Shown: positions 1 to 64,000 of the stretch, one piece after another
Layout of the letters: every line of letters starts with the position of its first letter
Numbering within the stretch: the stretch's first letter is position 1
Source of the DNA: a virus
Taxonomy: Duplodnaviria > Caudoviricetes
DNA length: 64,000 nt
IMG/VR virus record: IMGVR_UViG_3300023714_000001
Strand: one strand, 5' to 3'
The notes under the pieces: model-generated
Databases searched by the model: none
What the model saw: the letters and a program-made list of their open reading frames with translations, nothing else
What the model was told of the DNA's origin: nothing
Made by a program: the position numbers and the translations under genes

Positions 1-312
1 AACCATTATCTGACCATGTTCCTTCTTGCGGTCACACAACCATGGGTTGACTTCCAGAATTCCTTCCTTGAATTCCTCGTGAGCTCTTTCACCATAGGTG
101 TTTTTGGCGAGATAGTAGTCCACGATATCATCAAGCGATTCTGCTTTTAAGGAATCAGCTTTATAGGTTTCCATACAGTAGATGTAGTCCGTCTTTGTGC
201 TCGCAACCGTACCGGGCATTTCTGCGTGTGTCACGACTTGGCCTGCGCTCGCTACGCTCGCGCTCATAATGCCGGCAGCCATAAGTGAAGCAATAATTTT
301 CTTTTTCAACAA
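1..312 (-). CDS. Exported protein with signal peptide, possibly LysM-like (3' end outside window)
   Basis: AGGAGG RBS then TTG. Translation MLKKKIIASLMAAGIMSASVASAG shows a basic, hydrophobic, AxA signal peptide; later ESLDDIVDYY...ILEVNPWL is LysM-like. Open to the window edge, so absent from the ORF track. Confidence 0.55.
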   Translation of the reverse strand, partial: MLKKKIIASLMAAGIMSASVASAGQVVTHAEMPGTVASTKTDYIYCMETYKADSLKAESLDDIVDYYLAKNTYGERAHEEFKEGILEVNPWLCDRKKEHGQIMV

Positions 313-325
313 AAACCCTCCTTTC

Positions 326-919
326 TTACGCTACTTTAGCGTCTCGCTGTTCTGTTTCCTTAAGCAGCTTTTCATACTTTTCTTTCCAGTGTTTACGGTA
401 TCTATCCTGGACAGCCAGCTTTTTTCTAAGGTCGCCGTTTTTGCGGTACATATCTGTCCAGCTAAGGTCGCGTTCTGTCATTTTCTGTCGCAGATCTTTA
501 TTCTCTGCTTTTAATCGCTCAATTTCTTTCTTCGCTGCTTCATACTTGTCATCGGAATCTGGATTGTTGTCGCCATTAATAGAGTCTCCATCAGACAGCT
601 TTTTGCCGATAAAGTTGTACATACCGATGCAGTCAATAGCAAAGCCTTCTTTTGCTACCATATCCTCAAGGAGGTGGAGGATTTTTGTCTCGGTTTCGAC
701 GGCTTCCTTATTTTCTTCAGCCGAGCACTTTCCACTTTCAAGATTGCGAACGATTGTGCCATATGTTGCTTTAAGCTGCCAAAGCTCATTTACCTTGCCG
801 CTTAACATGTTATAATTGTGGCGGCGGGCGGCCACTTCCCCAATTCCCTTCGCTGTTTCGATAGTGTCTTTTTTATCCATTGCAACTCGTCCTTTCTTAC
901 GCAGTCTTTTTATCGTCAA
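326..919 (-). CDS. Hypothetical protein with C-terminal coiled coil
   Basis: ORF in minus-strand operon; likely start at M14 (880) after AAAGGA; ends -KVA. Confidence 0.7.
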   Translation of the reverse strand: MTIKRLRKKGRVAMDKKDTIETAKGIGEVAARRHNYNMLSGKVNELWQLKATYGTIVRNLESGKCSAEENKEAVETETKILHLLEDMVAKEGFAIDCIGMYNFIGKKLSDGDSINGDNNPDSDDKYEAAKKEIERLKAENKDLRQKMTERDLSWTDMYRKNGDLRKKLAVQDRYRKHWKEKYEKLLKETEQRDAKVA

Positions 920-1235
920 TATTGTATGCTTTTACCACTTCTTGTCCTACCCGATAATTAATGAAAGCCGGATATATCAGTATAGTGTCAATACACTCCC
1001 TGATGATTTCTTCGCTTACGCCGGTGCCATCTTCACCATCTCTCAGAAGCCCTTCTTCAGCTCGCAGCGACTTCATTTTGAGCTCGCCAATAATCCTAAA
1101 GGCCTTAACCGCTTCATATGCATCGATCGCGCTTACGCCGCTATCTTTTAACAGCGCAGCAATCTTAGCCGGCGCCAATTCTGTATTCCGGCTATGTTCT
1201 TCTATCCACTTACTGATAGTTTCGTTCATTTTCAT
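897..1235 (-). CDS. Hypothetical protein
   Basis: AAGGA RBS, tightly packed in operon. Confidence 0.7.
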   Translation of the reverse strand: MKMNETISKWIEEHSRNTELAPAKIAALLKDSGVSAIDAYEAVKAFRIIGELKMKSLRAEEGLLRDGEDGTGVSEEIIRECIDTILIYPAFINYRVGQEVVKAYNIDDKKTA

Positions 1236-1271
1236 TTTCCTTTCTTATTCATACCGTCAGTTCATGGGCGT

Positions 1272-1805
1272 TTATTTTATGCGCTCAATCAGTTTGCCGT
1301 TTTGGATAACAACTTTGCTTGTCAATTCATACTCTACGATTTCTTCCAGCTCAAATTTGACTTTCGGAAACTTTTTACTAATGGCCGGCGCAATATCTTC
1401 ATTGCAAATATAATTTCCCCACCAGTTAAGTTCCGTGCCATCGTCACTATATTTAACCTGTTCCATACCCAGACAATCCGCTACGTGCATATCCCAAGGG
1501 CGGGAATAAGTAACGTAAGCGTCCGGCACATCATCTTTGACCGGCTCAGCTACCGAAAATCCTTTGCTAAGGAATTCTTCTTTGTCTTTCAGAAAAGCTT
1601 TTACGCGGTAACCTTTCTTAATCTCCTCATCGTAGTTTACGCCGAGTTCACGAAGGTCAATAACTTCCTCCAGTATTCTACTTGTCACTTCTCCGTCACG
1701 GTTGTAACGGAACACTTCATGCGGGCGGACAAGGCTTCCCAGTAAATCCTTAATCGTTATATCTCCGTCTGCCACTTTGATTCTCTGCATAACAAAAACG
1801 CTCAT
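1272..1805 (-). CDS. Hypothetical protein
   Basis: GAGGAG RBS, 177 aa. Confidence 0.75.
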   Translation of the reverse strand: MSVFVMQRIKVADGDITIKDLLGSLVRPHEVFRYNRDGEVTSRILEEVIDLRELGVNYDEEIKKGYRVKAFLKDKEEFLSKGFSVAEPVKDDVPDAYVTYSRPWDMHVADCLGMEQVKYSDDGTELNWWGNYICNEDIAPAISKKFPKVKFELEEIVEYELTSKVVIQNGKLIERIK

Positions 1806-1874
1806 TGTTACTCCTCACTTTCTTAAATCAGTTTGTAACAACTCTCCAAACTGCCGGTACTTCTCAAGATCCTT

Positions 1875-2063
1875 TTAAGAGTACCACTTATGAACTCTAT
1901 CGTAAGCATCAGCTACTTCTTTGCAACCTGCGTCCACAAGAAACTCCGCGATAATCTCATCTGCTTCTTCATGGGCAGTTTCGATGTCAGGACTGTTCTG
2001 ACAGGCTTCCAACATCTTAATTGCTTCTTCCTCGTTCATGTTCTCGCCCCTCCTACTTTTCAT
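1875..2063 (-). CDS. Small acidic hypothetical protein
   Basis: AGGAGG RBS before MNEEEA; D-x-E-x-x-H-x-x-A-D motif typical of small phage proteins. Confidence 0.65.
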   Translation of the reverse strand: MKSRRGENMNEEEAIKMLEACQNSPDIETAHEEADEIIAEFLVDAGCKEVADAYDRVHKWYS

Positions 2064-2085
2064 CTGCTTCTTCAGGTGATGAAAC

Positions 2086-2421
2086 TCAGTATTCAGGAGT
2101 GCAGCCGGGAAAAGCCGCTCTCTCTGAACGGTCTATGTCATAATGCCACAGGCCATTCTTGAATACCATCTTTTTAATCTTGACGTCTGTCAACTCTCCA
2201 CACCAATAAGGCGTGCAGAATTCCACTTGTCCAGATTCGGGATTAAATATCCCGTTTGCCGTCGGGCAGGAGAAGTACTCCGCCCAATCTCCATCTTGAG
2301 GATTTTCCACCAGGATTTCCTTCGGATGAAACATATGGTCGATTCCATACTTGTTGACCTGTTCGATTAAATCGAGCGGGTCGATAGTGAAAATAGTTCC
2401 CTTGCTATTTGTCAGTTTCAT
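2086..2421 (-). CDS. Hypothetical protein
   Basis: AGGAGGT RBS. Confidence 0.7.
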   Translation of the reverse strand: MKLTNSKGTIFTIDPLDLIEQVNKYGIDHMFHPKEILVENPQDGDWAEYFSCPTANGIFNPESGQVEFCTPYWCGELTDVKIKKMVFKNGLWHYDIDRSERAAFPGCTPEY

Positions 2422-2486
2422 ATTTATTACCTCCTAATTTTTCAACCGGCAAGATGGCAACTCAACATTTCATAGGTATCAATATC

Positions 2487-2762
2487 TTATGCCGTTACTA
2501 TATCTGCAGCAATTTTATCACAGACTTCGCAGATTTCTTCTTCGGAAGCATCACTCATATTGCCGGGGTCATAGTCGCACACCAGTTCAATACTTTTAAG
2601 AGATTCAGCATCAACACCTTTGCGCGCTAATCTCTTGAGCCAGTAATCCCGCCGAGCAATCTGGACGTCTTCAATCACTCCCCAGTACACGCAGGCGTTG
2701 TAATCCGTATATACTGAAGCGTAGCGGCCCAATAAAAATCTAATCTTATTCATCTTTAACAA
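2487..2762 (-). CDS. Hypothetical protein
   Basis: Operon context. Confidence 0.6.
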   Translation of the reverse strand: MLKMNKIRFLLGRYASVYTDYNACVYWGVIEDVQIARRDYWLKRLARKGVDAESLKSIELVCDYDPGNMSDASEEEICEVCDKIAADIVTA

Positions 2763-2953
2763 CCCTTCTTCTTACTCAAAGCCGTATATACTTTGGTACA
2801 TTTACAGGGTGTTCCTATTCCAAGGAACGGGAAGCAGCCAGTTATTCTCCTGCGTCCATATATTTTACGCAGCGCGCCCGCGGGCGGCTTCTTCCCCTGC
2901 AGACAGTACGAAGCTTTCATTATCTTCTTAGTCTCAACACTCGCGATTATCAT
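2756..2953 (-). CDS. Small basic hypothetical protein
   Basis: AAAGGA RBS, overlaps next gene. Confidence 0.5.
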   Translation of the reverse strand: MIIASVETKKIMKASYCLQGKKPPAGALRKIYGRRRITGCFPFLGIGTPCKCTKVYTALSKKKGC

Positions 2954-2987
2954 GATTCAACTTTCCTTTCTGCTATCCTCATGAGTT

Positions 2988-3845
2988 TCACTTTGCCAGT
3001 TTATAGCAGCTCTCCAAAGAATCGGCGCCGCCAATGAATCCCGTTGCGTGAACGAATATTCCATCCGTAATACCGGCAGCGGCATTAAGTTCTTTATTCC
3101 TAAGACCCTTATACTTCAGTTCATGGTTAAGTTTAAAAGAGCCAATCTTATTCACGCCCTGGATACGATATCCACCATTCTTCATTGGGAACGTAAAGAA
3201 CTTGACTTCTTTTTCTGGGAACCGGTCATTCCACTGCTGACACTCCTTAACGCCATGAGACATATAATGCGGGAAGTTGGCAATACCATCTTCTCCCATC
3301 GCCTTGAATGCTTTAACACATTCCTCATGTTCAGGGGCAGACTTCTTTGCATCATTCAGCATAGAAGCAAAAATATTTGTTGCTATTTCGACAGCAAGCC
3401 GGAACTGCCATATCTGACATATGTCATCGCTAATATCTTCGCTGTTAAGCCAGTGAACAAAACTAAACGGGCTCGGTACACCATCAAAGTCCTGGCCATT
3501 GTCCCTTGCCTGCAGGTCATATAAACCATTGAACAGCAAGACATTTAACTCTTCCTGCGCAAGCTTGCCGTCTTTTACTGCCTGCTTCAGTACCTTGCCT
3601 AAAGCAGACAGATAAATACCGTTGTTATACTGCCAGTCACGGGCAGCACCATGATGGTCAAACTGACCACCGCCAATGTCAATAAGCGTATAACCTTCCT
3701 GACGGGCTTTTTCAATAGCCTCTTCATCACGAGCAGGGATACGGATGACGCTTTTAGGTTCGCCATATAAAACATTGATGACCGCATTGGCGGTTACTTC
3801 GTCCGGATGAATAACGCTATCATGTACAGCTACTTTCTCAAACAT
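2988..3845 (-). CDS. MYG1 (UPF0160) family metal-dependent hydrolase/exonuclease
   Basis: Motifs HDSVIHPDE, IDIGGGQFDHH, DGIFVHATGFIGG match the MYG1 HxGxFHxDE / DxG..FDHH / FxHxxGFIG pattern. Confidence 0.85.
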   Translation of the reverse strand: MFEKVAVHDSVIHPDEVTANAVINVLYGEPKSVIRIPARDEEAIEKARQEGYTLIDIGGGQFDHHGAARDWQYNNGIYLSALGKVLKQAVKDGKLAQEELNVLLFNGLYDLQARDNGQDFDGVPSPFSFVHWLNSEDISDDICQIWQFRLAVEIATNIFASMLNDAKKSAPEHEECVKAFKAMGEDGIANFPHYMSHGVKECQQWNDRFPEKEVKFFTFPMKNGGYRIQGVNKIGSFKLNHELKYKGLRNKELNAAAGITDGIFVHATGFIGGADSLESCYKLAK

Positions 3846-3883
3846 AATATATCAATCTCCTTTTCTTACTTACACACATACAG

Positions 3884-4648
3884 TTAGTTATCTGTCTCGA
3901 TAAGCAACGGTTTTGATCTTACTGTGATGTAACACCAGCACCAACTGCTGTACCGGAACTTAAAACTATCGCCAGACCATTTCGGCGGCTCATTTTCATA
4001 ATGCCCGCTGCAGCATTTCCATACGTTATCGATAATTTTCTTTACTGTCTTATCTTCTACACTATCAATATGATGGCTAGAGATAAAGTTCTGTCTCGTA
4101 AAGTGGTCATTTTTTGGCGCCTCTGTATTATGCCATCTGAACACAACTGTAACCAGGTACTTAGCATTTTTGTTGTAGTTGTCTTCATTGATGTAACTCA
4201 GCTGATGCCGATGGGATTCACTGAGCCGGTAAAATGAGTCTTCGTACTCTACCATGTGCCCGATATAACATACCTGTTCTTTATCAGACAGCCTTGAGAA
4301 CTCTTCCAGAAATACGTCCGCATTAGCAAGTACACGAAATGGCATTTCTTCACAGACATGCCAAATTACGCCTTGGAACTCTTCCCGCCAGTTATCTTTA
4401 ACCAGCTGATAGAAGAGCTGCTTCCTCGTCATCTTCTCCGGCGCGTCTTTGCTGTTATCTTTTTCCGCGCGCTGCTTTTTGTATACGAATGGTTCAAACT
4501 CAACCCAGGCTGTATCCAAACAGCTTGAATCTCTTACACACTTAATTTTATAGCTGTCAGGAATATTATCCTCATTCCTCATGACACCTTCAACATCTTT
4601 GTTGGGGTCGCATTTTGCTAACTCACGTATCAGTTCATATACTTTCAT
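3884..4648 (-). CDS. Hypothetical protein
   Basis: N-terminal MKVYELIRELAKCDPNKDV motif common in phage ORFans. Confidence 0.7.
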   Translation of the reverse strand: MKVYELIRELAKCDPNKDVEGVMRNEDNIPDSYKIKCVRDSSCLDTAWVEFEPFVYKKQRAEKDNSKDAPEKMTRKQLFYQLVKDNWREEFQGVIWHVCEEMPFRVLANADVFLEEFSRLSDKEQVCYIGHMVEYEDSFYRLSESHRHQLSYINEDNYNKNAKYLVTVVFRWHNTEAPKNDHFTRQNFISSHHIDSVEDKTVKKIIDNVWKCCSGHYENEPPKWSGDSFKFRYSSWCWCYITVRSKPLLIETDN

Positions 4649-4660
4649 GGTCTTATCCCT

Positions 4661-4849
4661 TCATACGCTTACATAACTCATTCTCTGTTTAAGGTCGCGG
4701 AAAATTCTTTTCAGCTTGTCATTTTCCTCCTGCAGCTCATCACATCTGCGCAGCTTGCAGTATATTTTGAAGGCCTCATTGCCTGACAAGGTAATTTCTT
4801 TAGCACTGGCCATACAATCTTGTAGCTCATCAATTTTTCGCGCATTCAT
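4661..4849 (-). CDS. Small hypothetical protein
   Basis: Operon context. Confidence 0.55.
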   Translation of the reverse strand: MNARKIDELQDCMASAKEITLSGNEAFKIYCKLRRCDELQEENDKLKRIFRDLKQRMSYVSV

Positions 4850-5684
4850 CTGTCTTACACCCTCTCAATTCCCTCATTGCTTTCGGCAGCAGACCGTATA
4901 CTCCATTCTCATACTTCTCTGCTTTTTGCAGAGCATGTTCGAGATATTCCCGCTTTACATGTCTTTTCTGACGGATACTGTTGTAATGACTACCAAACTG
5001 TACACGTATCAGATAATCGGCGCGCAGCTCTTTATCGTTCTTCACATCGTTTTCGTCACCATTAAAGAAGCTCTTATAGACAACAATACATGGATTTTCC
5101 TGTACAACGCCAAAAATACTCTTCTCCTGCAGCTCCTTCAAATCTCTAAGCGTTACATAGTCACGACGAACATTGGCAAAGGTACTACCGGAGCATTCTC
5201 CATGCTCCTTTTCATACTGCTCAGCATAGAATAACTTATCAGCCAGTGCCTGCGCCGGCAATGCAATATTCAATTCAAGTGCCTTACTGTTTATAGCAAC
5301 AGCAGCGGGATACACTTTGTCGTCCTCCAGATTAAACAGCTTATCGGTCAACTCTTTGTAGTTTTCAGTAAAGCTCTTCCAATGCTCGTATTTATTCATA
5401 ACCATGTTATGTACTGCTGTGTCTAATGTTAACAAACAGTTTAACATTTCTACATGACGCATGCCGGCTCCGTTCTCACATGATTCGCAGCTGTCTACTG
5501 CCTCATAGAACAGTATAGTTCTAAGCTCCATATACTTTTCAATATCTACGGACGTTTGGCTTCTTACGCTGTCTTTTATGAAGCTGTTTACTACCGCGCG
5601 CCAATAATCCTCATCGGCTGTTAAGAAGCTCTTACCATGAAACTTAACTTCGTTGTATTCTTTTTCCAGTTTATATATATCCAT
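4830..5684 (-). CDS. Hypothetical protein
   Basis: AAGGAG RBS, 284 aa. Confidence 0.75.
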   Translation of the reverse strand: MDIYKLEKEYNEVKFHGKSFLTADEDYWRAVVNSFIKDSVRSQTSVDIEKYMELRTILFYEAVDSCESCENGAGMRHVEMLNCLLTLDTAVHNMVMNKYEHWKSFTENYKELTDKLFNLEDDKVYPAAVAINSKALELNIALPAQALADKLFYAEQYEKEHGECSGSTFANVRRDYVTLRDLKELQEKSIFGVVQENPCIVVYKSFFNGDENDVKNDKELRADYLIRVQFGSHYNSIRQKRHVKREYLEHALQKAEKYENGVYGLLPKAMRELRGCKTDECAKN

Positions 5685-5755
5685 TTTTCTTTTTACTCCT
5701 TCTGTTAAATATCCGAAATATTCAGACTATATCCTAATATTTCGCGCGTATTATG

Positions 5756-6334
5756 TTAATACCAGATACTCCTATACTTCTCGTATTCCTTTTCGCGCAA
5801 TTCTTTTTTCATCTCCAACTTCTTTGCAAATTCTTTATAAGCTTGATTTCTCTCATAAACCCTACATATGTTCAGATACTCTCTATCTGGATTATGCCTA
5901 TACATATGATTAGGATGATTGCGCGCGAAAGTATCCTCTACGCGAATATTAAGCTCATTCAATTGTTCTTGTAGGGTGTTATACTTCTTAACAGTAGTCT
6001 CCTTTACAGACTTTTCCCTACATTTTTGTACGACAAAGGCTTCGAATGAATCAATCGTACTCTTAGTGATAGGATAGTTGTAGTAACGTATACAGGCGTC
6101 AAACATGGCCTTTATAAGAATATCCTCTTCTTCTGTTGCAAAAATCCTTCCGCCGGGCGCGGCAACATACTCCGGACAACATCTCCCCTTAAGTCCACAG
6201 GAGATAAAGTCAATCTTTACCGGAGCATTAGGGAAAGGATGTATGATATCCTTGGACTCTTTCTTAGGCGCAGCCTTATCTTCTTTCGGATTTTCTTCTA
6301 CACCTAATATCATCTTCAATATACCGGTCAACAT
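5756..6334 (-). CDS. Hypothetical protein
   Basis: GAGGTG RBS, 192 aa. Confidence 0.7.
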   Translation of the reverse strand: MLTGILKMILGVEENPKEDKAAPKKESKDIIHPFPNAPVKIDFISCGLKGRCCPEYVAAPGGRIFATEEEDILIKAMFDACIRYYNYPITKSTIDSFEAFVVQKCREKSVKETTVKKYNTLQEQLNELNIRVEDTFARNHPNHMYRHNPDREYLNICRVYERNQAYKEFAKKLEMKKELREKEYEKYRSIWY

Positions 6335-7582
6335 ATATCTGCCTTACACCTCACTTGTGGCTATTCTCTTCTTCACTGCTAAGATAAATGAAAGAATACC
6401 TTCTTACTTACTTCTTACACATAATATACACGTTAAAACCCCTCATTGTCAAGAAGGGTGTGTACAAAATTCTATAGAGCTTGTAATTAAGGAAAAATAT
6501 TTTCTGGTCTTAACGTGCTTTCCTTGTCTCTGGGCTACGCCCTATAGGGTTCCAACCTTGTATTTGTGGGCGGAGCAGCGTTGTATGTGCGTGGGGAGAG
6601 CTACTGCCTTGCGGAGCGACGCGTTTGTACATGTGCGCGATATGCGGCTCTATATGGCTTCATGTAGCTCTATGTAGCTTTGTATTTGTGGGGCGAGCCA
6701 GGTACAACTCCTAACATAAGGTAAAAAATTACCTATTTTGCAAAAACGAAGCCGGTTTTACTTTACGATTTTGCACACCTCGCATGTCATATGCGCAAGA
6801 AAGGCGCATAATCTCGTGTGAAAAGCGTGTACAACACGGCTTCCCAAATTGGCCGTTTTAAGCCATCTGTGAGCGTTTTCTTATCTTCGACGCCGTTTCG
6901 GAAAATTTTCTCTTCAAATGCACTGGAGAGGCCTTTTGAGGCCACTGAGGAGCATTTTTGAAGTCGTTTTCTCAGAGCTGTTTTTAGCTCTTCCTTTTCC
7001 TTTCTCTTCCCTTCTTACTTGCGTCTCATATAAGCATATCACTCATATATTGGCTTAGGGTTTTTGGTATGCCTCTCCGCAAATATATCTGTATATTTGA
7101 CCCTGGAGTACCACATCTCGTACTGCAGAATTTTGCAAAAGTGTAAACCTGCTTTGGGAAAAGTGTTATTTTCCTCTAGGTGGTAAATAAATAATTTTCC
7201 CTGACTTTGGCCTCCTGTATTATAGTTACAATACTATTGTATTTATACAGTATACCTAGTTTACACTCTTGAAAAATTGTGCGCTTCGCGCTGTGGGCTT
7301 TCCCCATGTTTATGCTTTAAGGGGAATACTCCTGCATGGGTATGTCAGGCATAAATAAGCTGCGCTCATAAGGTCTAAGTGATCTTATACAACTTATAGG
7401 GGATAATATATACGCTATTTTAAGGAGACCTGAATGGTCCCGTAAAATTTTGGCGCGCATATATGTTTGCCGGCTCGCTTACGCTCGCCGGCTTTTTGTA
7501 TCGTATATGGGCCTTTATTTACACATTATGTATTTCCCGTATGGGGATACGAGAAAATAATTTGCGGCCTTATACGTGCATT
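6335..7582. other. Long non-coding region, candidate replication origin/centromere region
   Basis: About 1.2 kb with no credible ORF; AT-rich tract, TTGTATTTGTGGG direct repeat (about 6558 and 6680), GAA mini-hairpins, parS-like palindrome at 7417-7448. Confidence 0.4.
7417..7448. promoter_or_regulatory. Second, degenerate parS-like palindrome
   Basis: ATTTTAAGGAGACC-TGAAT-GGTCCCGTAAAAT has the same GACC-N5-GGTCCC core as the inverted repeat upstream of parA. Confidence 0.45.
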
Positions 7583-9595
7583 TTACGCGGCGAATTTTTT
7601 AACCATACCGTTCTTGTTGGCAATGATGTGTCTCCTCCTGCCGGGGAACTGTATGTACTCAAATCTCCAGTCTCCTTTTGCCTTATGGTTATAAGCTCTT
7701 TTATAAGTCTCTACCTTTAGTATCTTATGGATATGACATACTATATAGTTATTTAACTTAATCTGAGCTTTAACTGTTAAGAAGATACATGGACGAATAT
7801 CGCCGCGGACGGATACAGTCGGTTTGACTATGATATAGTCATCTTTGTATCCTGGGATAACGGTAAGCATTATGCCGCAGCCATATTTTAAGATGTCTGC
7901 TACCAGTGAATAATTTGGCTTACCTGTTTTGATGGTATAGAAACCATGTTTCTCTGCAGCCGCTTTCAGGGTTATACAGCCAGTGATATCCGGTTCACTG
8001 TTATTTGCAGGCAGATTATTATCCGTGGCAGTCAAGGCCGGCGTAGTATTTGCGTCTTTGATGGCTGTAGTAATATTGCGCCCGAGCTGGTTAATCATCT
8101 TACTGATGAGGTTTGTATTCTGGGCAGACTGTTCTACAGCTGTGCTGATTCTTGATACGAGCTCACCATTCTTATCTATGCGCTCAGTCATCATTTGTAC
8201 GAGCTGAGCCATAAGCTGCGTATTTTGTGCAGCAATCTGTGAGTTTTGCATAACCAGATGACCAAACTGCTTCATTGCCTCAGAGTTTTGTACAATGACC
8301 TGCTGTATGTCTGCCGCAACTTGCGGGGACATATACGCTCCGGTTTTGCGAATCTGTTTTAAGATTGCCTTAACCTGCTTCTTGAATTGCTTGGCGATTG
8401 GTTTGCGGGACTGCATTAAGACTTCATACAGACCGTCCTCGGTGAGGAACCATGACTCTTGCACTCCACCAGGGGTCGGAACAATCTTCCGAACCTTTTC
8501 TTCCTCCTCAACCGTATTCAACATTTTGTGTACGGAAGATCTGTCGTACTTAATCATCTCAGCCACGTCCTTGGCCAGGAACAATGGTTCTTCTGCCGTG
8601 CCATACACGGTAAAGTTTCTACCAAGCACTTCCTGCTCGGTTACAATCTGTAATTCTGCGCTCATAGGTTTAGCGCTCTCTCCCTCTGCCTCTCCTTCAG
8701 TTTTCTCTTGTGGAGTGATATTCTTTTCGGGCGGCAGCTCGTCCAGCCATTCCATATCGTCATTGCTGCCAACCACCGCACAACCGAACCAGTCGGGGAG
8801 CTTTTCTTGAACCTGTACTTTTGTATCCGGGATGACAATAGGTTTAGGAGACTCTCCCACTGCGGTGGAGTTCATGTCGTCAATCATCTTGTTGAGGCTT
8901 TCTCTAATATCCTTATCCATGCGCTCGCGATAAGTATCAGAATTAATAATCTTCTGAACGGCGTCCAGAGTCACAAGCCACTGCTTGCGTATCTTACTCT
9001 TGTTACCAAATGTCTCTATGATATTGACTTTTATCTTTTCATCGGCGCCGAGGTTTTTGGCCAGTCTGCTGCCGTCATATCCTCCCCACGAACGTTTTAC
9101 AAAATTTAGCCATGCGCATAAATCTGTGGCTTTGACCAGCAAATTTTGCATACCTGCGTCGTAGAGATGATAATTCTGTCCGCCGATTTGAAAATCTGTC
9201 AAAATTTTGACCCTTTCGCCGTGGGCGGTAAAAATTTGCTCCGGTTCTGCAGCGGGTAAATTCTGTGCCGGAATTTTGTCTTTGGATTTGCCTTTGCTAT
9301 TTTTACTCAACATCTTACACACCTCTGTCTTAATGTTGTCACGCTCTTTATCAAGAGACGCGTACGTCAGTATGGCCAGAAAACCTTTTTCTTCCATAAG
9401 GTAATGGCCTTCGGCTTTTTGGAATAATGCTCTTTCGTAAGGATCAAACTTACACAGAGCCTCAATAAACTCAAAGAGTTCTGCATGCTTGATTTTATAC
9501 AGCCTAGCTATCTCTTTGCTGGAGATAAGCTTTTTGTCTGCTACGTGGACGATGTCTATACTATCCATGACATAATCTTCCTTTCTGACTGTCAT
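7583..9595 (-). CDS. Multidomain phage antirepressor/regulator (Rha-like N-terminus plus BRO-N domains)
   Basis: ISSKEIARLYKIKH...YLMEEKGF (Rha-like); LFLAKDVAEMI...WFLTEDGLYEVLMQSRKPIAKQFKKQVKAILKQIRKTGAY (BRO-N). Confidence 0.85.
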   Translation of the reverse strand: MTVRKEDYVMDSIDIVHVADKKLISSKEIARLYKIKHAELFEFIEALCKFDPYERALFQKAEGHYLMEEKGFLAILTYASLDKERDNIKTEVCKMLSKNSKGKSKDKIPAQNLPAAEPEQIFTAHGERVKILTDFQIGGQNYHLYDAGMQNLLVKATDLCAWLNFVKRSWGGYDGSRLAKNLGADEKIKVNIIETFGNKSKIRKQWLVTLDAVQKIINSDTYRERMDKDIRESLNKMIDDMNSTAVGESPKPIVIPDTKVQVQEKLPDWFGCAVVGSNDDMEWLDELPPEKNITPQEKTEGEAEGESAKPMSAELQIVTEQEVLGRNFTVYGTAEEPLFLAKDVAEMIKYDRSSVHKMLNTVEEEEKVRKIVPTPGGVQESWFLTEDGLYEVLMQSRKPIAKQFKKQVKAILKQIRKTGAYMSPQVAADIQQVIVQNSEAMKQFGHLVMQNSQIAAQNTQLMAQLVQMMTERIDKNGELVSRISTAVEQSAQNTNLISKMINQLGRNITTAIKDANTTPALTATDNNLPANNSEPDITGCITLKAAAEKHGFYTIKTGKPNYSLVADILKYGCGIMLTVIPGYKDDYIIVKPTVSVRGDIRPCIFLTVKAQIKLNNYIVCHIHKILKVETYKRAYNHKAKGDWRFEYIQFPGRRRHIIANKNGMVKKFAA

Positions 9596-9599
9596 TTAC

Positions 9600-10440
9600 C
9601 TGACGCGGCTTGAGTTATGCGGGCTCGCTTACGCTCGCCCGCTAAATTATACCGTTCTCTATATGTACATTCATTCATATATTTCTTTTTATCCTAATAG
9701 CTCTATATACACTTTTATTTCTTACACACACATAATGAGTATGTGTGCTGCATATATAATAAAGAGGATTAGGAGATATGAAAGAATATGTGATAGGGAA
9801 AGAGAGATAGAGTATACGGTCTATCTCTCTGTTGGTGGATATGAGATATACACATAAAGAACAGTACAATTTGCGCGCCGGAGGACGCGCGTGGTTATTT
9901 CCATGCGGAGAAGATGTAAGAACTCTTTGCGGGCGGAGATATAGAACTCGCCCTTTTAAGTAAAGAGGTAATCTTACAAAAAGATATCAACTTTTTGTCT
10001 CTAATAGACTATATAAGTGATATCTTTCCGCATGAGTGTTTGCCGGGGCTCACTTCGTTCGCCCCTTAATAGGGGCATGACTTAATATATACATTCTTTT
10101 GTCTTTCTATGTATATATTTCGTTCTGCCCTTCGGGTAGGTCGTATACTATTTTTTACAATGTCTGTAAAAGTTAGTATACTTTTTAAATATTTGTTTTC
10201 TTTTTTCATATGCTCGCTACGCTCGCATATATAAACAAGCTCTGTTCTTTTTGCTTGTTTGATTAGTTGTTTGGGGATTAATATTGTTTGATGTGCTCGC
10301 TCGCTTCGCTCGCTCGCACTAACAAAATATGAGCTTTTGATTTTTTCTTGTTCATCTGTCAGGCAGTTTCTTATTTGTCTGCGCTCACAAGGTCTGACCG
10401 AACAAGTATATCAATCCGCGCTCATAAGGTTGGGCTGAAG
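9600..10440. repeat. Non-coding region with a cluster of GA-mismatch ssDNA hairpins
   Basis: Hairpins at 9619-9642, 10045-10065, 10208-10230, 10293-10319; minus strand reads stem-GA-(GC/AC)-G(A/T)A(A)-(GC/GT)-GA-stem. Confidence 0.7.
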
Positions 10441-10977
10441 GCCTGGAGCCTATATACGGGGTGGTGCCTTAATATCTCCCGTGGTGCAGTTCTGCGGGCG
10501 GGCGATGATAAGTCCCAACCGGGATGTGTGCAGACACTTAACAGTCTGTTTAACTAAAAAGTGTCTTAGAGGTCTTTCTTCTTGTCTCTTTTGGGTGGGG
10601 AAGGGGCCGGCAACCATATCCGTTTTGGTATTTGTGACATAAGCTATTGTTCTGGGATAGGTTAGTGTTCTGGATAATCTGTATAGCTTTTCTAAATATG
10701 TCACAACAACCATGGTGCTTATCTCACTCCTTTCATGAGTACGAATTTCTGCGGCAGGATTACTTACGAGCGCGAAGTTTTCGTTGCTCCTCTTTGAGCC
10801 TTTGGATTTCGCGCTGGTCTTTCTCTATCTCTATTTCGATAATCTGGTTCACTTCGGAACCTATCTCGAACAGAGCGTATAGCAGTGCAAGAATAACAGT
10901 ATCCTCCTTCGGGTCATTTTAAGTATGCGTAAAAAAACAATCCGCCCGCGAAATTGCGGACGGACGTTTTTTGTAAA

Positions 10978-11799
10978 TCAGGCACACGTTGTCCAGTCGG
11001 ACTTGGTGCCGCCTTTGGAGCCAAAGAGCAGGCCGCCAATATCGGAGCCCAGACCTTTCACTTCATTCCAGGCGTCCCGAACGTCCTTATTGCGGGAAAG
11101 TTCACGGGCGGCGGCTCTGCCGTTGCGGATAGTCGTAGCAAGCGTTGCGGCGCCAACCGAAACAGCGGCAGTCGCAACAACCCTGCCTGTGGTCATACCG
11201 GCATTTACGACAGCCCCTGCCGTCGGTGCAAGGGCGCCATTCAGCGCGTAATCAGCAACGTCCGTTGCGAACGTGGTGACGGCTTTAGCAACTGCCTGCG
11301 TGCGGTCTGACCAGAGCTTGATGTTTGCCTTGCGCTGGATAAGCTGTAAATCCTCGGCGTTAACACCAGAGAGGATAACTGTTTTTCCAGCGTTGCTGGT
11401 TTCGTAGCTGTCTTCATAACCAAGGCTGTCCAGCAAGTCCAACAGGTTGTTGGCTTCCTGACGGCTCTCAAAGGTTTTGGAGAACCTCTCCTGCACTACC
11501 TCGCCGGTTTCACTGTCGATGGTTACCTGTGTTTCTTTCTGTTCACTCATTTTGATTTCCTCCTGTACATTTTTTGCAACTTCCTGTGCAAATTCATCAG
11601 CAATCTGGTCGACGCTTTTTACTTCTTTTGGCGCCGGCTCTGCTTCTTCCGCCTCTCTGGGCGGTGGTGTGACATCGATGGGGTCTTGCTTTTTCTCCTG
11701 TTTTCCTTCAGGCGTAAGCAATGTATCGATGGTATCATTCAGGAAGCTGAGGATAGGGTCAGCCCCCTGAGTGTTTTTTGTATCTTTTTGCGTTTCCAT
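10978..11799 (-). CDS. Hypothetical protein, acidic N-terminus and Ala-rich amphipathic C-terminus
   Basis: GAGGAGG RBS; followed by a terminator hairpin at about 10930-10972. Confidence 0.8.
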   Translation of the reverse strand: METQKDTKNTQGADPILSFLNDTIDTLLTPEGKQEKKQDPIDVTPPPREAEEAEPAPKEVKSVDQIADEFAQEVAKNVQEEIKMSEQKETQVTIDSETGEVVQERFSKTFESRQEANNLLDLLDSLGYEDSYETSNAGKTVILSGVNAEDLQLIQRKANIKLWSDRTQAVAKAVTTFATDVADYALNGALAPTAGAVVNAGMTTGRVVATAAVSVGAATLATTIRNGRAAARELSRNKDVRDAWNEVKGLGSDIGGLLFGSKGGTKSDWTTCA

Positions 11800-11829
11800 T
11801 AAAATCCCTCCTCAAGGGGCAACCGACTA

Positions 11830-12120
11830 TCAAGCGGCAACCGGCATAACTGCGTCTTCGATAAGGTGGTAGTCATAGCTGACCTCTACTTTGTACAGCG
11901 AACGAAGCTTAAACCGGCTGTCTGCGCATGGAGTGCGGAGCAAATTGATTACGTCGCGGCTGATAAGGCCGTATTTATCCAGACAGGTCTGGGGGATTTT
12001 GGCGGAGATATTTACCCAGCCATTGGCGAGGTTCTTAGTGAGACTCCAATTTACTTTGGAATTTGCACGGTTGGATTTCGGGAATACGATATGTTTCGGG
12101 CATACTTTGTTCATAATCAT
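11830..12120 (-). CDS. Hypothetical protein
   Basis: AAAGGA RBS; ends -VAA. Confidence 0.75.
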   Translation of the reverse strand: MIMNKVCPKHIVFPKSNRANSKVNWSLTKNLANGWVNISAKIPQTCLDKYGLISRDVINLLRTPCADSRFKLRSLYKVEVSYDYHLIEDAVMPVAA

Positions 12121-12145
12121 TTTGGTTTCCGTCCTTTCTTGACGA

Positions 12146-12184
12146 TAAAAACAAACTGGGCCATCAACTGCTGACAGCCCAGTC
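12146..12184 (-). terminator. Intrinsic terminator
   Basis: ACTGGGC...GCCCAGT stem followed by TTGTTTTAT on the minus strand. Confidence 0.6.
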
Positions 12185-12201
12185 TTTTTACATGTATTTG
12201 C

Positions 12202-13140
12202 TTATGCGGCAAAATCGATGTCATCTACAGCTTCTTCAGCCGGAGCGTCGATGCCTGCACCTTCGTTCACAATGGCTTCACTGCGGTCCGTGTTGTCCTT
12301 GATGATAATCGTCTTGTTGACGATGGACAACAGGTCACGGGCGGTTTCCTGCTCGGAGCCTTCTTTGATTTCACGGCCAACAACCAAAGAACCATTGGCT
12401 TTTACCAGTTTGTGCTTGCCATTGAGCTTGAAGCCGGAAGCAAGGCTGATGCGATAATTGCGCCCCTTAAAGGTCGTGGACGCAAAACCTTTACTGAAGG
12501 TCAGCTCCATGTTTTCCATATCCAGCGGCAGATTGCTGTACTTCAGCTCCCAGCCAAAGATGGCGTTGTGACCCATCACACGGATGGACTTAAACTTTTC
12601 GGGCGCCGCCTTCAGGTCGAGGAATACACCTTTCGCATAGGCAATGTAGCTGTTGCCATACTTGCTGGCATTGGTCGGGCTGGAAATGTGCTCAACTTCT
12701 TTTGCCGTGAGCACTTCGTTGGAACCCTTGCTAATGCGGTTGAGCATGCCGGAGATGCGGCGAGCCTCAAAGTCATTGACATAAAGAATTAAATGGTCTT
12801 TGCCATACTCTGCGGCCTTGTGGAGAGCCTGACGTACACCGTTCAGCGTTGCAACGGGCGCGGTCATAACTTCGCCCGTCTTCTTGTTTACGGCCTTGGC
12901 TACAACAGCGGGCTCAACGATTTCCTGGGCAATATCGCCGGCAACCAGACCGACGTATCCGCGGGAACTTACAACACTCATGATAACCGTGTTGTTCTTG
13001 AGCTCTTCTTCGCGTTTTGCGCGGGCTTTTTCCGTCAGCACATTGGTTGCCTCCATCTGCTTATCGAGGTTTGCCATCAATGCTTCGCGGCGGGATACCT
13101 TGTTTGCTTCTGCCTTAATCATTTCGTTTACGTTTGCCAT
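12202..13140 (-). CDS. Hypothetical protein with acidic tail (possible nucleic-acid-binding early protein)
   Basis: AAAGGAG RBS before MANVNE at 13140; biased codon usage; ends DDIDFAA. Confidence 0.8.
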   Translation of the reverse strand: MANVNEMIKAEANKVSRREALMANLDKQMEATNVLTEKARAKREEELKNNTVIMSVVSSRGYVGLVAGDIAQEIVEPAVVAKAVNKKTGEVMTAPVATLNGVRQALHKAAEYGKDHLILYVNDFEARRISGMLNRISKGSNEVLTAKEVEHISSPTNASKYGNSYIAYAKGVFLDLKAAPEKFKSIRVMGHNAIFGWELKYSNLPLDMENMELTFSKGFASTTFKGRNYRISLASGFKLNGKHKLVKANGSLVVGREIKEGSEQETARDLLSIVNKTIIIKDNTDRSEAIVNEGAGIDAPAEEAVDDIDFAA

Positions 13141-13337
13141 AAATAAAACACTCCTTTTTCTTATCCCGCTTTTTATCAGCATTTCGCTTCAGCGGGCTAC
13201 AAATGAACATTTCTGGACTACTGTCCGTTTTCTGGGGTTACGACGGTGAAAGGATAAAATCAGCTTAGCCCTGCTTACAGGAGACAGACGTAAGTTAGTT
13301 ATATAATCTGTATGTATGCGGGCGGAAAAATCCTCTC

Positions 13338-13370
13338 AAAATAAACAAGACAATCGTCTGCGAAGCAGAC
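13338..13370 (-). promoter_or_regulatory. Hairpin element copy 1
   Basis: + strand AAAATAAACAAGACAA-tc-GTCTGC-GAA-GCAGAC. Confidence 0.7.
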
Positions 13371-13509
13371 AAGAGTTCTGTTCTTGGAAAGGGGATTTTT
13401 ACTTTGGGATTCAAGCCTTTCATAGCGCGCCGAAAAATGTAGGAGGCAACAAACATTCTTCGACGTACTATGAGGGGCTCAAAGCTCCTCTTTTTGCCAA
13501 GGTGGGGGT

Positions 13510-13779
13510 TTATGCGGCGGCCTCTGCCTCTTTGTCCACAAGATGCAGTAAGTCACCATAGGTGGTATGGGCGGTGAAGAAAATGGTCTCGCCGGCCTCG
13601 CTTTTAAGGCGGGCGGCTGTTACGACGTTTCCTTCAAGGGTGTCCCTGCGGATAATGTCAAGTTCACTGCCGCCACTTACGATATGGAAGCTATCGCAAA
13701 GAGTGGTCAGCCTCTTGGCCGGCAAGAACCGGTAGTAGCTTTCAGGGAATATGCTTTCCAGGTCATTCTGAAATACCAT
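13510..13779 (-). CDS. Hypothetical protein
   Basis: AAAGGA RBS; ends -EAAA. Confidence 0.7.
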   Translation of the reverse strand: MVFQNDLESIFPESYYRFLPAKRLTTLCDSFHIVSGGSELDIIRRDTLEGNVVTAARLKSEAGETIFFTAHTTYGDLLHLVDKEAEAAA

Positions 13780-13864
13780 ATGTCATTTCCTTTCTTTGAT
13801 AAAAAAATAGGCCCCTGACGCATAGGGGAAGCCCATAGGGGGTTGGGGAGCGTCAGGAGCCCAT

Positions 13865-13894
13865 AAAAACAAAGCAATATCGCCCGAAGGGCGA
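13865..13894 (-). promoter_or_regulatory. Hairpin element copy 2
   Basis: + strand AAAAACAAAGCAA-ta-TCGCCC-GAA-GGGCGA. Confidence 0.6.
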
Positions 13895-13968
13895 AGTGGA
13901 ATTTGGACGAAGACGGCACTATCCAGACAAGAGGATAATTACTTGCGGCGTCTCCAGCCAAATATCGG

Positions 13969-14136
13969 TTATGCCGCTATTTTATACTCGGCATACTTTT
14001 CTTCCGCAAGGCGGTCATAGTCCCTGCGGGTCATCTTCCGCTTGGCGCGGTCACGAAGCATTCTTGCTTCGCGGCCTTCGCTGTAGATGCGGTTATGTTT
14101 ACGGATTTTTTCTGTGTTTGCATTTGTATTGAACAT
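13969..14136 (-). CDS. Small basic protein
   Basis: MFNTNANTEKIRK...YKIAA. Confidence 0.65.
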   Translation of the reverse strand: MFNTNANTEKIRKHNRIYSEGREARMLRDRAKRKMTRRDYDRLAEEKYAEYKIAA

Positions 14137-14155
14137 GATTAGCAACCTGCCTTTC

Positions 14156-14329
14156 TTAACGAATGTTTCTTGCGACGGCGTAGAATACAACCGCGCCGGT
14201 TGCAATCACGTCTACTGCCTGTTCTGCTACGGCCTTGGCTCCACCGACAAATTTCTGCCGGCAGGCCAAAACCTTCTCGTCACTTACTGCCTTGTCGTCT
14301 CCTAAATACCATTTGATAAATCTTTTCAT
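14156..14329 (-). CDS. Small hypothetical protein (57 aa, not in ORF track)
   Basis: AAGGGA RBS; MKRFIKWYLGDD...VARNIR. Confidence 0.6.
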   Translation of the reverse strand: MKRFIKWYLGDDKAVSDEKVLACRQKFVGGAKAVAEQAVDVIATGAVVFYAVARNIR

Positions 14330-14382
14330 ATATATTCAGTCCCTTCATTTTCTAAAAATCAACAGCAAGCGACGCAAGTTTT

Positions 14383-14790
14383 TTACGCGGCTTCTTTGTC
14401 GATTACCGGCTCGGTAGTAAAACTGCCGTACGGTTTAATGTGTTCGTCTTTGACCGGAGTGCGGTACTTCTTGCATACTGTATCAAGCTCACCCTCCAGG
14501 ATGTTTACCGTGCTCTTGCAGAGTTCGAACAGACTCTTGCCAACGCCGATTACGTTCTTGATGAGACCAGCGTTGCGGCTGAAGATACCCAGCACATCGC
14601 AAAAGAAATTGTCGTTGCTGGCAATGGTGACAATAGCCTCGCCATCTACATGGTTCACGCTGAAGCGAATGGGGCCATCTACTTCATACTGGTCTTCACG
14701 GGCAAAGGTCTGGCCGAAGGATTCCATCAGCTTCTTTACGGCGAGCATTTCTTTAGCGTTAAAATACATTTTCATTTCCATGGTGTTCAT
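14383..14790 (-). CDS. Hypothetical protein
   Basis: AAAGGAG RBS; ends -KEAA. Confidence 0.75.
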   Translation of the reverse strand: MNTMEMKMYFNAKEMLAVKKLMESFGQTFAREDQYEVDGPIRFSVNHVDGEAIVTIASNDNFFCDVLGIFSRNAGLIKNVIGVGKSLFELCKSTVNILEGELDTVCKKYRTPVKDEHIKPYGSFTTEPVIDKEAA

Positions 14791-14832
14791 TCTCCTTTTC
14801 CAAAACTACACAAATATTTTCGGGCAAAAAAA

Positions 14833-14982
14833 TTAAGCCGCTTTGCGGGCGGCTTTTTCTTCCAGCGTATTTGATTTTTGTGTCTTACGAGCTACAAGCT
14901 CCAAGGCTTTTCTGATTGCCTCAGCTCTTTCAAACCGTGTTCTCTGGTCGCCCCATTCAATCGAGATGTACGTCTTTTTCAT
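14833..14982 (-). CDS. Small basic protein (49 aa, not in ORF track)
   Basis: AAAGGAG RBS; MKKTYISIEWGDQ...KAARKAA. Confidence 0.65.
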   Translation of the reverse strand: MKKTYISIEWGDQRTRFERAEAIRKALELVARKTQKSNTLEEKAARKAA

Positions 14983-15023
14983 GATAAACGCTCCTTTCAC
15001 AATGCGTCCAAAAAAATCATCTC

Positions 15024-15056
15024 AAAATAAACAAGACAATATCGCCCGGAGGGCGA
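15024..15056 (-). promoter_or_regulatory. Hairpin element copy 3
   Basis: + strand AAAATAAACAAGACAA-ta-TCGCCC-GGA-GGGCGA. Confidence 0.7.
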
Positions 15057-15064
15057 AACGGCAG

Positions 15065-15220
15065 TCAGTGGGTATATCTCTTTCTGTTGTTGCGGGACTC
15101 TTTCTTGGGAAAGTAGGTTTCCTGAATACTTTCCCAAATGGCCGACAGAATTACCCAGCCAATGAGAATGACAAAATACAAGATACCTGCAAGAAAGAGT
15201 AAAACTATCCAGACTTCCAT
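15065..15220 (-). CDS. Small single-pass membrane protein (51 aa)
   Basis: AGGAGG RBS; MEVWIVLLFLAGILYFVILIGWVILSAIW plus basic tail. Confidence 0.6.
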   Translation of the reverse strand: MEVWIVLLFLAGILYFVILIGWVILSAIWESIQETYFPKKESRNNRKRYTH

Positions 15221-15238
15221 TTTTCAATTCCTCCTAAA

Positions 15239-15634
15239 TCACGATGCGCGGCGTATAATGGCCGGGCGATGGATACGGTCAAAGATTGCATTGACAGCCA
15301 TGCGGGCGGCCTGCTGAACACTGTCGCACCCTACAGCTTTGCCATTAGCAAATACCGTGAATGGTTTGCCCTGCGGCTTATCTTCCTCATCGAAGTCCGA
15401 CACAATCTTGCCGTCTTTCATCAGCCAGCTATAAGCTGTTTCTCCGGTAAGTTTGTCCCTGTACTTCGTAGTGCAACCATGTCGCGATACTATCTCCCAG
15501 CGGTCAAAGGAGCCGGGAAGATAATGATGGATAACCAGCTCGTAGGCAAGCGTAGCAAACTTGCCGTAGGTTACGTCCCAAACAGGAATTATCATAACAT
15601 TATTACGGACGATTTTCAATGCATACTTTTTCAT
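15239..15634 (-). CDS. Hypothetical protein
   Basis: AAAGGGAG RBS. Confidence 0.7.
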   Translation of the reverse strand: MKKYALKIVRNNVMIIPVWDVTYGKFATLAYELVIHHYLPGSFDRWEIVSRHGCTTKYRDKLTGETAYSWLMKDGKIVSDFDEEDKPQGKPFTVFANGKAVGCDSVQQAARMAVNAIFDRIHRPAIIRRAS

Positions 15635-15654
15635 GGCATATCTCCCTTTCTATT

Positions 15655-16086
15655 TTACGCTACACCATTTTTCTCTGAATAAATGGGCTCTCCACTCCAC
15701 GTTTTCCAAAGATATGGATATTCCTCGCGGATTCTGGACATAGGCAGACTGATATGCCGGAAGTCTTTTTGGCGAACTCCCTTGTAGGCATACCATACAG
15801 TATGGTTAATACCGAAGTATTCCAGTAACCTGCTCACCTTTTCTGCCGTGCAAAGCGACATGTCTACACTGGCATACTCGCGGAGCCAGCCACTAAATTC
15901 CCTTGCCTCAAAGCTTATGGCAAGACTGCCCACTTCGGTTTCTGTAATATCGTTTCCTGCAAACATGGGTGCGCTGCATTCACTCATCACCATATTACAT
16001 ACTTCCAAAGCAAGCTCGGTGGAGCAGAGCCCTGTCATCGAGCCACGCTCTTCATTGAGCTTATTTCTTAATTCGTCTTTTGTCAT
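15655..16086 (-). CDS. Hypothetical protein
   Basis: AAAGGAG RBS before MTKDEL at 16086; overlaps upstream stop (ATGA). Confidence 0.7.
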   Translation of the reverse strand: MTKDELRNKLNEERGSMTGLCSTELALEVCNMVMSECSAPMFAGNDITETEVGSLAISFEAREFSGWLREYASVDMSLCTAEKVSRLLEYFGINHTVWYAYKGVRQKDFRHISLPMSRIREEYPYLWKTWSGEPIYSEKNGVA

Positions 16087-16508
16087 TGTTTGTGCTCCTT
16101 TATTTTTTTGCACTGGCCGAGGGCCTTTTTTACCAGTTCTTCTTTGGTCACGCCTTCCTGATAAGGGAACACTCCCCTCCAACTGGCGGCGTAGTTTATA
16201 CAGTTCGGCTCTTCCTCGCGCTCCATAGGATGCACATCTTCTGCCGTTGCAAACACATATGGTCTTGAAAGCGAACCATCTTCTGCTTCCCAGATAGACA
16301 CGCAAATGTTTTGCGGCTGGAAGTTTTCACTTTCTGCAACCTCATGCTCTATAATGTGTAAACATGGTTTGTTTGACAGCACGGCATTAAAAGCATTTGC
16401 TTTTGCCACGAACACTTCTGCGTCCTTGCGGGCGGCAAATACCTGTTCGATATTCACTTCAGGAGTTCCGTCATAGTATATTTCAGATTCCACAACATAG
16501 ATAGTCAT
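16083..16508 (-). CDS. Hypothetical protein
   Basis: MTIYVVESE...VFAARKDAE, a common phage ORFan N-terminus. Confidence 0.7.
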   Translation of the reverse strand: MTIYVVESEIYYDGTPEVNIEQVFAARKDAEVFVAKANAFNAVLSNKPCLHIIEHEVAESENFQPQNICVSIWEAEDGSLSRPYVFATAEDVHPMEREEEPNCINYAASWRGVFPYQEGVTKEELVKKALGQCKKIKEHKQ

Positions 16509-16898
16509 AGCTACTCTTCCTTTCTGTTATAGAGAAAAACAAACCTTCTCAAAAGCATGATAAAAAGAAAACACCGGGCAAACCACAAAATCAGCTTGCC
16601 CGGAGAAGAAAAATATCATGACTTTGAGAAGGCCCCAAACAATATGTTTGGGAACCTCCCCTTTTGTTTTTTACTATAGGAGGGAGCAACCCCTTGCCTT
16701 AGGACTGCTCACACATGACACCAGAATATTATTGAGTTCTAATATCTGATATCATCTGTGAGAAGCCATAACGACCTCTCCTGGTTTTGTGCAAGTGTCG
16801 AGAATGCTGGAACATTCTTCCTGTGCACATAACCGTTCCATCTGTAAGTGTCGGAAGCATTCCAGTACTTCTCCTACACGTCAGGAACAATCTCTCAT

Positions 16899-16929
16899 AA
16901 AAAACAAGACAACCGTTCGCGGAGCGAAC
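16899..16929 (-). promoter_or_regulatory. Hairpin element copy 4
   Basis: + strand AAAAAACAAGACAA-cc-GTTCGC-GGA-GCGAAC. Confidence 0.7.
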
Positions 16930-16957
16930 AGCTGTCTTTAACTCAGAAACCTCGATG

Positions 16958-17236
16958 TCAATCCAACTGATATGCTGTGCCGTATCCATAGAAGACGATA
17001 TTGAACATACCGTCGAATAGGCTGGGGTCAATGCGATAACCTTCCCACGACTCCGTTATGTTATCCTGGAAAGACTCGGTCTTAAGGTCAAAACCGAAGT
17101 ATTGTTTTGCGTTGCTGTCGTTGGGGTCGATACAGGAGCTCCATTCATTGCCGCCATCTTCCTCCTCGACAATATATCCGATTTTATCAACGCCAATCTC
17201 TCTAATCTTCTTGTTAAGCTCTTTTACGTCAAACAT
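16958..17236 (-). CDS. Acidic hypothetical protein
   Basis: AGGAGGAG RBS. Confidence 0.7.
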   Translation of the reverse strand: MFDVKELNKKIREIGVDKIGYIVEEEDGGNEWSSCIDPNDSNAKQYFGFDLKTESFQDNITESWEGYRIDPSLFDGMFNIVFYGYGTAYQLD

Positions 17237-17272
17237 TTTAGTCTCCTCCTGCAGAAAACAAAAAACATATTC

Positions 17273-17308
17273 AAAATAAACAAGACAACCTATCGCCCGG
17301 AGGGCGAT
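17273..17308 (-). promoter_or_regulatory. Hairpin element copy 5
   Basis: + strand AAAATAAACAAGACAA-cct-ATCGCCC-GGA-GGGCGAT. Confidence 0.7.
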
Positions 17309-17366
17309 GAGGCACTAACTGGATGGCTCAATGTAAACGAGCGCAACAAAAGCCGCCCGCAATATC

Positions 17367-17858
17367 TTATGCGGCAACTTTCTCAATGGCACAATTCTTT
17401 ACCGCACCAGCGATGATGCGGCACTTGTTTGCAGGTGAAGATGCAAGATACTCGGCAAGGTCAAACTGGGTAACAACTTTGTACTTGCGCTTCGATGCCG
17501 TAGTAAATACAGCCCCGGCGCTCAGAACAGATTCACTATCCAGTTGGGGTTTCATTCCCTCCTCGGCCGAAGGCCCCGTTGCCACCTTGGGCACCTCGAC
17601 GACATCTGCCTTTACCATGGCCATGGCTACCTGCTGAGGGGTAACGCCCTTAACATTTTGGGCGCGCATTTTCCTTCCGTCTACCCACTCTGCTTTTAAC
17701 AGACTAAGTACACCAGAAGTAATACACCCTCTTATAGCTAAGGGCACTACAAATGCCTCAGAATTAGCCATGGCATTATGCAGCATTAATGCACACAATC
17801 CAAACAGAGCTTTTCTTTCATGTGCAGTCATTTTATTAAGTAACATATTTATACACAT
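17367..17858 (-). CDS. Hypothetical protein
   Basis: AAAGGGAG RBS; ends -KVAA. Confidence 0.7.
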   Translation of the reverse strand: MCINMLLNKMTAHERKALFGLCALMLHNAMANSEAFVVPLAIRGCITSGVLSLLKAEWVDGRKMRAQNVKGVTPQQVAMAMVKADVVEVPKVATGPSAEEGMKPQLDSESVLSAGAVFTTASKRKYKVVTQFDLAEYLASSPANKCRIIAGAVKNCAIEKVAA

Positions 17859-17932
17859 CTCCCTTTTTAAGCAATAAAAAATAAGCCCCAGCCATACAGA
17901 CTGGAGCTTACATGTTATTTTTAGTTATTCGT

Positions 17933-17963
17933 AAGAAACAAGACAATCGTCTGCGGAGCAGAC
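17933..17963 (-). promoter_or_regulatory. Hairpin element copy 6
   Basis: + strand AAGAAACAAGACAA-tc-GTCTGC-GGA-GCAGAC. Confidence 0.7.
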
Positions 17964-17997
17964 AATGGTAGTAGCCATATCACAACGGACGCATATT

Positions 17998-18222
17998 TTA
18001 CGCCGCGTAATCCATGACAATATTGCTGTCTATTGTCTTTTTAGCTTCTTCAATAAGAGCCTTTACCCGCTTCAACACAGGAGACTTATACCATACTTCT
18101 CCACACTGTGGGCATACTGCTCCAGGAACATTCTTTATAGATATCAGATAACCATTATAATGCGCATAGTATACAGTGAGCTTATCACCATTTATGCTGC
18201 CGCCGCAAGTTGCACAAGTCAT
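17998..18222 (-). CDS. YgiT-type zinc-finger protein (MqsA-like antitoxin)
   Basis: MTCATCGG...IKNVPGAVCPQCGEVWY, two CxxC pairs; GAGGAGG RBS. Confidence 0.85.
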   Translation of the reverse strand: MTCATCGGSINGDKLTVYYAHYNGYLISIKNVPGAVCPQCGEVWYKSPVLKRVKALIEEAKKTIDSNIVMDYAA

Positions 18223-18223
18223 G

Positions 18224-18547
18224 TTATTTCCTCCTCGTCTTAAAGTCATCTTCCCATTTGTCGCTGCTGGGAATATATGCCGTTATAAGCGATATTTCAT
18301 CATTGTCACCATCTAACCCAACAACCACATGGATAGGGCGCCCATTCATATGTATATAAAACATCAGACATGATGGCAGTGGCGTACTCCATGGACGTTC
18401 CTCTATAACTTCACCATACAATATGGTTTGTTCTACTTCGTCTATGGTTATATTTCTCTCGTCCAGTCGTTCACTGGCGTGGCGAGAAATCCTTACGCCA
18501 TATTGAAGACACAGCTTTCTTATTTTTGATATGTTCACAACTCTCAC
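18224..18547 (-). CDS. DUF4258-like putative toxin (RelE-like fold)
   Basis: ISRHASERLDERNI...GEVIEE...RPIHVV...LITAYIP..DKW, directly upstream of the YgiT finger. Confidence 0.8.
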   Translation of the reverse strand: MRVVNISKIRKLCLQYGVRISRHASERLDERNITIDEVEQTILYGEVIEERPWSTPLPSCLMFYIHMNGRPIHVVVGLDGDNDEISLITAYIPSSDKWEDDFKTRRK

Positions 18548-18555
18548 CTACTCTA

Positions 18556-18584
18556 ATTATAACAGAGAGAAACAAAGTTCTCAA
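18556..18584 (-). promoter_or_regulatory. SigmaA-type promoter for the TA pair
   Basis: Minus strand TTGAGA-17 nt-TATAAT. Confidence 0.65.
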
Positions 18585-18614
18585 GATAAACAAGACAATG
18601 CCTGCGAAGCAGGC
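18583..18614 (-). promoter_or_regulatory. Hairpin element copy 7
   Basis: + strand AAGATAAACAAGACAA-t-GCCTGC-GAA-GCAGGC. Confidence 0.7.
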
Positions 18615-18948
18615 TCGGAGGAAGACATGGTGTAACCCCATACTCCCTCCTGACCGGCTCGATGTGGCAGCGAAAAGACGCCACTTTCCGGCGGTCATCG
18701 CCGGATATCGAAGAAGACAAGTGTATCGAGCCCCTGCCGTATCTGGCGGCCAGGAGCCTGACCAGATACCGCGCATGAAGCCCGAAGGGCGGCTTCGGCG
18801 AGCGAGCAATGTCTCGGACACACGCCATCTCTTTTTGCCCGAAGACAAGATGCAGACCACACCTTTGTTGGTGCGATACCGTTGCGGGCGGCGTGGGACC
18901 GAGACGAGCGAAGCGAGCCGAAGGCCTTTATTCTTATGCTTTATTTTA

Positions 18949-18977
18949 TTGACTTTATCAACTTTATATGTTATACT
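18949..18977 (+). promoter_or_regulatory. SigmaA promoter
   Basis: TTGACT-17 nt-TATACT. Confidence 0.7.
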
Positions 18978-19011
18978 ATATGTAAATAAATGAGTTAGGA
19001 GTGGATGCACG

Positions 19012-19257
19012 ATGATATGTTTAACCGATTCTGAATACGAGGTAGTTAAGCCACTGGGACGGCGGCTTCATTCATTGGTTGCCCACTCCGGCTTAAATGC
19101 AGCAGACATTCGCAGTCAACGCCCAGATATTGTTGCAATGGAAAAGGACCTGAACAATATACTGGGGCCAATAACCGGGCGCAGCTACGATATCATCGAA
19201 TGGTTTACCTATACAACCCCTGGAAGAACCGAGCTGAATAAACTACTCAATTCTTAA
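19012..19257 (+). CDS. Hypothetical protein (counter-oriented moron)
   Basis: AGGAG RBS and own sigmaA promoter. Confidence 0.65.
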   Translation: MICLTDSEYEVVKPLGRRLHSLVAHSGLNAADIRSQRPDIVAMEKDLNNILGPITGRSYDIIEWFTYTTPGRTELNKLLNS

Positions 19258-19320
19258 TCAGGTTCCATGCTTCGTCACACATATCCTTAAATTACAATCA
19301 AGAGAAAAGAAGGGGTAGCT

Positions 19321-19578
19321 ATGAAGTTAACTGATGCACAGCGCGGGGCAATCACCTCAGCAGTAACTGATTATATTGATTATTGTGTAAATGAAGATAC
19401 GGATTCACTGGATATCAAGGACAGCAAACTGTCTTCATTGGCGAGCGGTCAACTCTACAACGTCCTTTGCTTGATATATAATACTGGTGCTCCTGATCAG
19501 ACTATCCAGAATAAGCTGGATAGTAAAGACTGGGGCGCTCCAGAGGAAGTAATTCAATTTATCGAGCTTACTTTATGA
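19321..19578 (+). CDS. Hypothetical protein (counter-oriented moron)
   Basis: AAGGGG RBS; abuts convergent gene. Confidence 0.65.
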   Translation: MKLTDAQRGAITSAVTDYIDYCVNEDTDSLDIKDSKLSSLASGQLYNVLCLIYNTGAPDQTIQNKLDSKDWGAPEEVIQFIELTL

Positions 19579-20115
19579 TTACCAGCCGCGGCTATTAACA
19601 TCCCAAACAGACATCATAATACCCACCAACTCTTCGCGCTCTTCGAAAGCACGAATAATGGTGGCCTCACTAAAGACACAGGATAATACGGAGTGCATCG
19701 TCTCCATACCATTCTGTGTCTTTTTACTGTCTGCGTGACCTGGCGCAGCAGGATAGGTTCGTGCGGTTACATAACGCGAATCATTATCTGCAATATCCGA
19801 AGATGCATCCCGATCGAACTTTAAGTTTATCCGTACATATCTTGCAGAGTCATTTGTCATAATTTTAAAATCTGTTCCTTCAAACAAGTCTTCTCTCCAA
19901 TCAATATCTACTTTCATAAACAGCCCGGTTACTGAGCGAAAATACCCCAGCATCCATGCCATAACCACTTCCATGTATTTCCCGGCAGGAAAGTCCGTGT
20001 TGCTTAGCCCTTCCAATCTGAAATCGGAAAACATCTTCTTGGACAAGCCGGCCTTAAAAGCCTTTCTTTTAAACACCATTAATTCTTTTGCGTTGTTAAT
20101 ATCTTTCTGAGTCAT
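19579..20115 (-). CDS. Hypothetical protein (possible PD-(D/E)xK-like)
   Basis: AGGAGG RBS; E...EDLFEGTDF...INLK pattern weakly nuclease-like. Confidence 0.6.
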   Translation of the reverse strand: MTQKDINNAKELMVFKRKAFKAGLSKKMFSDFRLEGLSNTDFPAGKYMEVVMAWMLGYFRSVTGLFMKVDIDWREDLFEGTDFKIMTNDSARYVRINLKFDRDASSDIADNDSRYVTARTYPAAPGHADSKKTQNGMETMHSVLSCVFSEATIIRAFEEREELVGIMMSVWDVNSRGW

Positions 20116-20133
20116 GTCTCATTCCTCCTATAC

Positions 20134-20190
20134 AAAAAACAAAAAAGACAGACTATTTTTGTGCCGTCTGTCAGGGCAAAAAATAATTAA
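20134..20190 (-). other. Intergenic H-type pseudoknot plus U-tract
   Basis: UGCC/GGCA stem; loop GACAGAC pairs with GUCUGUC. Confidence 0.55.
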
Positions 20191-20456
20191 GCGGCTTCCT
20201 GCATGCGACGCTTGGTGTAAGCACCGCGGATTGCACAGGCTACTGCGAACATGGGATGGCTTATCGGCAGGTCTGCTGCAACATAAGTGTTGCCATCCTT
20301 GAGACTCTTCATGGTTGTGTCGCAAAAAGCCTCAAAAGAAAAGAGGCAGGTTTTATTGCCCGCCTCATCTTCAAGATAACCTTCACGGTCACCAGTGAAT
20401 ACCACATAACGCTTAATAGAAAGTCCGTTATAACTTACATTTGCCTCGATTCTCAT
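20187..20456 (-). CDS. Hypothetical protein
   Basis: AGGAGG RBS; ends -QEAA. Confidence 0.7.
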   Translation of the reverse strand: MRIEANVSYNGLSIKRYVVFTGDREGYLEDEAGNKTCLFSFEAFCDTTMKSLKDGNTYVAADLPISHPMFAVACAIRGAYTKRRMQEAA

Positions 20457-20484
20457 GACAATTTCCTCCTAAATAAACAAAAAC

Positions 20485-21756
20485 TTATGCAGCCATATCT
20501 TTCCAGTCGAGCTTTGTACACTCGCCATCTAAGATATGCACCTTGCTTTCCGCCCGCGTTACAGCCGTATAGAGCCAGCGGGCATTGGTAAGCTGTTCGT
20601 TGTACAGCTTGGATGTACCGGTGATATATACTTCCTCCCACTGGCTACCCTGACTCTTATGAGCTGTAATAGCATAGCCATAGGTGCAGATGGTTACAGT
20701 CGGGGAAAGCATCGGGCGCCCACACAAATCCACAAAATCTCTTTTATAGCCATCACGCCAATAGCGAAGGCCGGCGAGATTCTGTGGTGCGATGGAAGCG
20801 CCATTATAGTTAGGTACAAGAATCAAGTGGTGCACCTCACCATCTTCTTTGTACCGATAAAACTCTGCCACAATAGGCAGTGCTTTCTCCCGATTGGGCA
20901 CACGGATAAACAGCTTATCCTTACCCAGGAGCTCAATATTTTCAGGCACCTTCATGGTTTCTCCGTTACGCAGAAAAGCGCCATTGGATATGCCCATGAT
21001 TGGTTCACCTGTCTGCAGAGTCTTTCCGTCAAAGCCGAGTGCTTTACGGACACCCTGGTTGAAGCGAATGCGCGCCTCATTCTTCCAGGTAACCATGGTG
21101 ATATCCTTACCTGCTTTTAGTTTGGCGAGGTAATCATTCCACAGTACCGGCTTACTCTCAACCGATACGTCACCATGGGTAGAGGTTGGGGAGAATGCCG
21201 TCTTTTTCTGGCGCAAAGCTGTTGCCCAATCCAGGATAGCGCTGCCATCACCCTGACGCATTACCTGTGTCAACACAGACTTATATTCATTGTCGAACAC
21301 TGTACGACTATACTTGCCGACAGGTGGGAGCTGGAACGGGTCTCCCATATAAAAGATCTTGCTTTCCTTCTTGGTGGCAAACTCCTCAAGGTCGTCCAAT
21401 AGTTTGTCAGACAACATGGATGCCTCGTCGCAAATGATGAGCAGCCGCTTATCATCGTCATCTTTAGTGGCGGCCTTCTTAATGAAGTTACCGTAACGGT
21501 CAACGGTGTACAGGAGCTTATGTACGGTCATAGCTCCTTTGTTTCCTTTGCGGCGCAACACTTCTGCCGCCTTGTTTGTTGGCGCGATAAACACCACGCG
21601 GTACTTATCTTTCTTGGCAATAAGTGCAATCTCACCTGCCAACGTAGTCTTACCTGTACCAGCATAACCCATAAGTGTCCATGCCAGTACATCGCCTTTA
21701 ATAAGCTGGGCTTCGATATTCGTTAACGCTTCTTTCTGCTGTTTATTCCATTCCAT
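20485..21756 (-). CDS. SF1B helicase (Dda/RecD-like)
   Basis: GYAGTGKTT, APTNKAA, ICDEASM, GDPFQLPPV, YAITAHKSQGSQW, WLYTAVTRA. Confidence 0.92.
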   Translation of the reverse strand: MEWNKQQKEALTNIEAQLIKGDVLAWTLMGYAGTGKTTLAGEIALIAKKDKYRVVFIAPTNKAAEVLRRKGNKGAMTVHKLLYTVDRYGNFIKKAATKDDDDKRLLIICDEASMLSDKLLDDLEEFATKKESKIFYMGDPFQLPPVGKYSRTVFDNEYKSVLTQVMRQGDGSAILDWATALRQKKTAFSPTSTHGDVSVESKPVLWNDYLAKLKAGKDITMVTWKNEARIRFNQGVRKALGFDGKTLQTGEPIMGISNGAFLRNGETMKVPENIELLGKDKLFIRVPNREKALPIVAEFYRYKEDGEVHHLILVPNYNGASIAPQNLAGLRYWRDGYKRDFVDLCGRPMLSPTVTICTYGYAITAHKSQGSQWEEVYITGTSKLYNEQLTNARWLYTAVTRAESKVHILDGECTKLDWKDMAA

Positions 21757-21865
21757 ACTATTTCCTCCTAACAGTTGAAGTTACCCGAAGAAAATGATAT
21801 AATCTGAGTAACCAAGGAAGTCCGGAGCGCACAACTCCATCATCCTCCCTTGGGGCAAAACTTAA

Positions 21866-21967
21866 TTACCTAAGAAGCTCTATGAGCCACTGGATAATTA
21901 TGAGTCTAGCCATTACTGATGTTGCGACGAGTGCAATGACTGCCAACAACAGGAGTAACTTACTCAT
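21866..21967 (-). CDS. 33-aa hydrophobic peptide (type I toxin-like)
   Basis: AAAGGAGGT RBS; MSKLLLLLAVIALVATSVMARLIIIQWLIELLR; convergent promoter TTGAAG-17-TATAAT at 21775-21803. Confidence 0.55.
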   Translation of the reverse strand: MSKLLLLLAVIALVATSVMARLIIIQWLIELLR

Positions 21968-22049
21968 ACCATTACCTCCTTTGGTTTATAGAGTTTTCTT
22001 TTGGTGTTTCAACCGCCCAGTTTTACGTCATATGGCAGGACAGTGCAGT

Positions 22050-23918
22050 TTACTTTTCCGCATCGACAACTACAACAATGCCATCATAGCCTTCAAGATG
22101 CTCAGCAACCGGCTTAACACCAGTAGCTTCTTTTACCATCTTGTCATAACCCTTCTCGAGTTTGATACGGAGTTCATTGGTGAGCCATTCCGGTACATCG
22201 CTGGTATAAATGGTCATCAGCTTCTCACTATTAAGCGTCATCTGCATATAGTCCGTGGTTACAACTTTCGTCGTAGCCTTAACTGTATGCGGGCGGAGCT
22301 GAATCTGCATACCAACGACGTCTTTTGTGGACACTTTAGCTGCGCGGGCAGCACAAGTATCGAGCATCGTGCCTTCGCCATCCATCTGGTCATCCTTGTC
22401 AAACAGGATGCAGAAAGACTTGAGCGTAAAGCCCTGGTCAGCACGCATACCCATACCGCAAGTATGAGAAGACAGGCGGGTGGCTGCATCAACAAGCATC
22501 GTACCCGTTACCTTCTCGCCCTCACGGATGGCAAATTCACCATGAGTGGCACTATAGAAGATTTTATTGAATTTCTCAATATTCTCTTCCGTGGATGCAT
22601 CGAAGAACATCATTGTGTCCTGACGCTTCTGAGAGGTAGAATAGATATTGCATCTATCTGCATCAAGCGTCATAATTATATCTTCCTGCTTAACCCACTC
22701 TTTCTTGATGGCCACAACTTCATGCTCCTGCATGCGGTATGCCGGATCGTATCCGCTTAAGAGAGCGTAGCAATTACGCAGTTCAACGAGCACAGATACG
22801 CCATCACCATAAACAGGGACATATTCATCCTTGTCCATATCGTGGGTAACACCAATATTCTTGGTGATGTAAATCTTGCCTCCTTCCTCTAATCCATCAA
22901 TCTTTCCAAGAAGGTAACGCAAGCAACGAGCTGCCTTCTCTTGGATTTTCTTGCCGGACGTCTCATCTGCCCGAACAAGATCAGAAAAGTCAACCGTAGC
23001 TACTTTATCCGTAGCAAGACGTTCACCAGAGAACTGGTTACGGCCAATAGAGTTACCAAGAACAACACCTTTCTTGGCATACGGAGCCGTGAATGCAGTC
23101 ACTGGAGCCGCCGTAATATCGACCACGCACTGGCAGCCAATATTATTGTTGGCCTGTACAAAAGTCAGGCTCTGCATCTGTACAGTAGCCATGCCTTTAT
23201 CAGCCTTCTTCATAAGGGTTCTACGGACTTTATTGTCCAGCTTGTGGCTGCCATGTTTCAGGATAGAGCCAAGCTGAGTGCGAAGACTCGGCTTTTCAGC
23301 AGCCTGAAGGATAACAGCACGATAGTTGCCTTCAACTACCTTCTTAGAAATCCCCTTACGGCCGAGAATCTCATCCAGTTCGGACAAATCCTTAATGTCC
23401 GTCTTGTGAGCGACAATCTTGGCAGCGTATACCGCACCAATGCCGTTAAGCTTCATGAGCTCAGAGACAACACCGCAATTAATGTTGATTTCCTTCTGTT
23501 CAGAAGCTGCCGCTACTTTGAGTACAATGCCGAGCTTCTTACGCTCGACAAGGCTCATAATACGGTCACGGGAGATACCGGCTGCCACCATATCGAGCGG
23601 CGTACGGAATTTCTTTGCCTGTTTATCTTTCCAATAACGGCAAAGACGATTCACCTCACGGTGCGTAAACACCGAGCACAGAACCATCGGGCTCTGTTCA
23701 TTGATATTAACCATTGGGCGGCCAGTACGAATGTACCAGTTATGGCTGAGAACCTTCACGGATTCCCAGGAAATACCAATGTTTGCCAGTGCTTTGAACG
23801 TAGTAGCACTTACACCACGTTCACTGCAGAACGCAAAGATTTTCTCAGCGTCCTTATGGCAAATACCTGCCAGTTCCAGTTCAGAAACGGATGCAAACAG
23901 TAAATTTTCTCTAGTCAT
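22050..23918 (-). CDS. YonO/RdRP-like two-barrel RNA polymerase, N-terminal half (DPBB-B) with three ComEA-like HhH repeats
   Basis: GAGGAGG RBS at MTRENLL; ININCGVVSELMKLNGIGAVYAAKIV (HhH); YSTSQKRQDTMMFF, AATRLSS, DQMDGEGTM, QIQLRPHTVKA parallel RdRP-family SSSQLR..FF, ARLGQ, SDG.G, FQIR...KG. Confidence 0.7.
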   Translation of the reverse strand: MTRENLLFASVSELELAGICHKDAEKIFAFCSERGVSATTFKALANIGISWESVKVLSHNWYIRTGRPMVNINEQSPMVLCSVFTHREVNRLCRYWKDKQAKKFRTPLDMVAAGISRDRIMSLVERKKLGIVLKVAAASEQKEININCGVVSELMKLNGIGAVYAAKIVAHKTDIKDLSELDEILGRKGISKKVVEGNYRAVILQAAEKPSLRTQLGSILKHGSHKLDNKVRRTLMKKADKGMATVQMQSLTFVQANNNIGCQCVVDITAAPVTAFTAPYAKKGVVLGNSIGRNQFSGERLATDKVATVDFSDLVRADETSGKKIQEKAARCLRYLLGKIDGLEEGGKIYITKNIGVTHDMDKDEYVPVYGDGVSVLVELRNCYALLSGYDPAYRMQEHEVVAIKKEWVKQEDIIMTLDADRCNIYSTSQKRQDTMMFFDASTEENIEKFNKIFYSATHGEFAIREGEKVTGTMLVDAATRLSSHTCGMGMRADQGFTLKSFCILFDKDDQMDGEGTMLDTCAARAAKVSTKDVVGMQIQLRPHTVKATTKVVTTDYMQMTLNSEKLMTIYTSDVPEWLTNELRIKLEKGYDKMVKEATGVKPVAEHLEGYDGIVVVVDAEK

Positions 23919-23956
23919 GATAAAATCCTCCTCGGGCTCGACGGCCCTTTTCTCTA

Positions 23957-24012
23957 AAAAAACAAAATTTGACAGACTATTTATCGAGCGCCGCCTGTCA
24001 GGGCGCAGAAAA
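23957..24012 (-). other. Intergenic H-type pseudoknot plus U-tract
   Basis: GCGCC/GGCGC stem; loop UGACAGGC pairs with GUCUGUCA (8 bp). Confidence 0.6.
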
Positions 24013-27000
24013 TTAAAAGTCGATATCAACATCGATGGTTTCCGTGCCATCAAAGATAAGAGCAGAGGATTCCTTAACGGATTCTTCCGGCAGAGCATCA
24101 TATTCTGCATTCTTCTGTTCCACTTCTGTCAGCACAACAACGGCACGATTGCAATTGCTGTCTGCATAAACAACGGAAACTGCACCGTTCAAACCTTCAT
24201 AGAAAGAGCGAACAGTAGCATCGTAGCTGTACTGATCACGATTCTTACGGACGTATGTATCTACATCCATATCAATCGTCAGAGCCTGGCTACGAACAGC
24301 AGCCTCCTTATTGTAATGCTTGCCACCCTTGCTGCCCTTTACATAAAGGCTGCCAAGAACTTCAGTACCTTCTCTCATGCCAAGGCGGGTATACTTACCG
24401 TCCTTAACATTTGAAAGAAGAATACGATGACCAACTTTAGAAGACATGGCATCAACGATAGCTTTGTTAATAGCAACTTGCTCGTCATTAATAATCCACT
24501 GTTCTTCTGCGGTTTCACCATCCCATTCCGGATTCGGCATCCAAACAGATTTAAGGTCAAGCTCAAATGCTACCTGGGTACGATCCACTTCGGGGATGCT
24601 GATAAAGTCCGTCATTGGGCGGACAATTGCCGGGGAGTCATCACGCATAGCAATCTGATACATGCCATCCAGAACATTTAAAGACACATAAAGGTCTTCA
24701 ATTTTCTTCATTTTGGCTGTATAGACTTCGCCTTCTTTTACGATAATGTTCTGCCCCTCAGTCAGAGACTTCAGAGCTTCTACATTATTGTAACGAGCAT
24801 TAATGAACTCCACGGCTTCATTATTGTCACTCATCTGAATAGCAGCATAAGCCGTCTCCTCTTTGAGAAGCTTGCTCATATTGCTGCCTGCAGAAGTCGT
24901 GATGTCTTCGCCTCCTGCAAGATAACCAACGAGGTCGTCAGGAGAGACCTTGCTGTTATCACGAGCCACCATCCAACGAATGGTATTGGAGATAGCGTCG
25001 AAAGCATCGTCATACTTCTCGTGCAGAGCTTTGCGGATTGCATCACTCTTAGAGTTGCTGACGTCGCCATACTCATCGGCATTTGCGGCAAGCATTGCTT
25101 TGCGGTCTTCACGATAGACTGTATTGATTGCGCCACCCATGCTGATTGCTACCTGCAGGCGGTTTTCAATACGCTGGTCTGCAATGTGCATGATGGCTAC
25201 GTCGTAAGCATTTTCACGACGAGCCTTATACTCTGCAGAATTAACTGCTGCTTTGTAGCGGGCAATTAATTCATTGAGCTTTTCCATGGACTTTTCAATT
25301 GCATACCGGCGATAGCTGGCGAAGAAGTCGTTGAACACAACAACCTTACGATCGTTCTGCCCCTTTCCTTCTGCCGGCCAGAAAAGCTGAATTGGTTCTT
25401 CAGCCATTACACCGCGGAAGCCTTCACGGCTGATTTCATTGCCGTTCATGTCAAGGAGAATAACTTTTTCGTCCTTACGGAGCAGGTCATCTTCCTTGAG
25501 TTCTGTTTTAACATTAGCTTCCGGGTCTTTATGGAATGCTGCCCAGTCGATAACGAAACGCGCACCGAACTTCAGCGGCGTAACCGTCATCGTTGCCTTA
25601 AGAATGGCTACAAAGTCCGTATAAACCTTGTAGAACTTCTTTTCAGCATCTATAGTGCATTCCTGAGTGTGACGAATAAGAACGTCAAAGTCCTTGATGA
25701 TTTCGAGTAGCGTATTCCACTGCTCTTCTGTTGTACCTTCAAAGCGAGTCATATGAACCGCTTTCTCAAATGCATGATAGGCATCAAGAGTTTCGCCGTT
25801 CTCATAGGTCTTTGGAGCCGTGCTTGCGGTTTCGCGGCCGTATTCATCTTCGCCCCAAGTAAGCGGGGTATGATACTTGCCGTCGCCAGCATCAGCTTCC
25901 GTACCTGCTTCCCATACTGTAGAGAAGCAGGAGATATAGAGTGCTTTTACCTCATCACTCCAATCGATAGCACAAAGCCCCTGAATAAGGACACGGCCAG
26001 CGTTAGTCACAGGACCAACCTTCTCATTATGATTCTGGTTGATCATGTGGAAATTGGTGGAGTACATGCCACCGTCAATTTCGTAACGCTCGCCCTTTTC
26101 TTCAGGCTTAGTCGGTACGATATCAACAGCCAGCGGTTTAAAACCATACCCCATAAGGAACCAGGGGATATCCTTCTGGCCTGCACGATGCAGAATTACA
26201 GAAGTCTTATCCCCATCACGGTCCGAACCGGCCAGCACGCTGCCGATAGCTGCCAGGTCAGCAGGCATCTCGATAATACCTTCCTTGATATTGGCATACT
26301 GTTCAGCAGCGCAGATGGCCTCCTCTTCCGTGAGGTAGCCACGCTCAACGAGGTCCATCAGAGCTTCCTCGATTTCCTCGTCATCCATAAAATGAACGAG
26401 TACGGTTTCGCGGGTGCCAACAGACGGATACTTCATGAGCGCACCGTAACGATCTTCTCTGGCGGCATTGATACCGTCAAAGAAGCGAGTAGCACGAGGA
26501 TCGACAACATTCATGACGTTGCCATTGATACCCGTAACGCCAACTTTCAGTGCTTCTTCAACACCGAAACGGCTCTTAATGAGCTCATACACCGGGTCAA
26601 TCGAAATCATGCTTGTGTGGCCGTCAAGATGATAACGGTCGAGCTGAACATGATTGGAGAGCGTACGGGCGATGTCGTTTGTGGCACCCTTAATGAGCTG
26701 CGGCCACATGTTGAGCGCACCGCTGTTCATACCCATTAAGAGCGAAGAAGTATAACCAGCATCAACTTCTTCAAAGCCACGATAACCATCGCGGCAACGG
26801 CCATCGAGGTCAGACACCTCGTCCACCGTATGGTCGATAGCAGTTTTGATGACTTCATCCAGGTCGCTAAGCACCTGTTCTGCATCGGCGCCATTTTTAA
26901 TAGCGTCGTTTGCGCAGCGGAACAACTTCATCCACATCTGTGCGGATGAGTACACGTTCTTATCTTCATCCTCTGCATGAGGAATCATAAGAACATTCAT

Positions 27001-27228
27001 TCCGGTTGGTACAGTGACATCAAAGATGTCTTTCCAGAAATTACGGTCACCCACAATTTCCGGCAGTTCAATACCGTTAGCAATGGCTTTAAAAGCATTG
27101 CCTTTTACGTTAGCTGCTGCATTAACATGTATAGCTTTTTCTGCAGCTTTTGCTTTTTCTTCGGCATTGATTTTCTCAACAATAGCCTTACGATCAACGG
27201 TTACGTTTGCGATAGTCTGAGTCTTCAT
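24013..27228 (-). CDS. YonO/RdRP-like two-barrel RNA polymerase, catalytic C-terminal half (DPBB-A)
   Basis: AAAGGAGG RBS at MKTQTI; KYPS, LAGSDRDGD (DxDGD), VGPVTNA, QECTIDAEKK parallel RdRP-family KxP, SGSDLDGD, LG.I.N, AVD..K. Confidence 0.78.
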   Translation of the reverse strand: MKTQTIANVTVDRKAIVEKINAEEKAKAAEKAIHVNAAANVKGNAFKAIANGIELPEIVGDRNFWKDIFDVTVPTGMNVLMIPHAEDEDKNVYSSAQMWMKLFRCANDAIKNGADAEQVLSDLDEVIKTAIDHTVDEVSDLDGRCRDGYRGFEEVDAGYTSSLLMGMNSGALNMWPQLIKGATNDIARTLSNHVQLDRYHLDGHTSMISIDPVYELIKSRFGVEEALKVGVTGINGNVMNVVDPRATRFFDGINAAREDRYGALMKYPSVGTRETVLVHFMDDEEIEEALMDLVERGYLTEEEAICAAEQYANIKEGIIEMPADLAAIGSVLAGSDRDGDKTSVILHRAGQKDIPWFLMGYGFKPLAVDIVPTKPEEKGERYEIDGGMYSTNFHMINQNHNEKVGPVTNAGRVLIQGLCAIDWSDEVKALYISCFSTVWEAGTEADAGDGKYHTPLTWGEDEYGRETASTAPKTYENGETLDAYHAFEKAVHMTRFEGTTEEQWNTLLEIIKDFDVLIRHTQECTIDAEKKFYKVYTDFVAILKATMTVTPLKFGARFVIDWAAFHKDPEANVKTELKEDDLLRKDEKVILLDMNGNEISREGFRGVMAEEPIQLFWPAEGKGQNDRKVVVFNDFFASYRRYAIEKSMEKLNELIARYKAAVNSAEYKARRENAYDVAIMHIADQRIENRLQVAISMGGAINTVYREDRKAMLAANADEYGDVSNSKSDAIRKALHEKYDDAFDAISNTIRWMVARDNSKVSPDDLVGYLAGGEDITTSAGSNMSKLLKEETAYAAIQMSDNNEAVEFINARYNNVEALKSLTEGQNIIVKEGEVYTAKMKKIEDLYVSLNVLDGMYQIAMRDDSPAIVRPMTDFISIPEVDRTQVAFELDLKSVWMPNPEWDGETAEEQWIINDEQVAINKAIVDAMSSKVGHRILLSNVKDGKYTRLGMREGTEVLGSLYVKGSKGGKHYNKEAAVRSQALTIDMDVDTYVRKNRDQYSYDATVRSFYEGLNGAVSVVYADSNCNRAVVVLTEVEQKNAEYDALPEESVKESSALIFDGTETIDVDIDF

Positions 27229-27266
27229 GATATTTTTCCTCCTTTGTGGCTCGACGGCCACTCTGC

Positions 27267-27319
27267 AAAAAAAACAAAAATTGCCCAGTTTAAGGTCGTG
27301 TGGCAGGACCAAAACAAAA
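27267..27319 (-). other. Intergenic pseudoknot-like element plus U-tract
   Basis: GGUC/GACC stem; loop UGCC(A)CA pairs with UGGGCA. Confidence 0.45.
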
Positions 27320-27850
27320 TTAAAACGGCAAATCTCCCCATTCCGTGATGGGGTTGAGGTCAAATACTTCGGCCTCTATATTCTCATCTATATCTCTGTG
27401 GGAAACATAGGAGTCTTCCCCCATACCGTAGCAGTTATAAGCGAACTCCTTAACCTTATCTTTGGGATAAGTTTCCAGGAGCTTTACCAGGAGCATTGTG
27501 GAAATAACGTGTTCCTCCACTAAGAGGTCAGCGCCATCAACAAAGTCTGCAGCGCCAATTTCCTCCTGCATACGGCCAAACAGCTTTAGTGCCGCATCAC
27601 CCTCTGCACGCTCGGCTTCCTCCAGAAGCCCAACGGTGTTGTTGAACTCCAGAGTAACATCCTCGTCCGGCTCATCGCCGAACGGGTTGGTGAAGCAGGC
27701 CTTATCCTTGCCTACCACCAAGAACCTGCCCTTTTCATAGGCGCCCTTCCCGCCAAACATAAGTGCTCCATTCGGAAGTACTTCATAATGAGCAAATGCT
27801 TCACCAAGCAGGATAACAACAGCGGCCTTAATAAGATTCAGTTTCTTCAT
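27320..27850 (-). CDS. Acidic hypothetical protein ending -DLPF
   Basis: AAGGAG RBS; SSB-like C-terminal tip. Confidence 0.75.
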   Translation of the reverse strand: MKKLNLIKAAVVILLGEAFAHYEVLPNGALMFGGKGAYEKGRFLVVGKDKACFTNPFGDEPDEDVTLEFNNTVGLLEEAERAEGDAALKLFGRMQEEIGAADFVDGADLLVEEHVISTMLLVKLLETYPKDKVKEFAYNCYGMGEDSYVSHRDIDENIEAEVFDLNPITEWGDLPF

Positions 27851-27976
27851 GATAAATTCTCCTTCTCCCCGTATATGCCGATAGGACAGCTTGACATAAA
27901 TTAATAATTAGGAGTATAATTTAGCCAATAGGAAACGAGCAGTGTTGCAGCACCACCCGTTCCTACTGGGTTTACG

Positions 27977-28120
27977 TTATCGAACCGTCACTTTAAGGTG
28001 GATTCCTTTCCATCCTAGACTAAGCTCTAGTTCGACACGCTTACCCTTGGCTGACAAGTGGCGAATATTCATCCATGAAATAGCCACTATTATCAGCACG
28101 AGGCTAACGGCCAGGAGCAT
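27977..28120 (-). CDS. 47-aa membrane-anchored peptide (type I toxin-like)
   Basis: AAAGGAG RBS; MLLAVSLVLIIVAISWMNIRH...; convergent promoter TTGACA-18-TATAAT at 27891-27920. Confidence 0.5.
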   Translation of the reverse strand: MLLAVSLVLIIVAISWMNIRHLSAKGKRVELELSLGWKGIHLKVTVR

Positions 28121-28187
28121 ACACTCAACTCCTTTCTGACCTCAGCTTCGCAGTATTTTTATAGCGCCCCTCTGGCGCTATATGTGG

Positions 28188-28388
28188 TTAGTTGTTTCTC
28201 AACGCCTCCTCTCTGCGGCTTTTAATGATGTTCATGCGGAGCTTAGCTCTCCGCTTATGCCCGGCTTGATACCAGTCCCAAGCCTTAAAGCTCAGGATGG
28301 CAATGGCAGCAATGGAGCTGAACTCCAAAACCATCAAGACAGTAGCACCAACGGCGGTCTGAGAAATAACATTTACAAACTGGAACAT
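28188..28388 (-). CDS. Small membrane protein
   Basis: AAAGGAGG RBS at MFQFVN; hydrophobic segment plus basic tail. Confidence 0.6.
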   Translation of the reverse strand: MFQFVNVISQTAVGATVLMVLEFSSIAAIAILSFKAWDWYQAGHKRRAKLRMNIIKSRREEALRNN

Positions 28389-28505
28389 AATGTTCCTCCT
28401 TTCTGGGGCCTCCAACGCCCCAATCAAATTAATATCTGTGCTGGTATGAGCACATTATGAAGCCCCCGAATCAATTAAAGTTCAGGGGCTTTTAATATGT
28501 TCATA

Positions 28506-28661
28506 TCAATATTCATAACGGCCAAGCAGTCTCCACTCTTCGTTTTCGGAACGGCGGTAATACCACTCCGCTACATGGCAGGCACGTAGATACTTGCGAC
28601 ACACCTTCCAACCATTCTTGCGATACTGCCATGCTTTGCCAGTTAAATACATGTCCGACAT
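28506..28661 (-). CDS. First gene of the leftward arm, 51-aa aromatic/basic protein
   Basis: GAGGAGGAG RBS; MSDMYLTGKAWQYRKNGW... Confidence 0.6.
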   Translation of the reverse strand: MSDMYLTGKAWQYRKNGWKVCRKYLRACHVAEWYYRRSENEEWRLLGRYEY

Positions 28662-28892
28662 AATATCTCCTCCTCTTTCTCGTGCAAAATCCAGACCCTC
28701 CCTGGGCTAATATGCCAGGTTCAGGATCCTCACCAAAATACTAGGTACTCCCGGAAATTTTTCACAAAATCCGTTCCCCTATAGGAAAATTTGACATTAT
28801 CAACTATCTGTCAAAATCGCCGCCCGCCCCATAAGGCCATAAGCCTTCCTGTCGTGGACACCGACAAAATGATTGCCGGCCTGCATGTTTGC

Positions 28893-28921
28893 TTGCTTAA
28901 TTATGCGTTCAGATGTATAAT
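28893..28921 (+). promoter_or_regulatory. SigmaA promoter
   Basis: TTGCTT-17 nt-TATAAT. Confidence 0.7.
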
Positions 28922-28968
28922 AAGGAGTAAGAATAAAATGGTTATTTGCACAAAAGGAGGCGTTTGAC

Positions 28969-29388
28969 ATGGGTGTTGATTGGGGAGAATATTATGGCAC
29001 CGAAGACCCAAACGAAATGAGCGCCATGATTGACAAGGGCGGGATGACCACGCATATTGGCCGGAAAACTAAAAAGAAGACATATTCCACTGAAGAGGCC
29101 GCTGCAATTGGTTGCGTAGAAGCCATCGCAGAATTGGACAAAAAGAATTCGAACGCCAAGATAACTGAAAGGAATCGCCTTGCCTTTCACGCCTCCTTTC
29201 CTATAATGACAATGATTGACGCTGTGCGCGATATTGAGCATGAAATCTCATACGAGGAACGACAAGCTCTGGAAGACGAAATAATCGAAGCAGTATATCA
29301 ACACAATAAGCACATGGAAGATATTCTTAACAGGTGCAAAGAAATCAAACGTAAGGCTAAAATACTGGATAGTAAACTTCCGTTTTAA
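28969..29388 (+). CDS. Hypothetical protein
   Basis: AAAGGAGG RBS; followed by a long inverted repeat at about 29399-29464. Confidence 0.75.
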   Translation: MGVDWGEYYGTEDPNEMSAMIDKGGMTTHIGRKTKKKTYSTEEAAAIGCVEAIAELDKKNSNAKITERNRLAFHASFPIMTMIDAVRDIEHEISYEERQALEDEIIEAVYQHNKHMEDILNRCKEIKRKAKILDSKLPF

Positions 29389-29706
29389 ATAAGCACAATA
29401 TAAAAAGACAGACACTTCCAAGACTACCAATCAGAGACATCTTGAAACTGCCTGTCTTTTTATATATCGCACACGCTTTGCCTGTCTATTAATTTTCAGA
29501 ATATTCCATCTTTATTCTGTGCACTGCGGGCGGCAATGATAAATGATTAATCTTCAGCAATCTGCCTGCTATAAACAATATAAATCATAACAAAAGCAAA
29601 ATAAAATAATATCAGAACCTCTGTTGTTTCCGCTACCCTATTGTGTAATATCGGCCATAGAGAAGGAAAATCAAATACAACTACACAAAGGGGTAAAGTT
29701 ACAGAA

Positions 29707-30420
29707 ATGAAAAACTCAACCACCAAACAGTTCGGCGACAAACAAGAATTCAGCTTAAAAGACGTTCGTGAGCGCGACGATATGTACAACCGTTTCGACG
29801 CAAAACAGCGCACATATTTCCATGCAATCAAGGAACATGTGTTTACGTTCTGCGAGGCCACCACTGGTAGCGGCAAGACCACAGTATCCATCGCGGCAGC
29901 ATTAGATTTACTAGCAAACGGCGAAGCCGACCGAATTGTCTATGTGCGCACTCCTGATGACCGAAGTCTTCGTCTTGGATTCCAGCCGGGGACGCTCGAA
30001 GAAAAATGCGTAATTTATTGGGGCCCTCTTTGCGATGCACTATTAGCACTGGGTATTACACCAGACATGGCAGCTCAAATGGTTAATCTTGGGCTTCTGG
30101 TAGAAACCACGGACATTTCTTTGCGGGGTGTTAATTTTAGTCGAGCTGTAGTTGTATTTGACGAAATCCAGAATGCGGATGTGGAAACCATGCGCACTGT
30201 ATTTACCCGCTGTCACGAAAATTGTCATATTGTAGCCACCGGCGACCGTAAACAGCACGACAATAAAAAAATTGACGACGAGTTCTATGAGTACTGTATG
30301 TTCCTCGCCGAATCCGCGATGGGTAACAAATGCGAACTCACCCACAATTATCGCGGCGCCTTCAGCCGGCTGGCCGAAAGTTATGTCGCTCGTAAAGACA
30401 GAATTAAACAGGCCGCGTAA
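29707..30420 (+). CDS. phoH: PhoH-like ATPase
   Basis: ATTGSGKTT, LGFQPGTLEEK, LRGVNF, VFDEIQN, TRCHENC...GDRKQHD. Confidence 0.9.
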   Translation: MKNSTTKQFGDKQEFSLKDVRERDDMYNRFDAKQRTYFHAIKEHVFTFCEATTGSGKTTVSIAAALDLLANGEADRIVYVRTPDDRSLRLGFQPGTLEEKCVIYWGPLCDALLALGITPDMAAQMVNLGLLVETTDISLRGVNFSRAVVVFDEIQNADVETMRTVFTRCHENCHIVATGDRKQHDNKKIDDEFYEYCMFLAESAMGNKCELTHNYRGAFSRLAESYVARKDRIKQAA

Positions 30421-31138
30421 AAATCATCCCAACCCGCCCGCTATTTTTCTAACAGACGGTCTTCCATTATACCCCTCTAAAACGCAAAATATGAGGGGTG
30501 TTTTATTTTTGACGGCACTTTACCAGTTAAACACCTTTTCGTCGCGCTACGTTAAATCTATGGGGCCTATAGAGAAGATTTCAGGTAAAGTTCTGAATGC
30601 AGACAAGCGGCGCGGGCCGGATCTAAAAATTTTAGAGCTTAAGGATCTTGTGCGTGTATCTTTCCTATAGAGAAGAACAATAATAAAGTATTATGATTAA
30701 CCTTCAACATAAGAACGTAAGAAGAACATTGTAGGTAGGTTATATATGGGACATATAGATATATACCACGGACAATATCTTACTGCAAACATGATAGTAT
30801 CTGTTATATAGGGATACATTGTATTTGCGGTAGGTAAGAAGACGATAGCTCTATAGGGGACAATATGTAAGAAGTCACCATTATGGACAGTTTTTGTAGG
30901 GGCACATTGTTGCGCATGAGGACGTAGAACATCTTTCGGCGGCACGGGGCCGGGCATAGAAGCTGCTGACAGGGGAAGTTGAGGGGGCGGCGACCCCCTC
31001 AGTTGCTGCTCTAATAGCAGCGGCTTTAATAGCATTTAAGAAGTTCTCATTGACATGTACGAGCAGGTCAGAGTAAAATAGACAATACAAAAAGCCCCGC
31101 ACCGGCAAAACCGTGCGAGGCTCAGGAGGAATTAAATA

Positions 31139-33133
31139 TTGAAAATCAGAGTAAAACAATTGGCGCATAAATTCGTACAAGCTGGCGCCAAATCTCACCC
31201 CTTCACTCGCCACTATTACCGCGATAACAGCGATAAAAACATTTTGGCGAAGTACAGGGAAAAACATAATAACACGGAAATCTACGAAAATTTGTACACA
31301 ATGACCGTGGAAGATGACGCCAGCAAAGATGCGAAATCCATCTGGCAGGCAAATAAAGAACAGGCCGTTCTTACCGGAGACTTTGTTGTTGACCTAGACC
31401 TGCACGGCGCCGGCGACAAACCGGAAGCCTACGATGCTGTTCGCAATGATACCATTGGCGTTGTAAAACGTTTATGTCAGCTACTTCACATCACTGAAAA
31501 CCAGATGAAGATATACTGGAGCGGCGGCAAGGGATTCCATGTTGTAGTCCCGTATGCAGGATTGCTATCAGCAAAGAATCTAAACAAAGGATATCGCAGA
31601 CTGGCACAATGGCTTAATCGCTACTACAAGACGATTGATCTGACATTGTACGATGAACAGCGAGTCTGTCGCATTCCCAACTCTATCCACGGTAAGACAG
31701 GGATGTATTGCGTTCGTGTATCCTGGGAACAGCTTCAGAGTATGGATCTGATACAAATGATGCAATGGGCCTTTAACCCCCGTCCAGATGAGGACGTCTT
31801 CTTAAACGAAAGTCACGTAAGAAGTGTGTTTGGTTCAAATTTAGAACGGCTCTCAGGCCTTATACTACGCGGGTTGAAGGGTAGTAGGAAAACTAAAAAG
31901 AAACAACCCCGTACAATAACCGTAGAAGAGAGAAGGGGTGTTTTTCAGAGTATTTTCAGATTCAAACAACCTGGTGTGATTTCCGAGTCTGCCGTAAAAA
32001 TGTCGATTCCCCAAGCAATCAAATATGTTAAGAGCTCTATTGACATGGAAGAACTTACTGGACTGCGCGGACAATTTTGTGACATTTTTCACGAAGAACA
32101 AACACCCTCTTCTTGTTGGCTACGCCCTAACGCAAACCATCGTAATTGGATTTACAAATGCAGTTCAGCGTCTGCAGAGCTTACAGTTGATTCTATTGGT
32201 TTCACAATGTGTTGCTTGCACTGCACCACTATAGAAGCCCTTGAACATCTCTGCTCTAAAGCTAATATCAAGCTTGTGCACAACGAACATGGTAAAGACA
32301 TTCGGGAATTTATACGAACGAATAAGTTAGCTTACAAGAACCTTAACAGGATAAAAGGTGCCCATAACTTAATCGGTAGGGTTCTTAAAGGTGCTTACGA
32401 CGAATGTTGTGCTGACGTTCAATACATGGCTGAGCGCTATAACATGAATAAACATGGCGACGATATCTATGGCTCTGTTAGTTCCCGTTATTTATCCAAG
32501 AGACTAGGGAATAAGAACGATCATTCGTCTTCGTGTAAGAAACTAATTTTACTGGCCAGTTTAGGTCTTGTTAAACGTTTTACGGATGAAGATCTCCCTT
32601 TCTACGATACTTTGAGAAGGATGCCTTTTTATAAAAAATGTATGAGAGAACATTATGGTTGCACGATTCAGTTTTACAAATTAGCTGACCTTAGCAATAA
32701 AGAAGTACGCAGGGTTATCCGAGATAGAATCAGAGCATGGGTAGACAAAGGATCGCCCATTAAGAATATCAATCGTCAGGTTATCTCTGATGTATTTGGG
32801 GAAGAAATTGCTTCAGATGTCTATGCCAAGCACGATGCTTTAATGGCTAAGCGCGCATCCGTAGCAAGTAAAGTCGCAGAGGAAACTGAGGTAATCGCTA
32901 TCGACAATATTGAAGAACAATGGCGCTTGGAAGAGTTTGAATGGCTTAGAAAAGAAATGCGTGAAAATGCCAGACGACCAATGTTTGATGATTGGGTATT
33001 TGTACCTGCTACTGTAGCAGCGCCTCCCAAGACAAAAGCCGTCAAAGCTCCGAAATCGCGTACAGGTGCCGCGAAGCGCACTGCCTCATATACTTATATA
33101 CCTCAGAGCTTACAAGGGTGTCAGGCAGCCTAA
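31139..33133 (+). CDS. AEP-family primase/replication protein with Zn-finger-like and putative wHTH regions
   Basis: VVDLD, WSGGKGFHV, IDLTLYDEQRVCRIPNS (AEP motifs); FCDIFHEEQTPS...YKC (CHC2-like); upstream TTGACA-18-TAAAAT at 31050-31079. Confidence 0.8.
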   Translation: MKIRVKQLAHKFVQAGAKSHPFTRHYYRDNSDKNILAKYREKHNNTEIYENLYTMTVEDDASKDAKSIWQANKEQAVLTGDFVVDLDLHGAGDKPEAYDAVRNDTIGVVKRLCQLLHITENQMKIYWSGGKGFHVVVPYAGLLSAKNLNKGYRRLAQWLNRYYKTIDLTLYDEQRVCRIPNSIHGKTGMYCVRVSWEQLQSMDLIQMMQWAFNPRPDEDVFLNESHVRSVFGSNLERLSGLILRGLKGSRKTKKKQPRTITVEERRGVFQSIFRFKQPGVISESAVKMSIPQAIKYVKSSIDMEELTGLRGQFCDIFHEEQTPSSCWLRPNANHRNWIYKCSSASAELTVDSIGFTMCCLHCTTIEALEHLCSKANIKLVHNEHGKDIREFIRTNKLAYKNLNRIKGAHNLIGRVLKGAYDECCADVQYMAERYNMNKHGDDIYGSVSSRYLSKRLGNKNDHSSSCKKLILLASLGLVKRFTDEDLPFYDTLRRMPFYKKCMREHYGCTIQFYKLADLSNKEVRRVIRDRIRAWVDKGSPIKNINRQVISDVFGEEIASDVYAKHDALMAKRASVASKVAEETEVIAIDNIEEQWRLEEFEWLRKEMRENARRPMFDDWVFVPATVAAPPKTKAVKAPKSRTGAAKRTASYTYIPQSLQGCQAA

Positions 33134-33254
33134 TAGGGGCCTTAGGATTTATTTTGCACGAACGGAATATGTAAGAAGTAAAAAACGTATAAGAAGTTAA
33201 CCTTATATATGTCTGGGCCTCTTCCCTATTTATGGAATACTATAACCTAGCAAC

Positions 33255-33261
33255 GGTAATA
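33255..33261 (+). promoter_or_regulatory. Putative late-promoter motif GGTAATA (also at 37750, 39895, 45608, 52202, 60011, 62156)
   Basis: Same heptamer upstream of RBSs at seven late-region gene starts. Confidence 0.6.
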
Positions 33262-33315
33262 CTTGCCTTGAAGCTATATGTAGTTCGGAAACAAAAACAA
33301 CGGAGGAATAAATAC

Positions 33316-33657
33316 ATGGATAATAATACTACAGCAGAGCAGGCGCAGGATCTTAGCGAAGTTGTTATCGTAAAGGAAGCCGGTATGGATGCGCCATATA
33401 AGATTGAAGATGCCAGTATTGAATTTGACGTAGCAATTTCTGATGCGGGCGATCTGATTTTCAAGGGCGGCCAGCTTACTACCAGCTACTTCATTCAGAA
33501 TACCGAGCTTGATCACCTTGAAACCTGGAGATACTTTATTGAGGGTGTAAAAATCAAGAACATGCATATTTCTACCAAGCTCGATAAGATTACTTACAAT
33601 TTTAGCGCGAATAGCTTTGTAGACTATACAGTTAGTGCGGAGGAAGACAATGGCTGA
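33316..33657 (+). CDS. Hypothetical protein
   Basis: GGAGG RBS at MDNNTT. Confidence 0.7.
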   Translation: MDNNTTAEQAQDLSEVVIVKEAGMDAPYKIEDASIEFDVAISDAGDLIFKGGQLTTSYFIQNTELDHLETWRYFIEGVKIKNMHISTKLDKITYNFSANSFVDYTVSAEEDNG

Positions 33658-34381
33658 GGAAAAAGAAACAGATATAAAAGCGCCCACAGCTGCAGAAGTT
33701 GAACTTGAGGAAAATCAGCGCAACTATGACAGGATGATGGCCCGGCTCAAAACAAATGTCTGGGGACATAGCCAGAAGGGACTGCTCGCACTCAAGGCAA
33801 GTATGCAGCAGCTCTCGCTTAAGACGGGGATGTATGCCCGTATCCCAATTTATTGTAAAGGCGAAGGCTGTCCTTATAATGAATCCTGCCAGTTATATTT
33901 TGATGGGCTTGCACCGGTAAATGAGCCTTGCCCTCAGGAAGTTGCTTTGATTGGCCGCAAAGTCGCCCAGTATACTGACGAATTCGATCTGGACAAAGAT
34001 GATGCCTCCCCCACCGATAAAGCGCTTATAGAAGAAATTATCCTTATGGAAGTTTCCATGGAAAGATGTAAGGCGCTTATGTCACAGGAAGTAAATCCGA
34101 TCCAGAACGTTGCAATCGGACTTAGTGAAGAAGGCGAGCCGATTTATCAGCCGCAGGTATCCAAAGTTGTGGAAGCCTATGAACGTTTTTCCAAAAAACG
34201 TAATGCGGACTACAATCTCTTAATGGCTACTCGCAAGGACAAGAAGAAAGACATTGAAGAAGAAAAGCAGGCTGACATCTATTCGATTATTGAGGAAGCT
34301 CAGAATACTGAGGGATTCTTTGATATGGATAAGCGGCCGGATGTTCAGGATGCTGAATTTACGGAAAGCGGGGAAAAATAA
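33650..34381 (+). CDS. Putative terminase small subunit (Cys-rich)
   Basis: PIYCKGEGCPY..C...PCPQE plus helical region; lies upstream of terL. Confidence 0.45.
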   Translation: MAEEKETDIKAPTAAEVELEENQRNYDRMMARLKTNVWGHSQKGLLALKASMQQLSLKTGMYARIPIYCKGEGCPYNESCQLYFDGLAPVNEPCPQEVALIGRKVAQYTDEFDLDKDDASPTDKALIEEIILMEVSMERCKALMSQEVNPIQNVAIGLSEEGEPIYQPQVSKVVEAYERFSKKRNADYNLLMATRKDKKKDIEEEKQADIYSIIEEAQNTEGFFDMDKRPDVQDAEFTESGEK

Positions 34382-34701
34382 TGAGTGCCAGTGCGGAAGC
34401 CATAAATAAAATTGGCACTGCTGCCAGCGGCGTTTTTAACTTCATGAAAGAACCATGGGTGAAGGGTTATAAATATGCTACTGGCGAAGGGCCAAAAACA
34501 TGGAAGGGTTTAGCTAAGGAAGCCTTTGGTGGTGCTGAAGGAGATTTAACTGCATTCAAGGTTGGCGACGAACGTTATAACGGTGCTAAGATTGCCGGCG
34601 CCTTAGGCGGGCTTGGTATCGGTTATCGTTTTGCCTCTGGCGGTGGCGCCTATAGAGATAAGAATGGCAACACAGATATCGCGGGTATACCCTTTATTTA
34701 A
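34381..34701 (+). CDS. Small Gly-rich putative virion protein
   Basis: Hydrophobic Gly-rich segment, C-terminal GNTDIAGIPFI. Confidence 0.65.
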   Translation: MSASAEAINKIGTAASGVFNFMKEPWVKGYKYATGEGPKTWKGLAKEAFGGAEGDLTAFKVGDERYNGAKIAGALGGLGIGYRFASGGGAYRDKNGNTDIAGIPFI

Positions 34702-34719
34702 AACTCGGAGGTTGTGTGA

Positions 34720-35091
34720 ATGGGTATTACTGGCAGTATTTTTAAGAAAGCCATGGGCGGCGCTAAAGCGTTTGATAACACCATGACCAAGGCGGCGGAC
34801 AAGGTTTTGCAGGCTCCCGGCAAAATCATCAGATATGATGAGTCTGGATTTCCTATAGGACTCAATAAAAAAGGTAAGGCTGTTCTTATTGGGGCAACAG
34901 CTGTGGGTTCGGCAGCCAGTGCATACAATGAGAATGAGCGTAAGCACTTAGGAACTATCGATAGTAGAATAGTCTCCCCTACTCCAGATTATTCTGTTTA
35001 CCGTAACGGCTCTACCCTGTCCGCTCCGGGTGGTGCAGACGGTTCCCTTGTATTTGCTTTGGATAAAACTAAGAATGGGGGCTTCTTGTAA
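34720..35091 (+). CDS. Small Gly/Ala-rich putative virion protein
   Basis: GGAGGT RBS; GADGSLVFAL C-terminal motif. Confidence 0.65.
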   Translation: MGITGSIFKKAMGGAKAFDNTMTKAADKVLQAPGKIIRYDESGFPIGLNKKGKAVLIGATAVGSAASAYNENERKHLGTIDSRIVSPTPDYSVYRNGSTLSAPGGADGSLVFALDKTKNGGFL

Positions 35092-35093
35092 TC

Positions 35094-35546
35094 ATGGGGA
35101 TTGGATCCAAGATCGTAAACAAGATGTTTAAAAACAGTAAAGGTGAATGGAGTAAAATGGCCATGGCCGGAACTGGCGCAAATTTGTATTTCGGCGCTTC
35201 AGAATATGCCGATAAACGTGCTGAGGGTGAAGGAATGATATCTGCCGGCCTTTCCGCGGCCGGAGATATTGCGCTGGGTATTCTTACTCCTATGCCGTTA
35301 TATATTGGTGCAATGATGGCCCCTGCACTTGCCGAAGGGGCGGTGGATGCATACCATGCCTTAGACCAGTACGGACGCCAGTTAAAATCACAGAGGCGAA
35401 ACCTGCCTTTTCAGAATGCTACCTTTGTAGATTCACAACAGACATATACGATGCGTCAGGCCGGCATGAACCTTGCACGGCAGGGACAAATGGCCGCGCA
35501 ACAGACTTCAATGGGTAACGAGGCATCTGCCTTTGCTCGTTATTAA
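35094..35546 (+). CDS. Small putative virion/membrane protein
   Basis: FVDSQQTYTMRQAG...MGNEA; hydrophobic core. Confidence 0.65.
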   Translation: MGIGSKIVNKMFKNSKGEWSKMAMAGTGANLYFGASEYADKRAEGEGMISAGLSAAGDIALGILTPMPLYIGAMMAPALAEGAVDAYHALDQYGRQLKSQRRNLPFQNATFVDSQQTYTMRQAGMNLARQGQMAAQQTSMGNEASAFARY

Positions 35547-35566
35547 AAACTCGGAGGTGATACGAA

Positions 35567-36973
35567 TTGGCAGTTAGTTATGTTGGGGTAAATAAGGAAT
35601 TTGCAGGGGCGTGGCAAGACTCTGGTATGACCGAACTTCTTTCTGGTCAAGGAATGAGCGACAAGGAGATTAATCGGGTTATACGCAAGGCGAGCCGTAA
35701 TCATTGGGATTCGGAAGAGCAGACCGCTAAAGAGTTTGTTGGTGATGTGAAGAAACTCGTAGGTGGAGATGCGTTCTATAAAGACGATTATGGAAGCCTT
35801 TTCAGGGGTACATCACTCGAAGGTACAATTAACAGTATGCATACTCCTACCGCAGCGGAAAGATTAGATAATTATGCGCAAAACTACGATGTGAAAAACG
35901 GCATGTATACCGATGCTCAAATAAAAAGCATCAATAGGCGCATAAACAAATTGAATGGTGTTAAAAACACTGGCTCTCAATATACGGAACAAATGCAGGC
36001 AGAGTCAGAAATGAATCGAACGATACATGCCGCCGAACAAAGAAGAAATGCAAAAGAGAATTTATGGGGACAACAAGAAGCATCCGCTGAGCAATTAGCC
36101 GCAGAAGATAATTTGCGTGACTCCATAAGACATGGCGTAGACGATTCTACTGTTAGTACCCCAAAGAGACAATTGCGCAGACAAAGTGGTATGAAAGGGC
36201 GAAAACTTGACCTTGTTAATTGGGGGGAAGATGCAAAGACGCCCCAAACACCCACAGCTGTTCAAAAACAAATTGACAGTATGGTTGGGGCACCACACAG
36301 CGCAGCAAACAAGATGATTGCGGAAAAGATGGAACAGAGAGGAAAAACCTCTGTTTATAACGTGATGTCTCGTATGGATCGGCTACGCTCAAAGATCGAT
36401 CGAATCGATAACGCGGATCGAGAAACGTTACAAAGAAGTTTCTCCGAAGCTCATCTAAATGACATTTCCAAAAAAGCCAGTCACTTCACATTAAAGGAAA
36501 ATATGGCTAATAAGCTAGGGTATGTAAAAGCCGCCGCAAAAAACGTTACTGACTTCTTTATCGGAGGAAATACCGGTGGCGGACATATTCGTGCTCACAG
36601 AGAAAGTATCCAGCGTAAAATCGAGGAACGAGAAATGGATATGATGCGCGAGCAAAAGAAAGCTCCGCTTCAGAAAAGCATGGATAACCATCAGAAGCTA
36701 TTAGACAGAATTAATAATGGGGATAACGAAGCGTTACAGGCAACCCAAACTAAACGAGGAACCAGACAAATTTTAGCGCAAGACTGTATAGAAAAGCGCG
36801 CAGCGGCTAAAGCCGAACAAATGGCCAGCAAAGGCTTGGGCTGGAAAGGTAAGGCCGGTGCTGTAGCAGGTCTACTTGCTCTTGGCGGTATTATCGGTAA
36901 TCAGTTCGCGGGCGGCCATAAATCTAATGCCGAGCTCTACAACCCCAACCCGCAGCCACAATATTACAGCTAA
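35567..36973 (+). CDS. Helical protein with C-terminal hydrophobic segment
   Basis: GGAGGTG RBS, TTG start. Confidence 0.7.
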   Translation: MAVSYVGVNKEFAGAWQDSGMTELLSGQGMSDKEINRVIRKASRNHWDSEEQTAKEFVGDVKKLVGGDAFYKDDYGSLFRGTSLEGTINSMHTPTAAERLDNYAQNYDVKNGMYTDAQIKSINRRINKLNGVKNTGSQYTEQMQAESEMNRTIHAAEQRRNAKENLWGQQEASAEQLAAEDNLRDSIRHGVDDSTVSTPKRQLRRQSGMKGRKLDLVNWGEDAKTPQTPTAVQKQIDSMVGAPHSAANKMIAEKMEQRGKTSVYNVMSRMDRLRSKIDRIDNADRETLQRSFSEAHLNDISKKASHFTLKENMANKLGYVKAAAKNVTDFFIGGNTGGGHIRAHRESIQRKIEEREMDMMREQKKAPLQKSMDNHQKLLDRINNGDNEALQATQTKRGTRQILAQDCIEKRAAAKAEQMASKGLGWKGKAGAVAGLLALGGIIGNQFAGGHKSNAELYNPNPQPQYYS

Positions 36974-37101
36974 GTAAGATGTTTCACGCGTTTGCCAATG
37001 TTGCACGCTCTGGAATCCGCAGAATTATCAGCTTGATGTATTTTATGTATTGCATTTTTCAAGTTTTCCATGGTAAAATAAAAGCCATGGAGGTGAGGAT
37101 T

Positions 37102-37695
37102 GTGAACCCGCATCAACACTCACATGGCGGTGCCCGCCCCGGTGCAGGCAGGCCAAAAAAGAAAGCGCGTGACTTACAGAAAACACATAGCATCCGGGCT
37201 ACAGATAAAGACTGGAAGGAAATTCAATTGGCGGCCAGAACCATCAAGACGTGTTCTTCCATAGATAAACGCCCACGCATTTTTATGCTCACTGACGATG
37301 AACAAGATAAGGTAAACCAATTCCTTCTAAATGGACTTATCGAGGCTTGGCAAAATGCGCGTTGGGGTGAACCAGATACTACACCTCCACCCCAGCCACC
37401 TCTACTACAGGAACAAAAAGAAATAGAGATAACAAAGCCTCGCAATTTTAGCGAGGAAGAAGCAGTATCTATATTTCTTGAATACTATCGGACTAACCCT
37501 ATCGAGTCCATGTCTCTCATTCAAAGCAAACTTGAGCAAGAACAGCGAATTCGTGAAGCCAGAGAACGGCGGCAGCGGCAATCGGCAACAATGGATAAGT
37601 TCGATGAGAGAATGCAGAATGCTATGGACTCTATCGATGATATAAATGAACGCATAGCAAAGATGTTACAATTTCCTGGAGCCGGTACGAAATAA
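37102..37695 (+). CDS. DNA-binding protein (HGGARPGAGRPK motif plus RHH-like segment)
   Basis: GGAGGTGA RBS, GTG start; own promoter TTGCAT-18-TAAAAT with extended TG at 37050-37079. Confidence 0.65.
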   Translation: MNPHQHSHGGARPGAGRPKKKARDLQKTHSIRATDKDWKEIQLAARTIKTCSSIDKRPRIFMLTDDEQDKVNQFLLNGLIEAWQNARWGEPDTTPPPQPPLLQEQKEIEITKPRNFSEEEAVSIFLEYYRTNPIESMSLIQSKLEQEQRIREARERRQRQSATMDKFDERMQNAMDSIDDINERIAKMLQFPGAGTK

Positions 37696-37816
37696 TATCG
37701 TATCGGCTCTTTTTATGTCTGACAATAGGGCAAATAAATACACATTGCCGGTAATACGGGGAATGAGTTCCTTAATAGCCATTCCCCTTTTCGTAGTGCT
37801 ATGGAGGAAAACTTCT

Positions 37817-40800
37817 TTGGATGAACGTAAGAAAATCAAGCTGCAACAGGCGGCAGCGATTTTAAAAAATCCGGTACTCTGGGCTAAAGCTTGTGTAAAA
37901 ACAGTGGATAATGCCACAAAACAAGTAGTACCTTGGGAAGCCAGATGGTATCAGAAAGAGATGCTTCTGGATAACTCTATAAAAAAAGTTGCTCGATGTG
38001 GGCGACGAACGGGTGGCACTCTGCCCGTCCCCGACAAATTGCTGGAATACCTGGCGGCACATCATAAAAAACGTCAGGGGAATCAGCAGCGAACCTTATA
38101 TTATATAAGGACGTTCAGAGACTAGACGCGGGGTCTGATTGTCTTGTAATCAGTTAAATAAAAAGGGGAATGCAGGATGATTTTTGAAACTAAGCGCAAT
38201 GTAGTTAACAACGTATTTTCCGTAGAAATCTCTTTCGCCGGCTACGGCACAGATGAGATGGACGAAAAGCACGAACAGGCTCTCTTTAATGACCTGGGCA
38301 ATCCGGTTATCAATCTGGGTGCAATCGTGTTCGAAGGCCGCTTTGATGTTGATGGGGACAAGCGTGTTGTTCCCGCAGAAGGCGAAAACGGCGACGTTGT
38401 TAAGTTTATCCAGAATGTAAAACGCTATGAACTTGCTCCGGGCTTTGTTGTAAGCTTCAGTGCCGATGCCGGCGATGTTGCAAAGTCTGAGCTTGGCGAA
38501 AAACTCAACACGGCTCGTCTCGTAGCTGAAGCAAAGGCTCTGCTCTTCCAGCAGAAGGTACATGAAGCTATCAAGGCTGTCGTTGAGGAGCTGAAAGCGC
38601 AGCGCACCCGTTTTGAAACGGAGACTGTTGCCACTCTCACTGTCTAATAGGGGGTGCTTGCGATATGAAGCTGAAATACGATTATGTCGTGAAGAAGCGG
38701 AAGATTACCATAGAGCTCGAGACTGTGGATTTCACAAACAAGGAAATTCGTGCTCTCGAAATGCTTGGCGAACCGGTAATCAACTTTCAAAAAACATATC
38801 CGGGCGGATTTACCATTGCTTTGTCCAAGAAACTGCGCAGCGAGTTTAAGGCCCGCATTCGCATTGACGGGACAAATGATGTAGAGGCAGCCAATGAGGC
38901 TGGCCAAAAATTCCTCGCGGATATCAAGGAGCTTCTCGAGCTTGAAATGGAAAAACTGATGGACTCTTACGAAGATCAGGTTTTCCCGCCGATGCACGGC
39001 AAGCTCGACATTTCGGAATATAAATAATCCGTAAATATTAAATTCAAGACAATCGGAAAGGGATAGTCCTGGCCGGAGTTTTTATTTCCGGCTTGAAGAC
39101 CGAAACCATGTGCATAGATTCATTGCACAAGGCTTGCACTAATCGCTCGTTTGTATGCCTGTACGCAGCACCGTATGAGGTTCAGATACGAGCGATTTTT
39201 AACCGTTTGAACGAACTTATTTCTCTTTCCCCTGCTCTGCAGGCTATGGTAGTTTCCAATACAAAAACACCATTTGAAATTAAGTTCAATAACGGTTCTG
39301 CAATACGTGGCCAGACCACAGGCGCATCGTCGGGCGGCGGCGCTGTAGGGTTTCGTGGCCAGAGGGCTGACGCCCTTTACTTGGATGAATCTGACTATAT
39401 GAGCAATGCGGATTTTGACTCGATCCTGGCCATTGCGGCCGAACGAGAAGGGATACGTGTATTTCTCTCGAGTACCCCAACCGGCGCGCGTAAGCGTTTC
39501 TGGCAGGCGTGCACAGATCCAAGTATGCATTTTAAGGAATTCCACTATCCATCTACATGTAACCCTCAGTGGGGTCCAAAGATGGAAGAAGAATTCCGTT
39601 CCCAGTTATCTGAGCAAGGTTATATCCATGAAGTTATGGCTGACTTTGGTTCTCAGGAAACCGGTGTATTTGATAAAGATAAAATCGACGCGGCAATGAA
39701 GTTTATGCGGTATGCATATTCTCCTCTCACCTACTCTCAAAAAATGAAGGTAGATGAAAATGGATGGAATGTGGAAATGTATATTCCTCCTGAGAATATG
39801 ACGATAGGCGTATACAAACCAACTAAGCTGCGCACAATGGGAATTGACTGGGATAAGAAAATTAACATATTTTCATTGTATAGACTCTTGGCTTGGTAAT
39901 ACTGGGCCAGGAGGACTGATACAGATTGAAAAAAAATTCTCAAGGCGCAAGAAGACACACAGTAAATGCGGAATATTTTAAAAACATTACTACTCCACAA
40001 CAGGCCTACTGGCTTGGTTTCATAATGGCTGACGGATGTGTTTATCACGGGAGTGATAAGAACTCTTATAGATTACAGATAAATCTATCTGCGGTTGACG
40101 CCGAACATTTGTCAAAATTTAACAAAGCTATAGAATCAGATTATGCCATTATAAGGAAGGCTATACATAATAAGAAAACAGGAAAAGATTACGAAGTTGT
40201 ACAATTAAAAATTAACTGTACACAAATGTGTAAAGATTTAATCGCCTTAAATGTGACTCCTAAAAAGTCTTTAACATGTGAATTTCCTGACTTAGACCAG
40301 TCGTTATTGCCTCACTATTTGCGGGGGTATTTTGACGGCGACGGATGTATTACGGAAAGTAAAGGCAAATGGCATATATCTATTGTTGGTGGTGAACCTA
40401 TGCTTCGTTCACTCCAAGACTATTTGGTTGATAATGATATATCATCCGCGATATACCAAATCAATCATTCAAAAGCCGTATCACTGGAGATTAGTAATTT
40501 AAAAAGTATTTCACGCTTCTACAAATTAATATATGAAGAGGCGGATGTCCTTCTTGAGCGAAAATATGAGAAGTTTGCAGCATTTAATTTGTCCCGCCAC
40601 ACAGGAATGTGTGGGCAATAATCAGGTAAATTGCTGGAATGCGTATGCTGCGCGAGAATCAGCAGCCAAGCCCGATTTATCGGGAAGGTTCAGAGACTAG
40701 AGACCTGATATCCAGACCGGATAATAGTATAGTCCACTTATGTTAAGTGAAATACGGCGCATCATCGTCAATCATTATTCTCGATTATGTGCCTCGCTTT

Positions 40801-41580
40801 GGCCGATTTATGGTAGTGAGAAGAATCGAAGTTCCAAAAGCAGAATACAGCTTCGATAAGGCTGTAAACATGATTATTGAATTAAATAGGGTTTATAACC
40901 CAGCATTTATTTATGCGGATAGAGGGTCCGGCGAATACCAGCTAGAGATGCTGCATAAATACGGGGATCAGCATCCTGAGTCTGGCCTTAAATTAAAAGT
41001 TAAGGGATTCCAGTTCTCGCAAAAGATTCCGGTTATTGATCCCGTTACACACGTTACCGATCAAAAACCAATGAAGCCATTTATGGTGAACCAGTTGAGC
41101 ATGTGTATTGAGCGCAATCAGCTTATCATGTCTCCATTTGACGAGACACTGCATAAGCAGTTGGTCGACTACGAAGTTGTTCGCGTCGGTGCTAACGGCA
41201 ATCCCGTATACACGAGTGTAAACGAACACTTTGTAGATGCTCTGGGTTTAGCGTTCTTAGCATTCGCGCTTGAAATGCCAAATGTTGCTAAGACAATTGA
41301 AGATGTGGACTTTACAGCTCACATGATTAACGGTGAGTCTCCGTTTGCCAAGAGAGACAATGCTCCGACAGGCAAGAACTGGCGGGGCGCATCTAACCCA
41401 TGGAGCAATGCAAGTCTAATGAACGGCACTGTCTCTTATAAAGACGCTCAGGATAAGAGCGATGGGGATCAGCCAAAATTCTTCCGCGCACCACTTGCTG
41501 GTACAGCTGCCAGAAGAAAGAGTAATTGGGGATCCAGAAGAAGCTCGGGTTTTGGCTTTTGTGGAAGATCAATGTTCTGA
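37817..41580 (+). CDS. terL: Terminase large subunit, three exons (37817-38014, 39096-39854, 40750-41580; about 595 aa)
   Basis: Splicing restores Walker A RCGRRTG|KTE and nuclease motif GIDWD|KYGA; Walker B LYLDESDY, SSTPTG, EHFVDAL. Confidence 0.93.
38177..38647 (+). CDS. Intron-borne non-nuclease protein A
   Basis: AAAAGGGG RBS; 156 aa; no LAGLIDADG/HNH/GIY-YIG motif; DLGNPVIN. Confidence 0.85.
   Translation: MIFETKRNVVNNVFSVEISFAGYGTDEMDEKHEQALFNDLGNPVINLGAIVFEGRFDVDGDKRVVPAEGENGDVVKFIQNVKRYELAPGFVVSFSADAGDVAKSELGEKLNTARLVAEAKALLFQQKVHEAIKAVVEELKAQRTRFETETVATLTV
38665..39027 (+). CDS. Intron-borne non-nuclease protein B (paralog of A)
   Basis: AGGGGGTG RBS; 120 aa; MLGEPVIN. Confidence 0.85.
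   Translation: MKLKYDYVVKKRKITIELETVDFTNKEIRALEMLGEPVINFQKTYPGGFTIALSKKLRSEFKARIRIDGTNDVEAANEAGQKFLADIKELLELEMEKLMDSYEDQVFPPMHGKLDISEYK
39855..40749 (+). ncRNA. Group I intron 2 in terL, with homing endonuclease gene in the P1 loop
   Basis: Exon GGGAU pairs with IGS GUCCC 40591-95; P3 ATCAGGT/ACCTGAT; P 40628, Q 40657, R 40688, S 40728; omega G40749. Confidence 0.93.
39926..40621 (+). CDS. LAGLIDADG homing endonuclease
   Basis: AYWLGFIMADG and YLRGYFDGDG double motif. Confidence 0.92.
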   Translation: MKKNSQGARRHTVNAEYFKNITTPQQAYWLGFIMADGCVYHGSDKNSYRLQINLSAVDAEHLSKFNKAIESDYAIIRKAIHNKKTGKDYEVVQLKINCTQMCKDLIALNVTPKKSLTCEFPDLDQSLLPHYLRGYFDGDGCITESKGKWHISIVGGEPMLRSLQDYLVDNDISSAIYQINHSKAVSLEISNLKSISRFYKLIYEEADVLLERKYEKFAAFNLSRHTGMCGQ

Positions 41581-41650
41581 TAGATAGTCGGCGCCGGAAA
41601 AATGGACGCCGATTTTTACTAAGGTAGACATATAGTAGAAGGAAATAATA

Positions 41651-43432
41651 ATGGCAGAAGAAAGATATGACAAGCATAATGTGCTGGCCATACCAGATTT
41701 AACCCCTGAACGAAGTTACGAGTCTGAAGGGATTGTTCAATCACCAAGTTTACAAACTCCTATACAGAAGCCTGTTCGTGAGTTAAAAGTGATTGACGAT
41801 CTGGATGAACTAAGCTCACTTGCAGATTTGCTTCCCCCTGAAATTGGAGATATTGTTCGGGATATAAATAAAGTCTTATCGGAAGACTCTCAGGGGAAGT
41901 TAATACTTGAAATTGAAAAAGGTGTAATACCACCGCCAACTGTTATTGTTGAACCGCCACCTCCTCCGCCTCCGCCACCCCCTCCACCTCCGATAACTGA
42001 TGACCCATGGCCTAGCGAGCCAAAACCTCCGCTTCCACTTCCTAACCCACCAAAAGGTGGCGGCGGTGGCGGCGGTGGCGGTTCTGAAGGTGGCGGTGGG
42101 GGAACTGAAGGCTCAGGCGGTTCACGTCCAACAGGCGGCACCTGGATAGTTGAGGGGCAACACGATCCAAGCGATGGCGATTATGAAGTTGATGATATCT
42201 TTTCAGCCCCGCCGGCTTTTACCGTAGAAATAGAGCCGTCAGACTCATTAGTGGATCTTGCTCGAAAAGCCTATAGGGATGATGACCTGGACATTAAAGA
42301 CGATTATGTTGCAAAAATGACGCAAAATATTGCGCGCTTCTATCAGGTTATGTCTACTCTGGCTACAGATGGTGGTATGCCCGACTATTCGTATCTTATG
42401 CGCGAATTTGACGGCACAGCAGTATCAACGAACGATGCGAATCAAAAACATCTTATCGATTCCATTTGTAAGAACCAGATTATTTACGATCAGCGGCTCA
42501 GACAAATGAATTTAACGCATACTGCGGAAAATACACTGGTTATGACTCGCGGTTTCTCCGCAGCGGAGGCGCAGCGCGAAAGGTATTTTGGCGAGAAATT
42601 TAAGGCCAATATGAATGATACCGCCTCTACTCTTTCTAATGATATTTTAGAGAAAGAACGTCAGAACGCAAACAAGAAATACAAAGAAGCTGCCTACAAT
42701 ATGTATAAGTATCTCGACTCGGCGACAAAATATACGAATGCTTTGCTTAACATTCGCATCGACGAAGCGGCGGCAAAGGTGCAACTCTCAAATACCGGTA
42801 GCGATATTTATGCAATTACTCCTCCGCCTCCTCCGACTGCTGATAATATTGATGATGGTTTTGAGACTACTCAGAAGCAGACAGAGATTGGCGCTAAATA
42901 TGTTGAGGAAGCTCAGAAAGATTCTGTTATGGGATATCAGGCTTCTGGTGGCGGCTCGTCGTATAGCAGTAGTGGCGGAGGCGGTGCATTGCAAAGCGTC
43001 ACGGCAACGGCAGACACAAAATCTATCTTCGATGCTCTGATTCGTTTAGGTTACAATGACATAGCCGCCTGTGGAATAATGGGAAATATTCAGCAGGAGT
43101 GCAGCTTTAACGTTGAATCCGGGCGTGGAAAGAATGCTGCGGCGTGTGGATTATTTCAGTGGGGTAATGGATGTGATGGTAGTCGTTGGCAAAGATTGCT
43201 TTCAATGTATCCGGACCCAGCATGCTGGAATGCGGGTAATCAGTTATCCTATATGTATTGGGAGTGTGAGAATGGATATACTAATTGCCTGCCAGGTACG
43301 CTAAATAATTTTTCGACACCAGAGGAAGCCGCAGTTCACTTCGAGGAAAACTTTGAAGGTGCTGGCGATGCTCAAAACGAAAAACGTATGAATTACGCTA
43401 GGCAATTCTATGACCTTTATGGGAAAAAATAG
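41651..43432 (+). CDS. Virion protein with Pro/Gly-rich linker and C-terminal phage tail lysozyme domain
   Basis: AACGIMGNIQQECSFN...GLFQW...RW...AAVHFEENFE...RMNYARQFY. Confidence 0.85.
   Translation: MAEERYDKHNVLAIPDLTPERSYESEGIVQSPSLQTPIQKPVRELKVIDDLDELSSLADLLPPEIGDIVRDINKVLSEDSQGKLILEIEKGVIPPPTVIVEPPPPPPPPPPPPPITDDPWPSEPKPPLPLPNPPKGGGGGGGGGSEGGGGGTEGSGGSRPTGGTWIVEGQHDPSDGDYEVDDIFSAPPAFTVEIEPSDSLVDLARKAYRDDDLDIKDDYVAKMTQNIARFYQVMSTLATDGGMPDYSYLMREFDGTAVSTNDANQKHLIDSICKNQIIYDQRLRQMNLTHTAENTLVMTRGFSAAEAQRERYFGEKFKANMNDTASTLSNDILEKERQNANKKYKEAAYNMYKYLDSATKYTNALLNIRIDEAAAKVQLSNTGSDIYAITPPPPPTADNIDDGFETTQKQTEIGAKYVEEAQKDSVMGYQASGGGSSYSSSGGGGALQSVTATADTKSIFDALIRLGYNDIAACGIMGNIQQECSFNVESGRGKNAAACGLFQWGNGCDGSRWQRLLSMYPDPACWNAGNQLSYMYWECENGYTNCLPGTLNNFSTPEEAAVHFEENFEGAGDAQNEKRMNYARQFYDLYGKK
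41930..42122 (+). repeat. Poly-Pro then poly-Gly low-complexity coding tract
   Basis: CCN and GGN codon runs. Confidence 0.9.
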
Positions 43433-43438
43433 TGTAAA

Positions 43439-43468
43439 AATAAAAGACGCCAAACGGCGTCTTTTATT
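43439..43468. terminator. Bidirectional intrinsic terminator
   Basis: AATAAAAGACGCC-AAAC-GGCGTCTTTTATT between convergent genes. Confidence 0.8.
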
Positions 43469-44588
43469 AATATTTAAAAATCTTCTTCATTATATCTTTT
43501 GTTTTCTGTGAAATATCAGGGCTGGTATTTACAGCGTTAAAGATAATACTTTTAACTGTATTGGCTTCATTCTCTGATTCCGCGACAATTGGGAATGTAA
43601 TAAACCCATCCGGCAGTTTTTCATCAATTTCAGCACGGCCGACAATTGTTTGCATGCTCGGGGTGGTATATACAAGTTCGATATCTTCAACGGTCTTTGC
43701 CTTACCAAGCGTCTTAATATCGGCGGCAGTCAACTTATTCTTATATAAACTCTTATCGTATATATAATGTTGCAATTCATCATCTAGCAGGGAAATAGCA
43801 CAGGCAAGCTGTATTGTGATCTTTACACCGTCAACGCCATCAACATAGGGCCATAGCTCCGGGATGAGATTTCTCAATTGATAGAGTCTTTTAAGAGAAC
43901 CGCCACTCACACCCATGACCTGACCAATTTTATCCATGATTCTTACCCGGTGTTCATTCCATTTGCGGTTAGGGCGCGTATCTTTTTCCAGGCGGTTCAT
44001 ATTGATAACAGCCTGGGCTTTAACGGCGGTAGTATTTTCTCTGCGGATTACATTATCAAAAATAATGATTTTGCGAGCCTCAACATCATCCAACTCATCA
44101 AAGTCATAAACATAGCAGTTCATGGCTTCAAACCTCTTGGCCATTTCCGGGTTATTGTTGTCGGGGCTCGTGAATATTTCGTGAAGTTCCTGAAAAGCGC
44201 GATGTCTTGTGTGTCCGCCCAGAATCATATACGAACCGTTCTCTTGCTTCCATACAAGCGCAGGTGAGAGCTGACCATAGGCAACAAGATTCTTCATTAA
44301 GTCGGTAAGAATGGTTTTATCCTGATTGGGGAAGAAGTTCCATTCTTCCTTAGCCGGGATAAGTTTTGAAATAGGAACCATTTCTGTATGATACTGCGGA
44401 TAGAGCTTTTCAATTTCATGCAGCTGCTGTTCGCTCCTGTCTTTGTCTTCATTCGATATTGGAGCAACAGCCTCTTCGCCACTTGCAATCTTCATCCAGT
44501 CATAATTTGGCAGTGAGGACTCATCATCGTAAGAACCAGCCTTTGCAAAAGCCCCCATCGATACCGTCTGTTTATGCTTCTTGCTCAT
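43467..44588 (-). CDS. parB: ParB-like partition protein
   Basis: GQLSPALVW...YMILGGHTRHRA, DNVIRRE, HTH; directly downstream of parA. Confidence 0.88.
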   Translation of the reverse strand: MSKKHKQTVSMGAFAKAGSYDDESSLPNYDWMKIASGEEAVAPISNEDKDRSEQQLHEIEKLYPQYHTEMVPISKLIPAKEEWNFFPNQDKTILTDLMKNLVAYGQLSPALVWKQENGSYMILGGHTRHRAFQELHEIFTSPDNNNPEMAKRFEAMNCYVYDFDELDDVEARKIIIFDNVIRRENTTAVKAQAVINMNRLEKDTRPNRKWNEHRVRIMDKIGQVMGVSGGSLKRLYQLRNLIPELWPYVDGVDGVKITIQLACAISLLDDELQHYIYDKSLYKNKLTAADIKTLGKAKTVEDIELVYTTPSMQTIVGRAEIDEKLPDGFITFPIVAESENEANTVKSIIFNAVNTSPDISQKTKDIMKKIFKY

Positions 44589-45414
44589 AAAGCACCTCCG
44601 TGATTTCTTTGTAAAGCTTTTTAAAGTCTGCAGAAATCTTCTTGTTATGGAATTTTTCCGTTACAGCGCAATGATAATTAACGGATTTACGCGCATCTTC
44701 GCTTTCACGAATAGTTGTGTCGAAGAGTCTGCCTTCTGTTTTCCCGCCATTAAGCTTGGCAAGTTCTATAGGGATAATCTCTCTAGCTGAAGGAATATAC
44801 TCTTTCGTCCCGCTCGTGTTGTGTTTTACTCGATTAAAGAAATATCCTAGTAATTTAATATTGGGATTTGCACGGCGCCGGCTCTTAATTATGTTCTGAT
44901 ACACCTGCGATAATCCAGCAACACTTCTCTCATCCGGATCCATGGGCACGAGAATATAATCACAGCTTTGCATGGGGAGCAATGTGTCTAGGCCAATGGA
45001 TGGATGTGAATCCATAATAACGATATCATACTCATTCATATCTTGAATAGCCGCGACAAGTTCCGTCCATGGATTTACACCTTCGTTAAGGCGAAACTCG
45101 CGAACCTTTCCCATAAAACCCTCACCTTCTATCAGTAAGGAGCCTGGTATCATATCGATATTCTTATACTGCGTCGGCATAATAAAGGTACGTGGCGAAA
45201 CTTGAGCTCCATATATTCTCGAAATAATCCCAGCCATAATATCGTGCTGCGGATCAGCCTCGACCTTCATCGTTTGTGTAAGGTTCATCTGCGCATCTGC
45301 GTCTATTAGTAGTACCTTCTTTCCGTCATTGGAAAAAAGGTAGGCTAACGCAGCGGTGGTAGTTGTTTTACCAACGCCACCCTTGTGGTTTGCTATACAT
45401 ATGGTTTTTCCCAT
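44572..45414 (-). CDS. parA: ParA partition ATPase
   Basis: IANHKGGVGKTTT, LLIDADAQMNLT, YDIVIMDSHPS. Confidence 0.93.
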   Translation of the reverse strand: MGKTICIANHKGGVGKTTTTAALAYLFSNDGKKVLLIDADAQMNLTQTMKVEADPQHDIMAGIISRIYGAQVSPRTFIMPTQYKNIDMIPGSLLIEGEGFMGKVREFRLNEGVNPWTELVAAIQDMNEYDIVIMDSHPSIGLDTLLPMQSCDYILVPMDPDERSVAGLSQVYQNIIKSRRRANPNIKLLGYFFNRVKHNTSGTKEYIPSAREIIPIELAKLNGGKTEGRLFDTTIRESEDARKSVNYHCAVTEKFHNKKISADFKKLYKEITEVLYEQEA

Positions 45415-45547
45415 CAACAATAACCTCCTCATAACAAAAATCTCCATAAATAGTCTACCATAAATGCCCTTACTATTCCACTACTATCATTAATATTATT
45501 CTATTTTGTCGTTTGATAGTCCTGCATATCGCTCATAAACGACCTAG

Positions 45548-45582
45548 AAAATTTAGGGGACCAAATCGGTCCCCTAAATTTT
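45548..45582. promoter_or_regulatory. parS-like perfect inverted repeat
   Basis: AAAATTTAGGGGACC-AAATC-GGTCCCCTAAATTTT upstream of parA. Confidence 0.65.
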
Positions 45583-45697
45583 GTTTAGTGAATAACAAAA
45601 ACCCCGTGGTAATATGCGCTTAGATTGTAGACCGGAAAGGACGGTGTGAGGTATTTTTCAAAAACTTAGACGCCAAATTGCTAACACATTCTTCTCT

Positions 45698-47785
45698 TTG
45701 TCTGAAAGAGTTGGCGGCGTACAAAAGACTAGCACGGGCGTAATGGCAAAGAATAAGTTTGCTATTGCTTCTGCCGTTCTTGGCAGCTATATAGGATATT
45801 CCCGACGCGATGGCATATTTTTTAGATGTGAATATGACCTTGACGAAATAAAGGCTGCGGCCGAGACAGAGGGATATTTAGCTACAGCCATCCAGAAATA
45901 TAGTGAGCTTTTTATGAAAGCAGGGTATACCTTAAAAGGTACAAGTGATGCTCCGGCGGATTATCTTAGACAGCGCTTTAAGATGATGAGTTATATGGGT
46001 GAATTTGAGCCATTTCCTCTTTTAATGAGAGAAACTGCTTTTGACCTTGTTAAATTTAGTAATGCATTCTGGGTAAAGAATCGGGCAGATAAGATCCCCT
46101 TTGTTAAAGCAACGGGAATTGTGAGCTCAGAAAAATGTGTAGCGGGATATTCAAGATTGGACCCGGCACAAGTTCGCGCCCAGTTCGACAAAGACGGTAA
46201 GCTGTCGGCATACAAGCAGGTAACACCTACGGGCAGAGAAAAGGTTTTTAAAACCGAAGATGTGATTCATTTTGTTTTAAATCGCTCGGCCGAATCCGTA
46301 TGGGGAACACCACGATGGATTCCAGCATTGGAAGATATTCGTTTTCTTCGGACGATGGAAGGCAATGTTGCAACAATAGCTCATAGGTTCTCAGCGCCTA
46401 TCGTCCATGCAAAGGTTGGTCTACCTCAGGAGGGTAAGGGTGGCACCAAGAAGGAAATTGATGATACCAGAAATCTTATCGAAAATACGCCCCCTGACGG
46501 CATGATTATCACTCCGGAAAGAGTTGCTTTCTCTATAGTTGGTGCCGAAGGAAATGCTCTGGACTTAAAAGATTATCTATCTTATTTTGAGAATCGCGTG
46601 TTTACCGACCTTAATACTTCCCAGACAATGATGGGACGTGGAGGCAGCAAACAAGATGCTGACTCTATGGAAGAGCAGGTTCATAACGCTGTTAAAGATA
46701 ATCAAGCGGCGTTTGCTATTCAATTTAAGGATGCTGTAATAACTGAGCTCTTACTTGAAGGTGGCTTTAACCCCATCCTAAATGAAAGCGACGATGTTGA
46801 TCTTGTATTTAATGAGATTAATCTCGATACAAAGGTTAAGCTGGAAAACCACATCACAAATCTCTTCCATGCTAATGCAATTACTTACGAAGAAATGCGA
46901 GCTGGTATTGGTTATAAGATTGGCAACATTGATGAGGATAGAGATCACCTGTATTCAAACTTTATCGAACAGGCTAACCAGCTTGAGCAAATCGAAGTCA
47001 ACCATCAGAACGCTATCGAAATAGCAAAACTAAGCGCACAGCTTACAAGCTCTGCTGAACAAGATAGTGGCGGGGATGATGATAAATCGTCTTCCGCAAA
47101 AGCAACAAAGAAAAAGAAGAGCACCTATACAAAAAAGAATACCGGCAATGGCAAGGGGGTAAAAACTGGGAAAAGGACGGGGGCTGTAAAAGCTACCGAT
47201 TCTCCTTCCAACCAATACGGCACATACAGCGCCAAAATTAAAGAGTCTGCTATTATTAACGAGTTTTCTTCCAAACTTAATGATAGTGGCAGCAACGCTG
47301 GAGATATAAAAAACAGAATCAAGTCCTACGTAAATGATATGTCAGTAAAGGGTGCAAAAGAGGGGTATGTAAAGGCTAAGGATACATTGGATCCTGGCAA
47401 TGAACACAAAAAACCGTTACTTGCCCCGCAAAATAGTGTCTTAATAAACTATTTTAACAAGAATATTGATGAGTTTTTTAGTGATATAAATAAAAAGCTT
47501 AGTAATACGGGGGACGAATGCGGTTTTAAACGGCTGTTCGAGTCACAAAAATACAGGCTCACTATGCTTACGGATTTTGTTTATAGGAAGTCTTATTGGT
47601 ACTCTTACTTAAAAACATGTGAGAGCCACGGAGTAAATCGTGTCAAAGTACATTGCCGCGAAGAAAGCCGACATAAAGAAAAATATGACGGCAAGATTAT
47701 TAATCCGAAAAACTTCAACATAAATGATATTCCGGGATACAGCACGAATTGCAGCTGCTATTTAGAACCACTAAAAAATGAATAG
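45698..47785 (+). CDS. Portal protein
   Basis: DLVKFSNAFW, EDVIHF, WGTPRWIPAL; precedes the protease; true start may be ATT at 45653. Confidence 0.85.
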   Translation: MSERVGGVQKTSTGVMAKNKFAIASAVLGSYIGYSRRDGIFFRCEYDLDEIKAAAETEGYLATAIQKYSELFMKAGYTLKGTSDAPADYLRQRFKMMSYMGEFEPFPLLMRETAFDLVKFSNAFWVKNRADKIPFVKATGIVSSEKCVAGYSRLDPAQVRAQFDKDGKLSAYKQVTPTGREKVFKTEDVIHFVLNRSAESVWGTPRWIPALEDIRFLRTMEGNVATIAHRFSAPIVHAKVGLPQEGKGGTKKEIDDTRNLIENTPPDGMIITPERVAFSIVGAEGNALDLKDYLSYFENRVFTDLNTSQTMMGRGGSKQDADSMEEQVHNAVKDNQAAFAIQFKDAVITELLLEGGFNPILNESDDVDLVFNEINLDTKVKLENHITNLFHANAITYEEMRAGIGYKIGNIDEDRDHLYSNFIEQANQLEQIEVNHQNAIEIAKLSAQLTSSAEQDSGGDDDKSSSAKATKKKKSTYTKKNTGNGKGVKTGKRTGAVKATDSPSNQYGTYSAKIKESAIINEFSSKLNDSGSNAGDIKNRIKSYVNDMSVKGAKEGYVKAKDTLDPGNEHKKPLLAPQNSVLINYFNKNIDEFFSDINKKLSNTGDECGFKRLFESQKYRLTMLTDFVYRKSYWYSYLKTCESHGVNRVKVHCREESRHKEKYDGKIINPKNFNINDIPGYSTNCSCYLEPLKNE

Positions 47786-47799
47786 GAAGGTTATCACAC

Positions 47800-49188
47800 A
47801 TGCCATTAGCTCTTAGAGAAGTTGAAGGGTATGATGTAACGAATCCTACAGCCCCTATCAGCTCGGAAAAACTCAAAGAATGGTTTGAGAAGTGCAAGAA
47901 CTTTAAAGAGTCCGAGCATACCGCAAAACCGGATGGTTTTTTCACGGCCTGTATTGAAGCCATTCACGGCGATACACCGACCAGAAATTACACGCGGTAT
48001 ATGACGAGCAGTTTCAAGAAGGCAATTCCAACATGGACCTCGCCTTATCCTGTCCCTAACATTATGTATCACAACGATTATAACGGTGAAGTTGTTGGGC
48101 GGATTATCGAGGCCAAACAGGGAGATTCAAAAAGACTCCCTGGAGCCCAGGCACTTATCCTCACATCTGCCATCCCGGAATGGAAAGACAAGGAAAAGGT
48201 TCAAAATGGGCTTTACAGTACGGTTTCTATTGGTGTTTCCGCAACAGATGTCCGTTGCAGTATCTGCGGCGCTCAGCTAAGTGAAGGCGATTTTTGTGAA
48301 CACCAGCGTGGGTATACTTACAAAAACGAAGAAACCGGTAAGAAAGAAACCTGCTATTGGGACGTCTATGAATGGGAAGCAAAGGAAATTTCGTTTGTCA
48401 TTGTACCGTCCGACAAATACGCAGGAATTGTATCCTACTCCTACAATTATGCATCAGATGATGAGTCTACAACGGAAACTGAAAAACCAAAAGGCACGCC
48501 TCCGGCAAGAAAATGGAGGATGTCCGGCTCAGAAGATAACGATGCTTCAAATACAAATAAAATGACTGAATCGCAGAATTCCGACAGTCTGTTACCACCA
48601 CCAACAGCTAAGCAGGAATCAGAAGGAGAGAAAACATTGAACATTCAGGAAGCAGAACAGAAAATCGCTTCTCTTGAAACGGAAGCGAAAGCCCTGAAAG
48701 GGGATGCTGTTGTTCTTCAGGAAAAAGTTGACGCTTTGAACAAGGACAAAGTTTCCCTGCAGGAATCTATCGCAGAGATGAAAACTGCCGTTGAGGAAAA
48801 AGACCTCGCATTGAATCATGAAAAACAGTTGCGCGAAGCCGCTGAAAGCAAAGTCGAAGGCCTGGAAAAAGAAGTAAAGGTTAGCCTTGCTGAATCCCTG
48901 GCTACGCTGCGCGAAAAGGCTGGTAAGCCCGCAATCGAAAAGCTTGCAGACCGCTCGATTGATTCCCTGCGCGATGCAATTACTGATATCAAGGCTGAGC
49001 TGAAAGAAGCTGCCGACAAGGCTGCTAAAGAAGCAAAAACTGCCGAAGAAGCCAAGGCTGCTGAAGAAGCAAAAAAAGCCAAGGGCTCTGTCAAAGAAAA
49101 TACGTTGAAGGAATCGGAAGAGACTCCGGGTGCAAACGTAGCTGAAGAAGCAAAGTCCCCCGCTGTTGCCGAAGACTTTGATCTTTAA
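47800..49188 (+). CDS. Prohead protease fused to coiled-coil scaffold
   Basis: YHND...VGRI, TVSIG, CSICG...CEH.RG, EISFVIVPSD; long coiled-coil C-terminus. Confidence 0.85.
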   Translation: MPLALREVEGYDVTNPTAPISSEKLKEWFEKCKNFKESEHTAKPDGFFTACIEAIHGDTPTRNYTRYMTSSFKKAIPTWTSPYPVPNIMYHNDYNGEVVGRIIEAKQGDSKRLPGAQALILTSAIPEWKDKEKVQNGLYSTVSIGVSATDVRCSICGAQLSEGDFCEHQRGYTYKNEETGKKETCYWDVYEWEAKEISFVIVPSDKYAGIVSYSYNYASDDESTTETEKPKGTPPARKWRMSGSEDNDASNTNKMTESQNSDSLLPPPTAKQESEGEKTLNIQEAEQKIASLETEAKALKGDAVVLQEKVDALNKDKVSLQESIAEMKTAVEEKDLALNHEKQLREAAESKVEGLEKEVKVSLAESLATLREKAGKPAIEKLADRSIDSLRDAITDIKAELKEAADKAAKEAKTAEEAKAAEEAKKAKGSVKENTLKESEETPGANVAEEAKSPAVAEDFDL

Positions 49189-49208
49189 TCAGGGAGGACA
49201 TTTATAAA

Positions 49209-50855
49209 ATGGCTTTATATCCTACTTCTATGGAAACTCGTTATAAGCTGCAGCCGGGTGGCCGTGGCGAAGTATTTGTTGCTGATCAGCCGGGTTACCG
49301 CGATGGCGCTGCTCGCATCAACCGCACGCAGAACAACATGAGTGAAGCCCCGCACGAGGCACTCACTGGTAAATACATTCTGGATAAGCGTCTGCCGGCA
49401 CAGTTTAAGTATGGCTTTGCTGTTGGCTACAACAATATGGTTATTACAAAAGGCCGTATCGTAGCAGCAGACCCGTACATGGATCGTCAGGACTGGACCA
49501 CGGACCGTCAGTTCAATGTATTGACTCTGGCAAATGGTGGCGCACTGGTTCGCCTGCGTAAAGAAGGCGACGTATATCCGACGAAGGATACGTTGATTTC
49601 TGAAGAATCTCGCGGTGGCAAAGTTGCTGGTATTGGTTTGAACTGGATCCCGGTTGAAGGCATGGAAGAAACCTGGGGCGAAGGCGTATATCGCGCTTGT
49701 AAAACTTCCGGCTCTGCACAGCTCGAAGCTGCTAGTATGGGCATTGATGTTGAACACACCGGCAAGGTTGTTGAAAATGCGGAAAAAGCTACCGACGGCA
49801 CGGTTGTTGGTGGTAAAGTTACGGATGATGTTCGTGCTGCTAACGTTCCCCTTGGTATGCTGGGCAAGAACCAGTACACCCAGTTTAACGACGACAGCAT
49901 GGACGGCATGATTCCTGGCCCGATTCTCACGGATAAGATTGTTGAACTCCCGTACTTCCAGTTCAAGGACAAGGCAGAAAAGCAGCCTTGGGGTGCTATC
50001 TACGGTACGCTGAAAGTCGGCGACCTGGTTAAGTCTGATGAAAATGGCCGCTTGGTTGTATCTCCGCTGTCTTATGATGTTGCTCTCGATACGATGACTG
50101 CCGCAGAAATCGAACGCGAACGCCAGCAGGTTGTTGGCCAGGTTATTTCCCTGTCCCATGATATGGTTCCCGAAGGGGGCTATGAACTCGCGCAGTGGGC
50201 TCTGGCCGACCGTCTGAAATACGAAGGGTTAAACCCAGAAATCTACACGCAGAATAATAGACCGGGAGAAGATGCAGTATCTGCTTCTGTATACCAGAGT
50301 ACTGGTCGTTACCCCGGCTATCCGTATGACAAAGCGTACAGCGAGCACGATCTGCATATGTTGGGTATGGGTGGCAACCACTATGACAAGTTTATGCCGC
50401 TCGAATATCAGCTCGATAATGGTATCCCGGGCCTGACCGATGGTCACAACGCCGTTGTTCGTGATTTTGAAAACAATCACGCAGCCGTAATCTTTGCTCG
50501 TAAAGACAACACGCAGCCGTATGTTCGTTCCGTAATCAAGGTTTGCCAGAATGGTAACTTTGAGGATGGTTCCTTGAAGGTACAGCTTGGCGATGGCGAT
50601 TTCATTGATGTTAACAGCCAGACTGTTAAGGGCGAGCCGCAGAAGCTCAACGATGCCTTCGCTGTTACGTACTACAACGCCGTTCAGGGGCTTGTATGCA
50701 TCGAAGTTGTTGATGAAGCGAAAGCTGACGAGATGCTGAAGGACAAAGAACTCGTTGTTAACCTGAAATACAAGAAGCGCGGCCTGAATGGTGTTCCGAC
50801 TTTTATGGATTGGGATGGCTGTGTAGGTAGTGCTAAGATTATGCTTCAGCGCTAA
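49209..50855 (+). CDS. Head decoration/structural protein
   Basis: Between scaffold and major capsid genes; highly biased codons; ITKGRIVA, LKVGDLVKSDENG. Confidence 0.7.
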   Translation: MALYPTSMETRYKLQPGGRGEVFVADQPGYRDGAARINRTQNNMSEAPHEALTGKYILDKRLPAQFKYGFAVGYNNMVITKGRIVAADPYMDRQDWTTDRQFNVLTLANGGALVRLRKEGDVYPTKDTLISEESRGGKVAGIGLNWIPVEGMEETWGEGVYRACKTSGSAQLEAASMGIDVEHTGKVVENAEKATDGTVVGGKVTDDVRAANVPLGMLGKNQYTQFNDDSMDGMIPGPILTDKIVELPYFQFKDKAEKQPWGAIYGTLKVGDLVKSDENGRLVVSPLSYDVALDTMTAAEIERERQQVVGQVISLSHDMVPEGGYELAQWALADRLKYEGLNPEIYTQNNRPGEDAVSASVYQSTGRYPGYPYDKAYSEHDLHMLGMGGNHYDKFMPLEYQLDNGIPGLTDGHNAVVRDFENNHAAVIFARKDNTQPYVRSVIKVCQNGNFEDGSLKVQLGDGDFIDVNSQTVKGEPQKLNDAFAVTYYNAVQGLVCIEVVDEAKADEMLKDKELVVNLKYKKRGLNGVPTFMDWDGCVGSAKIMLQR

Positions 50856-50878
50856 TAACACGGAGGTAAATAATAGTA

Positions 50879-52123
50879 ATGATTTCTCTTAACGAACGCC
50901 TCACGAAGGCTGAAAATAGAATTAAGGCTTTGAAGGAAAATGAAGCCGCAAAGAAAGCCGGCAAGCCGGCTGTTCACCAGATGAAGGGGGATGCTTCCCT
51001 GAAGGAAATGGAAGCATACAAAACCTTCCTGCAGCAGCTCAGTGGTAAGGATACGTCCAATAAAACCGCTCGTGTTACCCTGAACGAAATGCTGACATCC
51101 ACGGATATCATCGATATGATTCCGAAGGTAATTTCCGGCGAAATGATCGAAGCTGCTGAACCGCAGCTTCTGGCCGCAAATCTCTTTACAAAGATCCAGG
51201 CTCCGGGCAATGGCGTTACGATCGTTGTTCCTGTTGTTGGCGAAATCTATGTTCGTGAAGTTGCTGAAGGCGCACCGTTTGAAGAAACTGCTCCGGACAA
51301 TGCTACGCTCGAAAACAGCCGCCTGACTATCGACATCAAGAAGTACGGCTCCAAGGTCTCCATTACGGAAGAGGCTATGAGTGACTACACCTGGGATGTT
51401 CATGCTCTGACGATTCGTCAGATGGGCCGCGCATTTGCTCGCAACAAGGAAGAAAAGTGCTTCAAGGAATTCTCCAAGCATGGTCATATTGTTTTCGATA
51501 ACGCTATCCGCGATCAGCGTCCTGAAGCCGGCACGCATGGTCTGGACAAGAAGGGCAATGAAAACAATACCCTGTCTGTAGAAGACTTCCTGGAAATGAT
51601 GCTTGCTGCAATCACCAATAATCACACACCGACGGACTTCTTTGCTCATCCGTTGGTATGGACGATCTTTGCTGCTAATGGCATGGTTGGCGCTGGTATG
51701 AGCTTCGGCGCTCTTGGCGGTCAGAATGTAAACCCGAGTGGCGGTACGCAGGGTAGCCCGAACTTCTCTGGCTTGCAGAATAACATTGGCAACCAGCAGT
51801 TCATTCTTCGTCCGGAAGATGTACAGAACCGTCTGCCGATTCCTCTCACGGTTAACCTCACTCCGCAGGTTGCCTTCAATAAGGAACGCAAAGCATTTGA
51901 TTGCTACATCGTTGACCGCAACAATGTTGGTATCATTGCTCAGCGTCAGGAAATCACCATGGATAACTGGACGAATCCGGAACTCGATGTTCAGTTTATC
52001 AAGGCCAAGGAACGCTTTGGTGTTGGCATCCAGGATCATGGCCGTGGCATTATGGTTGCCCGCAACATTGCTGCCGAGAAATCCTATCCGGAAAGCCTCC
52101 CGGTTCGCGTTATTGCAGAATAA
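50879..52123 (+). CDS. Major capsid protein (HK97 fold)
   Basis: VAEGAPF, KKYGSKVSITEE, FFAHP, KERFGVG; followed by terminator. Confidence 0.9.
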   Translation: MISLNERLTKAENRIKALKENEAAKKAGKPAVHQMKGDASLKEMEAYKTFLQQLSGKDTSNKTARVTLNEMLTSTDIIDMIPKVISGEMIEAAEPQLLAANLFTKIQAPGNGVTIVVPVVGEIYVREVAEGAPFEETAPDNATLENSRLTIDIKKYGSKVSITEEAMSDYTWDVHALTIRQMGRAFARNKEEKCFKEFSKHGHIVFDNAIRDQRPEAGTHGLDKKGNENNTLSVEDFLEMMLAAITNNHTPTDFFAHPLVWTIFAANGMVGAGMSFGALGGQNVNPSGGTQGSPNFSGLQNNIGNQQFILRPEDVQNRLPIPLTVNLTPQVAFNKERKAFDCYIVDRNNVGIIAQRQEITMDNWTNPELDVQFIKAKERFGVGIQDHGRGIMVARNIAAEKSYPESLPVRVIAE

Positions 52124-52154
52124 TATCTGCTCTAATTTCCGGGTTAATCATATC

Positions 52155-52183
52155 AAGAGGCAGTCATTTGACTGCCTCTTTTT
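52155..52183 (+). terminator. Intrinsic terminator after the major capsid gene
   Basis: AAGAGGCAGTCA-TT-TGACTGCCTCTTTTT. Confidence 0.85.
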
Positions 52184-52245
52184 AATTAAGGGAAATCCTT
52201 TGGTAATAGCGGCAAATGTAGAGACTAAAACAACCGGAGGATTTT

Positions 52246-52635
52246 ATGGGTAAAAAATATACCGAAGCGGAAATTGAAAGAATACAGAACGAGCTATCCA
52301 ATCAGGTAGAGAAAGAAAATGACTTTTTAACTGAGATTGAACAGCTCTCAGAGTCAATTGCTCACCGTCTTGTACAGGGGCGCCATACAAGGGAACGTTT
52401 CCTAGACACAGACTTTATCTTCAATCTGAGATATGACGATGTGCGAAAAATTATCTATGTAATGAGAACTGATCCTGTAAAACTGGCAATTGGTATGGGG
52501 CACTACAGGCCCGCAATTTTTGCAGAAGAATACAACGAAAACCTGACCATGGATGAAAATGTTTACATTGCTGTTAAGGCAGCGTTATGCTCCAAGGCGG
52601 GAATTATAAATGTCGACGAAGCAGGTAACGACTAA
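52246..52635 (+). CDS. Hypothetical late protein
   Basis: GGAGG RBS; GGTAATA upstream. Confidence 0.75.
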   Translation: MGKKYTEAEIERIQNELSNQVEKENDFLTEIEQLSESIAHRLVQGRHTRERFLDTDFIFNLRYDDVRKIIYVMRTDPVKLAIGMGHYRPAIFAEEYNENLTMDENVYIAVKAALCSKAGIINVDEAGND

Positions 52636-52653
52636 CGGAGGTTTTTATAAATT

Positions 52654-53256
52654 ATGGCAAATGTAATCGCTCGAGTAAAACTGGCTCCCGGCGAAACGGG
52701 TTTCTTTGACAGCTCGACAAACACGTATCTTAACTGGAGTCATCCGGTAGCAGATATCGAACTTGGTTCCGACCTGAAATCTTTGCGGGCTGCAGTAAAG
52801 GCCAAAAAGATTTCAGTTATCGAAGGGTCTCTTGGACAGAAGAAAACCTTTAAACAGGTTTTGATGGAAGCGAAAAGTAAGCGCACCGGACAGCCCCTCG
52901 AGGAATTAATGGGAGACACACCGTTGGCCTTTGAACCGACTGAAATTATTGGCAGCGATAATAAAACGGACGGCAAGGCTGCAGTGACAAAAACTACGCT
53001 TGATATTAAGCCGGACAAAGAACTTGTTGAACAGGCAGTAACTGAAAGCAAGGTTGCCGCCGAAACAGTAAAGAAGACTGTAAAGGCAGCAGATACAAAA
53101 GTTGAAGAAGCCTCCGCAGCTGAACCGGTAGAAGATAAGGCGAAAGAGCCTGAGGAGAAGGCTGCACCTAAGAAGAAAACCACCAGCAAGAAAAAGTCAA
53201 CCAAAAAGGTTGATGAAGAAGCTGCGGTTGAAGCTGAGGAAAAAACAGACAAGTAA
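52654..53256 (+). CDS. Virion-associated protein with Lys/Glu/Ala-rich tail
   Basis: GGAGGT RBS; structural operon. Confidence 0.7.
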   Translation: MANVIARVKLAPGETGFFDSSTNTYLNWSHPVADIELGSDLKSLRAAVKAKKISVIEGSLGQKKTFKQVLMEAKSKRTGQPLEELMGDTPLAFEPTEIIGSDNKTDGKAAVTKTTLDIKPDKELVEQAVTESKVAAETVKKTVKAADTKVEEASAAEPVEDKAKEPEEKAAPKKKTTSKKKSTKKVDEEAAVEAEEKTDK

Positions 53257-53272
53257 AGGACAGGTGTAAATC

Positions 53273-54091
53273 TTGTATCAAAAGTTTACCGTGGAGTCGG
53301 TGCGCGTATTTGAGGCCGACCACCTAATAAAAATCGGTTTTACCTTTGATGTGGATGAAGACTCTGTTACTGAAACCTCGGTTTATCTAACACTGAAAAA
53401 CGGGGATATAAACCCCATTACAATGTCTAAAGTAACCGTGGATGGCCCCACGGTTACTTTAGAATATGAGTCTCTACAGGTAAATACCGATTATGAAATT
53501 GTCGTCACTAAAGATGTCCGCTCTATTATGGAAGATGAGCTGGCTATTGAATTTAAGAAAAGGATACGTCTAAACTCTCGCGTAGATAGCATAGTTAACA
53601 TTATCGCCCCTATTGATTATGAGGAATTGGAAAAGCCACATTTTTTGTTTTCTGAAGAAAAGGGCAAAAGCGGCAAGGCGTTTAATCGCTTCAGAATTCA
53701 AGTGGCGCCAGATTATGGCTTCTTAAACGTGATCTACGATACAGTTATTGAGTCGAGGAATGAAATAACGCTTTCGGGCCTCAAGGCGAATCCACAATAT
53801 TTTGTCAGAATGCGTGTTGAAGCTAATGACAATGAATATGGCAATTGGACAAAAGGCAGAACTTTTACGTTAAAGGGCGAGCCAGAGCCAGATTACACAG
53901 TACCAACAACAAACAACCCCAAAAAGCCGGAAGATTGTGACGATGTTGTATTTGAAGATGATTTTGAGATTATTGGCTATCCGGAAAACGGTATAACGCC
54001 TGATGGTAGTTTTATCATTGAGTTTGACGGGGACATTGATACGTCGTCCATCGATATTGCAAATATCGTCCTTACAAGAAAGCAGGTGTGA
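53273..54091 (+). CDS. Ig-like/FN3-domain structural protein
   Basis: IKIGFTFDVDEDSV...LQVNTDYEIVV (Big-like); YFVRMRVE...GNW (FN3-like). Confidence 0.7.
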   Translation: MYQKFTVESVRVFEADHLIKIGFTFDVDEDSVTETSVYLTLKNGDINPITMSKVTVDGPTVTLEYESLQVNTDYEIVVTKDVRSIMEDELAIEFKKRIRLNSRVDSIVNIIAPIDYEELEKPHFLFSEEKGKSGKAFNRFRIQVAPDYGFLNVIYDTVIESRNEITLSGLKANPQYFVRMRVEANDNEYGNWTKGRTFTLKGEPEPDYTVPTTNNPKKPEDCDDVVFEDDFEIIGYPENGITPDGSFIIEFDGDIDTSSIDIANIVLTRKQV

Positions 54092-54092
54092 T

Positions 54093-54767
54093 GTGGAGCG
54101 AGTCAATTTTTCTTATCGAGTATTTGACAACTGTCTGGAGATTATCCCGGATGGCGGCATTAAAAATAATAGCATCTATAAGCTGACATTGAAAAACATT
54201 CGATCCGCTGAAGGACATAAGGTGCTTGACAAACAGAGTCTTGAGATTACAACAGCCATGACACCAGCATATTGCAGCGTTGATGCTATTCGTACTCTCG
54301 TGGATGTATTTGATATATCCGAATCGACAATCTTATTTCAAATTCGCCAAGCCAGTAAGGAAGCTGACTTTATCTGGCGCTCTGTTTATAACAAACCAAT
54401 AACTCGCGATGCGGACGGCAACTATCCGTTTCCTGTCGAAAAATTTACAGAGGTGCGCGCAAGTCAACTCGCATTGACAAGGGCATACATTACTGGCACA
54501 TCTGAAAGCGGACTTGAGGGGACGCTGGGCAAGATCACTTTTAAGAACGGCGAAGAGCTCGGAAATATCCGAAAGTTGATAGATTCCCTAAAGGCCGAAG
54601 CTGATAAATGGCAGGATGCTATCCGGGGATATGTCTTTGACGGCAGAAATAAACCGGCATTTGCTCTGCGCGGCAATCATTCTTTGCGTGCTACGCCAGC
54701 TGCGGTTATTCTTAGGAATTACAATCGTGACGGTAACATGGGCTTGAAGGGAGGATATGTCATTTAA
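54093..54767 (+). CDS. Head-tail adaptor-like protein
   Basis: GTG start after AGGTG; PAYCSVDAIR...IRQASKEAD adaptor-like helices. Confidence 0.6.
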   Translation: MERVNFSYRVFDNCLEIIPDGGIKNNSIYKLTLKNIRSAEGHKVLDKQSLEITTAMTPAYCSVDAIRTLVDVFDISESTILFQIRQASKEADFIWRSVYNKPITRDADGNYPFPVEKFTEVRASQLALTRAYITGTSESGLEGTLGKITFKNGEELGNIRKLIDSLKAEADKWQDAIRGYVFDGRNKPAFALRGNHSLRATPAAVILRNYNRDGNMGLKGGYVI

Positions 54768-55228
54768 TGTTAGATCCCAGCTTCAATAAAAAAATTCGAG
54801 CAATCATCCATAAATTGGAATACCCAATGTATGTTGTTATCCGTGATAAGTCTATGTATTGTCCGTGTCGCGATGCAAATGACACGCCAGATCCAGACTG
54901 CCCAAAATGCTTGGGGACGGGAAATAAAATAAAAATCAAAAAGATAACCGGTGTTATGGAACCGGACGAAGTATCTCTGCGTCTTGAAGGACAGCAGCAG
55001 GCAGCTCCGTCAAACTATTATTATTTTGATGCAGAAAAAGTTCCGAAAGAAACGGTGCTTGCTGGCAATATTATTGTTCGCGAAGATGAAGCAGATATCT
55101 TGCAAGGGGCAAAGAAGTTCCGTTCAGACTCTAATAAGGTCATTTATTACTACGAAGAGGCAGTCCCGATAAAATCCAACATAAAACTCTTCTTAAAGAA
55201 TTTCTACAATCTGGTGAGGGCGAAATGA
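54767..55228 (+). CDS. Head closure/neck protein
   Basis: CPC...DPDCPKCLGTG motif; position. Confidence 0.6.
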   Translation: MLDPSFNKKIRAIIHKLEYPMYVVIRDKSMYCPCRDANDTPDPDCPKCLGTGNKIKIKKITGVMEPDEVSLRLEGQQQAAPSNYYYFDAEKVPKETVLAGNIIVREDEADILQGAKKFRSDSNKVIYYYEEAVPIKSNIKLFLKNFYNLVRAK

Positions 55229-56244
55229 TTACAAGCATAAAAGAGATCGACCGGCATAAATCAGTTCTCCTTATTGGTATTGGCGCAACAAATAAATATC
55301 TGCACGACATTGTAAAGCCGGAAAGAGTATCTGAAGCTCGAGAAGTTTTTGGAGACAGTGACCTTGTAGATTCATACGAGCTTTTGGTGAGAGGCAATGA
55401 AGATAAGGACATCTTCATTATGAACATTGAGGTTATGACAGACTATCTTGATATCGCGCCGCTTGTATCTAGTTACGAGTTTTCCTATGTAGTTCCTATT
55501 GATGTCGGCATATCGAATTTTTTTTACGATCCCAACCGGGACGGTAAGAAAACTTTCTATATCCAACATTTAATGGAATCATTGCCGGAAGAAAATAAGA
55601 CGGTATTTCTGGTTACCGACACACATGCCAGTTTATATCAGGACATGGACCAATTTCTGGAAAGCATGAATTATCGCGAGCAGGAGTTTAAGAATAGCGT
55701 CCAGTTTAAGAAAACAAAAAGACACGCTTTGTTCGTGGCCAACAATCTGGACAACATTGCGTACGGCAACGTAGAGTTATGCCGCATGATCCTGCTTACC
55801 GATATAAACGAATATCCTGCAGATAGCGGCGAGCTTCACGCGATTTTTAGTCTTGACTTTAACGACAATGTAAGTAGTATGGCCTACTTCAAGACTCATG
55901 CCGACAAAACTACGTCAGTAGAAAATCTACTTAACTTTGATGATGAAGAAGAGCCAACAAAAATATTCTTTATTTATAGGATTTGTCTTTACATTGCAAA
56001 AGAGCTGGATTTTACCGATTATATCGGCTCAAAGTACATCTCTTACAAGAAGCAGCGCATTGCTGCTATAGTATCGGATTACCTTGGAAAGTTGGTCGGC
56101 TATATATTAACTGGTTATCAAATCAACGAGTGCTTTGCAAAAGAAAACCCTGAACATCCGGGTACTGTCGACATCATCTTAAAGTACTCCATTCAGCCCA
56201 TTGGGTGTGCAGAGCGCTTTATTACAAGAACATTGAGGATTTAA
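55225..56244 (+). CDS. Tail sheath-related protein
   Basis: SEAREVFGDSDL sheath-like N-terminus; C-terminal VDIILKYSIQPIG. Confidence 0.5.
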   Translation: MITSIKEIDRHKSVLLIGIGATNKYLHDIVKPERVSEAREVFGDSDLVDSYELLVRGNEDKDIFIMNIEVMTDYLDIAPLVSSYEFSYVVPIDVGISNFFYDPNRDGKKTFYIQHLMESLPEENKTVFLVTDTHASLYQDMDQFLESMNYREQEFKNSVQFKKTKRHALFVANNLDNIAYGNVELCRMILLTDINEYPADSGELHAIFSLDFNDNVSSMAYFKTHADKTTSVENLLNFDDEEEPTKIFFIYRICLYIAKELDFTDYIGSKYISYKKQRIAAIVSDYLGKLVGYILTGYQINECFAKENPEHPGTVDIILKYSIQPIGCAERFITRTLRI

Positions 56245-56247
56245 AAC

Positions 56248-56925
56248 ATGATAGAAACATTCGATAGTAAGGTCCACAGTACAGATGCTTTTGAGCAAAT
56301 GCTGCAGCGACGCGAAAACAGCCGTCGCAGAAACGAAGTGCAAGGGCAACGAATCCTAAAAACAGATACCGATTATTCCAGAGCCGAAAAGGGCGCATCA
56401 ATGAACGACTTCTTTGAGTTAGTTAAGAAGATGGTTTTGCGAGGATTAAAGAAGTATAAGGTTGAGATTGTTCCTAATGACGGCCCCCGCAGAGTCCTTG
56501 ATCCGGCTGAAAAAATCGACCACCCAATCATTTATTACAAAGTTGTCTCACGAGTCCCTCGTGATAAAAACTATAAGCCGAGGTTCCGCGAAGACATTTA
56601 TGACAAAAATCCCGACGGAAGCGAACTTCGTCAGGGTGCAATATATGGGCAATTTTTTGATTGTGAAATTCAGTTTGACATTATTGCTAGTGATTACAGT
56701 ACTGCAGACACGGTAATGAATGCTTTTGAAGATGCAATGCAAAAGTATGCTGGTTTCTTTAAAAGAAACGGTGTAAGTGAAGTCTTATTTGCAAAACAGT
56801 TTACTGATGAAAACCTTGATATCTACCGGCAAAAAATGTCAGTAAGATCTTTGGTTTATGACGTAGCTATCGAGCGTATCCGGCTTGCTTACGACACAAC
56901 AATTATGGAAATCACTCAATCTTAA
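56248..56925 (+). CDS. Tail completion/terminator protein
   Basis: YGQFFDCEIQFDIIA...AD...FED; upstream of sheath. Confidence 0.6.
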   Translation: MIETFDSKVHSTDAFEQMLQRRENSRRRNEVQGQRILKTDTDYSRAEKGASMNDFFELVKKMVLRGLKKYKVEIVPNDGPRRVLDPAEKIDHPIIYYKVVSRVPRDKNYKPRFREDIYDKNPDGSELRQGAIYGQFFDCEIQFDIIASDYSTADTVMNAFEDAMQKYAGFFKRNGVSEVLFAKQFTDENLDIYRQKMSVRSLVYDVAIERIRLAYDTTIMEITQS

Positions 56926-56946
56926 TCTAATCATGGAGGTACTCTA

Positions 56947-59900
56947 ATGAGTGTACTTAACGAGGGGAATAATCTCCCTGGTACAATCATCGACATAGAG
57001 AGCGAAGTTAGTCAGGACTACGATCCGTCTCTCTGGGGAACCACAGAATCTGTGGTAGTGATTGGTACAGCATTTCAGGGGCCGGTAGGTGTTCCGACCC
57101 AGATCTACAATGTAGATATGGCTCGTTACTTCTTCGGTGCAACGTACGATAGTGCAACCCATCGCTCCGCATCCCTGGTCGCTAACATTCAGGCTTGCTT
57201 TGACCGCGGTTGCCGTACGATTTATGCAATGCGCGTTGGTGGTAAGGATATTTACAAAGACTTCCGTCTCTGTGAAGCTTCCGAAAAGTACCGTCTCCGT
57301 ATTGCTGGTCAAACCCCGACCAATACAACGAAACAGAGTTATCTGCGCATCAATGTAGCCTCTGGTTTCGAACAGATCACCCTGTATAAGCCGGCTTCTA
57401 AAGCAACGATTGCTGAAAGAAAACAGGCTTATGTGGATGACATGAATTCCATCCTTGTCTTCCAGATCAATTTGAATGCTGATATTGGCCTCACTCGCAA
57501 CGATAAGCTTGTTGACCTGGTGCGCCACTTTAACAGCAATGAACATAACAATGTGTTTGTTATGAGCATTATTGATGCTGATGGCAATGATGTGACAAAT
57601 GCTCCTGAAGCACAGGAGCTTCGTATTGGCTCCCTGTTCTCCGGCATCTACTTCGTAGGCCGCGACAAGAACAGTGACGCCGCTCCGGCATATTCCGTTG
57701 TAACGGCTCGCGCTATTATTAACGAGAATGATCCGAAGCCGTATAGCTCTTACGATGAAAAGTTCTATCGTGTGGTAGAATTCAACTCTGATGTATCGAG
57801 CGAATATCCGATTACCGCACGTCGTTATGACGAGCTCAAAAATCTTCTGCAGGGTGCATCTGTTGCTGCTGGCAGCGATTATAAGTTCCTCGAAACGGCT
57901 GGTATTGTGGATCGTGTTTGGCTCCAGGATGATGTCGATTACGAAGAAGCTGAACTGAGCAAGTTCGAACTTTACAAACGACTGGGTTCTGGCTTCGCAA
58001 TCACTGCTCAGGCTATCGAACGTAAGGGTCGAGATAGCAAAGGTCGCGAACGTCGTCCTCGCATTATCGAAACGCCGGCTGATGATGCAAATCATATTGT
58101 TGGTATTACCGATGGTATCTATTCCCTGCTTGAGAATACGGAAGCTCAGTGGCGCGTACTGGCTGCTGCTAACGCTGACGATAAGGCAGATGGCAAGTTA
58201 CCCAAAGCGGAAGCATTCAAAATTGCTACGCCGAATCAGGTTAAGCTCTTCGGTAATCCTGTAAGCGGCAACGGCGCTCTTATTACGGCTACGCCGAAGG
58301 TTGCTGAAGACGACTTGACCGCACCGAAGGAATATGAATTCCACTTCGTAAAAGTCGACGAGGAAGAAACCGAATACGATAACATTGAAGATGTGTACAC
58401 TGACCATGTTGCAAAAATTGTTGCTCGTGTTGATACCGGTGTAGCTGGTCTCAAGGCTATGCTGAAGGCAGATAAGTACCCCAATGGTACGCTGTTCCTT
58501 GTTTTTGAGCCGAGCAATCTGACAGAAGGTCACCTGTATCGTGTTCTTGATGATAAGATGGCGCTGCTCAACATCACGCGTCTGGAAAACGAATTGCTCA
58601 GCGTAAACCGCGAGCTTTATGTTGGCCAGATTGTGAATGGCGATCTCGTGTTCGTTCCGGCAGATGTTACCGTAACAGCTGGTGCTCCTACGACATATCT
58701 TACGAAAGAATATGTTCTGGTAGATAACGGAACTTCTCTCTTCGTTGCGAATGTAGATGAATCTACTGTTAACGCAGGTAAGGGTAAGCTTCGTCCGTTG
58801 GGCACGCTTGAAAGCATGCTTGGTGATAATGACAATAAGACTTTGGTTTATGTCGAAGACTCTTATGGTCAGAAGAACCTCATCAATATCACGACGGGCG
58901 CTGCTGATTTCATTCCTCTTGAGGAATTCATGGAACTCTTACAGGAAGATACAACCCTCAACAAACTGTTTGGCTTTGAACTGACTGAAGATGGGGCAGA
59001 CCTGATGTCTGAATACCCGGAGGACATCGAAGCAAATTATGTTTCCTCTACTGGTGGAAACCTCTATTTTGAACAGACGCTTGCTGATGGCACTGTAGCT
59101 CCTGGTGAATTCTACGGCCTTGCTGAAAACAAAGCTATTGGCTACGATTACAGCAAGTACATCCCGTTCCGCACGAACGACAACTTCGTACGTCAGCTCG
59201 CACAACATTGTGCAAAAACTTCGCTGGGAACTTCCATGACCCACGGCGTAATCGGTTACAGCCCGCTTCGCAATTATTCTCTCAAGGCTATTGCGGATCG
59301 AGTTGAAGAACTGGTTAAGGTTAACTACTCTTTGTATGCAAAGAAGTGGAATGGCCGCGAGTTCCTGAATATCGACGGCAACCCATACGAAATCGGCGGC
59401 AATGTCACTGTAACGGCTTTCCAGTATCCCGTAACGTCTTCCAAAGACGGTGTAACGACTACTGTGAACGGTGCAGCAGGTTACGCTGGTATGATTTCCG
59501 TACTGCCTGTTGATCAGAGCACGACGCTTCAGCCGACTGGCCTCAGCGTGATTGATTTCTTCTACTCCAATACGCAGTTGAAGAGACTGATTAGCGCAGG
59601 GTACATTGCGGCTCGTATGACTGAGACGAAAGGCATCTGCATCGCAGATGGCGTAACCATGGCTCCGGCCACTGAGTTTAGAAACCGCATTTCCATTGTT
59701 CGCACAATGAATGCTTGCGGCGATTCCATTCGTCAGGCTGCTGAACCCTTCATTGGTAAGAAGAACAGCCTCCAGAACCGCAGCGCTCTTAAGACGGCTG
59801 TTGACTCCGCACTCAATAGCTTGAAGGATACGTTAATCTGGGATTATAAGTTTGAGATTATCAACCTGAGCTCCTACACCAGCGATGCTGAGATCGACAT

Positions 59901-59991
59901 CACTTACGAAATCTTCCCGATGAACGAAATCAGAAGCGTAACTAACAACATTACCATTTCTCACCAATCCACTGGCGGAAATAACTCCTAA
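56947..59991 (+). CDS. Tail sheath protein
   Basis: LPGTII, VVIGTAFQGPVGVP, GAAGYAG, IRQAAEPFIGKKN, IFPMNEIRSV. Confidence 0.9.
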   Translation: MSVLNEGNNLPGTIIDIESEVSQDYDPSLWGTTESVVVIGTAFQGPVGVPTQIYNVDMARYFFGATYDSATHRSASLVANIQACFDRGCRTIYAMRVGGKDIYKDFRLCEASEKYRLRIAGQTPTNTTKQSYLRINVASGFEQITLYKPASKATIAERKQAYVDDMNSILVFQINLNADIGLTRNDKLVDLVRHFNSNEHNNVFVMSIIDADGNDVTNAPEAQELRIGSLFSGIYFVGRDKNSDAAPAYSVVTARAIINENDPKPYSSYDEKFYRVVEFNSDVSSEYPITARRYDELKNLLQGASVAAGSDYKFLETAGIVDRVWLQDDVDYEEAELSKFELYKRLGSGFAITAQAIERKGRDSKGRERRPRIIETPADDANHIVGITDGIYSLLENTEAQWRVLAAANADDKADGKLPKAEAFKIATPNQVKLFGNPVSGNGALITATPKVAEDDLTAPKEYEFHFVKVDEEETEYDNIEDVYTDHVAKIVARVDTGVAGLKAMLKADKYPNGTLFLVFEPSNLTEGHLYRVLDDKMALLNITRLENELLSVNRELYVGQIVNGDLVFVPADVTVTAGAPTTYLTKEYVLVDNGTSLFVANVDESTVNAGKGKLRPLGTLESMLGDNDNKTLVYVEDSYGQKNLINITTGAADFIPLEEFMELLQEDTTLNKLFGFELTEDGADLMSEYPEDIEANYVSSTGGNLYFEQTLADGTVAPGEFYGLAENKAIGYDYSKYIPFRTNDNFVRQLAQHCAKTSLGTSMTHGVIGYSPLRNYSLKAIADRVEELVKVNYSLYAKKWNGREFLNIDGNPYEIGGNVTVTAFQYPVTSSKDGVTTTVNGAAGYAGMISVLPVDQSTTLQPTGLSVIDFFYSNTQLKRLISAGYIAARMTETKGICIADGVTMAPATEFRNRISIVRTMNACGDSIRQAAEPFIGKKNSLQNRSALKTAVDSALNSLKDTLIWDYKFEIINLSSYTSDAEIDITYEIFPMNEIRSVTNNITISHQSTGGNNS

Positions 59992-60067
59992 TGCTGTTAG
60001 GATAAATTAGGGTAATAAGGCGGGCTATCCCGCCCGCCTTAATTTTTAATATGTGAGGTAAATGTAA

Positions 60068-62143
60068 ATGGCAAATGCAAATAGCTCCACTTACACGAAC
60101 ACCTACACCACTTTTTCAGGTTGCGATATTGTATGCTCCTTCGGTTCTCAGATTATTGGCGAACTGCAGGGCATTAGCTATAGCGTAACAAGAGAAACAT
60201 ATTGACAATATCTAGGCAAAGCAGTATCATAGAGCAAAAGGGATGTGATATTGCGTGACTAGGAAAAAATGGACAATTGAAGATATAGAATATTTAAAAG
60301 CCAACATAGGCAATGCGACATTTGAGGAATTAGCGGAACATTTCTGTGTTTCTCGAAATAGTATTGCTCACAAGGCTAGTAAGCTTGGTATTAGTAGAAA
60401 ATCGTTATCCGGGCAGCTGTGGACCGTAGAAGAAGACAACCTTCTAAGACAACACTTCATCTACGCACCCAAAAATATGCTAGTAAGACTTTTCCCAAAC
60501 AGGACATGGGTGGCAATTTTGCAGCGAGGTCTAAAAACCTTAGGCTTAACGAGAAAAAGTCAAGATAAATACTTTATAAACTACAAAGCACTGTCTAAAT
60601 GGAATGAGTTTACTGCATATCTCTTAGGTTTTACAATGGCTGATGGATATATAAAACGAAATCATGGAGCAAGGCACGAGAACTCCCTTCAATTCGAACT
60701 AGCGGTTTATGATAAAGATATACTTGAGAAAATTGCAAGAAATCTTGATTTTGAAGGCCCGATTACTGAGAGTAAAAGAGGAACTGCAAAGCTTTATATT
60801 TCCAATACAAAGGTATTGGACGATTTAATTGAAAAAGGCGTTCCTGCTACTAACAAAACAATTAACGCTAAATTTCCTCCAAATATACCGAAAGATCTAA
60901 TTAGGCATTTTATCCGAGGACTCTTTGATGGTGACGGAAGCATCTATATTGATGAACAGTCTCCGGTTTTTCAGCTCTTGGGAACAAAAGAACTCCTTTG
61001 TACGATAAAAAACATCTTGCCGCAATTCTTTTCCTCTGTAAATGTTTTGGACCGCTCCAAAAGTGGTGCAAATATATATTGTCTAAAAATAAAAGAGAAA
61101 AAGAAAACATTTCACTTGCTTAATTGGATGTATAACGACTCTACAATATATCTTCAAAGAAAATACGATAAATATTGTCAAATAATTAATTCTCCGTCAT
61201 ACGGGAAACCGTGTGAGGACAGGACGTGAAACCCAGTAAATCCTCAAGAGCTTCGCTTCCACTGCGAGGGATAGACAGAAACCCTCGTGAAGGTAGGGAA
61301 ACCTAGAAATAATTGCGAAGATGAGTCATGCTGAAATAAAAGCCTGCGAAACAGGTGCTAAAACTCATAAACAAGGGATGTTTGGGCTCCTAACCAGAAA
61401 TGGCAAGGTCAAACGACTATGTGGCTGAGAGGCCCGTAAGGGAGGAAGTCCCCCTGAAGTGCGTCCTACCTAAGTCCCGAAAGGGATATGGTAAAGAAGT
61501 AGTCTCCTCTCCAGGATTAAAACCCTGGGCAGAATAAGATTCGGTACAGAGTAACGACCTGTGCGAAGACAAGGAAAAGGCTCCGGTGTACACGATGGGG
61601 TCTGCAAATCCTCGTTCTTTCTCTCGCGGAAAGAGGGGTATCGCAGGTACTCTCGTGTTCGTGGTTTTCGATCATGACGCCCTGCTTAAGGGCTTGGCTG
61701 AACACGTTGAAAGCAACAAGGTGTTCCACCGTATTGGTAAGGATATTAACTGGAAACCGATGACCATTGAAAAGTGGGACGAAGCAATGAAAGATATTGC
61801 TTCTCAGGGCGACAAAGGCACTACCACTAAGTCGGCCGGTTATCGTACCCGGGCAATTTCCCAGCAGGCAGAACCGATTATCGCGGACGAAATACCCCCA
61901 TTCGATATAACCATAAGTATGGCCAACGAATACGGGAAAGCAGCGGTCATGGTGCTGTACGGCGTAGAAATTTTGAATCAGGGCAGCCAGTTCTCTATGG
62001 ATAACATTCAGAGTCAGATGGCCTGCACGTTCGTTGCTTCTCGCCTGAAGTGTCTTGAGGCTGTCGACATGGCAACTGGTAAAACCATTCCTAATGGTAA
62101 TGCTAGTATCGACATGGACGATTACACGACAACCCAGAATTAA
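60068..62143 (+). CDS. Tail tube protein, two exons (about 60068-60193 and 61574-62143; about 231 aa)
   Basis: Exon 1 TFSGCDIV...GELQGISYSVTR plus exon 2 EKAPVYTMGSANPRSFSRGKRGIAGTL; follows sheath. Confidence 0.88.
60202..60230 (+). promoter_or_regulatory. SigmaA promoter inside intron 3
   Basis: TTGACA-17 nt-TATCAT upstream of the homing endonuclease RBS. Confidence 0.7.
60255..61229 (+). CDS. LAGLIDADG homing endonuclease with two N-terminal Myb/HTH-like repeats
   Basis: WTIEDIEYLK and WTVEEDNLLR repeats; AYLLGFTMADG and FIRGLFDGDG. Confidence 0.9.
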   Translation: MTRKKWTIEDIEYLKANIGNATFEELAEHFCVSRNSIAHKASKLGISRKSLSGQLWTVEEDNLLRQHFIYAPKNMLVRLFPNRTWVAILQRGLKTLGLTRKSQDKYFINYKALSKWNEFTAYLLGFTMADGYIKRNHGARHENSLQFELAVYDKDILEKIARNLDFEGPITESKRGTAKLYISNTKVLDDLIEKGVPATNKTINAKFPPNIPKDLIRHFIRGLFDGDGSIYIDEQSPVFQLLGTKELLCTIKNILPQFFSSVNVLDRSKSGANIYCLKIKEKKKTFHLLNWMYNDSTIYLQRKYDKYCQIINSPSYGKPCEDRT

Positions 62144-62222
62144 ATAGCCGATAACGGTAATATCGGGGTAGCACTCAAAACGGGTGCTACCCCGATATTT
62201 TTGAGTGTGAAGGTGATTTAAT

Positions 62223-64000
62223 TTGACGAAAAATGAAAAAGAGCTTTGGAATGATTACCAAAGCACAATGACAAACAATATGGCTGCGTCCAGAAGGGCA
62301 CGGTCGAAATTTATTGCAAAACACCCGGGAAAACAGCCAACGGCAGCTGACCTCATGGAATATGGTTATGATGTGAACGCAGCTGCAAATCAGCTCGCTC
62401 AAAAAAAGCAACGCCTTATCGATAATGGATTTACTATAAAAAATAATAAATGGTATGCCCCTGACGGAACAAATGTTTCCAATAAGGGGAAGTTTCAGCC
62501 ACAGGAATTATTTAGTGATCCTCCTGTGAGAGTAGATGGCAGGGGCGACACGTCGGGAAGCGGACAAAGTAATCCGTCAGCAGGCTCGTCGGGGAGCACG
62601 CCGGGCACGCAGTCGTCAAAATACCAGCAGGCGCGAGAAAAAGCACTGCAAGACATTCAGACATCGATTAATGATTACTTCACCGCATCCGAAAAAACAA
62701 AAGTCATCCCACAGATACAAAAAGCGGTAAGTGATTTAAAAAGCGTAAAAGACAGCAGTGTAAAAAAAGCCATTAGTGATTATTCCCTTAATGCGACGGA
62801 AGCGTCATCGTTACAGCAAGAAATTGACTCTCAGTTTGAATACAAAGTAACTGCTGCGTGGGAAAGGAGTTACAACAGCAAGCCTCGTGAAGCAGTTGCT
62901 GATCCGGAAAAGCATGTAAGTGATAACGAAGCTTATGATATAAGGAAAAAATATGCTGAAAACATAAAGGCCGCAAAACAGCATGTCACTAAAACCATAG
63001 AGTCTGCGCTTAACCAGTTCGAAATAAACAAGCAGCTTCCGACAGAAACGGTTTTTGACAATTACGTTAAAAACTACATTGATCAGGTTGCACACAAAAG
63101 CGAATTCTTCCCTGTTGATATGCAGGAAAAAGAAAGGGCCTGTATTAGCGACTATATCTATCAAGATGTTGGCGGCGATCTACTTAATAAATACCGCGAA
63201 CTTGCAAAAGGAGATAACCAGGTTACGGCTAAGACCCCTGGTGAAATAATAGCGAACGGTACGGGGAAAACAAATGAAGCTGTAAAACCGAAGGTTACAA
63301 GCTCGAATGTTTCTGGTTTTGCTAAAACTAACATATCGTTCTCTGGCTGTGACATGGTTATTACTGCCGAGATGGTAACAACAAAAGGTACTCCAGTATC
63401 TGTAATGGTCGGTGAGGCCCAGACCATCTCATATTCTATTTATCGTAAACTTAGCCCAATATTGAATATTGGAAATATAAACGCGAAAGATTATGTTGGC
63501 GGCCCGAGGACAATTGCCGGCAGTTTGGTTATGACTGTATTTAATCAGCATTGGGGAACGCAGCTTATCGATCAGTTTGCTAAAATTGAAGGTTATGCGT
63601 CATCCCGGAAGGTTTTAATGGATGAGCTGGCTCCGATGAATATAACCATCTCCATGGCAAATGAATATGGTATCTGCTCCAGACTCGCCATCTACAGTGT
63701 TCGCATATTCTCTGAAGGCCAGGTTATGTCAATCAATGACATATTCACCGAAAACACATTCCAGTATGTCGCTTTAAATATTGACTATCTTGCAGATGTA
63801 AATACAAAAGAAGATCTGGAGCCATTATATCGTGATGCGATTGCTGCAAGGGAAAAGATGACCGAAGAGGCTTCCAAAACCGGAATCGACAAAAGTGGTG
63901 ATAGCGGCAACACGCCGCCGAATCAAGGTGGTGGTGACAGCGTTACAAAAGACGGCAAGATAGAATTTGACCCCAATAAATCACAACAAAAAACACCGGC
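62223..64000 (+). CDS. Large virion protein with internal tail-tube-like domain (runs off window)
   Basis: AGGTGA RBS, TTG start; open frame to the end; SFSGCDMV...TISYSIYR...RTIAGSLV...ITISMANEYG paralogous to the tube. Confidence 0.8.
   Translation, partial: MTKNEKELWNDYQSTMTNNMAASRRARSKFIAKHPGKQPTAADLMEYGYDVNAAANQLAQKKQRLIDNGFTIKNNKWYAPDGTNVSNKGKFQPQELFSDPPVRVDGRGDTSGSGQSNPSAGSSGSTPGTQSSKYQQAREKALQDIQTSINDYFTASEKTKVIPQIQKAVSDLKSVKDSSVKKAISDYSLNATEASSLQQEIDSQFEYKVTAAWERSYNSKPREAVADPEKHVSDNEAYDIRKKYAENIKAAKQHVTKTIESALNQFEINKQLPTETVFDNYVKNYIDQVAHKSEFFPVDMQEKERACISDYIYQDVGGDLLNKYRELAKGDNQVTAKTPGEIIANGTGKTNEAVKPKVTSSNVSGFAKTNISFSGCDMVITAEMVTTKGTPVSVMVGEAQTISYSIYRKLSPILNIGNINAKDYVGGPRTIAGSLVMTVFNQHWGTQLIDQFAKIEGYASSRKVLMDELAPMNITISMANEYGICSRLAIYSVRIFSEGQVMSINDIFTENTFQYVALNIDYLADVNTKEDLEPLYRDAIAAREKMTEEASKTGIDKSGDSGNTPPNQGGGDSVTKDGKIEFDPNKSQQKTP

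Follow-up and report, generated by a model that had tools for sequence, protein, structure and literature searches.

The closest described counterparts of the elements analyzed in this study are the early promoters P1-P3 of coliphage N4 (Schitoviridae), which lie at the genome end and are read by the T7-like virion RNA polymerase gp50, transcription starting approximately 11 nt from the loop center of a hairpin that extrudes from supercoiled DNA. Each N4 promoter has a 5-7-bp stem whose loop, GGA or GAA, is closed by C-G; a GC-rich heptamer and purine contacts at -11 are further features (PMC4496689, PMC13037366). Heptamers of the types GCGRAGC and CCGRAGG represent the two closing combinations reported to be stable in DNA (PMC13037366). 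The promoter-early stem-loops (PeSLs) of T4-type phages are small cassettes of a stem-loop plus a promoter, located between ORFan-like genes in a plastic region, and they bound indels between close relatives, with crossovers inside them (PMC2839356, PMC4122927). AR9, P23-45, and phi14:2 have short phage-specific signals that involve no host sigma factor, and in AR9 the template strand is the strand recognized (PMC5449584, PMC9209446; bioRxiv 10.1101/2022.12.01.518664). Almost nothing is known of the promoters used by two-barrel phage polymerases of the small single-chain or split kind; that of YonO has not been defined (PMC5467207), and the early transcripts of phi14:2, the phage of the crAss-like gp66, yielded no common motif (bioRxiv 10.1101/2020.03.07.982082).

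This study examined a 64,000-nucleotide stretch (the window) of the 211-kb genome of an uncultured, contractile-tailed jumbo phage. A previous sequence-only reading of the window had noted seven intergenic elements with a conserved box and a template-strand triloop hairpin, and had proposed them as N4-like promoters for a neighboring split polymerase or as sites delimiting gene cassettes, with intrinsic terminators as the alternative.

Results

A search of the window revealed the box AAACAAGACAA in exact form on the + strand at 13343, 15029, 16902, 17278, 17936, and 18588, and a copy with two mismatches at 13867. Approximately 0.03 exact copies are expected per window, compared with the six found, all of which were on one strand and within a span of 5.3 kb. 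The seven elements were located where the sequence-only reading had placed them, its starts lying 2-5 nt ahead of each box. The box was present at all seven sites, but its extent had been drawn too short, and the conserved sequence is approximately 20 nt long (gene-sense, TTGTCTTGTTTATTTTGAGAG). A perfect stem of 6-7 bp comes 1-3 nt after the box and carries a C-G-closed loop, either GAA or GGA; the loop center lies 9-12 nt, mostly 10 nt, from the box; the spacing, stems, and loops all agreed with the earlier description.

All seven elements have minus-strand orientation. Element 1 (13333-13370) comprises an extended box at 13333-13353 and a mini-hairpin at 13356-13370, with the stem GTCTGC and the + strand loop GAA. 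Element 2 (13867-13894) consists of the degenerate box (13867-13877) and a hairpin at 13880-13894 (TCGCCC, GAA), and is followed by a strong terminator-like hairpin at 13809-13860. Element 3 (15019-15056; box 15029-15039; hairpin 15042-15056, TCGCCC, GGA) begins 8 nt past the upstream stop codon, and its box ends 47 nt from the next ATG. Element 4 (16892-16929; box 16902-16912; hairpin 16915-16929, GTTCGC, GGA) precedes a near-noncoding tract of 330 nt that ends at a terminator at 16574-16603. Element 5 (17268-17308; box 17278-17288) has a 7-bp hairpin at 17292-17308 (ATCGCCC, GGA) and an ATG 42 nt on, at 17236. Element 6 (17926-17963; box 17936-17946; hairpin 17949-17963, GTCTGC, GGA) is followed by a canonical terminator at 17881-17911. 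Element 7 (18578-18614; box 18588-18598; hairpin 18600-18614, GCCTGC, GAA) heads a small-gene cluster; it occupies a divergent gap, and the genes behind it are on the opposite strand, none on its own strand lying upstream. The terminators that had been reported immediately behind elements 2 and 6 were confirmed. These two elements, and the ortholog of element 2 in the related phage described below, would fire straight into a strong terminator hairpin, which is awkward for a promoter.

An eighth copy was found outside the window, at genome position 13602 (stem GCCCGC, loop GAA). In all eight copies, the perfect 6-7-bp stem and triloop are on the + strand and the neighboring genes on the minus strand, as had been stated for the seven. 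All eight GC-rich C-GRA-G triloop hairpins with a stem of at least 6 bp in the 211-kb genome are joined to a box; none without a box or in the opposite orientation was found there. A hairpin-less box occurs once genome-wide, on the other strand, and its orientation is again that of the gene. A stop codon precedes the element by 8-139 nt in seven of the eight copies, and the box-to-start-codon distance is 42-50 nt in four. The base equivalent to -8G of N4 is C in the three TCGCCC copies and G in the other five of the eight. Known RNA families and tRNAs were absent from the window at gathering scores, with only chance-level matches (E 0.28-0.48).

Six more copies were identified in L001, an 81%-related phage. 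Across the 14 copies from the two phages, the stem cells were 100% paired, with double changes at five of the six pairs, and no shuffle or slid register came near the observed pairing; the covariation claimed in the sequence-only reading was therefore upheld. Loop positions 1 and 3 were invariant, whereas the center toggled between A and G in three of the six ortholog pairs, and only the heptamers GCGRAGC or CCGRAGG, with A or G at the loop center, occurred (14 of 14 copies). The L001 ortholog of element 1 (r_a) has the loop GGA; that of element 2 (r_b) has an intact box and likewise a terminator hairpin downstream; and that of element 3 (r_c) has a compensatory stem (TCGCGC/GCGCGA) and the loop GAA. 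The covarying stem, fixed loop, and fixed spacing support the view that the element is one composite, selected unit. Pattern scans of IMG/VR with the box plus loop and with the extended box returned only three known relatives and chance single matches. Among the matches listed in a metagenome pattern scan, none of 120 loci had a box with a hairpin, and a similarity search of the region and the polymerase against a phage database gave no match.

The 1071-aa product of the minus-strand gene at 24013-27228 carries the motifs KYP ... GSDRDGD. The GSDRDGD motif, which is the DxDGD metal site of the double-psi beta-barrel, was invariant in 27 homologs, and the predicted model (pLDDT 76.6) gave fold Z scores of 17.9 with RDR2, 14.0 with QDE-1, and 8.1 with the crAss-like gp66. 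This protein is the catalytic half of a two-barrel RNA polymerase. The second half (622 aa; 22050-23918, minus strand) has HhH repeats and corresponds to the N-terminal part of fused relatives, and the gene order is therefore swapped here. The neighboring split polymerase proposed earlier was thus substantiated by motif and fold; the genes adjoining the elements are a split, order-swapped two-barrel RNA polymerase of the QDE-1/RDR/YonO/crAss gp66 type. A 3080-aa candidate virion polymerase is a second possible reader enzyme for the elements. PHROG and Pfam searches of three giant ORFs revealed no polymerase family, and a search of the genome for a T7-like polymerase (PF00940) gave no match, the controls in that search giving none either. 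The polymerases found in the genome are of the two-barrel type.

In distant phages with a fused polymerase (31-34% identity), the dominant intergenic motif, which is gene-oriented and repeated 10-16 times per locus, matches the 3' half of the box. A weight matrix derived only from the 3' 20 nt of this repeated motif ranked elements 4, 5, 1, 7, and 3 at places 2, 3, 4, 5, and 7 of 422,000 genome positions. Some copies of the motif occupy divergent gaps in which no gene on the same strand lies upstream (L006, 15495; L005, 15902-16359), one is in a hairpin-free 49-nt gap (L292, 18324-18372), and many start at the upstream gene's stop codon. A stable leader hairpin follows the motif immediately, approximately 100 nt ahead of the ATG. 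These relatives retain the box core but not the GNA mini-hairpin, so the hairpin may have been added to the signal instead of being the part that is recognized. Among four further polymerase relatives, the contigs of three were too short to reach the downstream region. No C-GNA-G hairpin of at least 5 bp was found in 50 kb around yonO-yonK of SPbeta, including the yonK-yonN region. YonO of SPbeta is the single phage polymerase of the two-barrel type whose start has been mapped, and this hairpin-less region counts against the promoter reading.

Comparison with L001 revealed two indels with elements at both ends. The cassette between elements 7 and 6 (17998-18538, minus strand) carries a toxin-antitoxin-like pair, DUF4258 (104 aa) and an MqsA/YokU-like protein (74 aa), and the cassette between elements 5 and 4 (16958-17236, minus strand) carries a 92-aa gene; both are missing from L001, and the crossover of the 5/4 indel is inside the box. 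Gene content therefore varies at the element boundaries, as the sequence-only reading had suspected. The elements therefore also delimit gene cassettes, like the T4 PeSLs. As this comparison shows, element copies act as crossover points for the gain and loss of cassettes because they have 35-40 nearly identical bases in common.

Host sigma-A promoters were ruled out as an identity for the elements. A good -10 is present at element 7 only, as noted previously, within a sigma-A-type promoter (TTGAGA-17-TATAAT, 18556-18584) whose -35 is the end of the element 7 box. This -10 belongs to the inserted toxin-antitoxin-like cassette and has no counterpart in the L001 ortholog of element 7.

Discussion

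We assign a probability of approximately 0.5 to the reading that the elements are composite intergenic control cassettes of the phage's own transcription system, each combining a candidate promoter, a hairpin, and a cassette swap point. The box of approximately 20 nt would be the promoter core for a two-barrel RNA polymerase of the phage itself (the neighboring split enzyme or the 3080-aa candidate virion enzyme), and RNA synthesis would begin in or just after the box and proceed into the minus-strand gene, typically 42-50 nt on; comparative and positional evidence points to this arrangement. The 6-7-bp hairpin would form part of the signal, and its anatomy suggests that the C-GRA-G mini-hairpin on the template (+) strand could extrude and be bound as in N4. 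In RNA derived from upstream, the weak hairpin ahead of the U-rich stretch could damp read-through and so insulate the cassettes. A dual promoter/attenuator role fits the elements best.

The foremost alternative is that the elements are terminators only, in which case the RNA hairpin and U-rich box would stop or pause the phage polymerase sequence-specifically, or the host enzyme weakly, and the downstream genes would be expressed through read-through. Like intrinsic terminators, the elements lie past a stop codon and have a GC-rich hairpin with a U-rich stretch after it; many motif copies in the distant relatives likewise begin at a stop codon. All seven elements of the window appear in the output of a terminator scan, and the stems of elements 1, 4, and 6 can be extended by G-U pairs only, that is, in the RNA sense. 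T7 RNA polymerase has sequence-specific termination signals (class II signal) and provides a precedent. However, the element RNA hairpins are weak (-5.9 to -10 kcal/mol) and their proximal U-tracts poor (1-3 U in the first 4 tail nt and 3-5 in the first 8) compared with seven canonical terminators of the same region (-10 to -24 kcal/mol, 6-7 U). Intrinsic termination needs no strict loop or conservation over approximately 20 nt, whereas the elements have an invariant loop and tail. Moreover, element 7, the hairpin-less copy, and several motif copies in the relatives have no same-strand gene upstream to terminate, one relative's copy lacks any hairpin, and a 9-kb cluster would carry approximately 15 terminators and one recognizable promoter. 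We consider the terminator-only explanation unlikely, and the box is favored as a promoter rather than a plain terminator. The promoter proposal of the sequence-only reading is partly supported, comparative evidence favoring a promoter role for the box and a real split polymerase lying beside the elements; its terminator alternative is weakened but persists.

It is much less probable that the elements act as RNA, as protein binding or cleavage sites for processing, stability, or translational control in a polycistronic early mRNA. A hairpin with conserved flanks between genes, in constant orientation relative to them, would suit this role; to our knowledge, however, the RNA loops UUC and UCC match no recognized stable or protein-binding class. 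The G-R-A constraint with GC or CC closing instead fits the rules for DNA mini-hairpins (PMC13037366), and the divergent gaps occupied by the relatives' motif argue for initiation. Single-stranded DNA priming or recombination signals, such as the primase entry sites of G4 oric and RSF1010 ssiA, are highly improbable. In their favor, mini-hairpins of the types CCGAAGG and GCGAAGC are found at priming sites in phages and plasmids (PMC13037366), a primase-like protein is encoded by this phage (31139-33133), and the cassette indels stop at elements. Against them, the elements occur strictly between genes, keep a fixed distance to start codons, and have an orientation that tracks the genes; their box core is common to the relatives' gene-oriented repeats, and repeat recombination requires no dedicated signal.

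Under the promoter reading, the elements share with N4 P1-P3 a template-strand hairpin with a triloop of the same kind on a stem that is free to vary if paired, a purine loop center, and, separating the hairpin from the presumed start, a stretch of A-rich template; the likeness claimed earlier extends to the GCGGAGC/GCGAAGC heptamer. In contrast to N4, the elements carry an additional conserved box after the hairpin, replace the -8G equivalent with C in three of eight copies, and number eight, spread along a gene cluster, where N4 has three at an end of its genome; they are known here from sequence, their starts being only presumed. The reader enzyme cannot belong to the family of N4, because gp50 is T7-like, whereas this contractile-tailed jumbo phage has two-barrel polymerases. 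It is possible, although rather doubtful, that a two-barrel polymerase recognizes its promoters through extrusion of a GNA mini-hairpin from the template DNA strand, the hairpin having taken the place, in this lineage, of the linear upstream half of an older promoter motif that is still in use in distant relatives. Such reading would be a convergent reinvention of a mechanism known only for the T7-like virion polymerase of that phage.

The elements differ from PeSLs, whose promoters are of the sigma-70 type and whose stems are G/C runs at variable positions, in that their GNA triloop is fixed, as is its distance from the box, and in lacking a -10/-35 except in element 7, the usable -10 of which is absent from its ortholog. 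The AR9 promoter motif is a short linear template-strand sequence, whereas the elements have a hairpin. No hairpin was mentioned in the texts searched on P23-45 and the crAss-like phi14:2.

The locus provides a defined, short, and testable candidate signal for a two-barrel polymerase, a polymerase expressible from two genes, and an evolutionary series that leads from the linear motif of relatives with a fused polymerase to the hairpin and box described here. Should the hairpin prove to be read on the template strand, polymerases of unrelated folds would have evolved structure-specific promoter recognition on two occasions. Independently of whether it is so read, the elements show, in a jumbo phage that does not belong to the T4 group, how repeated control cassettes drive the gain and loss of genes.

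Inventory of the hairpin-box elements

The window is part of a virus record of 211,158 bp with a G+C content of 43.7%, and the genes for the portal, the major head protein, and the tail sheath found in this genome indicate a contractile-tailed jumbo phage. The sequence-only reading had proposed seven elements combining a conserved box with a triloop hairpin, and all seven were recovered: the exact 11-nt box occurs in six copies, all on the + strand between window positions 13343 and 18598, and a seventh box with two mismatches is located at 13867. A perfect stem of 6–7 bp with a GAA or GGA loop lies 1–3 nt past each box. Searching the whole genome revealed one further full copy of hairpin and box at genome position 13602. 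In a whole-genome census of triloop hairpins with stems of at least 6 bp, exactly eight GC-rich C-GRA-G hairpins were identified, and the box was attached to all eight in constant order and orientation. The conserved part exceeds the 11-mer and comprises approximately 20 nt; in the gene sense, an element reads as hairpin, 1–3 nt, and TTGTCTTGTTTATTTTGAGAG. A hairpin-less box was also found at genome 9274-9290 (9284; positions 1275-1290 of L015, a piece of the same genome). It lies on the strand opposite to the other copies, in the gene sense, approximately 22 nt ahead of the ribosome-binding site of a hydrophobic ORF of 32 aa, and a putative divergent ORF is probably located upstream of it.

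Conservation of the hairpin and its likeness to N4 promoters

We compared the elements with those of a relative that has three nearly identical records in IMG/VR and a polymerase that is 81% identical; this phage carries five element copies in the syntenic region and an ortholog of the eighth copy. Across the 14 copies of the two phages, every stem cell was Watson-Crick paired and five of the six stem pairs exhibited double-sided changes, and neither shuffled partners nor slid registers came near the observed pairing. One ortholog pair differs in a compensatory manner (TCGCCC/GGGCGA vs TCGCGC/GCGCGA). Loop bases 1 and 3 and the closing C-G were invariant, and the loop center differed in three of six ortholog pairs, each time A vs G. 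The proposed covarying stems with a constant C-GAA-G or C-GGA-G loop were thus confirmed.

The hairpin heptamers are GCGRAGC or CCGRAGG, the two closing combinations reported to give stable DNA mini-hairpins (review, PMC13037366). The same review names the promoter hairpin of coliphage N4 as GCGGAGC, with GGA or GAA loops (PMC13037366). The N4 promoter loop consists of -10G, -11G, and -12A with a sheared G:A pair, the purine at -11 is contacted by protein, and the GC-rich heptamer is conserved in N4 promoters (PMC4496689). Because N4 promoters share the GRA-type loop, the closing pair, and the GC-rich heptamer with our elements, the anatomical likeness to N4 suggested from the sequence is real.

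The hairpin may also act as an RNA attenuator, alone or besides a DNA role. The elements sit after stop codons (8–139 nt between upstream stop codon and hairpin start in seven copies), and elements 1, 4, and 6 have G-U stem extensions, both of which speak for a role in RNA. The G-R-A and closing-pair rules favor a DNA role, as does the almost constant spacing of loop and box, which is 10 nt in six copies and 9 and 12 nt in the remaining ones. By analogy with N4, the hairpin might be read on the template DNA, a proposal that we hold tentatively.

The box as a probable promoter core

All elements occupy gaps between genes of the minus strand, and these genes have strong Shine-Dalgarno sites; in four copies, 42–50 nt separate the end of the box from the next start codon. 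Upstream of element 7, no gene lies on the same strand over approximately 960 nt; this region contains two opposite-strand genes and a 330-nt GC-rich conserved stretch. The + strand gene pair (81 and 85 aa; 18949-19578) is driven by a sigma-A promoter close to the consensus (TTGACT-17-TATACT with TG) and runs against the direction of the entire left arm. In copies 2 and 6, where separate terminators had been noted, the box is separated from the ribosome-binding site by a long hairpin that resembles a terminator and has a good U-run; in the ortholog of copy 2, this arrangement recurs with a different hairpin sequence. The 16574-16898 region, approximately 330 nt from element 4 to a canonical terminator, holds nothing but a direct repeat (~16790-16870) and an ORF of 43 aa that is doubtful, and it may constitute a small RNA unit.

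A terminator scan picked up all seven window elements. Nevertheless, the elements form a class apart from the seven canonical terminators within the same 10 kb, with RNA hairpin energies of -5.9 to -10 vs -10 to -24 kcal/mol and 3–5 vs 6–7 U among the first eight tail bases.

The strongest argument for a promoter was drawn from distant phages with a fused polymerase (L005, L006, L008-L010, and L292). In these phages, the gene-sense motif CTAATNGTTTT...TGAGG, or ACTAACCGTTT...TGAG in L292, punctuates the small-gene cluster downstream of the polymerase. The 3' half of this motif is the 3' half of the extended box of the window; the GNA mini-hairpin is absent in these relatives. A weight matrix derived from the 20-nt 3' part of their motif alone ranked elements 4, 5, 1, 7, and 3 in places 2, 3, 4, 5, and 7 of 422,000 genome positions. 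The motif also occurs in divergent intergenic regions without a same-strand gene upstream and once in a 49-nt gap without any hairpin (L292), and a stable leader hairpin typically begins at GAGG, approximately 100 nt ahead of the ATG. These findings fit a promoter with a start near GAG rather than a terminator. Some copies are set in long inverted repeats, with their start at the upstream stop codon; the motif may therefore have a second, terminator-like or processing use. We consider the box to be the promoter core of a phage polymerase with a probability of approximately 0.6; that the whole element is a promoter with the hairpin belonging to the signal has about an even chance.

The leader hairpin follows the promoter-like motif at L005 19625-19670, L006 18406-18450, L008 9170-9215, and other copies. 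Its outer stem covaries and its inner CTCGG..CTGAC..AACG is kept; it is a conserved structured leader.

The phage polymerases

The neighboring split polymerase was borne out. The catalytic part is a 1071-aa minus-strand protein (27228 to 24013) with no sequence match in Pfam, PHROG, or PDB; its KYP...GSDRDGD motif is invariant across 27 homologs. Structural alignment of its AlphaFold model (pLDDT 76.6) yielded Z scores of 17.9 with RDR2, 14.0 with QDE-1, and 8.1 with crAss-like gp66. Homologs at 31–34% identity are 1200–2100 aa long. In one fused relative, residues 170-642 align with the 622-aa minus-strand protein (23918 to 22050), which has HhH repeats, and residues 650-1510 with the 1071-aa protein, indicating that the enzyme is split and its gene order swapped.

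Beyond the window, a 3080-aa ORF lies among giant ORFs of the structural region (genome 114004-123246; L012, another piece of the genome). It has no family match in Pfam or PHROG, and its RQP...NGDKDGD motif resembles the catalytic barrel of two-barrel polymerases; it is a candidate virion RNA polymerase. We found no description in the literature of a hairpin promoter for any two-barrel polymerase. In SPbeta, the region around the mapped start of YonO contains no C-GNA-G hairpin like that of the elements, which argues against a family-wide rule.

Other conserved sequences

The apparently noncoding, GC-rich, and highly structured stretch just upstream of element 7 (18615-18950; 330 nt) belongs to an aligned block of 709 nt (19286-18581) with 92% identity to the relative, a conservation above the level of the neighboring genes. 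Its arms GGCTCGCTTCGCTC / GCTCGCTCGCCGRAGCC reappear heading the small-gene cluster in L005 (15660-15810) and L292 (~16760-16900); candidate roles for the stretch are those of a noncoding RNA, an origin, or a packaging signal. A second repeated element, CCCTGACAGRCGGC ... GTCTGTC followed by a long T-run and AGAG, lies upstream of a 178-aa gene and both polymerase genes (20128-20190, 23952-24017, and, weaker, 27248-27322). Its retention in a lineage with an only ~32% identical polymerase (L292 14040-14100) indicates that it is sequence-specific; the element might represent either a terminator or another class of promoter. The short hairpin GGCCGTCGAGCC, directly ahead of the ribosome-binding sites of both polymerase genes (23935-23946 and 27248-27259), might be an operator, translational or transcriptional, that the two genes have in common.

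Gene cassettes bounded by the elements

Gene content varies at the element boundaries, as the sequence-only reading had proposed to check: the window has two additional segments bounded by elements, both lacking in the relative. The first, between elements 7 and 6 (17998-18584), encodes a DUF4258 protein (104 aa) and an MqsA/YokU-like protein (74 aa), has an extended -10 promoter of its own, and looks like a toxin-antitoxin module. The second is a 92-aa gene between elements 5 and 4. At this site, the relative has a single element, which corresponds to element 5 on its upstream side and to element 4 on its downstream side, indicating a crossover inside the box. Such indels at elements are exhibited by the promoter-early stem-loops of T4-type phages (PMC2839356, PMC4122927). 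Although the promoter of those stem-loops is of the sigma-70 type, unlike the elements in this study, the two share gene gain and loss bounded by elements, with crossover within the element.

Follow-up and report, generated by a model that had tools for sequence, protein, structure and literature searches.

Two adjacent genes in a 211-kb phage genome, termed A and B here, probably each encode one subunit of a heterodimeric two-barrel RNA polymerase, likely a phage transcriptase, which would have been derived from a single-chain ancestor by duplication and loss. A more elaborate reading, of a fixed, duplication-born and obligate heterodimer that is cut inside barrel 1, in which one subunit lends a strand and a catalytic lysine to the barrel of the other, and which serves a jumbo phage as its main, sigma-independent transcriptase with a built-in HhH DNA-binding head, is put forward tentatively, as falling a little short of an even chance. 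Based on the open reading frame list and the translations, A and B lie 94 nt apart on the minus strand, and each has a separate stop codon, Shine-Dalgarno sequence and start codon, a layout kept in relatives. Coordinates refer to the window, the whole 64,000-nt stretch of DNA that was analyzed.

27229-27319, minus strand: leader of A (91 nt), paralogous to the A-B spacer and containing GGCCGTCGAGCC at 27248-27259
24013-27228, minus strand: gene A, 1071 aa, AAGGAGG 5' of the ATG; catalytic, beta-prime-like half
26995-27066, minus strand: A residues 55-78 (LPEIVGDRNFWKD...), a strand with the invariant K66, predicted to complete the barrel of B in trans
26425-26433, minus strand: A K266-Y-P268, counterpart of the R-x-P 'Pro-gate' loop; K266 and P268 invariant
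26209-26232, minus strand: A residues 333-340, AGSDRDGD, with the invariant metal-binding Asp triad D336/D338/D340
25636-26028, minus strand: A N401-N409 (NEKVGPVTN) and Q522-K531 (QECTIDAEKK), conserved segments after the catalytic loop with invariant columns
23919-24012, minus strand: A-B spacer (94 nt), with a T-run, GGCCGTCGAGCC at 23935-23946 and a Shine-Dalgarno sequence
22050-23918, minus strand: gene B, 622 aa, GAGGAGG 5' of the ATG; beta-like half
23328-23489, minus strand: ComEA-like (HhH)2 unit, B residues 144-197, predicted to be of the DNA-binding type
22278-22382, minus strand: B D513-K547, barrel-1 active-site residues D513-G and Q540-x-R542-x4-K547, family-invariant

Conserved motifs and predicted folds

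The motifs quoted in the original prediction are all found in the translations, in B at positions 426 (YSTSQKRQDTMMFF), 478 (AATRL), 510 (DQMDGEG) and 538 (QIQLRPHTVKA), and in A at positions 56 (PEIVGDRNFWK), 93 (YSSAQMWMKL), 266 (KYPS), 334 (GSDRDGD), 404 (VGPVTN) and 525 (TIDAEKK). These motifs exceed chance because their positions match invariant columns of a 24-sequence family alignment, which include K66, K266, P268, D336, D338, G339, D340, N401, G405, T408, Q522, E523, I526, D527 and K530 in A and R481, D513, G514, Q540, R542 and K547 in B. A family HMM run against the genome matched A and B alone, with no second copy of the family.

A is predicted to contain the final barrel-1 strand, a barrel 2 that bears the Asp triad, a bridge-helix/head region and a C-terminal beta-rich domain. 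The model of A matched ZmRDR2 (Z 17.1, 441 residues aligned, rmsd 5.9, model residues 82-799), QDE-1 (Z 11.2-13.2), P74-26 gp62 (Z 9.2) and crAss gp66 (Z 9.0-9.3), and when 48,161 chains were searched without bias, just four matches had Z >= 8, all of them single-chain two-barrel RNA polymerases. Ranks 5-17 of the same search were the largest subunits of multisubunit RNA polymerases, to which the likeness of A is limited to the barrel and bridge region; residues 197-365 align with the beta-prime/Rpb1 barrel (Z ~7) and also with isolated DPBBs, including the p97 N-domain and designed examples. Foldseek by itself gave a borderline result for A (best E 1.3e-3, with QDE-1 nonetheless at a probability of 0.99-1.00) and an uninformative one for B, and VIA alignments were needed beyond it for the structural matches of both proteins.

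The catalytic DPBB with a DxDxD triad that defines one half of the two-barrel superfamily is present in A, with D336, D338 and D340 invariant. Its DRDGD loop had been regarded as unusual, but DxDGD is the norm in the clade, with DYDGD in QDE-1 (PMC2919709) and DNDGD in YonO, and the second residue varies between L, R and E among members of the A family. In hhalign, AGSDRDGD was placed onto the DNDGDK of YonO, within an overall match that was not significant, and by inspection NEKVGPVTN and QECTIDAEKK are collinear with NIGEISN and VIDYAKT of the YonO family. K266-Y-P268 corresponds to the Pro-gate of QDE-1, R962-x-P964 (PMC9508822).

B is predicted to consist of an N-terminal helical/HhH region, a slab-like domain and most of barrel 1. 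Its best structural matches were RDR2 (AtRDR2, Z 8.4, 195 residues aligned, rmsd 3.4, model residues 241-589) and QDE-1 (Z 6.2, model residues 242-559 against chain residues 487-754), though the model is middling (mean pLDDT 67) and Z scores of 6-8 can be reached by unrelated models too. The one Asp and two basic residues expected of the second DPBB are found in this middling model as D513, R542 and K547, and their spacings (29 from D to R, 5 from R to K) are the same as those of D709, R738 and K743 in QDE-1 (positions from PMC2919709). B also has, as the invariant Q540 and R542, the Q-x-R pair described as specific to RNAi-type RdRPs (PMC9508822).

The three tandem ComEA-like units originally proposed for B are reduced to one that is firm. 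Residues 141-196 match Pfam HHH_3 (PF12836; E 7e-9, 36.1 bits against a cut-off of 27), and residues 144-197 score 55 bits with an HMM built in this analysis and resemble ComEA (8dss_B, Z 5.2). The other two candidates are not firm, with a half-match of 3.9 bits at residues 6-30 and no match at residues 71-140 using the same HMM; residues 1-141 are helical, have low pLDDT and weakly match the HhH regions of Pol beta/mu and MTERF repeats.

A model of the A+B complex, a prediction proposed at the outset, reached an ipSAE of 0.74 (0.74, 0.78 and 0.67 in three runs), compared with 0.00 for the best of three controls; in a benchmark, a score this high was obtained for 58 of 80 solved complexes and for 2 of 110 mismatched pairs, counts that apply only roughly to a complex built from our own alignments and passing in part due to the aligned relatives being single chains. 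The runs have at least 66% of their contacts in common, with a partner pLDDT of at least 71. In the model, residues 56-61 of A contact residues 500-505 and 516-519 of B with an expected error below 1 Å, adding a strand to the barrel of B, and AGSDRDGD (333-340) sits at the interface. Residues 55-78 of A are disordered in the model of A folded alone, and A 64/65 is aligned by VIA to QDE-1 765/767. Under the proposed mechanism, B would give an HhH DNA-binding head at its N-terminus, along with the slab-like domain and the greater part of barrel 1 (D513, Q540, R542, K547), A would give the last barrel-1 strand with K66, barrel 2 (K266-x-P268, D336/D338/D340) and the bridge-helix/head, and the active site would form solely once the N-terminal strand of A docks in the barrel of B.

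Across the pair, all eight of the superfamily-invariant positions of Ruprich-Robert and Thuriaux, in QDE-1 D709, R738, K743, R962, P964, D1007, D1009 and D1011 (PMC2919709), are filled, by D513, R542 and K547 of B and K266, P268, D336, D338 and D340 of A. The counterparts are invariant in 23-24 sequences, with Lys (K266) in place of Arg at one, and the correspondence is based on motif and spacing and not on a significant alignment. Sequence searches gave little else. Apart from HHH_3, Pfam and PHROGs returned nothing for A, B and six fused relatives, and a proposed profile comparison with PF05183 and YonO came back empty: PF05183 was not matched by A or B at E <= 1, by the six fused relatives at E <= 0.1 or by the 211-kb genome at a cut-off as loose as E <= 10, and hhalign comparisons with YonO alone, the YonO-family profile and trimmed cores gave probabilities of 0.1-0.8% (E 0.07-0.4), with a shallow YonO alignment (>= 56% identity) that may have missed a distant link to A and B. 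Against PDB sequences, a profile search returned ComEA alone and phmmer no known polymerase family, and tblastn against 50,697 phage records gave no route to one. Language-model and shape leads in the Atlas were clusters with PF05183 in 60% (score 0.93) and 33% (TM 0.33) of their members, respectively. No sequence method ties the family to a known polymerase, and it is therefore predicted folds and short motifs that support the assignment, with the suggested comparison to QDE-1 and crAss gp66 giving matches in predicted structure, in the case of QDE-1 for both proteins. Together, these point to A and B as a polymerase of the RdRP/YonO two-barrel type.

Single-chain relatives and the origin of the split

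Approximately 25 distant relatives are single chains of 1236-2164 aa in which a B-like part comes first and an A-like part follows directly, e.g., P0005 (1473 aa), whose residues 54-535 match B (E 1e-51) and residues 547-1458 match A (E 1e-115). In an exhaustive search, the B-then-A order was found in 20 of 20 long relatives, and therefore the split is real and the gene order swapped, as had been proposed. Likewise, the single-chain relatives, the folds and the complex model agree with a chain cut near the end of barrel 1 and the catalytic half placed first. In a quick maximum-likelihood tree the split clade nests within the clade of fused, HhH-bearing relatives (100% support); the split arrangement descends from a single-chain ancestor. 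The suggestion that the non-catalytic half gained its HhH module did not hold, as such a module is already present at the same N-terminal place in 9 of the 20 single-chain relatives and the head thus predates the split.

The most likely route would be a tandem duplication of leader and gene, after which the first copy lost the B part and the second the A part. The 12-mer GGCCGTCGAGCC has only two sites in the 211-kb genome, ahead of A and ahead of B, and is kept ahead of both genes in an 87%-identity relative, while the alignment score of the A leader and the A-B spacer was reached by 0 of 2000 shuffles. Residues 27-51 of A and 22-46 of B are similar (40% identity, E 0.002), though this peptide likeness is weak, with its score reached by 11 of 5000 shuffles. 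The unique leader and weakly similar first codons common to A and B fit tandem duplication followed by complementary loss, which would explain the swapped order and the paralogous leaders alike. RNA structure in the shared leader was considered and is unsupported, with fold energies no better than those of shuffles (z -1.5 to +1.4). A leader hairpin of 4-5 bp with a CGUCGA loop forms in three of four copies, and scans for sigma-70 promoters and terminators near A and B were at chance level.

Two readings would dispense with a functional split. Frameshifting by +1 at the TTT-TAA that ends A could fuse A and B into one circularly permuted chain, for which the B frame is open from 24110 across the spacer in the window and TTT TAA TTTT occurs at both junctions. 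In the 87%-identity relative, however, this frame is interrupted by stop codons twice in the A-B spacer and three times in the A leader, in L009 the B frame opens right at the 622-aa start, and a strong Shine-Dalgarno sequence precedes both genes; a frameshift fusion of A to B, or of the upstream gene to A, was rejected given the stops that close these frames, and we consider a permuted single chain highly improbable. The narrow distribution of the split form, limited to one clade, could be expected of a decay product or assembly artefact in which one or both halves are non-functional remnants, but this is just as improbable: the order of A, 94-nt spacer, B and helicase recurs on many independent contigs, 12 in one set and four IMG/VR jumbo-phage contigs besides, from relatives at 81-94% identity, the catalytic residues are all kept and both genes are under strong purifying selection, including the N-terminus of B (dN/dS 0.10 for A and 0.08 for B, at dS ~1).

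Template and probable function

We infer that the template of the heterodimer is DNA because the HhH head is of the dsDNA-binding type and the characterised phage members of the clade, YonO (PMC5467207) and gp64 and gp96 (PMC10770324), are all DNA-dependent. Most likely, A and B would form the phage's own DNA-dependent, host-independent transcriptase, belonging to a clade with the eukaryotic RNAi polymerases (QDE-1, RDR2), YonO, crAss gp66 and P23-45 gp64. No T7-type RNA polymerase, beta-prime domain or sigma-70 region 2 was found in the 211-kb genome, and PF00623 (Rpb1 domain 2) was absent from it under conditions in which 14 of 14 controls were detected. A 3080-aa protein of the structural module contains GDKDGD and is a candidate second two-barrel enzyme; it had no PDB or PHROG match and a weak Atlas lead only.

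An enzyme that is mainly RNA-dependent or, like QDE-1, dual-template, making dsRNA or antisense RNA for regulation or counter-defence, for example, appears unlikely. The closest solved structures, RDR2 and QDE-1, are RNA-dependent enzymes, B has the Q-x-R otherwise specific to RNAi-type RdRPs and QDE-1 works on both RNA and DNA templates (PMC9508822), but the DNA-dependence of the phage members, the type of the HhH head and a phage with no other recognizable transcriptase or sigma factor argue against it. Less likely still is another two-barrel nucleotide polymerase, e.g., one engaged in primase-like or PolD-like DNA synthesis for replication. A and B do lie among replication genes (a Dda-like helicase, PhoH and a primase-like protein), and PolD is described as having a two-barrel core able to make DNA (PMC4996933); against this, PolD is not among the structural matches of A, all of those with Z >= 8 are RNA polymerases, and a DnaE-type DNA polymerase is encoded by the phage itself besides the primase-like gene.

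Neurospora QDE-1 (2J7N, 7Y7P-T) and plant RDR2 (7W84, 7RQS, 7ROZ), eukaryotic cellular RdRPs and the best structural matches for both A and B, run from slab through barrel 1 and barrel 2 to head, just as the pair does if B is read ahead of A, and share the D...Q-x-R-x4-K spacing, [R/K]-x-P and DxDGD. They differ in being single chains of ~1000-1400 aa without an HhH head, in having Arg where A has Lys in the R-x-P motif, and in a spacing from this Pro to the first Asp of 43 residues in QDE-1 compared with 68 in A (P268 to D336), and have no detectable likeness to A and B at the sequence level; the barrel 1 of A and B is, further, predicted to be completed in trans. YonO of the Bacillus prophage SPbeta, phage-encoded and of the same clade, has six motifs collinear with those of A and B (DG, [M/Q]xRx4K, [R/K]xP, DxDGDK, N..GxxSN/TN and IDxxK) and, being proven to act as a DNA-dependent transcriptase of late genes, offers the likeliest functional analogue, though it is one chain of 839 aa without an HhH head and its family matches PF05183, whereas the A/B family does not. 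In the same major clade, gp66 of crAss-like phi14:2 and gp64 of Thermus phage P23-45 or gp62 of P74-26 are single-chain two-barrel RNA polymerases of phages that have both barrels in one polypeptide, unlike A and B, and gp66 is packaged in the virion, embedded in a 2180-aa protein; phages with such enzymes often encode a pair of them, of which one is in the virion and the other is not (PMC10770324).

Cellular beta/beta-prime and the phiKZ and AR9 enzymes resemble A and B in having barrels on different polypeptides and a composite active site, but they form the other major clade (Z ~6-7 to A, through barrel 2 only) and are ordered beta then beta-prime with each barrel whole in its own subunit, whereas A and B have the reverse order and a cut inside barrel 1.

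Implications for two-barrel polymerase evolution

Early in their evolution, two-barrel RNA polymerases are thought to have shifted between one-chain and multi-subunit forms, and split phage RNA polymerases are common, as in phiKZ and AR9; to our knowledge, intermediates between the two forms are scarce. In the A/B family, fused and split versions coexist, the split is clearly derived and traces of the duplication can still be read. With this coexistence, the in-barrel cut and the readable duplication, subunit complementation, barrel completion in trans and co-regulation become directly testable. The A/B family, with its HhH head, is an uncatalogued family of phage polymerases, absent from Pfam and PHROGs, that would join the clade that gave rise to the eukaryotic RNAi polymerases. 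The pair shows how a one-chain polymerase could turn into a two-subunit enzyme and, if the heterodimer reading is true, would provide a living model for the origin of the beta/beta-prime-type architecture.

Arrangement and conservation of the split genes

The A gene (catalytic half, with the Asp triad) and the B gene (N-terminal half, with HhH) are arranged head-to-tail on the minus strand with an intervening spacer of 94 nt, and all motifs that the original prediction had quoted in the two proteins are present where it had placed them.

27229-27319, minus strand: leader of A, paralogous to the A-B spacer
24013-27228, minus strand: gene A, 1071 aa from an ATG behind AAGGAGG
23919-24012, minus strand: A-B spacer and leader of B, paralogous to the leader of A
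22050-23918, minus strand: gene B, 622 aa from an ATG behind GAGGAGG

The window belongs to a 211,158-bp IMG/VR virus record and its gene content includes portal, capsid, sheath, Dda-like helicase and primase-like genes. A 670-aa protein (window 7583-9595, minus strand) with an Ant-type anti-repressor domain at residues 301-465 is ordinary phage content.

An 87%-identity relative, on 12 contigs (ENA, JGI, Logan), keeps the same arrangement: A of 1089 aa, a spacer of 94 nt, B of 622 aa and then the helicase. Matches at 81% identity occur on three IMG/VR jumbo-phage contigs (147-235 kb), with the A-then-B order confirmed on the one checked (L009), and a fourth, shorter IMG/VR contig that ends inside gene A matches at 90% identity. 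Between the window and the relative L005, A has a dN/dS of 0.105 and B one of 0.083 (dS ~0.8-1.1). The same order in relatives on other contigs, together with the low dN/dS, rules out an artefactual split. The frame of each polymerase gene is open through its leader and on into the 3' end of the gene before it (window 23919-24110 and 27229-27363, minus strand), and in the window these open frames are in the +1 register at TTT TAA; a frameshift fusion by this route is unlikely given the stops that these frames carry in the 87%-identity relative.

Word-based searching with A recovered P0005, a single chain of 1473 aa, and two near-identical proteins. In P0005, residues 54-535 can be aligned to B 134-616 (30% identity, E 1e-51) and residues 547-1458 to A 55-1052 (31% identity, E 1e-115). 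An exhaustive HMMER search with B across 1.84 billion cluster representatives identified 20 long proteins (1236-2164 aa) with a B-like N-terminal part, each with an A-like match directly after it, and later searches added four fused relatives plus a 55-kb viral contig with a fused ORF of 1306 aa. P0006 (622 aa, 88% identical) was the sole B-like protein that stood alone. The fused relatives all run B part then A part, bearing out the proposal that the genes are split and swapped in order compared to single chains. A quick maximum-likelihood tree of the A part gathers the split proteins in a single tight clade (support 100), which is nested in a 100%-supported group; the six remaining members of that group are all fused. 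As the split clade is nested among fused members, and QDE-1, RDR2 and YonO are fused, the split form is derived from the fused state. A literature search found no description of a split or order-swapped RdRP/YonO-type polymerase.

Family placement and active site

The sole Pfam match for A/B is HHH_3 on B, PHROGs gave none, PDB sequence searches matched ComEA alone, and the PF05183 profile matched nothing in the genome. After the catalytic loop of A, NEKVGPVTN and TIDAEKK are collinear with NIGEISN and VIDYAKT of the YonO family. Structures predicted from the family alignments A1 and A2 (A: pLDDT 77, pTM 0.75; B: pLDDT 67) were compared to the PDB, and in an unbiased comparison only four of 48,161 chains reached Z >= 8 to the A model, all of them single-chain two-barrel RNA polymerases.

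PDB chains matching the A model at Z >= 8
ZmRDR2: Z 17.1, 441 aligned, rmsd 5.9, A 82-799
QDE-1: Z 11.2, A 64-799 against 765-1334
P74-26 gp62: Z 9.2
crAss phi14:2 gp66: Z 9.0

The largest subunits of Pol I-V and of archaeal, bacterial, viral, AR9 and phiKZ enzymes occupy ranks 5-17, followed by isolated DPBB domains, and a separate structural comparison of A gave the same picture. The B model retrieved QDE-1 first (Z 6.2, B 242-559 against 487-754) and ZmRDR2 second in a wide search, and AtRDR2 (Z 8.4, 195 aligned, rmsd 3.4) in a second comparison. Among viral predicted structures, the best match to A was A7KVB1, an unnamed 1218-aa BFVD protein (E 7e-6), another match being a phage protein with the name RNA-dependent RNA polymerase; Atlas look-ups with both halves led to clusters bearing PF05183. 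The C-terminal beta-rich domain of A (~800-1071; window 24013-24828, minus strand), covered by no structural match, is evolving more rapidly than the core, at dN/dS 0.17 versus 0.07, and is partly present in fused relatives.

Eight residues are common to all two-barrel RNA polymerases (in QDE-1, D709, R738, K743, R962, P964, D1007, D1009 and D1011; Ruprich-Robert and Thuriaux, PMC2919709), and family-invariant columns of A and B together fill all eight positions. B contributes D513, R542 and K547, with the spacing of QDE-1 (29 from D to R, 5 from R to K), and A contributes K266-x-P268 and D336/D338/D340. The Q736/R738 pair of QDE-1, specific to RNAi-type RdRPs (PMC9508822), is reproduced by B Q540-x-R542. 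Because predicted folds and active-site motifs agree while hhalign against YonO profiles was not significant, the family is placed by modelled fold and motifs in the RdRP/YonO/crAss clade, and is part of neither PF05183 nor the YonO family.

Cut site, HhH head and leaders

A 1-82 is disordered when A is modelled alone, though it holds the invariant K66, G76 and N78. The complex of A 1-600 and B 230-622, predicted from custom alignments, scored an ipSAE of 0.74 (three runs: 0.74, 0.78, 0.67), against 0.00 for the highest-scoring control out of three. Of 80 solved complexes 58 attain this mark, as do 2 of 110 mismatched pairs; with custom alignments these counts hold only roughly, and the presence of single-chain relatives in them favours a pass. 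At least 66% of contacts recur across the runs, and partner pLDDT is at least 71. In the model, A 56-61 lies against B strands 500-505 and 516-519 (expected error <1 Å) and the Asp loop (A 336-339) contacts B 535-551, while two VIA alignments place A 64/65 on QDE-1 765/767, K767 being a lysine of barrel 1 in contact with the NTP (PMC9508822). This docking and alignment support a predicted cut within barrel 1, ahead of its final strand, so the model backs the earlier placement near the end of the first barrel. In beta/beta-prime, by contrast, the cut lies between the barrels.

Where three tandem ComEA-like units had been proposed, one is firm (B 144-197); B 6-30 is a 3.9-bit half-match and B 71-140 has no HhH match. 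B 1-141 is a helical region of low model quality that evolves under purifying selection (dN/dS 0.09). The HhH unit occurs at the same position in 9 of the 20 fused relatives, and the head is therefore older than the split, not a gain of the non-catalytic half as originally suggested.

Both leaders (91-94 nt) contain, in this order, TTT TAA TTTT, a T-run, GGCCGTCGAGCC and a Shine-Dalgarno sequence, with a small putative hairpin (loop CGUCGA) at GGCCGTCGAGCC. This 12-mer is found only at the two leader sites within 211 kb and is kept upstream of A and of B in the relative at 87% identity; the leader alignment score was reached by none of 2000 shuffles. A 27-51 is similar to B 22-46 (40% identity, E 0.002; score reached by 11 of 5000 shuffles), at nearly equal distance from the start. 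These similarities fit a tandem duplication of the leader together with the fused gene, after which copy 1 would have lost the B part and copy 2 the A part, though the resemblance of the leaders could also be maintained by selection for co-regulation. The leader element may serve as a common operator or promoter through which the two subunits would be made in step.

Predicted role in transcription

No T7-type RNA polymerase, beta-prime domain or sigma-70 region 2 was found in the genome, which encodes its own DnaE-type DNA polymerase. These two observations, the HhH fold, which binds dsDNA, and clade precedent lead us to favour, with moderate confidence, A/B as a phage-encoded DNA-dependent transcriptase. 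The characterised phage members of the clade are DNA-dependent transcriptases (PMC5467207, PMC10770324). The DnaE-type polymerase III alpha domain lies in two same-strand pieces ~1.3 kb apart (L014, genome 188020-188295; L015, genome 189576-190073), an arrangement suggestive of an intervening element, for example an intron or intein.

In the structural module, a 3080-aa ORF (contig region L007:1-9243; genome 114004-123246, 14 kb past the window end) contains the sequence AGQNGDKDGD (residue 2480). Neither PDB nor PHROG searches matched its product, and the Atlas gave only a weak lead to PF05183 (rank 17, score 0.85). This protein may be a second, virion-type two-barrel polymerase, in which case A/B would be the non-virion enzyme, and the division between virion and non-virion enzymes in P23-45 would hold here as well.

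Follow-up and report, generated by a model that had tools for sequence, protein, structure and literature searches.

Why would a phage terminase gene be interrupted, inside its ATP-binding motif, by an intron whose loop carries two genes that do not look like endonucleases? In most descriptions, a phage group I intron either has no ORF or carries a homing endonuclease gene. The locus lies in a stretch of 64,000 nucleotides of viral DNA (Duplodnaviria; Caudoviricetes), hereafter the window, which belongs to a giant gut phage. Exploring this locus and its relatives, we hold with moderate confidence that the Walker A motif of terL contains a real group I intron and that its P8 loop holds two paralogous, non-endonuclease phage genes that belong to an accessory gene slot and may have a late role. 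The features are collected in Table 1.

Table 1. The interrupted terL gene, its introns and the genes that they carry; coordinates are positions in the window.
Feature	Position	Strand	Description
terL exon 1	37715..38014	+	ends VARCGRRTG, the first half of Walker A
Group I intron 1 (1081 nt)	38015..39095	+	lies between the Walker A Gly and Lys codons
P1 guide GCCCGT	38023..38028	+	pairs with exon ACGGGT (38009-38014), U.G at the splice site; read from sequence
Ribozyme 5' core	38029..38133	+	Rfam RF00028 and RNAalifold
P8 5' arm	38134..38146	+	pairs with 39045-39057
ORF1 (156 aa, pI 4.85)	38177..38647	+	predicted beta-hairpin, helix, beta-sheet, long C-terminal helix
ORF2 (120 aa, pI 5.54)	38665..39027	+	same order of secondary structure as ORF1
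P8 3' arm	39045..39057	+	pairs with 38134-38146
S element, P9 hairpin and terminal G	39060..39095	+	sequence reading, lineage comparison and folding
terL exon 2 (KTETMC..., ATPase domain)	39096..39854	+	Pfam Terminase_6N, phrog_2; collinear with uninterrupted TerL
Intron 2	39855..40749	+	LAGLIDADG endonuclease gene at 39926-40621, Pfam LAGLIDADG_3
terL exon 3, nuclease domain	40750..41580	+	

Intron 1 splits the motif as ARCGRRTG-KTE, and exon 2 opens with AAG ACC GAA at 39096. Within the intron, P3 pairs 38029-33 with 38129-33 and P4 pairs 38039-45 with 38083-89; the P5 and P6 hairpins and the R element GTTCAGAGACTAGA (38113-26) lie inside the 5' core. The S element GGGATAGTCC at 39060-39069, with TAGTC at 39064-39068, forms the 3' strand of P7, and P9 pairs 39072-39077 with 39087-39092, ahead of the terminal G at 39095. 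All 13 positions of the P8 arms pair, one of them as G.U. The Rfam model Intron_gpI matched the 5' half only, from P3 to the 5' strand of P7 and P3' (38029-38133, model positions 49-158), with 32.7 bits (E 1e-5 in a 4.3-kb search) against a gathering threshold of 50 bits. No Rfam match to intron 1 reached the gathering score, because the model cannot bridge an 898-nt insert in P8. When the cargo was swapped for a tetraloop, folding gave P1, P3, P4, P5, P6, P8 and P9 in canonical order (-77.5 kcal/mol), and RNAalifold of nine lineages recovered P3, P4, P6 and P9.

Comparison between lineages pointed in the same direction. The terminal G was present in 12/12 introns examined at the Walker A site of terL, and exon 1 ended in GGT in all 11 other intron-bearing lineages. 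P8 and P9 still pair through differing sequences across 12 diverged lineages, the P8 stem being retained with unrelated sequences in L001, L032, L033, L004, L006 and L023, and in L004 an exon G-to-A change (ACAGGT) is compensated in P1 by C-to-U in the guide (GCCTTT). Two relatives with an uninterrupted terL (L017 and L022) run RCGRRTGKTETMC directly through the junction; intron-less homologs read RCGRRTG-KTETMC there, and the TerL of Bacillus phage 0305phi8-36 likewise reads G-KTETMC. The individual elements, their covariation and the intron-less junctions thus agree on the group I core (P1 with U.G, P3, R and S of P7, P9 and omega-G) that the first-pass annotation had placed in Walker A, and the 13-bp P8 that it had drawn around the cargo is paired throughout and co-varies in relatives. 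On this sequence evidence, the segment 38015-39095 is a true group I ribozyme intron that interrupts the Walker A codons of terL and would be removed by splicing. One metatranscriptome yielded three short contigs from the locus, among which there was no spliced terL junction; one of them was unspliced where intron 2 meets exon 3. This outcome bears neither way on splicing.

At the 5' end of the gene, a TTG at 37817 preceded by a GGAGG ribosome-binding site is probably the true start of terL. The product of exon 1 aligns with the N-terminus of the uninterrupted L017 TerL from about residue 35 onward, and a terminator-like hairpin (37678-37710) adjoins the ATG at 37715. A 238-aa gene upstream of exon 1 was considered as small terminase and rejected, as it is absent from this position in L001, L006 and L017.

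The insert in the P8 loop measures 898 nt and holds both ORFs, with a gap of about 30 nt between P8 and the start of ORF1. Both reading frames are intact and a GGGG-type ribosome-binding site precedes each. Neither ORF had a match in Pfam, PHROG (both at E <= 0.1, the lone exception being phrog_6370 with E 0.036, which is chance level) or PADLOC, a library of host defence systems and not of phage counter-defence. No nuclease family matched the cargo in a search that readily found the LAGLIDADG gene of intron 2. The intact frames, the ribosome-binding sites and the empty family searches bear out the initial description of two intact ORFs, each with its own ribosome-binding site and lacking an endonuclease motif. 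AF2 gave confident models of both proteins (pLDDT ~87), with which Foldseek returned nothing at E <= 0.001; the best VIA Z, 5.0-5.2, was at noise level. Across PDB, BFVD and Atlas no fold rose above noise, a sequence search of PDB was also empty, and feature and structure searches of the ESM Atlas gave no usable match. Among cultured phages, a tblastn search with the two ORFs through 50,697 phage records gave no match, and profile searches of the genomes of 0305phi8-36 and Moorella MTATph1 found nothing convincing. Among 60 diverse ORF1 homologs Glu33 is the only invariant polar residue; the homologs of ORF2 have variable, Pro-rich tails.

The two ORFs had been taken for paralogs, and probably they are. 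They share the motif E..AL..LG.P.IN, the order of secondary-structure elements in their AF2 models and several weak structural neighbours, and the ORF1 profile weakly matched ORF2 homologs (E 0.002 in one search, 5e-6 to 1e-4 in another). Direct comparison by hhalign gave less: the alignment covered the motif alone (P 0.015, probability 3%). The predicted complex of ORF1 and ORF2 scored 0.00, a value that counts neither for nor against binding.

To characterize the cargo further, we compared it with intron 2, which is an ordinary mobile intron. Intron 2 matched Rfam with 41.3 bits at 40542-40755; in DNA run X3 it is exactly absent, and X7 and X10 have a version with no ORF. The two endonuclease ORFs in the window are basic (pI 8.6 and 9.4), whereas both cargo proteins are acidic, and the GC3 of the endonuclease genes is 0.32-0.33 against 0.50 for ORF1 and 0.57 for ORF2. 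Relative codon usage (RSCU) of ORF1 and ORF2 correlated with that of a structural set, consisting of the major capsid protein, sheath, portal, protease and p548, at 0.80 and 0.55, and with that of the endonucleases at -0.14 and -0.07. GC3 and RSCU therefore agree on the capsid- and sheath-like codon usage noticed at first reading; the bias resembles that of the most abundant virion proteins and exceeds that of terL itself. Selection on the cargo is as strict as on its host gene, with dN/dS of 0.04-0.07 for ORF1, 0.02-0.04 for ORF2 and 0.03-0.08 for TerL exons 2 and 3. The identity of the cargo follows that of TerL from 94% down to 27-44%, and the two trees are broadly congruent. Both ORFs were intact in all cargo-carrying loci examined, with no degenerate copy seen. 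Intron 1 and its cargo are retained in every DNA contig that shares 95-99% identity with the window, whereas the presence of intron 2 and of its LAGLIDADG gene varies among these contigs; patchiness of the cargo appears only at 50-60% TerL identity. Together, the lack of a family or fold match, the acidic products, the native codons, the low dN/dS and the co-descent with terL describe a cargo that does not look like a homing endonuclease.

Among relatives the same pair, or a lone ORF2-like gene, is found either inside the intron or free upstream of an intron-less terL, an arrangement that is new. The first-pass annotation had proposed looking for free-standing homologs beside an intron-less terL, and they were found: in L017 and L022 the pair stands directly upstream of such a gene in the same orientation, with no intron remnants around it. 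A lone ORF2-like gene is intronic in L097 and L062 and free upstream of terL in L067 and L065; the close relatives L073 and L089 carry an ORF-less intron at the Walker A site with no pair nearby, and in L058 an intein occupies the codon adjacent to the site of intron 1. A search with the ORF1 profile gave no match in complete or near-complete relatives of 265, 253, 222 and 214 kb. The empty introns of L073 and L089, the intron-less loci with the pair upstream and the relatives in which no ORF1-family gene is detectable speak against the further expectation of an intron that cannot be lost. On the TerL tree, the position must have changed between free and intronic two or more times, with L022 as sister to L023 at 100/99 support; such switching is a pattern described for homing endonuclease genes (PMC3984707). 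The ORF1 family comprises 178 clusters at 50% identity, some members of which occur in other contexts, away from a recognisable TerL. One of these loci (L024) carries a gene of the PHROG category virion structural protein, an ORF1-like gene and then a gene whose ORF1-like N-domain is fused to collagen-like fibre repeats. We therefore read the cargo genes as occupants of an accessory slot that borders terL on its 5' side. In Bacillus phage 0305phi8-36, gp115 (159 aa) and gp116 (181 aa, identified in the virion by mass spectrometry) also lie directly upstream of terL; they were examined as cargo homologs and rejected, as hhalign showed no detectable homology despite the same position.

The position directly upstream of terL is classically that of the small terminase, and the free genes of L017, L022, L067 and L065 lie immediately 5' of terL on the same strand, so the pair could be the small terminase or another terminase partner of this phage group. 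PHROGs recognise no other candidate in the module, the long C-terminal helix of the models could drive oligomerisation, and a location inside the terL transcript would couple dosage to terL expression. We nevertheless consider this identity unlikely. The acidic proteins have no helix-turn-helix, neither Pfam nor PHROG gave a small-terminase match and none was seen among the solved structures searched, and the codon bias is that of the most abundant virion proteins, stronger than terL's. Moreover, the family is absent from complete relatives whose TerL is 50-55% identical, and its distant homologs are not beside a recognisable terL, one of them being fused to collagen-like repeats. An accessory cassette of the moron type at a permissive terL site, such as an acidic DNA mimic, an anti-defence protein or an exclusion factor, would fit small acidic proteins with a patchy distribution across the wider clade. 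It fits poorly with codon bias of the late-structural type, with genes that are under very strong purifying selection and have long descended vertically alongside terL, and with a location in the head and packaging module rather than an early accessory region; PADLOC was empty as well, though that library describes defence on the host side. We regard such a cassette as very unlikely.

The arrangements at the site also raise the question of whether ORF1 and ORF2, or an ORF2-like core, constitute a new homing or mobility protein of unrecognised fold that targets terL near Walker A. The free form would then represent collaborative or intron-less homing and the intronic form a composite that arose after invasion of an ORF-less intron, invasion of an intron by a free-standing endonuclease gene being an established model (PMC3984707). 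One site indeed shows the ORF-less intron, the intron with ORFs, the free ORFs, neither, and an adjacent intein; the two or more changes of position in the TerL tree and the absence of the family from some complete relatives are in line with mobility. If this were the case, living lineages would document at this site each step by which a composite intron forms, and the alternation between the free position and the P8 loop would be explained. Yet the properties of the proteins and of their genes argue otherwise. There is no nuclease family, motif or fold match, the proteins are acidic with a single invariant polar residue in ORF1, and codon usage is native and of the highly expressed type in a genome whose endonuclease genes are AT-rich. 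The cargo has the dN/dS of terL and no degenerate copy in cargo-carrying loci, it co-diverges with TerL, and it is constant among near-identical phages in which intron 2 varies; distant family members, in turn, are found away from a recognisable terL. Hence, a homing function appears quite unlikely to us.

Returning to the reading that we favour, a genuine intron occupied by genes of an accessory slot, the cargo may have entered or left the loop by local rearrangement, in which the first ~66-100 codons of terL and the 5' half of the intron would have been carried across the cargo; duplication followed by deletion could produce such a rearrangement. The P8 stem would let the ribozyme fold around 898 nt of coding RNA. 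The stretch of about 30 nt between P8 and the start of ORF1 is too short to hold a separate promoter outside the ribozyme core. The cargo would share the terL transcript and use its own ribosome-binding sites for translation, the template being either the precursor or the excised intron RNA. A late motif had been suspected ahead of ORF1; the window contains 11 copies of TGTAAT at 18-32 nt from a following ATG, which is chance level, 10.8 being expected. As for function, the genes were first presented as probable virion or assembly proteins. Their codon bias, the context of the head and packaging module in which they lie and the one distant homolog fused to collagen-like repeats speak for this role, whereas homology to a virion protein was not found; we tentatively suggest that their products may serve virion structure or assembly as proteins made late and in abundance.

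The locus offers a natural series at one site, with the pair free or intronic, a single gene free or intronic, an empty intron, and an intein at the next codon. The series makes it possible to test how genes enter and leave an intron loop and whether the ribozyme acts as a neutral or a regulatory gene container. The ORF1 family, with its ~178 clusters, has a confidently predicted fold unmatched by solved structures and is located in head and packaging modules of phages. For annotation, it follows that terL is split in such phages and that the small genes between the pieces are not separate terminase fragments.

Endonuclease-carrying group I introns of phages include those of T4 td with I-TevI and of the SPO1 DNA polymerase gene with I-HmuI in P8 (PMC3073962, Table 1), as well as terL introns of Bastillevirinae (PMC11878797). 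Intron 1 resembles them in the kind of ribozyme, in its site in the conserved ATP-binding motif of an essential gene and in an ORF insert in P8 with its own ribosome-binding site. Unlike them, it holds two paralogous genes with no endonuclease signature, with native codons and with dN/dS as low as that of terL; this cargo is fixed among close relatives and its homologs are ordinary neighbours of terL. In collaborative homing, as outlined in PMC3984707 with reference to Zeng et al. 2009 and Bonocora and Shub 2009, a free-standing endonuclease gene lies beside an ORF-less intron. The parallels are that the genes are found free beside the target or inside the interrupting intron and that ORF-less versions exist; here, however, there is no sign of DNA cutting, and the cargo co-diverges with terL instead of spreading sporadically. 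Gene g190 of AR9 is likewise an independently expressed gene of a jumbo phage within the intron of another gene; it has an early promoter of its own, whereas the present cargo has no room for a promoter beyond the ribozyme core and has a codon bias that suggests late, high expression. In fungal mitochondrial rnl, rps3 resides in the mL2449 group I intron, and there too a resident, co-inherited gene other than an endonuclease occupies a group I intron. That intron interrupts an organelle rRNA gene and holds one cargo gene of known function, whereas intron 1 interrupts a protein gene of a phage and holds two, and among the relatives of this phage the free and the intronic arrangements both survive.

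Judged from its sequence, the insert in the Walker A codons of terL (intron 1) is a genuine group I intron, and the core claimed for it in the first-pass annotation could be located. The 3' end of exon 1 (ACGGGT) pairs with GCCCGT to form P1 with its U.G, the Rfam group I model aligns to P3, P4, P5, P6, the R element and P3' (32.7 bits, E 1e-5), the arms of P8 pair completely, and 3' of P8 lie the S element, the P9 hairpin and the terminal G39095, after which exon 2 begins with KTE. No Rfam match to the intron exceeded the gathering score because the model cannot bridge the 898-nt insert; with a tetraloop replacing the cargo, the predicted RNA fold had the canonical helix order. The same intron was extracted from 11 further lineages with TerL 51-91% identical. 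The P4, P6, R and S blocks and the final G are common to all these introns, P8 is a 7-16 bp stem of unrelated sequence in the related loci L001, L032, L033, L004, L006 and L023 and is weak in L020 and L021, and P9 likewise co-varies among lineages. In L004, a change of the exon from ACGGGT to ACAGGT is compensated by a change of the guide from GCCC to GCCT. The uninterrupted terL of L017, L022 and phage 0305phi8-36 reads continuously across the junction (GRRTG-KTETMC). At the positions that form P1, intron-less terL genes encode the same residues with different codons (ACT GGA and ACT GGT), which is what release from the guide constraint predicts. Three short contigs of one metatranscriptome contained no spliced joint.

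Positions of features in the window, in related loci from IMG/VR and metagenomes (L) and in a DNA run with near-identical contigs (X3)
Feature	Sequence	Positions	Remark
Gene 5' of terL region	window	35567-36973	SNAELY-type terminal motif
Same	L017	368-2419	
Same	L022	1774-2829	
Same	L073	882-2168	
468-aa protein	window		C-terminal part SNAELYNP; head/packaging module
238-aa protein	window		head/packaging module
terL	window		three exons; head/packaging module
593-aa protein	window		lysozyme-like domain; head/packaging module
Portal, prohead protease, 548-aa protein, major capsid protein	window		head/packaging module; tail sheath further along
Terminator-like hairpin, T-run	window	37678-37716	13 bp
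GGAGG and TTG	window	37803-37819	TTG at 37817
P1	window	to 38014 / 38023-28	
Intron 1	window	38015-39095	
Rfam group I alignment	window	38029-38133	
P8 arms	window	38134-46 / 39045-57	
ORF1	window	38177-38647	
ORF2	window	38665-39027	
Walker B site	window	39391-39396	uninterrupted
Intron 2	window	39855-40749	LAGLIDADG gene
Second phrog_4645 endonuclease gene	window	60255-61229	tail-tube region; GC 0.36
Walker B insert	X3		1257 nt
Walker B insert	L001	7263-7660	ORF-less
Walker B insert	L004	about 7282-7557	ORF-less
terL intein	L058	300-2162	GRRTGK/C...VHN/TETM
RAGATH-18 RNA	L017	2475-2545	68.9 bits, gathering score 44.9
ORF1-like tandem	L024	2634-4789	distant phage contig
Rep3-type replication gene	L006-L009	3506-4894	immediately 5' of terL exon 1
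IS605 OrfB/TnpB-like gene	L008	2131-3354	inserted nearby; variant of L006 group

A survey of terL relatives from IMG/VR and metagenomic data gave arrangement classes A to G. The window shares an intron with ORF1 and ORF2 (class A) with 16 or more other lineages. In class B (L017-19, L022/57/84) the intron is absent and the pair stands free in the interval from the conserved upstream gene to the start of an uninterrupted terL; these are the free-standing homologues beside intron-less terL that the first-pass annotation had proposed to look for. Class C (L097, L062) has an intron with one ORF2-like gene, class D (L067, L065) a Walker A site without intron and one ORF2-like gene immediately upstream, class E (L073/74, L089) an intron of this family that lacks ORFs and measures 162 or 288 nt, with no pair nearby, and class F (L058) an intein one codon later, between GK and T. 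Class G (L060, L077-83) has neither intron nor detectable homologue; the ORF1 profile had no match in its 265-kb record, judged 100% complete, or in two others (222 and 214 kb). In the TerL phylogeny, the free-pair locus L022 and the intronic-pair locus L023 are sisters (100/99 support) and L017 falls on a different branch; at least two arrangement changes are needed on this tree. L073, with an empty intron, is close to L023 (78% in the C-terminal part of TerL), and their introns are alike in core sequence. The cargo genes appear to belong to the 5' edge of terL and to have moved between a position just upstream and one inside P8. The layouts differ solely in whether terL exon 1 and the 5' ribozyme half stand before or after the genes, and either one could arise from the other if the local stretch were duplicated and part of it then deleted; no intermediates were found, nor any intron remnants around the free pairs of L017 and L022. 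Some introns are empty and some genomes have no pair, so the earlier idea that the cargo makes the intron impossible to lose is not supported in general; in the window's own clade both cargo and intron are fixed. A RAGATH-18 RNA lies within the 350-nt spacer immediately 5' of the free-standing ORF1 homologue of L017.

ORF1 and ORF2 have no family in Pfam, PHROG or PADLOC and matched nothing among 50,697 phage records. Close homologues in metagenomes form 21 clusters for ORF1 and 19 for ORF2, and exhaustive profile search gave an ORF1 family of 178 representatives at 50% clustering. AF2 models of high confidence (pLDDT 87.5 and 87.4) consist of a beta-hairpin, a helix, a beta-sheet and a long C-terminal helix, with additional strands in ORF1, and had no match above noise in PDB, BFVD or ESM Atlas. 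The two are probably paralogous, as had been proposed: the motif E..AL..LG.P.I stands at the same fold position in both, its Glu invariant in both families, several weak structural neighbours top both lists, and the ORF1 profile matches ORF2 homologues weakly.

The behaviour of the cargo is not that of a homing endonuclease gene. Its GC3 is 0.50 (ORF1) and 0.57 (ORF2) against 0.32-0.33 in the endonuclease ORFs, and its pI 4.85 and 5.54 against 8.6 and 9.4. The RSCU of ORF1 and ORF2 correlated with that of the structural genes (capsid, sheath, portal, protease and p548) at 0.80 and 0.55 (terL exons, 0.02-0.43) and with that of the endonucleases at -0.14 and -0.07, bearing out the first reading of codon usage; the reported lack of an endonuclease signature also held, with no Pfam or PHROG family matched. 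dN/dS was 0.04-0.07 for ORF1, 0.02-0.04 for ORF2 and 0.03-0.08 for terL exons 2 and 3. Cargo identity to the window declines in parallel with TerL identity (94% at 89-91%, 67-78% at 68-72%, ~50% at 58%, 27-44% at 51-60%), the TerL and cargo trees are broadly congruent, and intron 1 with its cargo is present in every DNA contig that has 95-99% identity to the window. Alternation between free-standing and intronic states is the pattern predicted for endonuclease genes by the collaborative-homing and endonuclease-invasion model (PMC3984707); however, given this composition, selection and co-descent and the absence of a nuclease signature of any kind, we consider it improbable that the cargo consists of endonuclease-type mobility genes that spread by collaborative homing or intron invasion.

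We weakly favour a role of ORF1 and ORF2 as abundant late structural or assembly proteins, because of their strong structural-type codon bias, their place in the head and packaging module, their variable Pro-rich tails and internal insertions, and the distant locus L024, where the second of two tandem ORF1-like genes (549 aa) runs into collagen triple-helix repeats matching tail-fibre PHROGs and a PHROG 'virion structural protein' lies near. A small-terminase-like role is also suggested, with position as the sole pointer. As read from the sequence, each gene has its own ribosome-binding site, and the gaps beside the P8 arms, only 30 nt (5' arm to ORF1 start) and 17 nt (ORF2 stop to 3' arm), make it unlikely that a promoter lies outside the ribozyme core. 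The 'late motif' noted earlier before ORF1 occurs at chance frequency.

The window spans positions 35911-99910 of an IMG/VR virus record that is 211 kb long and has an estimated completeness of 90%, and the DNA runs containing the stretch came from animal faeces and gut. The surroundings of intron 1 are, by Pfam and PHROG annotation, a head and packaging module. Judged by TerL, the closest cultured relatives are Moorella phage MTATph1, at 44% identity, and the Bacillus jumbo phage 0305phi8-36, at 31%. The gene 5' of the terL region has no family match and carries, in every lineage examined, a conserved terminal motif (approximately G-Q/R-x-S/T-N-A-x-L-Y) after a hydrophobic stretch. The terminator-like hairpin adjoins the earliest ATG in the terL reading frame; exon 1 probably has 66 codons, not 100, because the TTG after GGAGG better fits the N-terminus of uninterrupted homologues.

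The intein of L058 lies one codon past the intron site, which makes the Walker A loop a hotspot for introns and inteins alike; L093 and L065 probably also carry a Walker A intein (terL ORF of 1049 aa). The Walker B codons of terL (LDESD/YM) contain a third intron site; X3 has a further insert there, and the ORF-less inserts of L001 and L004 measure roughly 280-400 nt. Intron 2 is polymorphic in the near-identical contigs, being precisely absent in X3 and having 20 other bases in place of the LAGLIDADG gene in the runs X7 and X10.

Fungal mitochondria offer a known case of a resident gene inside a group I intron (rps3). Introns in terL are likewise already known (PMC11878797); new here are a paralogous two-gene cargo under strong constraint in a terL Walker A intron and living relatives with every alternative arrangement of cargo and intron at one site. 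An intron of phage AR9 likewise houses a gene that is expressed independently (PMC5312081).
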